DNA of 32,000 bases, taken from positions 3,600,001 through 3,632,000 of the forward strand of contig NZ_LN831039.1 of NCBI RefSeq assembly GCF_001457595.1, written 5' to 3'. A model generated the notes under the pieces. The model was not told the DNA's origin, searched no databases, and saw only the letters and a program-made list of their open reading frames with translations. Made by a program: the position numbers and the translations under genes. Position 1 is the first letter of the stretch; every line of letters starts with the position of its first letter. The stretch is from Mycolicibacterium smegmatis. Its GTDB lineage: Bacteria; Actinomycetota; Actinomycetes; Mycobacteriales; Mycobacteriaceae. This document shows, in pieces, positions 1-32,000 of the stretch.

Positions 1-9
1 AGGTTCACC

Positions 10-921
10 ATGCGCGTTTTTGTCACCGGAGCTTCCGGCTTCATCGGCTCCGCGGTAGCCGACGAGCTCATCGCTGCAGGTCACACCGTCATCGGGCTGG
101 CTCGATCCGATGCGTCGGCCGAGGCGCTGACACGGGCGGGTCACGAGGTCCACCGCGGAGACCTCACCGATCTGGACAGTCTTCGCGCAGGCGCCGCATC
201 CGCCGACGGGGTCATCCACCTCGCATTCGTGCACGATTTCGAGAACTTCGCCGGGGCTGTCCAGACCGACAGTGCCGCGATCGAGGCGCTCGGGGAGACA
301 CTGGCCGGGTCCGACCGTCCGCTTGTCGTCGCCGCGGGCGTCGCCGGCCTTCCGCGCGGCACCACCGAAGATGACGCGATTCCCGCCGGGTTCCCACGCC
401 TGTCGGAAACCACAGCGCTGAACCAGGTTTCGAAAGGCGTACGGGCCTCGGTGGTGCGCCTGCCACCGTCGGTGCACGGTCGTGGCGACTACGGATTCGT
501 GCCCAGGCTGATCTCGATCGCCCGCGAACGAGGTGTGTCGGGCTATCCGGGTGACGGGTCCAACGCGTGGTCGGCCGTGCACCGTGTCGATGCGGCACGC
601 GTGTTCCGGCTCGCGCTCGAAGATGCACCGGCAGGCTCGCGGTGGCACGCGGTGGCCGACGAGGGCATCGCAGTTCGGGAAATTGCCGAGACCATCGGTC
701 GCGGTCTCGGCCTGCCGGCGGTGTCGGTACCTCCCGACCAGGCGACGGCGCATTTCGGCTGGCTGGGTGGATTCTTCGCCGTCGATGCCAACCTGGGAAG
801 CGCGCTGACCAGGCAACGGTTGGGGTGGGAACCCACCGGTCCGGGTCTGCTGGCCGATCTCGACGCGGGGCACTATTTCGAGTCCGCCGCCGGCCAGGGT
901 CTCGAGACGGTCACGGGCTGA
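10..921 (+). CDS. NAD(P)-dependent SDR-family oxidoreductase (epimerase/dehydratase-type, atypical SDR)
   Basis: ATG at 10 opens a 303-aa ORF. The N-terminal Rossmann motif VTGASGFIGS is typical of extended/atypical SDRs. Codon usage is GC3-rich like the neighbouring genes. Confidence 0.8.
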   Translation: MRVFVTGASGFIGSAVADELIAAGHTVIGLARSDASAEALTRAGHEVHRGDLTDLDSLRAGAASADGVIHLAFVHDFENFAGAVQTDSAAIEALGETLAGSDRPLVVAAGVAGLPRGTTEDDAIPAGFPRLSETTALNQVSKGVRASVVRLPPSVHGRGDYGFVPRLISIARERGVSGYPGDGSNAWSAVHRVDAARVFRLALEDAPAGSRWHAVADEGIAVREIAETIGRGLGLPAVSVPPDQATAHFGWLGGFFAVDANLGSALTRQRLGWEPTGPGLLADLDAGHYFESAAGQGLETVTG

Positions 922-1003
922 CGGTCAATCGCTGCGCGGCCGGTCGATTCGAGGTTCACTGGAAGCCTCATCCGGCACACGCACGTGGGAAGGAGCAACC
1001 GTC

Positions 1004-2284
1004 ATGGTCGCCGAACCCAACCCTGTTCCCCCTGCGGCGACCCCCAGATCTGCTCCCCGCCACATCCGCCTGACGTCGCATCACGGCGCCGAGGGCGCGC
1101 TCGCCATCCGGTGGGGCGCGCCCACGGCCGCCGAACGCGGACCGTTGATCGGCACCACGACCACGCGCGCGCACCGCAACGTGATCGGTACCCACAGCGG
1201 TTCCTACAGCGTGTACCGCGCCCTGGCCGTCGCTTCCGGGGCGTTGTCACCAGAGCACCGGGCCGATCTGACCAACACCGCACCGACCGATGTCATCGGC
1301 CCGTATGCGCAATGGAGCGATCCGAGCGCGATCGTGAGTCTGGACCCGTGGGGCGCGATGGTGGCCGAGGCGTTCACCACCGAACTCGCGGCCGGTTTCG
1401 ACATCAGGCCCACCATCGCGATCACCAAGGCCCATGTGATCCTGCCCGAGATCGCCGATGCCATCGCCAAGGGCCGACTGCAGCCAGACGGACGGATTCT
1501 CCTTCCTAACGGCGCGGCGCTGGTGACCAAGGCCGCGATCGAGCCGGTGTGGTACCTGCCCGGGGTCGCGGCGCGATTCGGTTGCAGCGAGACCACTTTG
1601 CGTCGCGTGCTGTTCGAGGAGACCGGCGGCATGTACCCGGAGTTGGTCACCCGCAGCGATCTGGAGGTGTTCCTCCCGCCGATCGGCGGTCAGACGCTCT
1701 ACATCTTCGGCAACGCCCGCGACCTGGCCGATTCGTCGGTGGAACTGACCGCGCGGGTGCACGACGAGTGCAACGGTTCCGATGTCTTCGGCTCCGACAT
1801 CTGTACGTGCAGGCCCTATCTGACGCATGCGATCGAGGAGTGCATCCGGGGTGCGCAGCGCGGCGGGGTCGGTCTGGTGGCCTACTCCCGCAAGGAGGGC
1901 CGCGCACTCGGCGAGGTGACCAAGTTCCTCGTCTACAACGCACGCAAGCGGCAGGCCGGCGGCGACACCGCCGATCAGTATTTCGCCCGCACCGAGTGCG
2001 TGGCGGGCGTGCAGGACATGCGGTTCCAGGAGCTGATGCCGGATGTGTTGCACTGGTTGGGGATCCGCAAGATCCACCGACTGGTGTCCATGAGCAACAT
2101 GAAGTACGACGCGATCGTCGGCTCCGGCATCGAGGTGGGCGAGCGCATCAACATTCCCGAGGAATTGATCCCGGCCGACGCCCGCGTGGAGATCGACGCC
2201 AAGATGGCCGCGGGATACTTCACGCCTGGACCGGTTCCCGACGCCGAAGAACTGAAGATCGCGAAAGGCCGCGAACTCGCCTGA
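1004..2284 (+). CDS. GTP cyclohydrolase II-like protein, URC1/urg1 type (uracil catabolism)
   Basis: ATG at 1004 is preceded by GGGAAGGAG; 426 aa. The C-terminal half carries a RibA-type Cys cluster (ECNGSDVFGSDICTCRPYL) and the segment SRKEGRALGEVTKFLVYN. There is a long N-terminal extension, as in URC1-type rather than riboflavin RibA enzymes. The gene sits directly upstream of a DUF1688 gene and upp. Confidence 0.8.
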   Translation: MVAEPNPVPPAATPRSAPRHIRLTSHHGAEGALAIRWGAPTAAERGPLIGTTTTRAHRNVIGTHSGSYSVYRALAVASGALSPEHRADLTNTAPTDVIGPYAQWSDPSAIVSLDPWGAMVAEAFTTELAAGFDIRPTIAITKAHVILPEIADAIAKGRLQPDGRILLPNGAALVTKAAIEPVWYLPGVAARFGCSETTLRRVLFEETGGMYPELVTRSDLEVFLPPIGGQTLYIFGNARDLADSSVELTARVHDECNGSDVFGSDICTCRPYLTHAIEECIRGAQRGGVGLVAYSRKEGRALGEVTKFLVYNARKRQAGGDTADQYFARTECVAGVQDMRFQELMPDVLHWLGIRKIHRLVSMSNMKYDAIVGSGIEVGERINIPEELIPADARVEIDAKMAAGYFTPGPVPDAEELKIAKGRELA

Positions 2285-3483
2285 TGAGCCACGCCGATGT
2301 GCCTGCCGCGGTGACGGCGCTGCGTCGCACGCAGACCATCCGTGAGCGCGCGCGTTTCCTGTACCACCGTGCCCGCGACGGGGGCTCTGCGTGGTTCACC
2401 GTCGACGACGACGCGCTCGAACGCGCCGCGTCGGAGGTCGCCGCGGTCACGCGGGACAACTACCCGGACCTCAAGATCCCGTACCACAGCCGGTGGCGGC
2501 ACTTCGAGGCCGGCGGGATCGACCGCAGGCAGCAGATCGGCACGCGTGTGTCCGGCGGCGACGCCCTCACGCGCGCGATGGTCGACCTGACCGTCGTGAG
2601 CGTGCTGCTCGATGCGGGTGCCGGACCGGACTGGCGCTACACCGAACCCGGTACCGGACAGACCTTCACCCGCTCGGAAGGCCTCGGCGTCGCGAGCCTC
2701 CACGCGTTCTGCGATGGCCTGTTCTCCAGCGACCCGCAGGATCCGCTGCGGGTGGACGCGGCAGGCCTGGCCCGGCTCGACACCCACGCGCTGGGCCGTG
2801 CGTTCCAGGTGGGGCCCGGCAACCCCCTGGTGGGCCTGGACGGGCGGGTCGAATTGCTGCACCGACTGGGCGGTGCGCTCACCGAGGTATCCGGTGCGGC
2901 GCGGCCGAGCGCACTGCTCGAACCGCTTCTCGGCCGCGGCCCGGTGGCCGCACACGACATCCTCGACCGGCTGCTGGCGTCGCTCAGCGGAATCTGGTTG
3001 ACGCCCAGCGCCATCGAGGGACATCCGCTGGGCGACTGCTGGCCGCATGACGCGGTGCCCGGACCGGGACCGTCGGCGGGATGGATGCCGTTCCACAAGC
3101 TGTCGCAGTGGCTCACCTACTCGCTGCTCGAGCCGTTCGAGTGGGCCGGGGAGCGGATCACCGGACTCGACGAACTCACGGGTCTGCCCGAGTACCGCAA
3201 CGGCGGCCTGTTCCTCGACACCGGGGTGCTGCGGCTACGCGATGACAACCTGACCGAGCGCGCCTGGTCGGTGGGCGACCAACTCATCATCGAATGGCGC
3301 GCGCTGACCGTGGCACTCCTCGACGAGATCGCGCCCCTGGTCCGGGAACTGCTCGGCGTGCCGGACCTGCCGCTGGCATGCGTGCTCGAAGGCGGCACCT
3401 GGGCTGCCGGCCGCGCGTTGGCACAACGCCTGCGTGGCGGCAGGCCACCGCTGGTCATCGACAGTGACGGCACCGTCTTCTAG
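2284..3483 (+). CDS. URC4/urg3-family protein (DUF1688)
   Basis: ATG at 2284 overlaps the TGA of the upstream gene (cTGATGagc); 399 aa. The listed 644-aa ORF 1549..3483 is this gene plus a spurious 5' extension that overlaps the URC1-like gene in another frame. I recognised the family from memory (segment [14 protein letters not shown], size, and the URC1/upp context), not from a search. Confidence 0.7.
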
Positions 3484-3493
3484 AGAGGACACG

Positions 3494-4123
3494 ATGGGCA
3501 CCCTGCACCTGATCGAACACCCGCTGGTCCAGCACAAGCTCACGCTCATGCGTCAGAAAGACCTGTCCAGCAAGGGCTTCCGGCAGCTTCTGAACGAGAT
3601 CTCGATGTTGATGGCCTATGAGGTGCTGCGTGACATCCCGTTGCACGACGTCGAGATCGAGACGCCGCTGGAGCACATGACCGGGACGGTGATCGACGGC
3701 AAGAAACTGGTGTTCGTGTCGATCCTGCGGGCGGGCAACGGCATCCTCGACGGCATGCTCAGCGTCGTGCCCAACGCCCGCGTCGGCCACATCGGCCTCT
3801 ATCGTGATCCGAAAACCCTTGTCGCGGTGGAGTACTACTTCAAGCTGCCCAACGACGTGGCCGAGCGCGACGTCGTCGTGGTCGACCCGATGCTGGCCAC
3901 CGGGAACTCCGCGGTCGCCGCGATCGACCGCGTCAAGGAGCAGCGGCCCCGTTCGATCAAGTTCGTCTGCCTGCTGACATGCCCGGAGGGCATCGCCGCG
4001 GTACAGGAAGCCCATCCCGAGGTGACGATCTACACCGCGGCGGTCGACCGTGCACTCGATGAGCACGGCTACATCGTGCCGGGACTCGGCGACGCCGGCG
4101 ACCGCATCTTCGGCACGAAATGA
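3494..4123 (+). CDS. upp: uracil phosphoribosyltransferase
   Basis: ATG at 3494 with GAGAGGA upstream; 209 aa. The protein starts [20 protein letters not shown], has the PRPP loop [13 protein letters not shown] and ends with the C-terminal signature [16 protein letters not shown]. Confidence 0.93.
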
Positions 4124-4836
4124 GCCGGCCGGGCACCCGCGTCGCCCCCGCCCGCCCGCCGCACCGGTGGGGACTGGGCGCCTTCGTGCTCGTCGAGGTG
4201 GTCTATCTGGCGGTGTCCGGAGCGTTCGCGCTCGCCGCCGCGCGGGCCGAACCGCCGGTGGGGCTGATACTGGTCACGATCGCCGTTCCCACCGTGCTCG
4301 CGGCCTCGCTCGCGGTACTGATCGCACGCATCCGGGGCAACGGCGCGCGCACCGATTTCCGGCTGCGCTGGTCCTGGCGCGAACTGTGGATCGGGATCGC
4401 ATTCGGTTTCGGAGGCCTGTTCGTCACGCTGCCCGCGGCGGCACTCTACCTGTCGATCGTCGGCTCCGACACCACGTCGGCGGTGGGCGAGGTGTTCGAA
4501 GGCGTGCGTGCGACATGGCCTTTGGCGCTCACGGTGTTCGCGACGGTGACGTTCGTCGCGCCGGTGTGCGAGGAGATCGTCTACCGCGGCCTGTTGTGGC
4601 GAGCGCTCGAACAGCGCTGGGGACGCATCGTCGCGGCGCTGGTGTCCACCGTGGTGTTCGCGCTCGCGCACTTCGAGCCTGTGCGGGCGCCGCTGCTGCT
4701 GGTGGTCGCGATCCCGATCGCCGTCGCACGGCTGTACACCGACGGACTGCTGGCCGGGATAGCGGCCCACCAGGTCACCAACCTGCTACCCGGCCTGGTG
4801 CTCATGTACGGGCTGATGGGTATGACGCCGGCCTGA
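4120..4836 (+). CDS. CPBP-family intramembrane glutamic endopeptidase (CAAX protease / Abi family)
   Basis: ATG at 4120 overlaps the upp stop (ATGA). The protein is multi-pass hydrophobic. CPBP motif 1 is CEEIVYRG (EExxxR) and motif 2 is VVFALAHF (FxxxH). Confidence 0.8.
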
Positions 4837-4839
4837 ACG

Positions 4840-5622
4840 TCACCTCCTGCGGTCGCGCACCTTGTACGTCGAGGGCCACGACATGCGGCTCTCGTCGCCC
4901 ACCAGCGGGGTGCCCGAGCCGCCGACCCGCACGTCGTAGGCCTCCTGGCCGGGCCCGACCTCGCGATTGGCATGCTCCTGCGCCAGGTAGTACAGCTCGT
5001 CGATGGCGGCCTCGCTGTACGCCACGAACGTGGTCTTGCGGACCACGTCGTTGATGCCCTCCATCATGCGGTCGGGCAGGACGCGCGACACCAGCGCCGC
5101 CACGCCGAGCAACGCGAACGGTATGACCCAGTAGCACACGAACGACAACGGAGTTTTGGTGTCGAGGATCGTGGCGTCGCCCTGCACGATCGGCGGGATG
5201 GCAGACGAGACCGTCATCCCGGCGAATGCACCGACCCACACCCACGTGAGGATCGCGACGATGCGCTTGAACAGATCGCTTTCCACGACCCCCGGCGGCT
5301 GGCCGACCTCTGCGTACTCCTTGACGAACGGTTTGCCGATGATCGCGCCGACGAGTGCGACCAGGAAGATGCCTGCGTTGCTCAGCGGCTGCATCCACCG
5401 CTCCATCGCGTCCTGGCTTAGCACGAAGGTCAGGACCGTCAGGACCAAAAACGTCGCCAGCGCGCCGATCTCCAGTGTCCGCCCCGGAGTGCCCGAGATC
5501 CTGCTGATGACGAACGTGGCAACGGCGGTCGCCAGCGCGATCAGCACCGCGGTGAGGAACGGGACGTTGCCGACGAGTACCCAGTAGATGATCCATGGCG
5601 CGAAGCCGAACAGTATGCCCAC
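4840..5622 (-). CDS. hypothetical integral membrane protein with a soluble C-terminal domain
   Basis: 260-aa ORF with a GTG start at 5622. There are about six hydrophobic helices followed by a charged tail (YYLAQEHANREVGPGQEAY). It lies 57 nt downstream of the M48 gene on the same strand. I did not recognise a family. Confidence 0.6.
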   Translation of the reverse strand: MGILFGFAPWIIYWVLVGNVPFLTAVLIALATAVATFVISRISGTPGRTLEIGALATFLVLTVLTFVLSQDAMERWMQPLSNAGIFLVALVGAIIGKPFVKEYAEVGQPPGVVESDLFKRIVAILTWVWVGAFAGMTVSSAIPPIVQGDATILDTKTPLSFVCYWVIPFALLGVAALVSRVLPDRMMEGINDVVRKTTFVAYSEAAIDELYYLAQEHANREVGPGQEAYDVRVGGSGTPLVGDESRMSWPSTYKVRDRRR

Positions 5623-5679
5623 GAGGGGACAGTCTAGGGGCTTACCGTTGGCAGTTCGGCAAGTATCACGGCATGGGTG

Positions 5680-6801
5680 TCAGCCGGCGTCGTCCGACCC
5701 GGAATCCGGCTCGGGGCCATCGCGGCGGTCATCGCGCCGGGCATCGCGCTGGGCACTGCGGCGCCACTCGGAGATCTTGCGGCCCACCGAGTCCGCCGCA
5801 GATGTCGCAGCCTGTCCCACGCCGTCGACGATGCCGCCGAGGCCGTCTCTGATCCCACGGATCAGCGGATCGTCCGACTGGTCGAAACCGTCCCGGTAGT
5901 GGCGCGCCGCCTCGCCGATGTCATCGCGCAACGCGGCTTTGTCGTCGTCTTCGCGACGTGGATAGTCCCCTGCCATGACCGCGCCGTAGCCACCGGTGTC
6001 CACCCACTGCGTCAGGGCCGCGGCCCGCAACACCGAGAACGGATGTGTCTTCAGTTCCAGGTTGAGCAGCTTGAGCAGACCGTCGCGCATATCGCCTGCG
6101 CGTTCGTACTCCCGCGCCTGCGCGAGGAACGCCTGCGAGTCGAGCTTGTCGAGCCGCGCCCCGGCCGCGAGCTTCAACTCGACTCGGATCGCGGTGTCGA
6201 GATCCTGGCCGCACAGCAACCCGGCCCGGTCTCCCGAAAGTTCGGATTTACGTTCCCATTCCATCAGAGCGGCGACGATGGCGCGCAGCGCCCAGCCGCC
6301 GATCGGGACGAACCCGAACGTCGAGGCGATCCGCATGAGATGCATCAGCATGGTGCGGTACACCGCGTGACCGCTGAGGGCATGGCCGAGTTCGTGACCG
6401 ATGACGAAACGCATCTCGTCGTGCGACATGAGGTCGTACATGCCGGAGGTGATCACGATGAACGGTTCGTCCATACCGATCGTGTACGCATTCGCCACCG
6501 GCGACTGTGTCACGAACATCTCCGGGCGGCTCGGCGCGTCGAGCACCCGGGCGCAGTCGTCGAGCAGCTCGTCGAGATCGGCGAACTGGCGCGGCCCCAC
6601 ACGTGCCGAACTCGCGAGGTACAACAGGCGGTGCTGCCGTTCGCGGAGCATCCCGGAGAGCACCTTGAGGACCTGGTCGAAGCCCTTGAGCCGGCGCAGT
6701 GCGGTCAGCGCGGTCCGATCTGCCGGATGCTCCCACGCACGGGAACTGATCCCCGGAAAAGTCGTCCGCTGCGGCGGTTGCGTCGCCGGTGGTCGGGTCA
6801 T
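5680..6801 (-). CDS. M48-family zinc metallopeptidase
   Basis: Zinc motif HELGH within FVIGHELGHALSGHAVYR. I prefer the ATG at 6801 (MTRPPATQ), which is preceded by GAAAGGGG. The longest ORF starts at 6834. The C-terminus is acidic/basic low-complexity sequence. Confidence 0.8.
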   Translation of the reverse strand: MTRPPATQPPQRTTFPGISSRAWEHPADRTALTALRRLKGFDQVLKVLSGMLRERQHRLLYLASSARVGPRQFADLDELLDDCARVLDAPSRPEMFVTQSPVANAYTIGMDEPFIVITSGMYDLMSHDEMRFVIGHELGHALSGHAVYRTMLMHLMRIASTFGFVPIGGWALRAIVAALMEWERKSELSGDRAGLLCGQDLDTAIRVELKLAAGARLDKLDSQAFLAQAREYERAGDMRDGLLKLLNLELKTHPFSVLRAAALTQWVDTGGYGAVMAGDYPRREDDDKAALRDDIGEAARHYRDGFDQSDDPLIRGIRDGLGGIVDGVGQAATSAADSVGRKISEWRRSAQRDARRDDRRDGPEPDSGSDDAG

Positions 6802-6885
6802 GTGGAACCGCCCCTTTCGTCGCCTGCAGGTCAACCCTACGGACGGCGGACGAGGGGCGGTGCCACTTTTTGCCGCGGTGCGGGA

Positions 6886-7548
6886 TCAGGCGATGATGCG
6901 CACCAGGTACGGCGTCATGTTCTCCGTGCGCACCGGGGACACCTGGACACCGGAGTCGGTGGTTTCGACCATCTGGCCGTTGCCGACGAACAGCGCCACG
7001 CTCTGCGTGCCCTCGGGGCCGTAGAAGATGAGGTCACCGGGAAGGGCTTGCGACGGCAGGACCTTCTGGCCCACCTTGTACTGCTCACCGGAGGAGCGCG
7101 GCATCTTCACACCGGCGCCCGCGAATGCGTAGACGATGAGCCCGGAGGCGTCGAAGCCGACGACGTCGGGCGCCGGGGCGGCGACCGGGGCCACCAGGCC
7201 CGGAGTGATCGCCGGTGCGCTCAGGCCGGGCGTCACCGCGGGCGTGTTCAGGCCCGGCGTCAGCGCCTCGGGCGTCGCGGCAGGCGCGAGGCCCGGATAG
7301 GCGCCGGTGGGAACGGCTGCGGCAGGCGGGATCTCGCGCGGAACACCGCGGGTGGGACCGTTGACGTCACCACCGCCGTAGGTGAACGGCACACCGCGCT
7401 GCGAAAGCGCCCTGGCGATGACGATTTCGACGAATCTCTGGTTGCCGGCGGGCCGGTCGTACGGGGCGGCGGCGGCGATCCCCGGGATCCCCAAGAGCAC
7501 CGCGGTGCTCACCGCAAGACTCACCAAAACGGCATACGCGCGTCTCAT
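6886..7548 (-). CDS. secreted NlpC/P60 (Rip-like) domain protein with substituted catalytic residues (RipD-like pseudo-endopeptidase)
   Basis: ATG at 7548 (MRRAYAVLVSLAVSTAVLLGIPGIAAA, a signal peptide), with GAGAGAG upstream. The domain blocks are GVPFTYGGGDVNGPTRG ... VVGFDASGL ... GDLIFYGPEGTQSVALFVGNGQMVETT ... MTPYLVRIIA. The canonical DCSG Cys is Ala and the canonical His is Ser. Confidence 0.8.
   Translation of the reverse strand: MRRAYAVLVSLAVSTAVLLGIPGIAAAAPYDRPAGNQRFVEIVIARALSQRGVPFTYGGGDVNGPTRGVPREIPPAAAVPTGAYPGLAPAATPEALTPGLNTPAVTPGLSAPAITPGLVAPVAAPAPDVVGFDASGLIVYAFAGAGVKMPRSSGEQYKVGQKVLPSQALPGDLIFYGPEGTQSVALFVGNGQMVETTDSGVQVSPVRTENMTPYLVRIIA
7195..7275 (-). repeat. 3 x 27-bp in-frame tandem repeat inside the NlpC/P60 gene (9-aa units A[LVI]TPGL[NSV][TA]P)
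   Basis: The plus-strand units are caggcccggagtgatcgccggtgcgct, caggccgggcgtcaccgcgggcgtgtt and caggcccggcgtcagcgcctcgggcgt. They encode LTPGLNTP-AVTPGLSAP-AITPGLVAP. Confidence 0.8.
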
Positions 7549-7900
7549 CCGAACATCAACTCTCTCGACCTCGGGGTGAAACACGACGCTGACTGCTGGT
7601 CGACTCCAGTAGCGTCAATTAGTTCTACCCCGCCGCGCGGCGGTTTGCCCAATCCGTAAGGGGCACAGGGCTGATCAGATGCAATACCGTGACCGAACGG
7701 TGATGCACCGCCGTCCGGGGTGACTCCGGACACGCCGCCGCGCAGTGACGATACCGGCGTGCGGCGACATCACGGTCACGTCACCTCCGCCGTGCCACAC
7801 CCGACGCCACGCGCCGGAGGACGACCGGAAGATGGTTGCTGGAGCGATGATCGGCCAGACACCCACCACGCGGGCGCCGTTCGACTGCCAGGATGAGCAC

Positions 7901-8578
7901 ATGCACCCGAACCCGCTCACCTTCTCGGCCCGGTTGTGGCAGCAGATCGAAACCGTCTATGAGGAGATCCTCGCCCACCCGTTTCTCACCGGTCTCACCG
8001 ACGGCACGCTCGACGAGAAGACGTTCGCCCATTACGTCGCCCAGGATGTGCACTATCTGCGCGACTACGCACGCGCGTTGTCGATCGTCGCGGCCAAGGC
8101 CCCCACCCTCGCCGACACCGCGATGTTCGCCCGCCACGCCGCCGAGGTCTTCGACGTCGAACTCGGCCTGCACGGTGAACTCCTGCCCGAACTCGGTCTG
8201 GATGCCGCGACGCTGGAGGCCGAGCCGGTCGGGCCGACCACCCAGGCCTACACCAGTTACCTGCTCGCCACCGCCTATGCGGGCAGCTTCGCCGACGGTC
8301 TGGCCGCGGTGCTGCCGTGCTACTGGATCTATGCACGCGTGGGCGCCGAGCTGATGCAGCGCGGTTCCAGCGACCCCCGGTACCAGCGCTGGATCGACAG
8401 CTACGGCGGCGAGGAGTTCGCGGCGACCGTCGCCGAGGTGCTCGCCCTCACCGATCGCCTCGGTGCGACACTCGGCGAAACCGAACAGGCCACCGCGCAG
8501 CGACATTTCGTGGTCACATCCCGCTACGAGTGGATGTTCTTCGACGCCGCGCACCGCCGCGAGCAGTGGCCGGTGTGA
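7901..8578 (+). CDS. tenA: thiaminase II / aminopyrimidine aminohydrolase (TenA family)
   Basis: ATG at 7901 with AGGA 7 nt upstream; 225 aa. The protein starts MHPNPLTFSARLWQQIETVYEEILAHPFLTGLTDGTLDEKTFAHYVAQDVHYLRDYARAL, which is typical of TenA. In-frame alternative starts exist at 7832 (ATG) and 7745 (GTG). Confidence 0.85.
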   Translation: MHPNPLTFSARLWQQIETVYEEILAHPFLTGLTDGTLDEKTFAHYVAQDVHYLRDYARALSIVAAKAPTLADTAMFARHAAEVFDVELGLHGELLPELGLDAATLEAEPVGPTTQAYTSYLLATAYAGSFADGLAAVLPCYWIYARVGAELMQRGSSDPRYQRWIDSYGGEEFAATVAEVLALTDRLGATLGETEQATAQRHFVVTSRYEWMFFDAAHRREQWPV

Positions 8579-8618
8579 AAGCGCCCGTAAAAGCGCCAGG
8601 GTCGAACCGGAATACGAA

Positions 8619-8653
8619 GACCCCCACCCACGCGCGATGAGTGGGTGAGGGTC
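8619..8653. terminator. GC-rich hairpin between convergent tenA and tpx (candidate bidirectional terminator)
   Basis: GACCCCCACCCAC-gcgcgatga-GTGGGTGAGGGTC forms a 13-bp stem with one mismatch. There is no U tract, as is common in mycobacteria. Confidence 0.5.
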
Positions 8654-8682
8654 TGCGGTCGGTATTCGAGAACTCGTGTCAA

Positions 8683-8756
8683 CCGAGCGCTTTCAGCGCT
8701 TCTGCTAGCCGAGCGCTTTCAGCGCTTCTGCTAGCCGAGCGCTTTCAGCGCTTCTG

Positions 8757-8778
<22 letters not shown>
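8683..8778 (-). repeat. 26-bp tandem repeat (about 3.7 copies) that duplicates the 3' end and stop codon of tpx
   Basis: The unit ccgagcgctttcagcgcttctgctag occupies 8683-8708, 8709-8734 and 8735-8760, and a partial fourth copy forms the native gene end. Each unit contains the palindrome AGCGC-tttca-GCGCT and a CTAG. Confidence 0.9.
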
Positions 8779-9251
<473 letters not shown>

Positions 9252-9361
9252 GCACAACAGTCTGTCAAAACCCGGGCCGGTTCCAACAGTCCGGGGTGAT
9301 AGCGAGCGTCGATGACGGGTGGGGCCGGGTCCGTGACGAGGGGTCTGGATGATGGGCAGGG

Positions 9362-10300
9362 ATGATCGAACTTCCTGATGCGGTACGTGCCATGGCCGCA
9401 CGCGGACCGCGGTGGCAAACCTGGGTCGACGGTCTCGCCAAACTCGTGCGCACGCAGATCGGCGACTGGGAACTGACCGTCGACGGCGCCGCCATGCATG
9501 GCTACTGCTCGATCGTCGTGCCGGTGCGTGACCGCGACGGCGCCTCGGCCGTGCTGAAGCTCTCGTTCCCCGACGACGAGACCGAACACGAACATCTCGC
9601 GCTGCGGCGGTGGGGCGGTCACGGTGCCGTACGCCTACTGCGCGCCGACCCGCATCACCGGGCCCTGCTGCTCGAACGGCTGAGCAACCGAAACCTCAAC
9701 GAGCTCTGGGACATCCAGGCCTGCGAGATCGTCGCCGGCCTCTACCGCGCACTGCACGTGCCTGCACTCCCGCAGGTGCGCTCGCTCCCCCGGGCCGTCA
9801 CCCGCTGGACCGACGGGCTGGCGGCGCTGCCGCGCAGCGCACCGGTGCCGCGCAGACTCGTCGAGCAGGCCATCACCCTCGGCGCGGATCTCGCCACCGA
9901 TCCGTCCAGTTCCGGCGTGCTGATCCACGGCGATCTGCACTACGAGAACGTGCTTGCGGGCCCGGTCGGCAGCGACGACGGCGACGACGGCGACGACACC
10001 GACGGCGGCCCGGGTTCCTGGGTGGCGATCGACCCGAAACCGTTCGACGGCGATCCGCACTACGAACTGGCCCCGATGCTGTGGAACCGCTGGGACGAGT
10101 TGACCGGATATGTGCGCGAAGGCGTACGGCGCCGGTTCTACGCAGTGGTCGACGCGGCCGGTCTCGACGCCGACCGCGCCCGTGCGTGGGTGATCGTGCG
10201 CATGATGCACAACGCGATGTGGGAGCTGACCGAACGGTCCGAGCCCGACGCTCACTGGCTCACCACGTGCGTGGCCATCGCCAAGGCCGTTCAGGACTGA
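9362..10300 (+). CDS. aminoglycoside phosphotransferase, APH(6)/streptomycin 6-kinase-like (APH_6_hur family)
   Basis: ATG at 9362; 312 aa. Kinase catalytic block VLIHGDLHYENVLAG, followed by WVAIDPKP and GDPHYELAPMLWNRWDE. N-terminal features include SAVLKLSFPDDETEHEHLALRRWGGHGAVRLL. Confidence 0.75.
   Translation: MIELPDAVRAMAARGPRWQTWVDGLAKLVRTQIGDWELTVDGAAMHGYCSIVVPVRDRDGASAVLKLSFPDDETEHEHLALRRWGGHGAVRLLRADPHHRALLLERLSNRNLNELWDIQACEIVAGLYRALHVPALPQVRSLPRAVTRWTDGLAALPRSAPVPRRLVEQAITLGADLATDPSSSGVLIHGDLHYENVLAGPVGSDDGDDGDDTDGGPGSWVAIDPKPFDGDPHYELAPMLWNRWDELTGYVREGVRRRFYAVVDAAGLDADRARAWVIVRMMHNAMWELTERSEPDAHWLTTCVAIAKAVQD
9974..10009 (+). repeat. in-frame 9-bp microsatellite (GACGACGGC-like x4) encoding an acidic DDGDDGDDTDGG insert in the kinase
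   Basis: The sequence gacgacggc gacgacggc gacgacacc gacggcggc lies immediately after the catalytic HGDLHYEN block. Confidence 0.7.
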
Positions 10301-10313
10301 CCGGTCGGCGACC

Positions 10314-11336
10314 TCAACTCGCCGAGATGGCCGCGCGCAGGCGCTCGCGCCACCACGCCACCCGGGCCGGGTCGGCCATCGCGAACTGCTCGAGAAGTTC
10401 GGGCTGCGGAGCCGGCGGCATCGGCGCGACCGGCAGGCAGCCGTCGGCGTCGGCCACCAGTGAACGCGATGCGGCCACCAGATCCCCGGTCAACAGCGGT
10501 CGGGTGCCCAACTGACATGCGAACGGCAACTCCGGCAGGGCGCCGGCCACCGCCAGGCCGGCCGCCAGCCCGATCGTGGTCTCCCACATCGAGGTGACCA
10601 CGCACGGCAGGCCGCTGGACTCGGCCACCCGCAGCGCGCGGCGCGCCCCACCGAGAGGGCCACACGCCAGGACCACGACGTCAGCGGCCTCACGCAACCG
10701 CGGGTCCACGGGCACAGCCGGATCCGCCGAGGTGTCCCGCATGGTCGCGTGCGCGGCGATGCGCACGTCGATCTCCTTGCGCAAGCGCACCAGATCGTCG
10801 AGCGTCGCGCACGGCCGCTCGACGAACTCCAGACCACCCGCGGCTGCGTCGAGTGCCGCGACCGCGGTACGCGCCGTCTGCGCGTCCCACCGGCCCCTGG
10901 CATCGCACCGCAGCGCACCCTCGGGTCCCAGCACCTCACGGACCGCAGCGACCCGCGCCGTGTCGTCGTCGAGGCTGCCGGCCCCGACCTCGACCGTCGC
11001 CGTGCGGCACGGCGATCCATCGACGATCTCACGGGCCCGCCGCACATCGACCACGGGTACCGAGACCGCGACCGGTACCCGGCCGCGCACCGGGTCCGGC
11101 CAGCCCACCGTGCCCGGTTCGATCGCCGCGGTCAGCCACCGGACCAACGCCGCATCCCCGTCCGCCGCGTCCACACCGGCACCAGGGGGACTGAACTCTC
11201 CCCAGCCCTGCGGGCCCTCGACGAGCAGGCCCTCCCGCACGGTCGCGTCGCCCACCGGATCGGTCAGCGCGATCGCGAAGGCCGGCGCACGCTCGAAGTC
11301 GATCAGGGTCTGCACAAGTTCGTGACGGTAGCCCAT
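10314..11336 (-). CDS. menC: o-succinylbenzoate synthase (enolase superfamily)
   Basis: I prefer the ATG at 11336 (MGYRHELVQTLIDFERAP...); the longest ORF starts at 11369. The actinobacterial MenC hallmark VREGLLVEGPQGWGEFSPP is present and the size is about 340 aa. Confidence 0.72.
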   Translation of the reverse strand: MGYRHELVQTLIDFERAPAFAIALTDPVGDATVREGLLVEGPQGWGEFSPPGAGVDAADGDAALVRWLTAAIEPGTVGWPDPVRGRVPVAVSVPVVDVRRAREIVDGSPCRTATVEVGAGSLDDDTARVAAVREVLGPEGALRCDARGRWDAQTARTAVAALDAAAGGLEFVERPCATLDDLVRLRKEIDVRIAAHATMRDTSADPAVPVDPRLREAADVVVLACGPLGGARRALRVAESSGLPCVVTSMWETTIGLAAGLAVAGALPELPFACQLGTRPLLTGDLVAASRSLVADADGCLPVAPMPPAPQPELLEQFAMADPARVAWWRERLRAAISAS

Positions 11337-11415
11337 CGGTACTGCGCAGCGCGCAGTATTGCCGCGCATAGAATGCGGCCATCACGGTCAAGAGACTGCG
11401 CGAACAGGAGTCCAG

Positions 11416-11670
11416 ATGACGCGGACGATTCGGCGGGGTGTGCGCACGGTGGTGTGGGGACTGTCGCTTGCCGCCCTTGCGGCGGCCCCGATGGGCGTGA
11501 CCACGATCGTGACACCTGCTGTCAGCGCCGCGTGCGCGCCCGGTGAGACCGGTGTGACCAACGGCTGCGCCCCGTTCTGCGTGCCGGGCCGCCACCTCGA
11601 CACCGCGACGGGCCTGTGCCTCAAAGACGCACCGCCACCGCCGCCACAGCTCCCCGCGCCCGCCTCATGA
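11416..11670 (+). CDS. small secreted Cys-containing protein with a poly-Pro tail (hypothetical)
   Basis: ATG at 11416 with AGGAG 6 nt upstream. The signal peptide is MTRTIRRGVRTVVWGLSLAALAAAP. The mature part has 4 Cys (CAPGETGVTNGCAPFCVPGRHLDTATGLC) and ends PPPPPQLPAPAS. Confidence 0.55.
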   Translation: MTRTIRRGVRTVVWGLSLAALAAAPMGVTTIVTPAVSAACAPGETGVTNGCAPFCVPGRHLDTATGLCLKDAPPPPPQLPAPAS

Positions 11671-11722
11671 GCGGCCGATAATCGATTCGAGCCCGAGCGC
11701 GCGGCCCGTTAGGCTGGCCGCC

Positions 11723-12388
11723 ATGCCGAAAGTCCTGACCGTCAACGTGGCGCATCCCCGCCCGAACCCGGACAACGGGAAGCGCGTCACCGGTATCGAC
11801 AAGCGCCCTGTCGACGGTGCGGTCGAGGTGCGCTCCCCCGGTCCGCGGCGCGGTGGCCTGGGCAGCGGGTTGGTGGGCGACGTCATCGGCAACTCGAAGC
11901 ACCACGGCGGTGACGATCAGGCCGTGTACGCCTATGCGCGCGAAGATCTCGACGACTGGCAGGTGGCCCTCGACCGGGAGCTCACCAACGGCATGTTCGG
12001 CGAGAACCTCACCACCGAGGGCATCGACGTGACGAACGCGGTGATCGGTGAGCGGTGGCGCATCGGAACGGGCGGCCTGGAACTCGAGGTGACGCGCCCG
12101 CGCACGCCCTGCCGGACCTTCGCGGCATTCCTCGAGATCAACGGTCTTATGAAAACCTTCACCAGGGCCGGGAATCCGGGCGCATATCTGCGGCTGGTGC
12201 GGCCGGGGCACGTGCGTGCGGGAGACTCTGTCGAGATCGTCGAGCGACCCGACCACGGCATCACCATCGGCTTCGTGTTCCGCGCGCTCACCGGCGAATC
12301 CGAGCTGCTGCCGGAGATCCTGCGCGCCGACGCGCTGGCCGCCGAACTCAAGGAGCGCGCGGGGCGGCGCGTCGGCACGGCCGGCTGA
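11723..12388 (+). CDS. MOSC domain-containing protein (YiiM-like)
   Basis: ATG at 11723; 221 aa. MOSC blocks present: GDDQAVYAYAREDLD, GENLTTEGID, and ELEVTRPRTPCRTF with the conserved Cys. Confidence 0.85.
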   Translation: MPKVLTVNVAHPRPNPDNGKRVTGIDKRPVDGAVEVRSPGPRRGGLGSGLVGDVIGNSKHHGGDDQAVYAYAREDLDDWQVALDRELTNGMFGENLTTEGIDVTNAVIGERWRIGTGGLELEVTRPRTPCRTFAAFLEINGLMKTFTRAGNPGAYLRLVRPGHVRAGDSVEIVERPDHGITIGFVFRALTGESELLPEILRADALAAELKERAGRRVGTAG

Positions 12389-12389
12389 C

Positions 12390-12917
12390 TCAGGACGTGA
12401 AGCCCGGCAACGTGATCCCGACCGCGGCGTTCTCCTCGGGAGTTCCCAGCCGGTAGCCGTAGCGTTGGGCGGTCGCCACGAAATGCGCAAGCTCGGCGGG
12501 CGTCATCGGTGGTGAGCCTGCCGAGCGGCCGATCTCGCGGAAGAACCGGCCGATCTGCGGCGTGGTGATGACCAGATCGACGGCGGGTTCGTCGGAGATG
12601 TTGCGATGTGCGTGCAGTGCGTCACCCGGGACCCGCACGTAGTCACCCGCGCGCACGTCGTGCCACTGCAGACCGTCGTCGCCGTCGATCAGCACCTGGT
12701 GTTGCCCGGACAGGATGTAGAAGTCCTCGAAATCGTTGTGGCTGTGCAGCGGAACCGCCACACCGGGCGGCAGGACCGCGCGCAGAACGCAGATCTGGTT
12801 GTGCTCGTCGTCACTGAAGGTCACGAACTCCACGGTGGGCCCGGCCGCGTCGAGGGCAGGAAATCCCGCCCCCGCAGCAAGATTCGCAATGATCCCGGTG
12901 TCCGAGGGGTGAGGCAA
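12390..12917 (-). CDS. cupin domain protein (last gene of the catalase-sigma operon)
   Basis: TTG at 12917 with CAGGAG 6 nt upstream; 175 aa. Cupin motif 1 is PLHSHNDFEDFYILSG and motif 2 is PGDALHAHRN. The longer listed ORF (to 13304) overlaps the sigma gene in another frame and is rejected. Confidence 0.75.
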   Translation of the reverse strand: MPHPSDTGIIANLAAGAGFPALDAAGPTVEFVTFSDDEHNQICVLRAVLPPGVAVPLHSHNDFEDFYILSGQHQVLIDGDDGLQWHDVRAGDYVRVPGDALHAHRNISDEPAVDLVITTPQIGRFFREIGRSAGSPPMTPAELAHFVATAQRYGYRLGTPEENAAVGITLPGFTS

Positions 12918-12949
12918 AGTCGACTCCTGTCGGTTGCTTGCTGATACGT

Positions 12950-13546
12950 CTACTGGACGGTTTCGGACACCAGACCCCGTTGCTCGGCCACCTGGCGCAG
13001 CGATGCGCGCAACTGCCGGCGGCCGCGGTGCAACCGGGACATCACCGTGCCGAGCGCGGTGCCGGTGATCTCGGCGATCTGCTTGTACGACAGGCCTTCC
13101 ACATCGGCGTAATAGACCACGATGCGGTACTGCTCGCGCAGATCGGCCAACGCCTCCTTGATCTCCGTGTCGGGCAACGCTTCCAGCGCGTCGACCTCGG
13201 CAGACCGCAGGGCATGCCGGAACCGCAGCACCTCGCCGTCGGTGACACCCTCCATCGGCACTTCGTTGGGCCGCCGCTGACGTTTGCGGTACAGGTTGAT
13301 CCATGTGTTGTGCAGGATGCGGTAGAGCCAGGCCGTGAGATTCGAGCCCTCACGGAAAGTGTGAAAACCCGTGTAGGCCCGCAGAATCGTCTCCTGCACC
13401 AGATCCTCCGCGTCCTGCGGGTTGGCTGTCAGGCGCAGCGCCGCACCGTACAAGCGGTCCACCATGGGCACCACGTCGCGCGCGAAACGCGCGCTCAGAT
13501 CGGCACCCGGACCACCGTCCGGTGCGGTCGCTGCGTGACAGGTCAT
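12950..13546 (-). CDS. ECF RNA polymerase sigma factor, SigH/SigR-like
   Basis: 198 aa. Region 2 is [47 protein letters not shown]. Region 4 is [36 protein letters not shown]. The protein is collinear by eye with M. tuberculosis SigH. Its ATG overlaps the catalase TGA (ATGA). Confidence 0.88.
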
Positions 13547-15000
13547 CTGGCGCCCTGGCGCTTCCGTACGGCGTCCTCGATCCGGTCACCCGTCAACTTG
13601 TCGATGTTGCGCCAGTACTCGAACACCCGCTGCAACACGGGTTCGGAGACCCCATTGCTCAGGTGTCCCGCGACGTTGCCGACCAACCGGTCGCGCTCGG
13701 CGTCGTCCATGACGCGGCGCACGAGGTCACCGGCCTGCGTGAAGTCGTCGTCCTCGGCCCGCAGGGTGTAGGCGGTACGGACCATGTCCCCGTCGGCGTA
13801 CCACAGCGCCTCGTTCGTCTGGTTCGGGTCCGCGTGCGGGGCACCGTAGGAGTTCGGGGCGTACACCGGATCCGAGACGTTCGTGACGCGCATCGCCCCG
13901 TCCTTGGAGTAACTGTGCACGGGGCATCGCGGTGCGTTGACCGGGATCTGCTTGTAGTTCACCCCGATCCGCGCACGTGCGGCATCGGCGTAGGCGAACG
14001 TACGGGCCTGCAGCATCGTGTCCGGGCTCAGACCGGTGCCCGGCACCTGGTTGCTGGGCGCGAACGCGGCCTGCTCGATCTCGGTGTGGTGGTCGGTGAA
14101 ATTGCGGTCCAGCACCAACCGGCCGACGGTCACGAGCGGATAGTCGGCGTGCGGCCACACCTTGGTCAGGTCGAACGGGTTGATCCGGTAGGTCTTCGCG
14201 TCGTCGAACGGCATGATCTGGACCGCCAGGGTCCAGCTCGGGTACTCGCCGCGTGCGATCGCCTGGTGCAGATCACGCTGGTGGAAGTCGGCGTCCACAC
14301 CCGCCAGCCGGTCGGCCTCGTCCTGCGTAAGGTTTTCGACGCCCTGGTCGGAGATGAAATGGTACTTCACCCAATGGATCTCGCCTTCCGCGTTGATCCA
14401 GCTGTAGGTATGACTGCCGTACCCGTTCATGTGCCGCCACGTCCGCGGGATGCCGCGGTCGCCGAACAGCCACGCCACCTGATGTGCCGATTCGGGCGTG
14501 AGCGTGAAGAAGTCCCACTGCATGTCGTGATCACGCAGCCCGGTGTCGGCGCGGCGCTTCTGGGACCGGATGAAGTGCTGGAACTTCAGGCCGTCGCGGA
14601 TGAAGAAGACCGGTGTGTTGTTGCCGACGATGTCGAGATTGCCTGCGCTGGTGTAGAAACGCAGCGCGAATCCCCGCGGATCACGCCAGGTGTCCGGGCT
14701 TCCCCGCTCACCGGCGACCGTGGAGAAGCGGATGAGCGTGTCGGTCCGCACACCTGGCTGGAACACCGCCGCACTGGTGTAGCGGCTCACATCACCGGTG
14801 ACCTCGAAGTGGCCGAAGGCGCCCGACCCCTTGGCGTGTGGTTGCCGCTCCGGGATGCGCTCGCGGTTGAAGTTGGCCATCTGCTCGATCAGATAGTGGT
14901 CGTGCAGCAGGATCGGCCCGTCCGGACCGATGGTGAGCGAGTGCGTGTCGCTGGGCACCGGCGCGCCGGCGTCGGTGGTCGTGGCCCTCGGCTCGGTCAT
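13543..15000 (-). CDS. monofunctional heme catalase (small-subunit type)
   Basis: ATG at 15000 preceded by GGGGGAGGGA; 485 aa. Catalase signatures present: [49 protein letters not shown] and [11 protein letters not shown]. Confidence 0.93.
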
Positions 15001-15016
15001 GATGCGTCCCTCCCCC

Positions 15017-15673
15017 TCACTCGGGCCAGGTGTTGGTCAGGATGATGTTCACGAAGTCCTCGCGCTCGAACGACGGGTCGAAATGGGCCAGCACGTCGTC
15101 GTTCACGGTGCCGAACGTCGACTGCGGACGTTGCCGCACACCGTCGTTGAAGGCACGCAGGATACGGTTCTTGAAGTCAGGGCGCGGATGCACCGCGGTC
15201 ACCGCGGCCAGATCCTTCTCCGACAGATCGTCGCGGCCGATACCGAGCACGTCGGTCTCCACGCCCGCGGTCACCAGCGCCACCTCGGGATCGAGGAACT
15301 CGGGCACACCCGGCGTGGTGTGCAGCGCGATACCCAGCCACACCTTGCGTGCGGCTTCCTCACCGAACCCGCGCTGCAGCAGGAAATCTCGTGCAGCATT
15401 GGCACCGTCGACCTCGAAACGCAACGCCGAACCGGAGCGGTACGGCTCAGTCAGGCCGATGTCGTGGAACATCGCGCCGACGTAGAGCAGTTCCAGATCC
15501 GGCTGCAGGCCGCGATGCCGACCCTGCAGCGCCCCGAAGAAGAACACCCTGCGGGAGTGGTGGAACAGCAGGTCGTCCTCGACGTCGCGGATGTACTCGG
15601 TGACCTCACGCACCAATGGCGTATCGGGAACCGTGATACCGGCGACCTGGGTGGAACCGATTGACACAGACAT
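15017..15673 (-). CDS. HD-domain protein (metal-dependent hydrolase; possibly cyanamide-hydratase-like)
   Basis: ATG at 15673 with AAGGAGGA 6 nt upstream; 218 aa. HD motif elements are [12 protein letters not shown] ... [13 protein letters not shown]. The longer listed ORF (to 16099) is rejected. Confidence 0.8.
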
Positions 15674-15907
15674 GGCGAATCCTCCTTGGTTCGAACTTCG
15701 TCGATCGAGACATCTGGAAGAGTCGTGACCTCCTCGCCGGGTCTGCCGCAGTGGGACGCTTTTTGCGTTCTGCCTCCCAATAACGACGCCGCCGCCGAGA
15801 AGGATCACTTCCCGTTCTTGCGATCCGTTGTCAGTCTGCGGCGCGGCGTGAGCCGTGAGGCATGGCCGATCTGCCACATTTCCCACAAGAAGCGACACAA
15901 TGGGCGA
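15674..15907. promoter_or_regulatory. divergent promoter region between the HD/catalase operon and the GlxA-type regulator
   Basis: This is a 234-nt non-coding gap between divergent start codons, and the regulator is adjacent. I could not identify a defined operator with confidence. Confidence 0.4.
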
Positions 15908-16879
15908 ATGGCACATGCTCCGAACCGGCGCACCGTCGTGATCGTCGTCTTCGACGGGATGAAACTGCTTGACGTCGCAGGGCCGGCAGAGGTCTTCGCC
16001 GAGGCGAACCGGTTCGGCGCCGACTACGTGTTGAAGATCGCCTCGGTCGACGGTGCCGACGTCACCACGTCGGTGGGTACGAGATTCCCTGTGGACCAAA
16101 CCATCTCAGACATCGAGCACGCCGACACCGTACTGGTGTCCGGCGGCGACGACCTGGTGGGGCGGCCGATCGACCCGCAGCTGGTGGCCGCCGTGCGCGA
16201 GTTGGCGGGCCGCACGCGGCGCCTCGCCTCGATCTGCACGGGAACGTTCATCCTGGCGACCGCGGGCCTGCTCGCCGGGCGGCGCGCCACCACCCACTGG
16301 CGTCATGCGGGTCTGCTCCAACGTGCCTATCGCGACGTGTCGGTGGAACCCGACGCGATCTTCGTGCGCGACGGCGACATCTACACCTCCGCCGGGGTGT
16401 CGGCAGGCATCGACCTGGCGCTGGCACTGGTGGAACTCGACCACGGCTCGGAGCTGGTCCGCGAAGTGGCCCGCTCGCTGGTCGTGTACCTCAAACGCGC
16501 GGGTGGCCAGTCACAGTTCTCGACGCTGATCGAGTCCGATGCGCCTCAGCAGTCGGCGCTGCGGCGCGTCACCGAGGCGATCGCGGCCGACCCGGCCGCC
16601 GATCACAGTGTGCGCAGCCTCGCCAAGGTTGCGGCGTTGAGCACGCGGCAGCTCACCCGGCTGTTCCAGTCGGAACTCGGCACCACACCGGCGCGGTTCG
16701 TCGAGATGGTCCGCATCGATGCGGCGCGCGCCGCTCTCGATGCCGGAATGTCGGTGAGCGACACCGCGAGGCAGGCCGGTTTCGGCAGCCCCGAGACCCT
16801 CCGGAGAGTGTTCGTCACGCATCTCGGGGTGTCCCCGAAGGCCTACCGGGACCGGTTCCGCACCGCGGCCAGGAACTGA
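15908..16879 (+). CDS. GlxA-family transcriptional regulator (DJ-1/PfpI domain + AraC-type HTH)
   Basis: ATG at 15908; 323 aa. The N-terminal DJ-1-like domain has the nucleophile-elbow Cys (LASICTGTFILATAGLL). The C-terminal AraC HTH is LAKVAALSTRQLTRLFQSELGTTPARFV ... GFGSPETLRRVFVTHLGVSPKAYR. Confidence 0.85.
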   Translation: MAHAPNRRTVVIVVFDGMKLLDVAGPAEVFAEANRFGADYVLKIASVDGADVTTSVGTRFPVDQTISDIEHADTVLVSGGDDLVGRPIDPQLVAAVRELAGRTRRLASICTGTFILATAGLLAGRRATTHWRHAGLLQRAYRDVSVEPDAIFVRDGDIYTSAGVSAGIDLALALVELDHGSELVREVARSLVVYLKRAGGQSQFSTLIESDAPQQSALRRVTEAIAADPAADHSVRSLAKVAALSTRQLTRLFQSELGTTPARFVEMVRIDAARAALDAGMSVSDTARQAGFGSPETLRRVFVTHLGVSPKAYRDRFRTAARN

Positions 16880-16883
16880 CGCC

Positions 16884-17570
16884 TCAGACCCAGCGCGGCA
16901 GTTCGTCGCCGATGATCGTCGCGATCTTGTCGGCCATGTAGGCGTGGCCGGCGTCGGTGGGATGGATACCGTCGCCGCCGATCAGGTCGGGACGCCCGAC
17001 GAACCAGCCCGCCGCGATCGGGTCGTAGAACGACGCACCGACCTGCTCGGCCTGATCGCGCAGGATGTCACGGATCCGCAGCACCGATACGGGCACATCG
17101 GCGGTCGGCCACGGCGGTCCGATGACCAGCATCCGTGCCGTCGGCGCGATCCGCTGCGCCAGCGCCAGCGCGTCGTGGCTCATCCGGGTGATGGCCACCG
17201 GGTCGGCGTCCTTGTCGTTGCGGGAGCCGTAGAACACCACCAGCGAGTCGTCGGGTTTGACGGCCCGCGGGGTCAGATCGGCGAAGATGCTGCCCCGGTT
17301 GCCGCGCACCACATATCCGGCACCGCCCTCGGCCACCACATCGGCGTTGATCTGCACACCGCGCCTGGCCAGCGTCTGCCACGCCAGCGTCGGCCATCCC
17401 TTGGCGCCCTGTCCGCCCTCGGCGGCTCCCGTGGTGTACGAGTCACCGATCACCGCGATGTGGAAGATCTTCGGGTCGAGGCCCGAGGTCACGTAGCGCT
17501 GCGTCGGCACATTGACGAACACCCCGACCAAAAGTGCGACCGCGACCAGAAACGTGGTCAGACGACTCAC
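16884..17570 (-). CDS. SGNH/GDSL-family hydrolase with an N-terminal membrane anchor or signal
   Basis: I prefer the GTG at 17570, with GGAGG 5 nt upstream; the longest ORF starts at GTG 17582. Block I is IAVIGDSYTTG, block III is YGSRND and block V is DGIHPTDAGH. Confidence 0.8.
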   Translation of the reverse strand: MSRLTTFLVAVALLVGVFVNVPTQRYVTSGLDPKIFHIAVIGDSYTTGAAEGGQGAKGWPTLAWQTLARRGVQINADVVAEGGAGYVVRGNRGSIFADLTPRAVKPDDSLVVFYGSRNDKDADPVAITRMSHDALALAQRIAPTARMLVIGPPWPTADVPVSVLRIRDILRDQAEQVGASFYDPIAAGWFVGRPDLIGGDGIHPTDAGHAYMADKIATIIGDELPRWV

Positions 17571-17702
17571 TGAAACCTCCACTGCCGGCGAGACACTGCC
17601 GCCTCTCCCAAAAATCCCTGATCAGACTCCCAGCCAACGGTGACGCAGCGGTCACAGAGCCATAACAACCTGCGCCACAGCAAGATTGGTGGGACCCAAA
17701 GC

Positions 17703-19007
17703 TTATCCCGCACGCGCCGGGACCGCTGCGGAGTGCCCTTGGTGCTCGGCGTCCACCCGGTGCAGGTGACTGTTCTTCGGGTCCACCGGCCGGATGTCGA
17801 CCATCCTGCGCATCCATCGGCGCGCGGGCTCCTCGACGACGTGGTAGAGCACCATCGCGGCGACCACCGATATGGCCAGCAGGCCCAGCAGGGTGGCCTT
17901 GCCGGACAGATCCGGCGACATCGTGAGCTCGAACTGTTTGACGGTCCAGATCCAGGCGGTGTGCACGAGTTCGTGGACCATGTACAGCCCGAAGGAGATC
18001 TGCCCGCCGTAGACCAGCACACGCGTGCTCAGCAGCGCCGGCAGGCTTCCGGTCCCGATCGCCAGCGCAACCACGAGCGGCACGAACAGGATGTCGACCA
18101 GCCCCCCGGCGTCGCCGACGGTGTTGAGCGGATGGGCGTCGAAGAAGAAGAGGCCGACGATGATGGCGATGCTCAGGACCACCGACAGGTATCCCGCGGT
18201 GCGGCGCGCGGTGTCCCCGGGTTCCAGCTTGCGCACCGCGGCACAGGCGAGCGCGCCCGCGGTGAACTGCATGACGATGCGCGGCAGCCAGCTCCACGGT
18301 GTGTAGAAGTGCCCCGTCATCATCAGCAAGACCACCGGCGGCAGCGAGGCCGCGACCGCGAGCACCACGAGGCTGCGGGCCCGCGTGGCCCGCGCGATGC
18401 GGAAGACCACCAGGATCAATGCTCCGAACAGCAGATAGGCCAGCCACTCGGCGCTGATCGACCAGGCCGGGCCGTCCCAGCTCGTCCCGTCGAAGTACGG
18501 CTCGAACCACAGCTGGACCAGGAACAGCTGCCGCAGATAGCTCACCGCGTTGTAACCGCTGGTGTCCTCGACGGGCACATGACCGACGTTGAGCGTGAAG
18601 ATCACCCACAGCGCGGCGAGGTGCAGCGTCACCAGGTACACCGGCCACACCCGCGACAAGCGCAGCCACAGGAAGTGCAGCGTCGCGCGCGTCGACCACC
18701 CCGGACCCATCCGGTCGAGGTAGTTCCACGTCAGGACGAAGCCGCTGAGGATGAAGAACAGGTCGACGCCTTGGGCGCCGCAATCGAGCACGGGCGCGAA
18801 CGTTTCGGTGAAATCGGGCGCGGCCTCATAGAGGATCGGCCGGAAGTGGAACAGCACGACCCACACCGCCGCGACGATGCGCAGTCCCGTCAGGGCCTTG
18901 ATCTCTGCGCCGCGCACTGCACTCTTTCCGTATCCACACCCGTGATGTTCGTCCGCGCGCCATAACCGCACCTGCCGCGACTCACCGGGCGGATCACACC
19001 ACGTCAC
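17703..19007 (-). CDS. acyltransferase family 3 (OafA/YrhL-type membrane O-acyltransferase)
   Basis: Multi-pass membrane protein with the AT3 N-terminal signature LTGLRIVAAVWVVLFHF and the segment GVDLFFILSGFVLT. The longest ORF starts at ATG 19007. An internal GTG at 18917 (preceded by GGAAAGAG) is a plausible true start. Confidence 0.8.
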   Translation of the reverse strand: MTWCDPPGESRQVRLWRADEHHGCGYGKSAVRGAEIKALTGLRIVAAVWVVLFHFRPILYEAAPDFTETFAPVLDCGAQGVDLFFILSGFVLTWNYLDRMGPGWSTRATLHFLWLRLSRVWPVYLVTLHLAALWVIFTLNVGHVPVEDTSGYNAVSYLRQLFLVQLWFEPYFDGTSWDGPAWSISAEWLAYLLFGALILVVFRIARATRARSLVVLAVAASLPPVVLLMMTGHFYTPWSWLPRIVMQFTAGALACAAVRKLEPGDTARRTAGYLSVVLSIAIIVGLFFFDAHPLNTVGDAGGLVDILFVPLVVALAIGTGSLPALLSTRVLVYGGQISFGLYMVHELVHTAWIWTVKQFELTMSPDLSGKATLLGLLAISVVAAMVLYHVVEEPARRWMRRMVDIRPVDPKNSHLHRVDAEHQGHSAAVPARAG

Positions 19008-19280
19008 CGTCCGCCGAGTCGCAGACTAACAGCGTCGCCGCCGACGGTGCGCGCCCAGCGGCCTGCGCACTGCCTGTGCGGGCACTGGACACCACCCGCA
19101 AAACAGCGGAAAGCCTTGTCCAGCAAACACATTGGACCGACTGACGGTGCAGGTCAGGCGGGTTGTCCAGCAGCGATACGGCGTGTCGGCCGGTGCCGGC
19201 GAAGTTGCCCACAGCCCGGACGCGAACGGTCAACGGGTGTAACGGATTTCACCCAGACGCGCCGGTGCCGGCCAGACCGG

Positions 19281-19862
19281 TCAGGGCAGCGGCACCTGCG
19301 AGCCGTCGTACTGACGGGCGCCGTTGTTGATCGTGTCGAGCCAGGTACGCAGCTTGGCCTTGGCGAGCAGGCCCGGGAGGTCGCCGGGCGCGCCTTCACC
19401 GGTCGGGGTATCGGTCGGCGCGGCGGTGGTCTGGGTCCACGGCTGGCAGCCGCTGGTCTTGAAGGCCTTGTCGGTCGCCTCGATCTGCACGACGTCGGGC
19501 TTCTTGGTGAAGGCGTTGTCGATGATGTCCCCGCCGTGCAGATCCGCCATGCGCTTCCAGTAGCAGGTCTGCCCGTCGGCCGGTCCGCCCGTCGCATAGG
19601 TGCCCGGTTGGATGTCGGTGCCGACCACGTAGATGCCGTCGTGGTCCATGACAGGCGCGGGCCCCTCCGCGGCAGCCGCCTCGGGCGCGGGGCCGGGCGC
19701 CGGGCCGGTACCGGTTCCCACAGCAGGTGAAGGGGCGGGGGCAGGAGCAGGGACAGGAGTGGTCGGTTCGGCGTTTGCCACTCCGGACATGACACCGCCG
19801 AGCATCCCTCCTGCGGTCACCGCGAGGGCGGCGACGAAGACAGCTGGTTTGATCGGCTTCAC
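19281..19862 (-). CDS. secreted Pro/Ala/Gly-rich protein with a C-terminal Cys-pair domain (hypothetical)
   Basis: GTG at 19862. The signal peptide is MKPIKPAVFVAALAVTAGGMLGGVMSGVANA. It is followed by a low-complexity linker (PVPAPAPAPSPAVGTGTGPAPGPAPE) and then GIYVVGTDIQPGTYATGGPADGQTCYWKRM ... SGCQPW. Confidence 0.6.
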   Translation of the reverse strand: MKPIKPAVFVAALAVTAGGMLGGVMSGVANAEPTTPVPAPAPAPSPAVGTGTGPAPGPAPEAAAAEGPAPVMDHDGIYVVGTDIQPGTYATGGPADGQTCYWKRMADLHGGDIIDNAFTKKPDVVQIEATDKAFKTSGCQPWTQTTAAPTDTPTGEGAPGDLPGLLAKAKLRTWLDTINNGARQYDGSQVPLP

Positions 19863-19930
19863 AAAACGTCAGAGTACCGGCCCTGGCAAGCTGCGGCCGA
19901 ATTCCGACCACGCTGTGGCAGGCTCGCCGT

Positions 19931-21085
19931 GTGGACGTGCCGAAGCCCGAGTCTGCTCTGCCCCACCTCGCCGACGTCGTCCCGTCCGTGCTGGCCGCGA
20001 TGGGCGTCGCAGCCTTCGAGACCGTCGCGGGCATCGACCTGCCCTCGCCGATCCGCGGCGCGTGCGTACTGCTGGTCGACGGCCTCGGCGCCGAACTTCT
20101 CGACGCACACGCCGCCGAAGCACCCGTGATGGCCGGGTTGCGGCACCGGACGCTTCAGGTCGGTTTCCCTGCGACGACCGCGGCGGGACTGGCCGCCATC
20201 GGTACCGGTTGCCGGTCGGGCGAGCACGGAATGGTCGGCTACTCGTTCCGGGTGCCAGGCGCCGGGGTGATCAACGCGCTGCGGTGGCGGCCCCACCCGT
20301 GGGGTGAGGATCTGCGCAGCACGGTGGTCCCCGAAACAGTCCAGCCGTTTCCCACCACGTTCGAGAGGGCGGCCGGGGCCGGCGTCGCGGTGCGCGTCGT
20401 ATCCGGCGCCGAGTTCGCCCATTCCGGGCTGACCCGCGCTGTGCTGCGCGGCGGCGACTATGTCGGCGTCCATGCGATCGGAGACCTGGGTGCGGCCGTG
20501 GCCGACACCGTGGCCGGCGGCGGGTTCTGCTGGGGCTACCACAGCGAACTGGACCTGGTCGGCCATCTTCACGGCCCGGGTTCGACCGCATGGCTCATGC
20601 AGTTGCGTCAGGTGGACCGCCTGGTCGAGTCGATCGTCGAGACACTGCCCCGCGACGGCCTGCTCGCCGTGGTCGCCGACCACGGCATGGTGACGGCGGA
20701 TCCCGCATCGGTCGTCGACATCGACGCCCACGCGCCCCTGCTCGACGGTGTCGACGCGATCGGCGGGGAGCCTCGCGCGCGACACGTCTACACATCCGAC
20801 GGCGCAGCGGACGCGGTCCTTGCGGCGTGGCGGGACTCGCTTGCCGACACCGCGTGGGTGCTGTCGCGCGACGAGGCGATCGAGGCGGGCTGGTTCGGCG
20901 GGCGTGTCCGCGACGACGTGCGCGGACGTATCGGCGATGTCGTCGCGGCCGCACGCGATTCGGCCGTGCTGGTGCGCCGCGCCGTCGAACCGATGGAGTC
21001 GTCTCTCGTCGGACACCACGGCTCGCTGACCCCGGCCGAGCAGCGGATACCACTGCTGCTCGCAACCGGATTGTCGTCCGAATGA
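19931..21085 (+). CDS. alkaline phosphatase superfamily protein (nucleotide pyrophosphatase/phosphodiesterase type)
   Basis: GTG at 19931; 384 aa. Metal and nucleophile blocks present: VLLVDGLGAELL, GFPATTAAGLAAIGTG and VVADHGMV. Confidence 0.75.
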   Translation: MDVPKPESALPHLADVVPSVLAAMGVAAFETVAGIDLPSPIRGACVLLVDGLGAELLDAHAAEAPVMAGLRHRTLQVGFPATTAAGLAAIGTGCRSGEHGMVGYSFRVPGAGVINALRWRPHPWGEDLRSTVVPETVQPFPTTFERAAGAGVAVRVVSGAEFAHSGLTRAVLRGGDYVGVHAIGDLGAAVADTVAGGGFCWGYHSELDLVGHLHGPGSTAWLMQLRQVDRLVESIVETLPRDGLLAVVADHGMVTADPASVVDIDAHAPLLDGVDAIGGEPRARHVYTSDGAADAVLAAWRDSLADTAWVLSRDEAIEAGWFGGRVRDDVRGRIGDVVAAARDSAVLVRRAVEPMESSLVGHHGSLTPAEQRIPLLLATGLSSE

Positions 21086-21120
21086 CCCCACACAGCATTA
21101 GATGATCTAAGATTCACGGC

Positions 21121-21462
21121 ATGAAGCTTGCAGCGTTGGCCGCACTGGGAGCCGCCGCGGCGTCGATCGCCCTCGCCGCTCCGGCCCAAGCGGACCCCGA
21201 CACCGACTTCGCCAATGAACTGCACACGTACGGCATCTACGGGCCGCGTGACTACAACGCCTGGATCGGCAAGATCGCGTGCAAACGGCTGCACAACGGC
21301 CTCGACCGCAACGCGAACGATTCGGTCAACTTCGTCACCAAGCAGCTCGACCGCGATTCGACCACGGCACAGAGCTGGCAGTTCCTCGGCACCGCCATCA
21401 ACTACTACTGCCCCGATCAGCGATTTGTGATGGAGCAGGCCGCCGCGGATTCGGCGCACTGA
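21121..21462 (+). CDS. DUF732-family secreted protein
   Basis: ATG at 21121. The signal peptide ends AAPAQA. The mature part starts DPDTDFANELHTYGIY and has the conserved Cys pair (KIACKRL ... NYYCPDQ) typical of mycobacterial DUF732. Confidence 0.8.
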   Translation: MKLAALAALGAAAASIALAAPAQADPDTDFANELHTYGIYGPRDYNAWIGKIACKRLHNGLDRNANDSVNFVTKQLDRDSTTAQSWQFLGTAINYYCPDQRFVMEQAAADSAH

Positions 21463-21503
21463 CCCGAACGACCGGCCCGATCAGACATCTTTGGAGCGAT
21501 ATC

Positions 21504-21965
21504 GTGAAACGCATGCGTGTGAACCACCTGATCCGCGCCGGGATTGCCGCGTGCGCGGTGGCCGGCAGCCTGGCCGCCGCTCCGGGCATCGCGTCGGCTG
21601 ATGCCACCGACGACTACCCGATCCCGAACCGGATCATGAGAACCCCGTGCACGGCCGAGCAGATCATGGCCGCGGCCCGCGACGTCGAGCCGGTGTACTA
21701 CGAGCGGTACATGACCGACTACAAGAACAAGCCGCCGCACGTCCAGCAGGCCGCGCGCGACCGCATTCACTGGTTCTTCTCGATGGATTACGCCGGCAGG
21801 CGCCAGTACTCGGAGAACACCGCAACCGACGCGTTCTTCGAGCAGTTGGCGTGGATGTGGCCGAACTGGGCGAAGCTGTTCTTCAACAACAAGGGCGTCG
21901 CGGCGAACACCACCGACGTCTGCGAGCAGTACCCGCCGGACGACATGTCCGTCTGGAACTGGTAG
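21504..21965 (+). CDS. secreted Rv0455c-like protein (siderophore-secretion accessory protein family)
   Basis: GTG at 21504 with GGAG 7 nt upstream (alternative ATG at 21513). The signal peptide ends GIASA. The mature protein reads DDYPIPNRIMRTPCTAEQ ... PVYYERYM ... HWFFSM ... FFNNKGVAANTTDVCEQYPPDDMSVWNW. This matches my recollection of M. tuberculosis Rv0455c, including both Cys. Confidence 0.75.
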   Translation: MKRMRVNHLIRAGIAACAVAGSLAAAPGIASADATDDYPIPNRIMRTPCTAEQIMAAARDVEPVYYERYMTDYKNKPPHVQQAARDRIHWFFSMDYAGRRQYSENTATDAFFEQLAWMWPNWAKLFFNNKGVAANTTDVCEQYPPDDMSVWNW

Positions 21966-21978
21966 TAACCGGCCTTCG

Positions 21979-22012
21979 CACTCCGCCTGTCAGCGCTCGC
22001 TGGCAGGCGGAG
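21979..22012 (+). terminator. intrinsic-terminator-like hairpin after the Rv0455c-like gene
   Basis: ACTCCGCCTG-t-CAGC-gctc-GCTG-g-CAGGCGGAGT forms a 10-bp plus 4-bp stem and is followed by cattgttat. Confidence 0.6.
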
Positions 22013-22150
22013 TCATTGTTATGGCCCCCGGTTATGACGCTCCCCACACCGTGCGGAGCCGATCAACCGCGACGATGTGGCATGACCACGAGTTTTGCCG
22101 GCAAAGCGCGAATCCGGTGTGCCGCGGGCCGGAGCCGACGCGCAGGTGGT

Positions 22151-22200
22151 ACACATTTTGTCATTCTGTTAAATAAGCTAATATCTCGCTAACTTAGCTG
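22151..22200 (+). promoter_or_regulatory. AT-rich island upstream of mmpS: candidate promoter (TTGTCA ... TAATAT) plus GCTAA repeat operator
   Basis: The sequence is acacattttgtcattctgttaaataagctaatatctcgctaacttagctg. TTGTCA lies at 22158-22163 and TAATAT at 22179-22184, but the spacing is only 15 nt. GCTAA occurs at 22177 and 22188, 11 bp apart. AGCTAA and TTAGCT form an inverted pair at 22176-22181 and 22194-22199. Confidence 0.35.
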
Positions 22201-22314
22201 TCCTGTGCAACAAGCGAGGTTCATCGAGGTGAATATGGCGCTCACGAACTACTGCGACCCTGACCAGGTCGACACGTTGGTCGGCGCACGCCCCGTTCGG
22301 TCCGGTGCCCAGCG

Positions 22315-22791
22315 GTGATGGCTGTCGACACAAAAGACAAGCGGCGCAAGAAATTCTCGATCAGCGCGCTGGCACGGCGCTTCTGGATTCCACTGCTCAT
22401 CGGCGCCGTGGTGTTCGTCGGCGCGTTCACCGTGATGCGCGTGCGCACGTTCTTCGGCTCCGGTGACGATCCCAGCCTGGCCAGCGCCAAGGTCGACGAC
22501 ACCAAACCCTTCGATCCCAAGGTCGTGGTCTACGAGATCTACGGCGAGCCCGGCGCGACCGCCGACATCAACTACCTGGACCTCGACGCCCAACCGCAAC
22601 GCGTCGACGGTGCGACCCTCCCCTGGTCTCTGACGTTGTCCACCACGGCACCTTCGGTGTTCCCCAACATCGTGGCGCAGGGCAACGGCGACACCATCAC
22701 CTGCCGGATCACCGTCGACGACGAGCTCAAGGATGAGCGCACGTCGAACGGCGTGAACGCCCAGACCTTCTGCCTGGTGAAATCTGCATGA
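22315..22791 (+). CDS. mmpS: MmpS-family membrane protein
   Basis: Start is GTG 22315 or ATG 22318. The protein has a basic N-terminus, a single TM helix ([19 protein letters not shown]) and a C-terminal MmpS domain with a Cys pair (ITCRITVDD ... TFCLVKSA). Its stop overlaps the mmpL ATG (ATGA). Confidence 0.9.
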
Positions 22792-25697
22792 GCAACCCGA
22801 GCCACGACGCCCCGACCGACGCCATGGGTGTCATCGGACCCAAGCATGCGCGCCCCGGCGGGATCGCGAAGTGGATCCGGGTTCTCGCCGTTCCGATCAT
22901 CCTGGTGTGGGTCGCGATCATCGCGGTCCTGAACACCGTCGTCCCGCAGCTCGACGTCGTCGGCGAGATGCGCTCGGTGTCGATGAGCCCCGACGACGCG
23001 CCCTCGGTGATCGCCATGAAGCGCGTCGGCGAGGTCTTCGAGGAGTTCAAGTCCAACAGCTCGGTGATGATCGTGCTGGAGGGCGAACAACCGCTCGGCG
23101 ACGAGGCGCACAAGTACTACGACGAGATCGTCGACAAGCTCGAGGCCGATCCCGCGCACGTCGAGCACGTGCAGGATTTCTGGGGCGATCCGCTCACGGC
23201 GTCCGGTGCGCAGAGCCCGGACGGTCTGGCGTCGTATGTGCAGGTCTACACCCGTGGTAACCAGGGTGAGGCGCTGGCCAACGAATCGGTCGAGGCCGTC
23301 CAGGACATCGTCGACAGCGTCCCTGCCCCGCCGGGGGTCAAGGCGTATGTGACCGGGCCCGCCGCGTTGTCGGCGGATCAGCACGTGGCCAGCGATCGCA
23401 GCGTGCGCGTCATCGAGGCACTGACGTTCGCGGTCATCATCACCATGTTGCTGCTGGTCTACCGGTCGATCGTGACCGTGATCCTCACGCTCGTCATGGT
23501 GGTGCTGTCGCTGTCCGCGGCGCGCGGCGTGATCGCGTTCCTCGGCTACCACGAGATCATCGGTCTTTCCGTCTTCGCGACGAACCTCCTGACCACCTTG
23601 GCGATCGCCGCCGCGACCGACTACGCGATCTTCCTGATCGGCCGTTATCAAGAGGCCAGAAGTGTCGGCGAAGACCGGGAGCAGTCCTACTACACGATGT
23701 TCCACAGCACGGCGCACGTCGTGCTGGGCTCCGGCATGACGATCGCGGGCGCGACCTTGTGCCTGCACTTCACCCGCATGCCGTACTTCCAGTCGCTGGG
23801 CATCCCACTGGCCATCGGTATGAGCGTGGTGGTCCTGGCCTCGTTGACCATGGGCGCCGCGATCATCTCGGTCGCGAGCCGGTTCGGCAAGACCTTCGAG
23901 CCCAAGCGTGCGATGCGCACCCGCGGGTGGCGCAAACTCGGTGCGGCCGTGGTGCGTTGGCCTGCGCCGATCCTGGTGACCACCATCGCGTTGTCGGTTG
24001 TCGGCCTACTGGCGCTGCCCGGGTACCAGACCAACTACAACGACCGCAGGTACCTGCCCCAGGACCTGCCCGCCAACACCGGTTACGCCGCGGCCGACCG
24101 GCACTTCTCGCAGGCCAGGATGAACCCGGAACTGCTGATGATCGAGTCGGACCACGACCTGCGCAACAGCGCGGACTTCCTGGTGGTCGACCGGATCGCC
24201 AAGCGGGTCTTCCAGGTGCCCGGCATCTCACGCGTGCAGGCCATCACGCGTCCGCAGGGCACGCCCATCGAGCACACCTCGATCCCGTTCCAGATCAGCA
24301 TGTCCGGCACCACGCAGATGATGAACATGAAGTACATGCAGGACCGCATGGCCGACATGTTGGTGATGGCCGACGAGATGCAGAAGAGCGTCGACACCAT
24401 GGAGGAGATGCTCAAGATCACGCGTGAGATGAGCGATACCACTCACAGCATGGTCGGCAAGATGCACGGCATGGTCGAGGACATCAAGGAGCTGCGCGAC
24501 CACATCGCCGATTTCGACGATTTCCTCCGGCCGATCCGCAACTACTTCTACTGGGAGCCGCACTGCGACAGCATCCCGGTCTGCCAGTCGATCCGCTCGA
24601 TCTTCGACACCCTCGACGGCATCGACGTGATGACCGACGACATCCAGCGGTTGATGCCGGACATGGACCGTCTCGACGAGCTCATGCCGCAGATGCTCAC
24701 GATCATGCCGCCCATGATCGAGTCGATGAAGACGATGAAGACCATGATGCTGACGACGCAGGCCACCATGGGCGGTCTGCAGGATCAGATGGAAGCGGCC
24801 ATGGAGAACCAGACCGCCATGGGTCAGGCCTTCGACGCGTCCAAGAACGACGACTCGTTCTACCTGCCGCCTGAGACGTTCGAGAATCCGGACTTCAAGC
24901 GCGGTATGAAGATGTTCCTGTCGCCCGACGGGCACGCGGTGCGCTTCATCATCAGCCACGAGGGCGATCCGATGAGCCCCGAGGGCATCAAGCACATCGA
25001 CGCCATCAAGCAGGCCGCGAAGGAGGCCATCAAGGGCACGCCGCTGGAGGGCTCGAAGATTTACCTCGGCGGCACCGCGGCCACCTTCAAGGATTTGCAG
25101 GAAGGCGCCAACTACGACCTGATCATCGCCGGCATCGCGGCGCTGTGCCTGATCTTCATCATCATGCTCATCATCACGCGGGCCGTGGTGGCCTCGGCGG
25201 TGATCGTCGGCACGGTGGTCATATCCCTCGGCGCGTCGTTCGGTCTGTCGGTACTCATCTGGCAGCACATCATCGGGCTCGAGCTGCACTGGATGGTGCT
25301 GGCCATGGCGGTGATCGTGCTGCTGGCCGTCGGTGCGGACTACAACCTGCTGCTGGTCTCACGCATCAAGGAGGAGATCTACGCCGGTCTCAACACGGGC
25401 ATCATCCGGTCGATGGGCGGCACCGGCTCGGTGGTCACCTCGGCGGGTCTGGTGTTCGCATTCACCATGATGTCGATGGCCGTCAGCGAGTTGGCCGTCA
25501 TCGCGCAGGTGGGTACGACGATCGGCCTGGGCCTGCTGTTCGACACCTTGGTGATCCGCTCGTTCATGACGCCGTCGATCGCGGCGCTGATGGGCAAGTG
25601 GTTCTGGTGGCCGCAGCGCGTGCGCCAGCGCCCCCTGCCCGCGCCGTGGCCGCAGCCAGTGCAGCGTAATCCCGAAGACGCGCTGAACCGGGTCTGA
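22788..25697 (+). CDS. mmpL: MmpL-family RND transporter (MmpL4/MmpL5-like)
   Basis: 969 aa with two six-helix transmembrane blocks and a long coiled, Met-rich periplasmic insert ([33 protein letters not shown]...). It is preceded by a translationally coupled mmpS. Confidence 0.93.
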
Positions 25698-25709
25698 TCC
25701 CGCGCGTTG

Positions 25710-25733
25710 TTGACCGCGCTACGGCGCGGTCAA
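25710..25733. terminator. perfect 10-bp hairpin between convergent mmpL and the ArsR-family gene
   Basis: TTGACCGCGC-tacg-GCGCGGTCAA. It overlaps the stop codon (25719-25721) of the minus-strand gene and starts 13 nt after the mmpL TGA. Confidence 0.55.
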
Positions 25734-26459
25734 CTGCTCGAGCCCGCTCTTGAGGTCGGACAGCTTCAACGGCCATTCTCCCGACACCAGTGTGTGGGTG
25801 ATGCTGTCCGGCCGCAGACCATCGTGGACGAGGGTGAGCTTGACCTGGTGCTCCCCCGGTTCGATGTCGAACGACACGCGCGTGGTGTCGTGCTCGGCGC
25901 CGGGGTCGTCGAGATCCGGCGTGCGGGGCATCGGATAGGTGAACGCCAGCCGCTGGTAAGGGTCGGATTCCAGCACCACCTGCTGGGGACGCTCGAAGCG
26001 GATGCCGCGCTCGATCCACACGTAGGTGGACCCCTTCAGCCAGTCCGATTCGATCGCATGCCCGAGGTATCCGAGTGAGGTCCCCGGGTTGGTGATCGCG
26101 TGCCACAGCCGTTCCGGTGTGGTGCGGATGTAGATGACGTAGACGAACACATCACCGTCGCTCCCGGCACCCGCCTCGAGACGCGCACCATGACGCCGTG
26201 GGGCGCCCCAACGTGCGGTGAGCTCGCCGGCCAGCTCGGTGATCGGCCCGGTGTCGAGGTGGTGCAGCTTCTGGCGGCCCTCCCATTGCACGGTCACCAG
26301 GCCCGCGGCCTCGAGCACCTCAAGATGCTTGGCCACGGATTGACGCGCCATGGCCAGGTCCGCGCAGAGCTCTTTCAGGGTCTGCCCGTCGCGGTCGCCG
26401 AGCCGCGCCAGAAGCGTTCTCCGGTTCGCGTCGGACAGTGCCTTGAGGACCGCTTCCAC
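25719..26459 (-). CDS. ArsR/SmtB-family HTH regulator fused to an SRPBCC (AHSA1/Aha1-like) domain
   Basis: I prefer the GTG at 26459, with GGGAGA 6 nt upstream; the longest ORF starts at 26516. The HTH is LSDANRRTLLARL ... TLKELCADLAMARQSVAKHLEVLEAAGLV. The C-terminal half is SRPBCC-like (IRTTPERLWHAITNP ...). Confidence 0.8.
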   Translation of the reverse strand: MEAVLKALSDANRRTLLARLGDRDGQTLKELCADLAMARQSVAKHLEVLEAAGLVTVQWEGRQKLHHLDTGPITELAGELTARWGAPRRHGARLEAGAGSDGDVFVYVIYIRTTPERLWHAITNPGTSLGYLGHAIESDWLKGSTYVWIERGIRFERPQQVVLESDPYQRLAFTYPMPRTPDLDDPGAEHDTTRVSFDIEPGEHQVKLTLVHDGLRPDSITHTLVSGEWPLKLSDLKSGLEQLTAP

Positions 26460-26993
26460 GTCGTGTCTCCCATATGTAACCGCACGGCTGCCCTGGCCGA
26501 AGATATGCAGCCACACGGCTGCATGTCAACACACGTCGGGCCACTCACGCGGTACATGGCGATACCTCCTGATGGCCGCCGATGAGCCGGAAAGTTCGCC
26601 AGGATCGCCACCTCACGTCGCGCACCGACAGCAAGCGTCACGGCGGCCGCCGATCGGACGCGCGGCGCGGAACGTCTCGCATGGACACACTTCGACGCCT
26701 CGATCACCCTCGGCGAAATGCGCTGTACCCCAACGCTACTCATTCCCAAGTCGAGCTGGTGGCGCATTCTCGCCGTGATATGCAGGTGGATTGGCGTTAT
26801 GACGCAAGGTGATTGAGCGAACCGATTTACCGCCGCGACAGTTCGCGAAACATGCTCTCGACCTGCGCCTATCGATGCAGTCGACATCGCTGCCCGTGCA
26901 GTGCCCGCGTGAAGCGCTCGGCAGATAAGCCTGGTTATGACCGCAGTCACAGAGTTTGAGGGGCCGAAATAAGCTCTGTTACTGTCCCGCCGC

Positions 26994-27596
26994 ATGTTTG
27001 CTCTCGCTACATTGATGGCGCTCGTCCAACAGGTATCGGGCACGCCATACGTCTCCGGCGGTGACTCGCCGTCCGGCACCGACTGCTCGGGTCTGGCCTC
27101 GTGGGTCAGCAACGTGGCCACCGGCCGCCCGGCATTCGGAGACCGCTTCCACACCGGCAACCAGGAGCAGGCGCTCCTGGCGCGCGGATTCAAGTACGGG
27201 ACCCAGCCCGGAGCTCTGGTGATCGGCTGGAACAGCGGCCATACCGCGGTCACCCTGCCCGACGGCACACCGGTGTCGTCAGGTGAGGGCGGCGGCGTGA
27301 AGATCGGTGGCGGCGGCGCCTACCAGCCGCAGTTCAACCACCACATGTATCTGCCCGCTGAAGAGGTCCAACCCGATGCCGGGCTGCCGGTCGGTGCTCC
27401 GCCGCCACCCGAGGCGTCGCTACCCCCGCTGCCGCCACCACCGGCCGATCCGATGGCCCCGGCTCCACCGATGGCCGGACCGCCGCCCGTCGACCCGTTC
27501 GCCCCGCCGCCACCACCCGAGCCGGCCGTTGTTCCGGTCGTGCTCGACGTGCCGGCCCCGCCGGCCCCCGAAGCCCCGCCCGCCCTCGGGGTCTGA
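26994..27596 (+). CDS. NlpC/P60 (C40) family peptidase with a Pro-rich C-terminal tail and no recognisable signal peptide
   Basis: ATG at 26994, with an in-frame TAA 24 nt upstream. The domain begins at residue 1: ALVQQVSGTPYVSGGDSPSGTDCSGLASWV (catalytic Cys kept), then GWNSGHTAVTLPDG (His kept). The C-terminal ~80 aa are proline-rich (PPPPEASLPPLPPPPADPMAPAPP...). Confidence 0.7.
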   Translation: MFALATLMALVQQVSGTPYVSGGDSPSGTDCSGLASWVSNVATGRPAFGDRFHTGNQEQALLARGFKYGTQPGALVIGWNSGHTAVTLPDGTPVSSGEGGGVKIGGGGAYQPQFNHHMYLPAEEVQPDAGLPVGAPPPPEASLPPLPPPPADPMAPAPPMAGPPPVDPFAPPPPPEPAVVPVVLDVPAPPAPEAPPALGV

Positions 27597-27647
27597 TCGA
27601 TCGCACTGGTGCGCAGAACGCACGATCACATCCGATAACGTCTCGGT

Positions 27648-28394
27648 GTGATCGTGCTCCTGCCTCCATCGGAGACCAAGCGCACCGGCGGGGACGGCCC
27701 GCCGCTGCGCCTGGACAACTTGACCCAGCCGGCGCTGACACCACTGCGTACCGAACTGGTCGACGAACTCGTGGCCCTGGCCGCGGATCCGCCCGCCTGC
27801 CGTAAGGCGTTGGGCCTGACGCCCAAGCAGGACGCCGAGATCACGCGTAACGCCGAACTCCGCGAGGCTCCGACGCTTCCCGCGATCGAGCGCTACACCG
27901 GCGTGCTCTACGACGCGCTCGACGTCGGATCCTTGCGCGGCACGTCAGCCGGGCGGGCCCGTGAGCGGTTGGCGGTCGGTTCGGCGCTGTTCGGGCTCGT
28001 GCGCGCAGACGACCGGATACCGGCCTACCGGCTGTCCGCCTCGGCGAAACTGCCCGGCCGCCGTGGGCTGAGCACCCGCTGGCGGCCGGTCCTCGAGCCG
28101 GTGCTGGAGAAACTGGCCGCCGAGCAACTCATCGTCGACCTGCGGTCGGGTGCATACGCCGCGCTCGGCCGGATCCCCGGCGCGGTGCGGGTGCAGGTGC
28201 TCGCCGAACATCCCGACGGCCGGCGCACCGTGGTCAGCCACTTCAACAAGGCGCACAAGGGCCGGTTGGCACGTGCCCTCGTCGAGACCCGCGCCGAACC
28301 CAAGGACTGCGGTGCCGTCGCAGCCGTTGCCGAACGTGCCGGGATGCGGGTCGAACATGACGGCGATGACCTGACCGTCGTGGTGCCGGCCTGA
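27648..28394 (+). CDS. yaaA: peroxide stress protein YaaA (DUF328)
   Basis: GTG at 27648; 248 aa. The protein starts MIVLLPPSETK and contains ERYTGVLYDALD, IPAYRLS, VDLRSGAY and VVSHFNKAHKGRLARAL, which are typical YaaA blocks. Confidence 0.85.
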   Translation: MIVLLPPSETKRTGGDGPPLRLDNLTQPALTPLRTELVDELVALAADPPACRKALGLTPKQDAEITRNAELREAPTLPAIERYTGVLYDALDVGSLRGTSAGRARERLAVGSALFGLVRADDRIPAYRLSASAKLPGRRGLSTRWRPVLEPVLEKLAAEQLIVDLRSGAYAALGRIPGAVRVQVLAEHPDGRRTVVSHFNKAHKGRLARALVETRAEPKDCGAVAAVAERAGMRVEHDGDDLTVVVPA

Positions 28395-28517
28395 CGCGAC
28401 GCAAGCTCAGTGTGGTTGTTGCACGAAGAGCGCCAGTAGACGGGCTAGACCGATGTCGATGTCGCCGATGCCGTGCGCTGCGTCGGGGGTGTGCGTTGGA
28501 TTGTTCTGGAGTGATGA

Positions 28518-28865
28518 TCACCGCGGGGAATGATCTGGCGGCCGGCATTCGGGGTTGCCTGCTCCGTGGGTGTCGCTGTCCCTTTTCGAGCTGACGACAT
28601 CGCGCATGAGTATGGCCAGAAGTGTCAGTCCGACAAGGCCGGCGATGGCGCTGTACGGGATCGTGAAGGCACGGTGGTCGTGGTAGAGGACTGCCTGGGC
28701 TCCAACGACTGCGGACGACAACACCAGCACGATGGCACTCAACACGTGCGAACGAATCGAGACGTTGCGAGCTCTGGCCGCACGGCGCTGGTAGTCGTAG
28801 ACCGCGCCCGCGGCGATCACGATACCTACCATGACCGATCCAGCGAGCAGCGCGAGATGGCTCAT
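28518..28865 (-). CDS. small three-helix membrane protein (hypothetical)
   Basis: ATG at 28865 with GGAGGAAACG upstream; 115 aa. There are three hydrophobic segments separated by basic loops. I did not recognise a family. Confidence 0.5.
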   Translation of the reverse strand: MSHLALLAGSVMVGIVIAAGAVYDYQRRAARARNVSIRSHVLSAIVLVLSSAVVGAQAVLYHDHRAFTIPYSAIAGLVGLTLLAILMRDVVSSKRDSDTHGAGNPECRPPDHSPR

Positions 28866-29187
28866 CGTTTCCTCCCCGCTAGGACGCGCCACCGTGCGCG
28901 GCTACGTCTCCTCCGTCGGCGACGACACACGGACGGCGTACTTTTGACTCAGCAACACACCACCAAGTATGAGGCACCTCAATCGACCCTTCGTGCACCT
29001 CTTTCCGGCCACCGAAGCGCTGTGGTTGATCCCGCGTGCGGGAGGTGGATTCGACGGGTGATCCTCCTGGCGGTGGACCTGGCGACGGGGTTTGGTTTCT
29101 GGTTTGCCGTGCCGATCTCACCGTGACGTGAACGGCGGCGGGGAAGGCACAAACGATCACACTGCACTGAACACTTCGACACCGAGT

Positions 29188-29235
29188 GTGGGCCCTGTGC
29201 ACGGATTTTGGCCCGCGGGCGTGCACAGGCCCCAC
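29188..29235. repeat. 16-bp inverted repeat (one mismatch) with a 16-nt spacer in a long non-coding gap
   Basis: GTGGGCCCTGTGCACG-gattttggcccgcggg-CGTGCACAGGCCCCAC. It has a TGTGCACG/CGTGCACA core. Confidence 0.7.
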
Positions 29236-29314
29236 GGTGGTGGCAGAAAGTTGCGGGGTGGCGGGTGGGGGGCGTCGGCTCGTGCACAATATGTGACGCA
29301 TCCGTGATCTTGGT

Positions 29315-29977
29315 TTGCGAAATTCTCACGACACTGCAGGGACGGGAGCGAGCTTGGTCATCCATCCAGCGCCTACACCAATTCCGCCGCGCACGGGTGG
29401 GAGGCACCGCAAGCCACCGGAGCGCCGCTGGGTGCCCATCGGGATAGGCCTGGCCGCCACCGCGGTGATCAGCTCACTGCTCACCGCGTTCGTCGTGTTC
29501 ACGACCCTCACCACCAAGCTCTCCAAGCGTGATTCGGTGTACGCGGTGGGTGTGCGAATGCTGCCCGACGACCCGCGCTCGCCCGGGCAACGGCCGCATG
29601 CGAGCCGCGCGGCGGTCCGGATGGTCAACCCGTACGCGTTCGACCAGGCAGGTTTCGTCGATTCTGACGCCCGCTGCCGGGACACCCAGACGGCGCGCGC
29701 GATCGGGCGCACCGCGGGATCGCTGGTGGTGATCTGCCTGGACCGCAGCGGGCATTTCGAGTACCACGGGGTCCGGTTGACCGACAAGGCCACGCTGGCC
29801 GCACGCGCCGAGAAGACGCCGCAGCGGATGTTCCTGGCCCGCAACCACGGCGTCGACTACGCCGTGTCTCCCACCGAACTGCTCGTCACCTCCGGTGGCG
29901 CGGTGGTCAAGCGCGAGCCGATGGTCGAGTACCGCGAGATCCTTTCGTCGTCGCCGGTGTTGGTCGCGCCGCGCTGA
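29315..29977 (+). CDS. N-terminally membrane-anchored hypothetical protein
   Basis: The longest ORF starts at TTG 29315. A TTG at 29354 preceded by GGGAG is a plausible start. A basic stretch (RHRKPPERRW) is followed by one TM helix (VPIGIGLAATAVISSLLTAFVVFTTL) and a ~150-aa extracytoplasmic domain. I did not recognise a family. Confidence 0.55.
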   Translation: MRNSHDTAGTGASLVIHPAPTPIPPRTGGRHRKPPERRWVPIGIGLAATAVISSLLTAFVVFTTLTTKLSKRDSVYAVGVRMLPDDPRSPGQRPHASRAAVRMVNPYAFDQAGFVDSDARCRDTQTARAIGRTAGSLVVICLDRSGHFEYHGVRLTDKATLAARAEKTPQRMFLARNHGVDYAVSPTELLVTSGGAVVKREPMVEYREILSSSPVLVAPR

Positions 29978-30068
29978 GACAACAATCGGTGGTTGCCCGG
30001 CGGGCTCGGGCGGGCACCGTTAGGCTTTGCGGTCACCAGCGGTCTGACGGAGGGCTTGCACGGAGGTC

Positions 30069-30320
30069 ATGTCGGTTTTCTGGCGGTATGTCCGCATCCA
30101 GCTGATGGTGTTCGTGGTCGGCATCGTCGGACCCATCTTTCTGCTCGTTTACTTTGCTGCGCAACCAGATCCGACGATCAAGTGGATGTACTACACCGGC
30201 CTGCTGCTGACCGCCGGTGAGATACTGATCGCGCTGAATGTCACCGAGGCCATCAGCCGCCACCACCCGAGCACAGACGCCACGAAAGGTGACACGCATG
30301 AACTCCCGCTCCGCGATTGA
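30069..30320 (+). CDS. small two-helix membrane protein overlapping the amidase start (hypothetical)
   Basis: 83-aa ORF with two clear hydrophobic helices (MVFVVGIVGPIFLLVYFAA and YYTGLLLTAGEILIALNV). GGAGG lies only 2 nt before ATG 30069, so the in-frame ATG at 30105 is an alternative start. The 3' end overlaps the amidase gene by 23 nt. Confidence 0.45.
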   Translation: MSVFWRYVRIQLMVFVVGIVGPIFLLVYFAAQPDPTIKWMYYTGLLLTAGEILIALNVTEAISRHHPSTDATKGDTHELPLRD

Positions 30321-31770
30321 GCTCGCCGACGTCGACGCGATCGGCCAGGCCGAGTTGCTCGCGGCAGGCGACCTCACCGCTGCCGAACTGCTCGAGGCGG
30401 CGATTGTGCGAGTTGAGGCGACACGCCACCTCAACGCGGTGATCACGGATCTGTTCGAGCGCGGCCGCGCCCAGGCGGGCGCCCTCGACGCGTCGGGTGT
30501 GCTGCGCAAAGGTGAGGCCGGCCCGCTCGCGGGTGTGCCGTTCCTGCTCAAGGACCTCGGCGCCGCACTGGCCGGCGCACCGGAGGCCATGGGGTCGGTC
30601 GCCTTACGCGACCATGTGGCAACCGATTCGGCGTGGACGGTACAGCGGTACCTCGACGCCGGGCTTGTCGTGTTCGGCAAGACCAACACCCCGGAGTGGG
30701 GTAACCACTGCACGACCGAGCCGGTGTTGTTCGGTCCCACGGTGAATCCCTGGGGTTCGGATGTCACGCCCGGTGGCTCCAGCGGCGGGTCGGCGGCGGC
30801 CGTGGCGGCAGGTGTGGTGCCCGCCGCGTCCGGCGGGGACGGGACGGGGTCGATCCGGGTGCCCGCATCGTGTTGCGGCCTCGTGGGACTCAAGCCGCGG
30901 CGCGGCCGGTCGTCGTTCGCACCCGACGGCGGGCACGGTCTTGAGGGGCTGGTGAACAGCCACGCACTGACCCGCACCGTGCGTGACTGCGCCGCCCTGC
31001 TCGACGTCATCGCGGGCAGCGTCAGCGGTGATCCCTACGCCGCGCCCGCCGCGGAAACCCCGTTCCTGCAGTCACTCACACCCCCGCCGCCCCTTCGTGT
31101 GTTGATGTCGACCGGGTCGCCCTTCCCGAACGACGGAGTCGATCCGCAGGTCGTCGCCGCGGTGGAGGCGACCGGCCGGATCCTGGAGTCGCTGGGGCAC
31201 CACGTGACGCCGGGTCCCGGACCGGTCATCGACCCGGACGCCGTCGCCGACGCGATCGCGGTGCTGCACAACGTCAGCAACGCCCAACTGCACGCGTTCG
31301 CCGCATCGCACCTCGGCCGCGAACCACGTGAGGACGAGTTCGAGCCGAGCACCTGGGTGATGATCCGCGAAGGGTTCACGACCACGGGTGTGGCGTACGC
31401 CGAGGCCATATCCACCGTGCACGCCCAGACCCGCCGGTTCGCCGCGGGCATGTCCGGTCACGACGTGTTGCTGGTGCCCACGCTGCTCACCACGACGCCG
31501 CCGTATGCGTTGCTGAACCAGCCCCGCGGTACCACGCGCGCGTTCTTCGATGTCGAGTTCGCCACCACGGGGTGGACGTCGCTCGCGAATGTCACGGGCT
31601 GGGCGGCGATTTCGCTGCCGCTCGGGGTGAGCGGCGACGGGCTGCCGGTCGGGGTGCAGCTCATGGCGCCCGACGAGGCGGTGCTGCTGGGCCTGGCGGC
31701 CGCGATCGAGGAGGCCGCACCGTGGGCCGACCGCAAGCCGGCCGGATGGGTGAGGACCGACGGGGCGTAA
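30298..31770 (+). CDS. amidase (amidase-signature family)
   Basis: ATG at 30298 with GAAAGGTG upstream; 490 aa. The AS signature is GGSSGGSAAAVAAGVVPAASGGDGTGSIRVPASCCGLVGLKP. The listed ORF starts further upstream, at 30238. Confidence 0.88.
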   Translation: MNSRSAIELADVDAIGQAELLAAGDLTAAELLEAAIVRVEATRHLNAVITDLFERGRAQAGALDASGVLRKGEAGPLAGVPFLLKDLGAALAGAPEAMGSVALRDHVATDSAWTVQRYLDAGLVVFGKTNTPEWGNHCTTEPVLFGPTVNPWGSDVTPGGSSGGSAAAVAAGVVPAASGGDGTGSIRVPASCCGLVGLKPRRGRSSFAPDGGHGLEGLVNSHALTRTVRDCAALLDVIAGSVSGDPYAAPAAETPFLQSLTPPPPLRVLMSTGSPFPNDGVDPQVVAAVEATGRILESLGHHVTPGPGPVIDPDAVADAIAVLHNVSNAQLHAFAASHLGREPREDEFEPSTWVMIREGFTTTGVAYAEAISTVHAQTRRFAAGMSGHDVLLVPTLLTTTPPYALLNQPRGTTRAFFDVEFATTGWTSLANVTGWAAISLPLGVSGDGLPVGVQLMAPDEAVLLGLAAAIEEAAPWADRKPAGWVRTDGA

Positions 31771-31792
31771 CACCTGACCGTAGGGTCGAGAC

Positions 31793-32000
31793 ATGTCGCG
31801 CCGCACTGCAGGACTGGATGTCGCCGTCTCCCACGCCAAGGCGTTTCTCGCTCAACTCGACGACCGGCCGGTCGCGGCGCGTGGCGACGCCTCGGCCGTA
31901 CGGCAGCTGCTCGGCGCACCCCTGCCCGAAACCGGTGAGGATCCGGCAGCGGTGATCGAGGGGCTGGCCGTCGGTGCCGAACCGGGGCTGGTGGCCGGCG
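31793..32000 (+). CDS. PLP-dependent decarboxylase-like protein, 5' fragment (runs off the window)
   Basis: ATG at 31793 and the frame is open to the window end. The N-terminus MSRRTAGLDVAVSHAKAFLAQLDDRPVAARGDASAVRQLLGAPLPETGEDPAAVIEGLAVGAEPGLVAG resembles the N-terminal region of group II decarboxylases. Only 69 codons are visible. Confidence 0.5.
   Translation, partial: MSRRTAGLDVAVSHAKAFLAQLDDRPVAARGDASAVRQLLGAPLPETGEDPAAVIEGLAVGAEPGLVAG

Follow-up and report, generated by a model that had tools for sequence, protein, structure and literature searches.

A SigH-like ECF sigma factor lacking a ZAS anti-sigma gene, encoded in a catalase gene cluster of Mycolicibacterium smegmatis beside a conserved DJ-1/AraC regulator

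The window analyzed here is a stretch of 32,000 nucleotides of M. smegmatis DNA, in which the third of four tightly packed genes encodes a SigH-like sigma factor. This protein is most likely an orphan ECF12 paralogue that is governed by its own synthesis. Its recurring partner is the product of a divergent gene, a regulator that joins a DJ-1/PfpI domain to an AraC domain and that is accompanied by a conserved block of operator and promoter sequence. In the interpretation that we favor, and to which we assign a probability of about 60%, this regulator would run a detoxification operon in which SigH1 is set mainly by synthesis and a cupin is carried along as cargo. From product names and gene order, the locus corresponds to MSMEG_3487-3484 together with MSMEG_3488. 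The features are listed in Table 1.

Table 1. Coordinates of the genes and putative control elements of the locus (positions in the window).
Feature	Position	Strand	Remarks
HD-domain hydrolase, MSMEG_3487	15017-15673	-	218 aa; first gene of the predicted operon; ATG after AAGGAGG; TGA at 15019-15017
Monofunctional haem catalase KatA, MSMEG_3486	13543-15000	-	485 aa; ATG at 15000
SigH-like ECF12 sigma factor, MSMEG_3485 (sigH1)	12950-13546	-	198 aa; Pfam Sigma70_r2, r4_2; third gene of the predicted operon
Monocupin, MSMEG_3484	12390-12917	-	175 aa; TTG start at 12917; 3His/1Glu metal motif
DJ-1/PfpI + AraC (GlxA/FtrA-type) regulator, MSMEG_3488	15908-16879	+	323 aa; divergent from the predicted operon
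MOSC gene	11723-12388	+	convergent with the cupin gene
Operator-like motif GTGTCGCTTCTTGTGGGAAA	15879-15898	-	10-29 bp upstream of the regulator ATG; one exact match in the window
-10-like hexamer CAGACT	15833-15838	-	40 nt downstream of the operator; predicted operon promoter, ~150-nt leader

The initial annotation described four minus-strand genes joined almost without gaps, and direct reading of the sequence bears this out. The HD and catalase genes are separated by 16 nt (GGGGGAGGGACGCATC), immediately followed by the catalase ATG; the catalase TGA overlaps the sigma ATG by 4 nt (ATGA at 13546-13543); and the 32 nt between the sigma and cupin genes contain CAGGAG, ending 6 nt 5' of the TTG. 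A sequence scan detected no terminator-like site between any of the four genes. Because the stop codon of the convergent MOSC gene lies 1 nt from that of the cupin gene, no additional ORF fits downstream, as had also been claimed. A Pfam search confirmed every domain call of the locus, and placing the regulator ATG at 15908 yields a divergent intergenic region of 234 bp, a small correction to the earlier description. The four genes are packed like a single operon and are presumably co-transcribed; internal promoters may exist within the cluster.

The assignment of the sigma factor to the SigH type is well founded. Its architecture is that of a two-domain ECF, with regions 2 and 4 only, and its residues 12-193 align end to end with M. 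tuberculosis SigH (5zx2_F, E=3e-71), to which it is identical in the -35 recognition helix. Its identity to canonical SigH proteins is 62-68%, and this SigH-level similarity, together with the architecture, agrees with the definition of ECF12. Against the equivalog model for actinobacterial SigH (TIGR02947, SigH_actino) it scores 245.9 bits, 5.6 below the cut-off of 251.55, and in a tree the orphan paralogues form a clade of their own, whose long branches lie far outside the compact cluster of canonical SigH proteins. Paralogues with more than 85% identity are confined to the M. smegmatis/goodii group. Comparison with M. goodii gives a dN/dS of 0.21, about twice that of the adjacent genes, and the invariant residues of regions 2 and 4 are kept across 15 paralogues; the sigma factor is under purifying selection. 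Judged by its sequence, it appears to be a paralogue that has diverged from SigH, the sigma factor of thiol stress, and that keeps the SigH-type -35 helix and, presumably, the corresponding promoter specificity. No match to the autoregulatory promoter GGAA-N18-21-GTT is present in positions 15674-15907. The only nearby match (15468-15494) lies inside the HD gene, and the number of matches is at the level of chance (9 found vs 5.5 expected).

The best known members of ECF12, SigH of mycobacteria and SigR of Streptomyces, are paired with the ZAS anti-sigma factors RshA and RsrA, and a soluble ZAS protein encoded at the +1 position belongs to the definition of the group. Here the +1 position is occupied by the cupin gene. 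We scanned all six frames of the window for HxxxCxxC, considering stop-free stretches of 50 aa or more, and obtained two hits, one of them at 12877-12900, between sigma and cupin in the third frame. We regard this hit as a chance occurrence because none of the starts ATG, GTG and TTG occurs in the stretch and a related locus (L053) lacks the motif. Apart from this start-less match, the scan revealed no ZAS gene in the 32 kb, in agreement with the initial annotation, which had also suggested a survey of relatives for a normal RshA-like gene. That survey found none: a ZAS gene is present at 0 of 11 related HD/AraC-linked SigH-paralogue loci (the window, L064, L059, L061, L060, L063, L053, L007, L008, L056 and L010). 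Since all 11 loci lack the gene, its absence does not reflect a local deletion. At a control locus, the gene after canonical SigH encodes a zf-HC2 protein of 100 aa. Among 80 SigH-like metagenome loci, RshA was detected by tblastn at 71 and a ZAS by motif at 3 more (74/80), and the remaining 6 contigs stop within ~240 nt past the sigma gene. The window sigma factor therefore resembles SigH/RshA in its domains, its recognition helix and its oxidative-stress context, and differs from it in being the third gene of an enzyme cluster, with neither a ZAS partner nor a SigH-type autoregulatory promoter, and in falling just under the TIGR02947 cut-off.

If the sigma factor has no anti-sigma neighbor, it does have a recurring regulatory one. 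MSMEG_3488 contains a DJ-1_PfpI domain (3.6e-30, residues 10-177), whose nearest match is isonitrile hydratase InhA (E=1e-22), and an HTH_18 domain (2.5e-22, residues 239-317). It has the architecture of the GlxA/FtrA/GbdR regulators: the N-terminal DJ-1/PfpI (GATase1-like) domain carries the nucleophile-elbow Cys (SICTG), a double HTH forms the C-terminal part, and the presumed target operon is transcribed divergently. Unlike them, it falls below the NCBIfam equivalog cut-offs for FtrA (243.9 bits, cut-off 425) and GbdR (136 bits, cut-off 480), and its presumed target operon contains a sigma factor. Homologues with 74-91% identity adjoin the sigma or the HD gene in L053, L059, L060, L061 and L064. 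The operator-like motif is kept between the AraC and HD genes in 9 species (alignment A2) and is also found upstream of the sigma gene in L061 and of the HD gene in L059 and L064; of its 24 occurrences in 2.2 Mb of fetched loci, 16 lie no more than 120 bp from the N-terminus of an AraC protein. The sequence CA(G/C)ACT(G) is likewise invariant in alignment A2, and in L020 the HD ATG lies 8 nt past the -10-like hexamer, as expected of a leaderless transcript. The block of operator and CAGACT directly precedes gene sets of different content: HD-sigma in L059, sigma-cupin in L061 and HD-catalase-sigma-cupin in the window and L064. It thus stands ahead of sigma-containing gene sets in four or more species. 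Motif conservation and position suggest that MSMEG_3488 binds the motif, and the predicted operon promoter is most likely governed by this regulator. The earlier proposal that the DJ-1/AraC protein provides a control input gains support from the conservation of this block beside its gene, and the regulator is probably the main input.

Published expression data are consistent with a common response of the four genes. In RNA-seq after NaOCl treatment (PMC5430705 supplement), all four are induced, with log2 fold changes that fall from 5' to 3': 2.92 for HD, 1.92 for catalase, 1.46 for sigma and 1.40 for cupin. The response is modest and expression of the operon is low, with an A-value of ~5 for the sigma gene. 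The genes are absent from those supplementary lists of an H2O2 study that were consulted.

We propose that the HD hydrolase, KatA, SigH1 and the cupin enzyme would be produced from a stress/detoxification operon with one promoter in the divergent region, beside the conserved operator and under the control of MSMEG_3488. SigH1 lacks a dedicated anti-sigma gene, and its activity would therefore be set mainly by the amount made. When the regulator switches the operon on, the enzymes would be made along with a pulse of SigH-like transcription independent of any zinc-thiol switch belonging to SigH1 itself, and the cupin would accompany them as a metal-dependent enzyme. Both orphan subgroups of ECF12 and ECFs under transcriptional control are recognized categories and provide a precedent for such an arrangement.

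A different possibility is that RshA, encoded at the sigH locus (MSMEG_1915), binds SigH1 in trans, so that thiol-switch control persists. Induction of the operon would then deliver a redox-gated sigma factor or would titrate RshA and thereby free SigH. Capture in trans is plausible given the 62-68% identity to canonical SigH, it is favored by the end-to-end alignment with the M. tuberculosis protein, and the operon does answer NaOCl, a thiol oxidant. Against it, the orphan paralogues lie on long branches outside the canonical clade, the elevated dN/dS of the paralogue is compatible with a lost binding constraint, and Hillion et al. did not place the operon in the SigH/RshA regulon (PMC5430705). 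We consider RshA capture possible and, on balance, unlikely. It is compatible with transcriptional control by the AraC protein, to which it would add a post-translational layer that a model based on synthesis alone leaves out.

The initial annotation also raised the idea that the cupin serves SigH1 as a non-canonical partner or sensor, with the cupin domain of the anti-sigma factor ChrR as a precedent; a role as an anti-sigma factor would fall under the same idea. As described there, the protein has a single Cys (C43) and both metal-binding motifs intact; all of 77 homologues keep H58, H60, E64, H102 and H104, and C43 is conserved in at least 90%. It belongs to Cupin_2 (3.8e-13) and has a weak match to the ChrR-like Cupin_7 (26.3 bits, below the cut-off of 27). 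The near invariance of Cys43 and this match could be taken to favor a partner role, as could gene order: the cupin gene lies directly 3' of sigma in the window, M. goodii, L053 and L061, the sigma stop and cupin start overlap in L061 and L064, and a same-strand cupin follows sigma at 7 of the 11 orphan loci, a proportion that carries some bias from the way the loci were collected. Because the cupin is so frequent a neighbor in the orphan clade, the two may be linked functionally in one way or another. Viewed from the side of the cupin, the association largely disappears. The family is widespread in mycobacteria, and 47 of 52 loci have no SigH-like sigma gene within 6 kb (5/52 do), with direct pairing to catalase, TetR or SDR genes elsewhere. 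Moreover, sigma occurs without the cupin at a syntenic locus (L059) and in L060 and L063, an esterase gene intervenes in L007 and L008, and the same ~1-kb spacing is seen in L056.

The structure likewise argues against a partner role. The AF2 model (pLDDT 90.5) predicts a beta-barrel followed by three short C-terminal helices, and neither the model nor the sequence of the 175-aa protein contains a helical anti-sigma domain or an HxxxCxxC motif. The best fold match is the Ni-quercetinase QueD of Streptomyces (5flh; TM 0.68, E=1.5e-10, 150/175 columns), with YxaG of B. subtilis also matched; ChrR is not among the best 50 fold matches, which quercetinases lead. In a profile search YxaG is best (E~1e-8, the alignment covering part of the C-terminal tail), followed by QueD at ~1e-6. 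The cupin shares with these enzymes the barrel and the invariant HxH...E...H metal ligands; it differs in its conserved Cys and conserved C-terminal helical tail, with the family motif TPEENAAVGIxLPxF, and the ~20% identity is too low to fix the substrate. The ChrR-RpoE pair (ECF11) does resemble the present locus in that a metal-binding cupin is encoded beside an oxidative-stress ECF sigma factor. ChrR, however, has an N-terminal ZAS anti-sigma domain for binding and the window cupin has none, and the steady co-occurrence with an ECF sigma gene is not seen for the window cupin family. Work by Campbell et al. from 2007 is said to show that ChrR binds its sigma factor through the N-terminal domain (ASD) and not through the cupin. 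We therefore judge a sigma-partner role to be very improbable; the cupin looks like a metal-dependent, quercetinase-like enzyme, cargo rather than partner.

That SigH1 is a decaying or functionless duplicate trapped in a catalase-cupin enzyme cluster would suit its narrow distribution, low expression and raised dN/dS, and is hardly to be believed in view of the intact ORF with its coupled ATGA start, the purifying selection, the retained residues of regions 2 and 4 and the recurrence, in several species, of this kind of sigma factor with the operator ahead of it.

The preferred reading, an orphan sigma factor controlled through its synthesis, places SigH1 in familiar company. The locus had been put forward as an undescribed regulatory module, a description that is too strong: the sigma factor was already named sigH1 and the ECF classification already notes some ECF12 subgroups without an anti-sigma factor. 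ECF12s2/s9, HrpL (ECF32), SigE-CseBC (ECF39) and ECF203 with TetR are like SigH1 in having no cognate anti-sigma factor, and their activity has been proposed to track their transcription, which starts at a promoter under the control of a different regulator. ECF12s9/s2 are described as two sigma factors whose genes converge and overlap, whereas SigH1 is embedded in a detoxification operon behind a DJ-1/AraC regulator, a context not among the conserved ECF12 neighborhoods of that classification.

A feed-forward link in which an orphan sigma factor is hard-wired to a catalase had also been suggested. The orphan status stands; the hard-wiring holds only in part, as the catalase gene (Pfam Catalase 1e-180, with Catalase-rel) is present in L008, L056 and L064 and missing from L007, L053, L059 and L061, and so is variable cargo. 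The HD hydrolase (Pfam HD 9.9e-09) scores 50 bits against the cyanamide-hydratase family TIGR03401, below its cut-off, and among solved structures its relatives are limited to yeast Ddi2/3 (6dka, E=1e-4). In many mycobacteria its gene and that of the AraC regulator occur as a pair.

Direct reading of the sequence bore out the coordinates, gaps and ATGA overlap that the initial annotation had assigned to four minus-strand genes, encoding an HD protein, a catalase, a SigH-like sigma factor and a cupin. Only 1 nt separates the cupin stop from that of a convergent MOSC gene. The divergent regulator (15908-16879, plus strand) starts at 15908, not 15905, so that the intergenic region measures 234 bp. 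The domain assignments (HD; Catalase; Sigma70_r2 and r4_2; Cupin_2; and DJ-1_PfpI plus HTH_18 for the regulator) were upheld by Pfam and NCBIfam. Locus tags were taken from published M. smegmatis tables on the basis of product name, size and gene order. An identical cupin protein is encoded in GCA_019930745.1 and in many assemblies that share this gene order.

Features of the sigH1 locus and of the surrounding window, with locus tags where assigned
Feature	Position	Strand	Locus tag	Remarks
HD gene	15017-15673	-	MSMEG_3487	metal-dependent phosphohydrolase; AAGGAGG ribosome-binding site before start
Catalase (katA)	13543-15000	-	MSMEG_3486	16-nt gap after HD gene
Sigma	12950-13546	-	MSMEG_3485	'sigH1', ECF sigma RpoE1; start joined to catalase end by ATGA overlap
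Cupin	12390-12917	-	MSMEG_3484	TTG start; 32-nt gap with CAGGAG after sigma
MOSC gene			MSMEG_3483	
Divergent regulator			MSMEG_3488	AraC family
Predicted operator	15898-15879	-		conserved block in AraC-HD intergenic alignment
-10-like hexamer	15838-15833	-		conserved block in AraC-HD intergenic alignment
Bcp-like redoxin	8757-9401	-		
MmpS/MmpL pair	22315-25697	+		
YaaA peroxide-stress protein	27648-28394	+		

In published RNA-seq data on NaOCl treatment (PMC5430705) all four genes of the operon are induced, with log2 fold changes that fall along it (2.92, 1.92, 1.46 and 1.40); the authors of that study did not place these genes in the SigH regulon. In the supplementary lists covered, from an M. 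smegmatis TSS paper and an H2O2 paper, there are no entries for the operon genes. A sigma-70 promoter scan of 12000-16100 returned no promoter-like sites, and a terminator scan of the same interval returned two terminator-like sites, both within the HD gene and at chance level.

The sigma factor was matched to MSMEG_3485 ('sigH1') and is therefore already named, as one of the seven sigH paralogues known in M. smegmatis. The protein aligns with M. tuberculosis SigH over residues 12-193 (E=3e-71), the -35-recognition helix is identical in the two, and the score of 245.9 bits against the SigH_actino model is slightly below the cut-off of 251.55. Orthologues with more than 85% identity are confined to the smegmatis/goodii group, and the next-best matches are canonical SigH proteins, at 62-68% identity. 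A neighbour-joining tree groups canonical SigH in one tight clade and places the window sigma, together with other sigmas linked to HD and AraC genes, outside it as long-branch paralogues. The gene is under purifying selection, with a dN/dS of 0.21 in the comparison with M. goodii; the neighbouring genes give 0.08-0.12. Some small ECF12 subgroups without an anti-sigma are already on record in the ECF classification, and a review places mycobacterial ECF12s2 and ECF12s9 under 'transcriptional regulation'. SigH1 is a new, uncharacterised member of this known class of ECF sigmas that have no anti-sigma and for which transcriptional control is probable.

The claim that no ZAS gene (zinc anti-sigma, HxxxCxxC) follows the sigma gene held up, both in a six-frame scan and in related loci. 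In stop-free stretches of at least 50 aa, HxxxCxxC has only two matches in the six frames of the whole window. A hidden ZAS at HRDHCESC (12877-12900, minus strand), between sigma and cupin, was rejected as a chance match: the surrounding stop-free stretch of 76 aa offers no ATG, GTG or TTG, and L053 lacks the motif (L-numbers denote related loci fetched from other genomes). For the control, canonical SigH, an overlapping 100-aa zf-HC2 gene lies directly downstream. Metagenome loci gathered with the orphan-sigma alignment yielded no new orphan loci and, being almost all canonical SigH-RshA pairs, served as a baseline: by tblastn an RshA homologue lies immediately downstream in 71 of 80 SigH-like loci, a diverged ZAS ORF is present in 3 more, and the remaining 6 contigs stop within about 240 nt past the sigma. 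A normal RshA-like gene in relatives would have implied a local deletion. A ZAS gene was found in 0 of 11 orphan-type loci (the window; L064 from M. goodii, L059, L061, L060, L063, L053, L007, L008 and L056; and L010), and local deletion of rshA was rejected on the nine loci listed here between the window and L010. The absence is therefore old and conserved.

Because it has no cognate anti-sigma, SigH1 would have its activity set mainly by synthesis, and it would probably recognise SigH-like promoters. The main rival to this view is that RshA (MSMEG_1915), the ZAS partner of canonical SigH, captures SigH1 in trans. Such capture is made plausible by the 62-68% identity that SigH1 shares with SigH; we regard it as less likely, and it is compatible with the transcriptional-control model.

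The initial annotation had also offered the cupin as a non-canonical partner of the sigma, a proposal that linkage, synteny and structure did not bear out. In a cupin-centred scan of 52 loci, with one genome per species, a SigH-like sigma lies within 6 kb in only 5; HD paralogues, the DJ-1/AraC regulator or another catalase are present at many of the loci, while roughly half have none of these. Other species show TetR-cupin or SDR-cupin arrangements. In the syntenic locus L059 (Mycobacterium sp. LTG2003) the order is AraC regulator, HD-sigma, MOSC gene, and both catalase and cupin are missing. An HGGGW-type esterase gene separates sigma from cupin in L007 and L008, and L056 has the same spacing of about 1 kb. 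In mycobacteria the cupin has over 600 close homologues, and its family shows a conserved C-terminal tail. Across 77 homologues the residues H58, H60, E64, H102 and H104 do not vary, and C43 is nearly invariant. The AlphaFold model (pLDDT 90.5) is a beta-barrel with three short helices and no anti-sigma domain; its best structural matches are the Ni-quercetinase QueD (TM 0.68) and YxaG, both of which are also found by the sequence profile, and ChrR is not among its top 50. It is thus very improbable that the cupin acts as an anti-sigma. The evidence favours a metalloenzyme, often found alongside catalase, HD and AraC genes, over a dedicated partner of the sigma, and the tempting analogy between ChrR, the RpoE anti-sigma with a C-terminal cupin, and stand-alone cupins adjoining ECF sigmas is left without support here. 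The earlier interpretation is supported in part: what stands is the SigH-type sigma without a ZAS gene, the operon-like packing of the four genes and the DJ-1/AraC regulator as a probable control input.

Related enzymes occur in other arrangements. In M. agri (L146, 2481-4531), L009, L048 and L057 the cupin homologue is immediately preceded by a different catalase with about 50% identity to KatA; in M. agri the two genes overlap. No sigma is present, and the catalase-cupin pair therefore exists independently. The HD gene is preceded in L007 by the gene for a second, distinct cupin of about 180 aa with a similar C-terminal helical tail (MTITPGAVVTVVHPGEGD...; 279-821), and in L053 by one for a similar protein (4260-4790), which there directly follows the AraC-linked promoter.

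The recurring partner of these sigmas is the DJ-1/AraC regulator, homologues of which (74-91% identity) adjoin the orphan sigma, or the HD gene before it, in L053, L059, L060, L061 and L064. This context is conserved, and no description of it was found in the sources covered. Alignment of the AraC-HD intergenic region from nine species revealed a conserved block, ...CCATT..GTGTCGC-N4-TGTGGGAAA..GGC..GCC..(~22 nt)..CA(G/C)ACTG. It stands directly before the sigma in L061 and before HD-sigma in L059; in the window and in M. goodii it directly precedes the operon of four genes. In L020 the HD ATG starts 8 nt past the hexamer, a distance that would suit a leaderless transcript. The motif occurs 24 times in 2.2 Mb of fetched loci, in 16 cases at most 120 bp from the AraC N-terminus. 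A SigH-type autoregulatory promoter was rejected: the intergenic region contains no GGAA-N18-21-GTT, and the window-wide count of matches is not above chance. Near the operon the only GGAA-N20-GTT match (15468-15494, minus strand) falls inside the HD gene, some 470 nt ahead of the catalase start. A 5'-leader element, GAACGGGAAGTGATCCTTCTCGGCGGCGGCGTCGTTA (15781-15817, minus strand), is conserved in both M. goodii and L059. It matches no Rfam family and has a weak fold (z-score only -1.85), and despite its GGAA...cGTT look it was rejected as an ECF promoter, the spacer of 24-25 nt being too long. In some species a large LuxR-type regulator precedes the HD-(catalase)-sigma operon: L007 (873-3641), L008 (18-2108), L056 (21-2111) and L060 (1863-4673). 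The L060 protein combines AAA_16 and GerE, and this locus has a DJ-1/AraC regulator too, whereas the sequence fetched for L007, L008 and L056 showed none.

The sigH1 locus thus offers a concrete control circuit for one SigH paralogue, the likely input being the conserved DJ-1/AraC operator and promoter. The DJ-1/AraC regulator would control one promoter driving HD-katA-sigH1-cupin. A bolder and tentative reading, with a probability of roughly 0.3, is of a conserved two-tier mycobacterial module, in which the DJ-1 domain of this one-component sensor would read a small-molecule signal, perhaps cyanamide-, isonitrile- or electrophile-like, and elicit both detoxifying enzymes and a burst of SigH-type transcription from the orphan paralogue, bypassing the RshA thiol switch or titrating RshA. 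The control circuit, if true, would show how a bacterium may connect a second, chemically distinct signal to the SigH-type stress regulon with no involvement of the zinc-thiol switch. The only solved relatives of the HD protein are the yeast Ddi2/3 cyanamide hydratases (its TIGR03401 match is below cut-off), and the DJ-1 domain of the regulator is closest to the isonitrile hydratase InhA. Speculatively, these similarities may hint at what kind of inducer or substrate is involved.

Across the window GC content is uniform (62-73%), and nothing points to a mobile element. At 11359-11670 (plus strand) lies the gene for a small, Cys-rich protein, about 84 aa long, with a signal-peptide-like N-terminus. 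The protein matches no Pfam family and does not qualify as a ZAS; its synteny between MOSC and menC is kept in M. goodii and L059.
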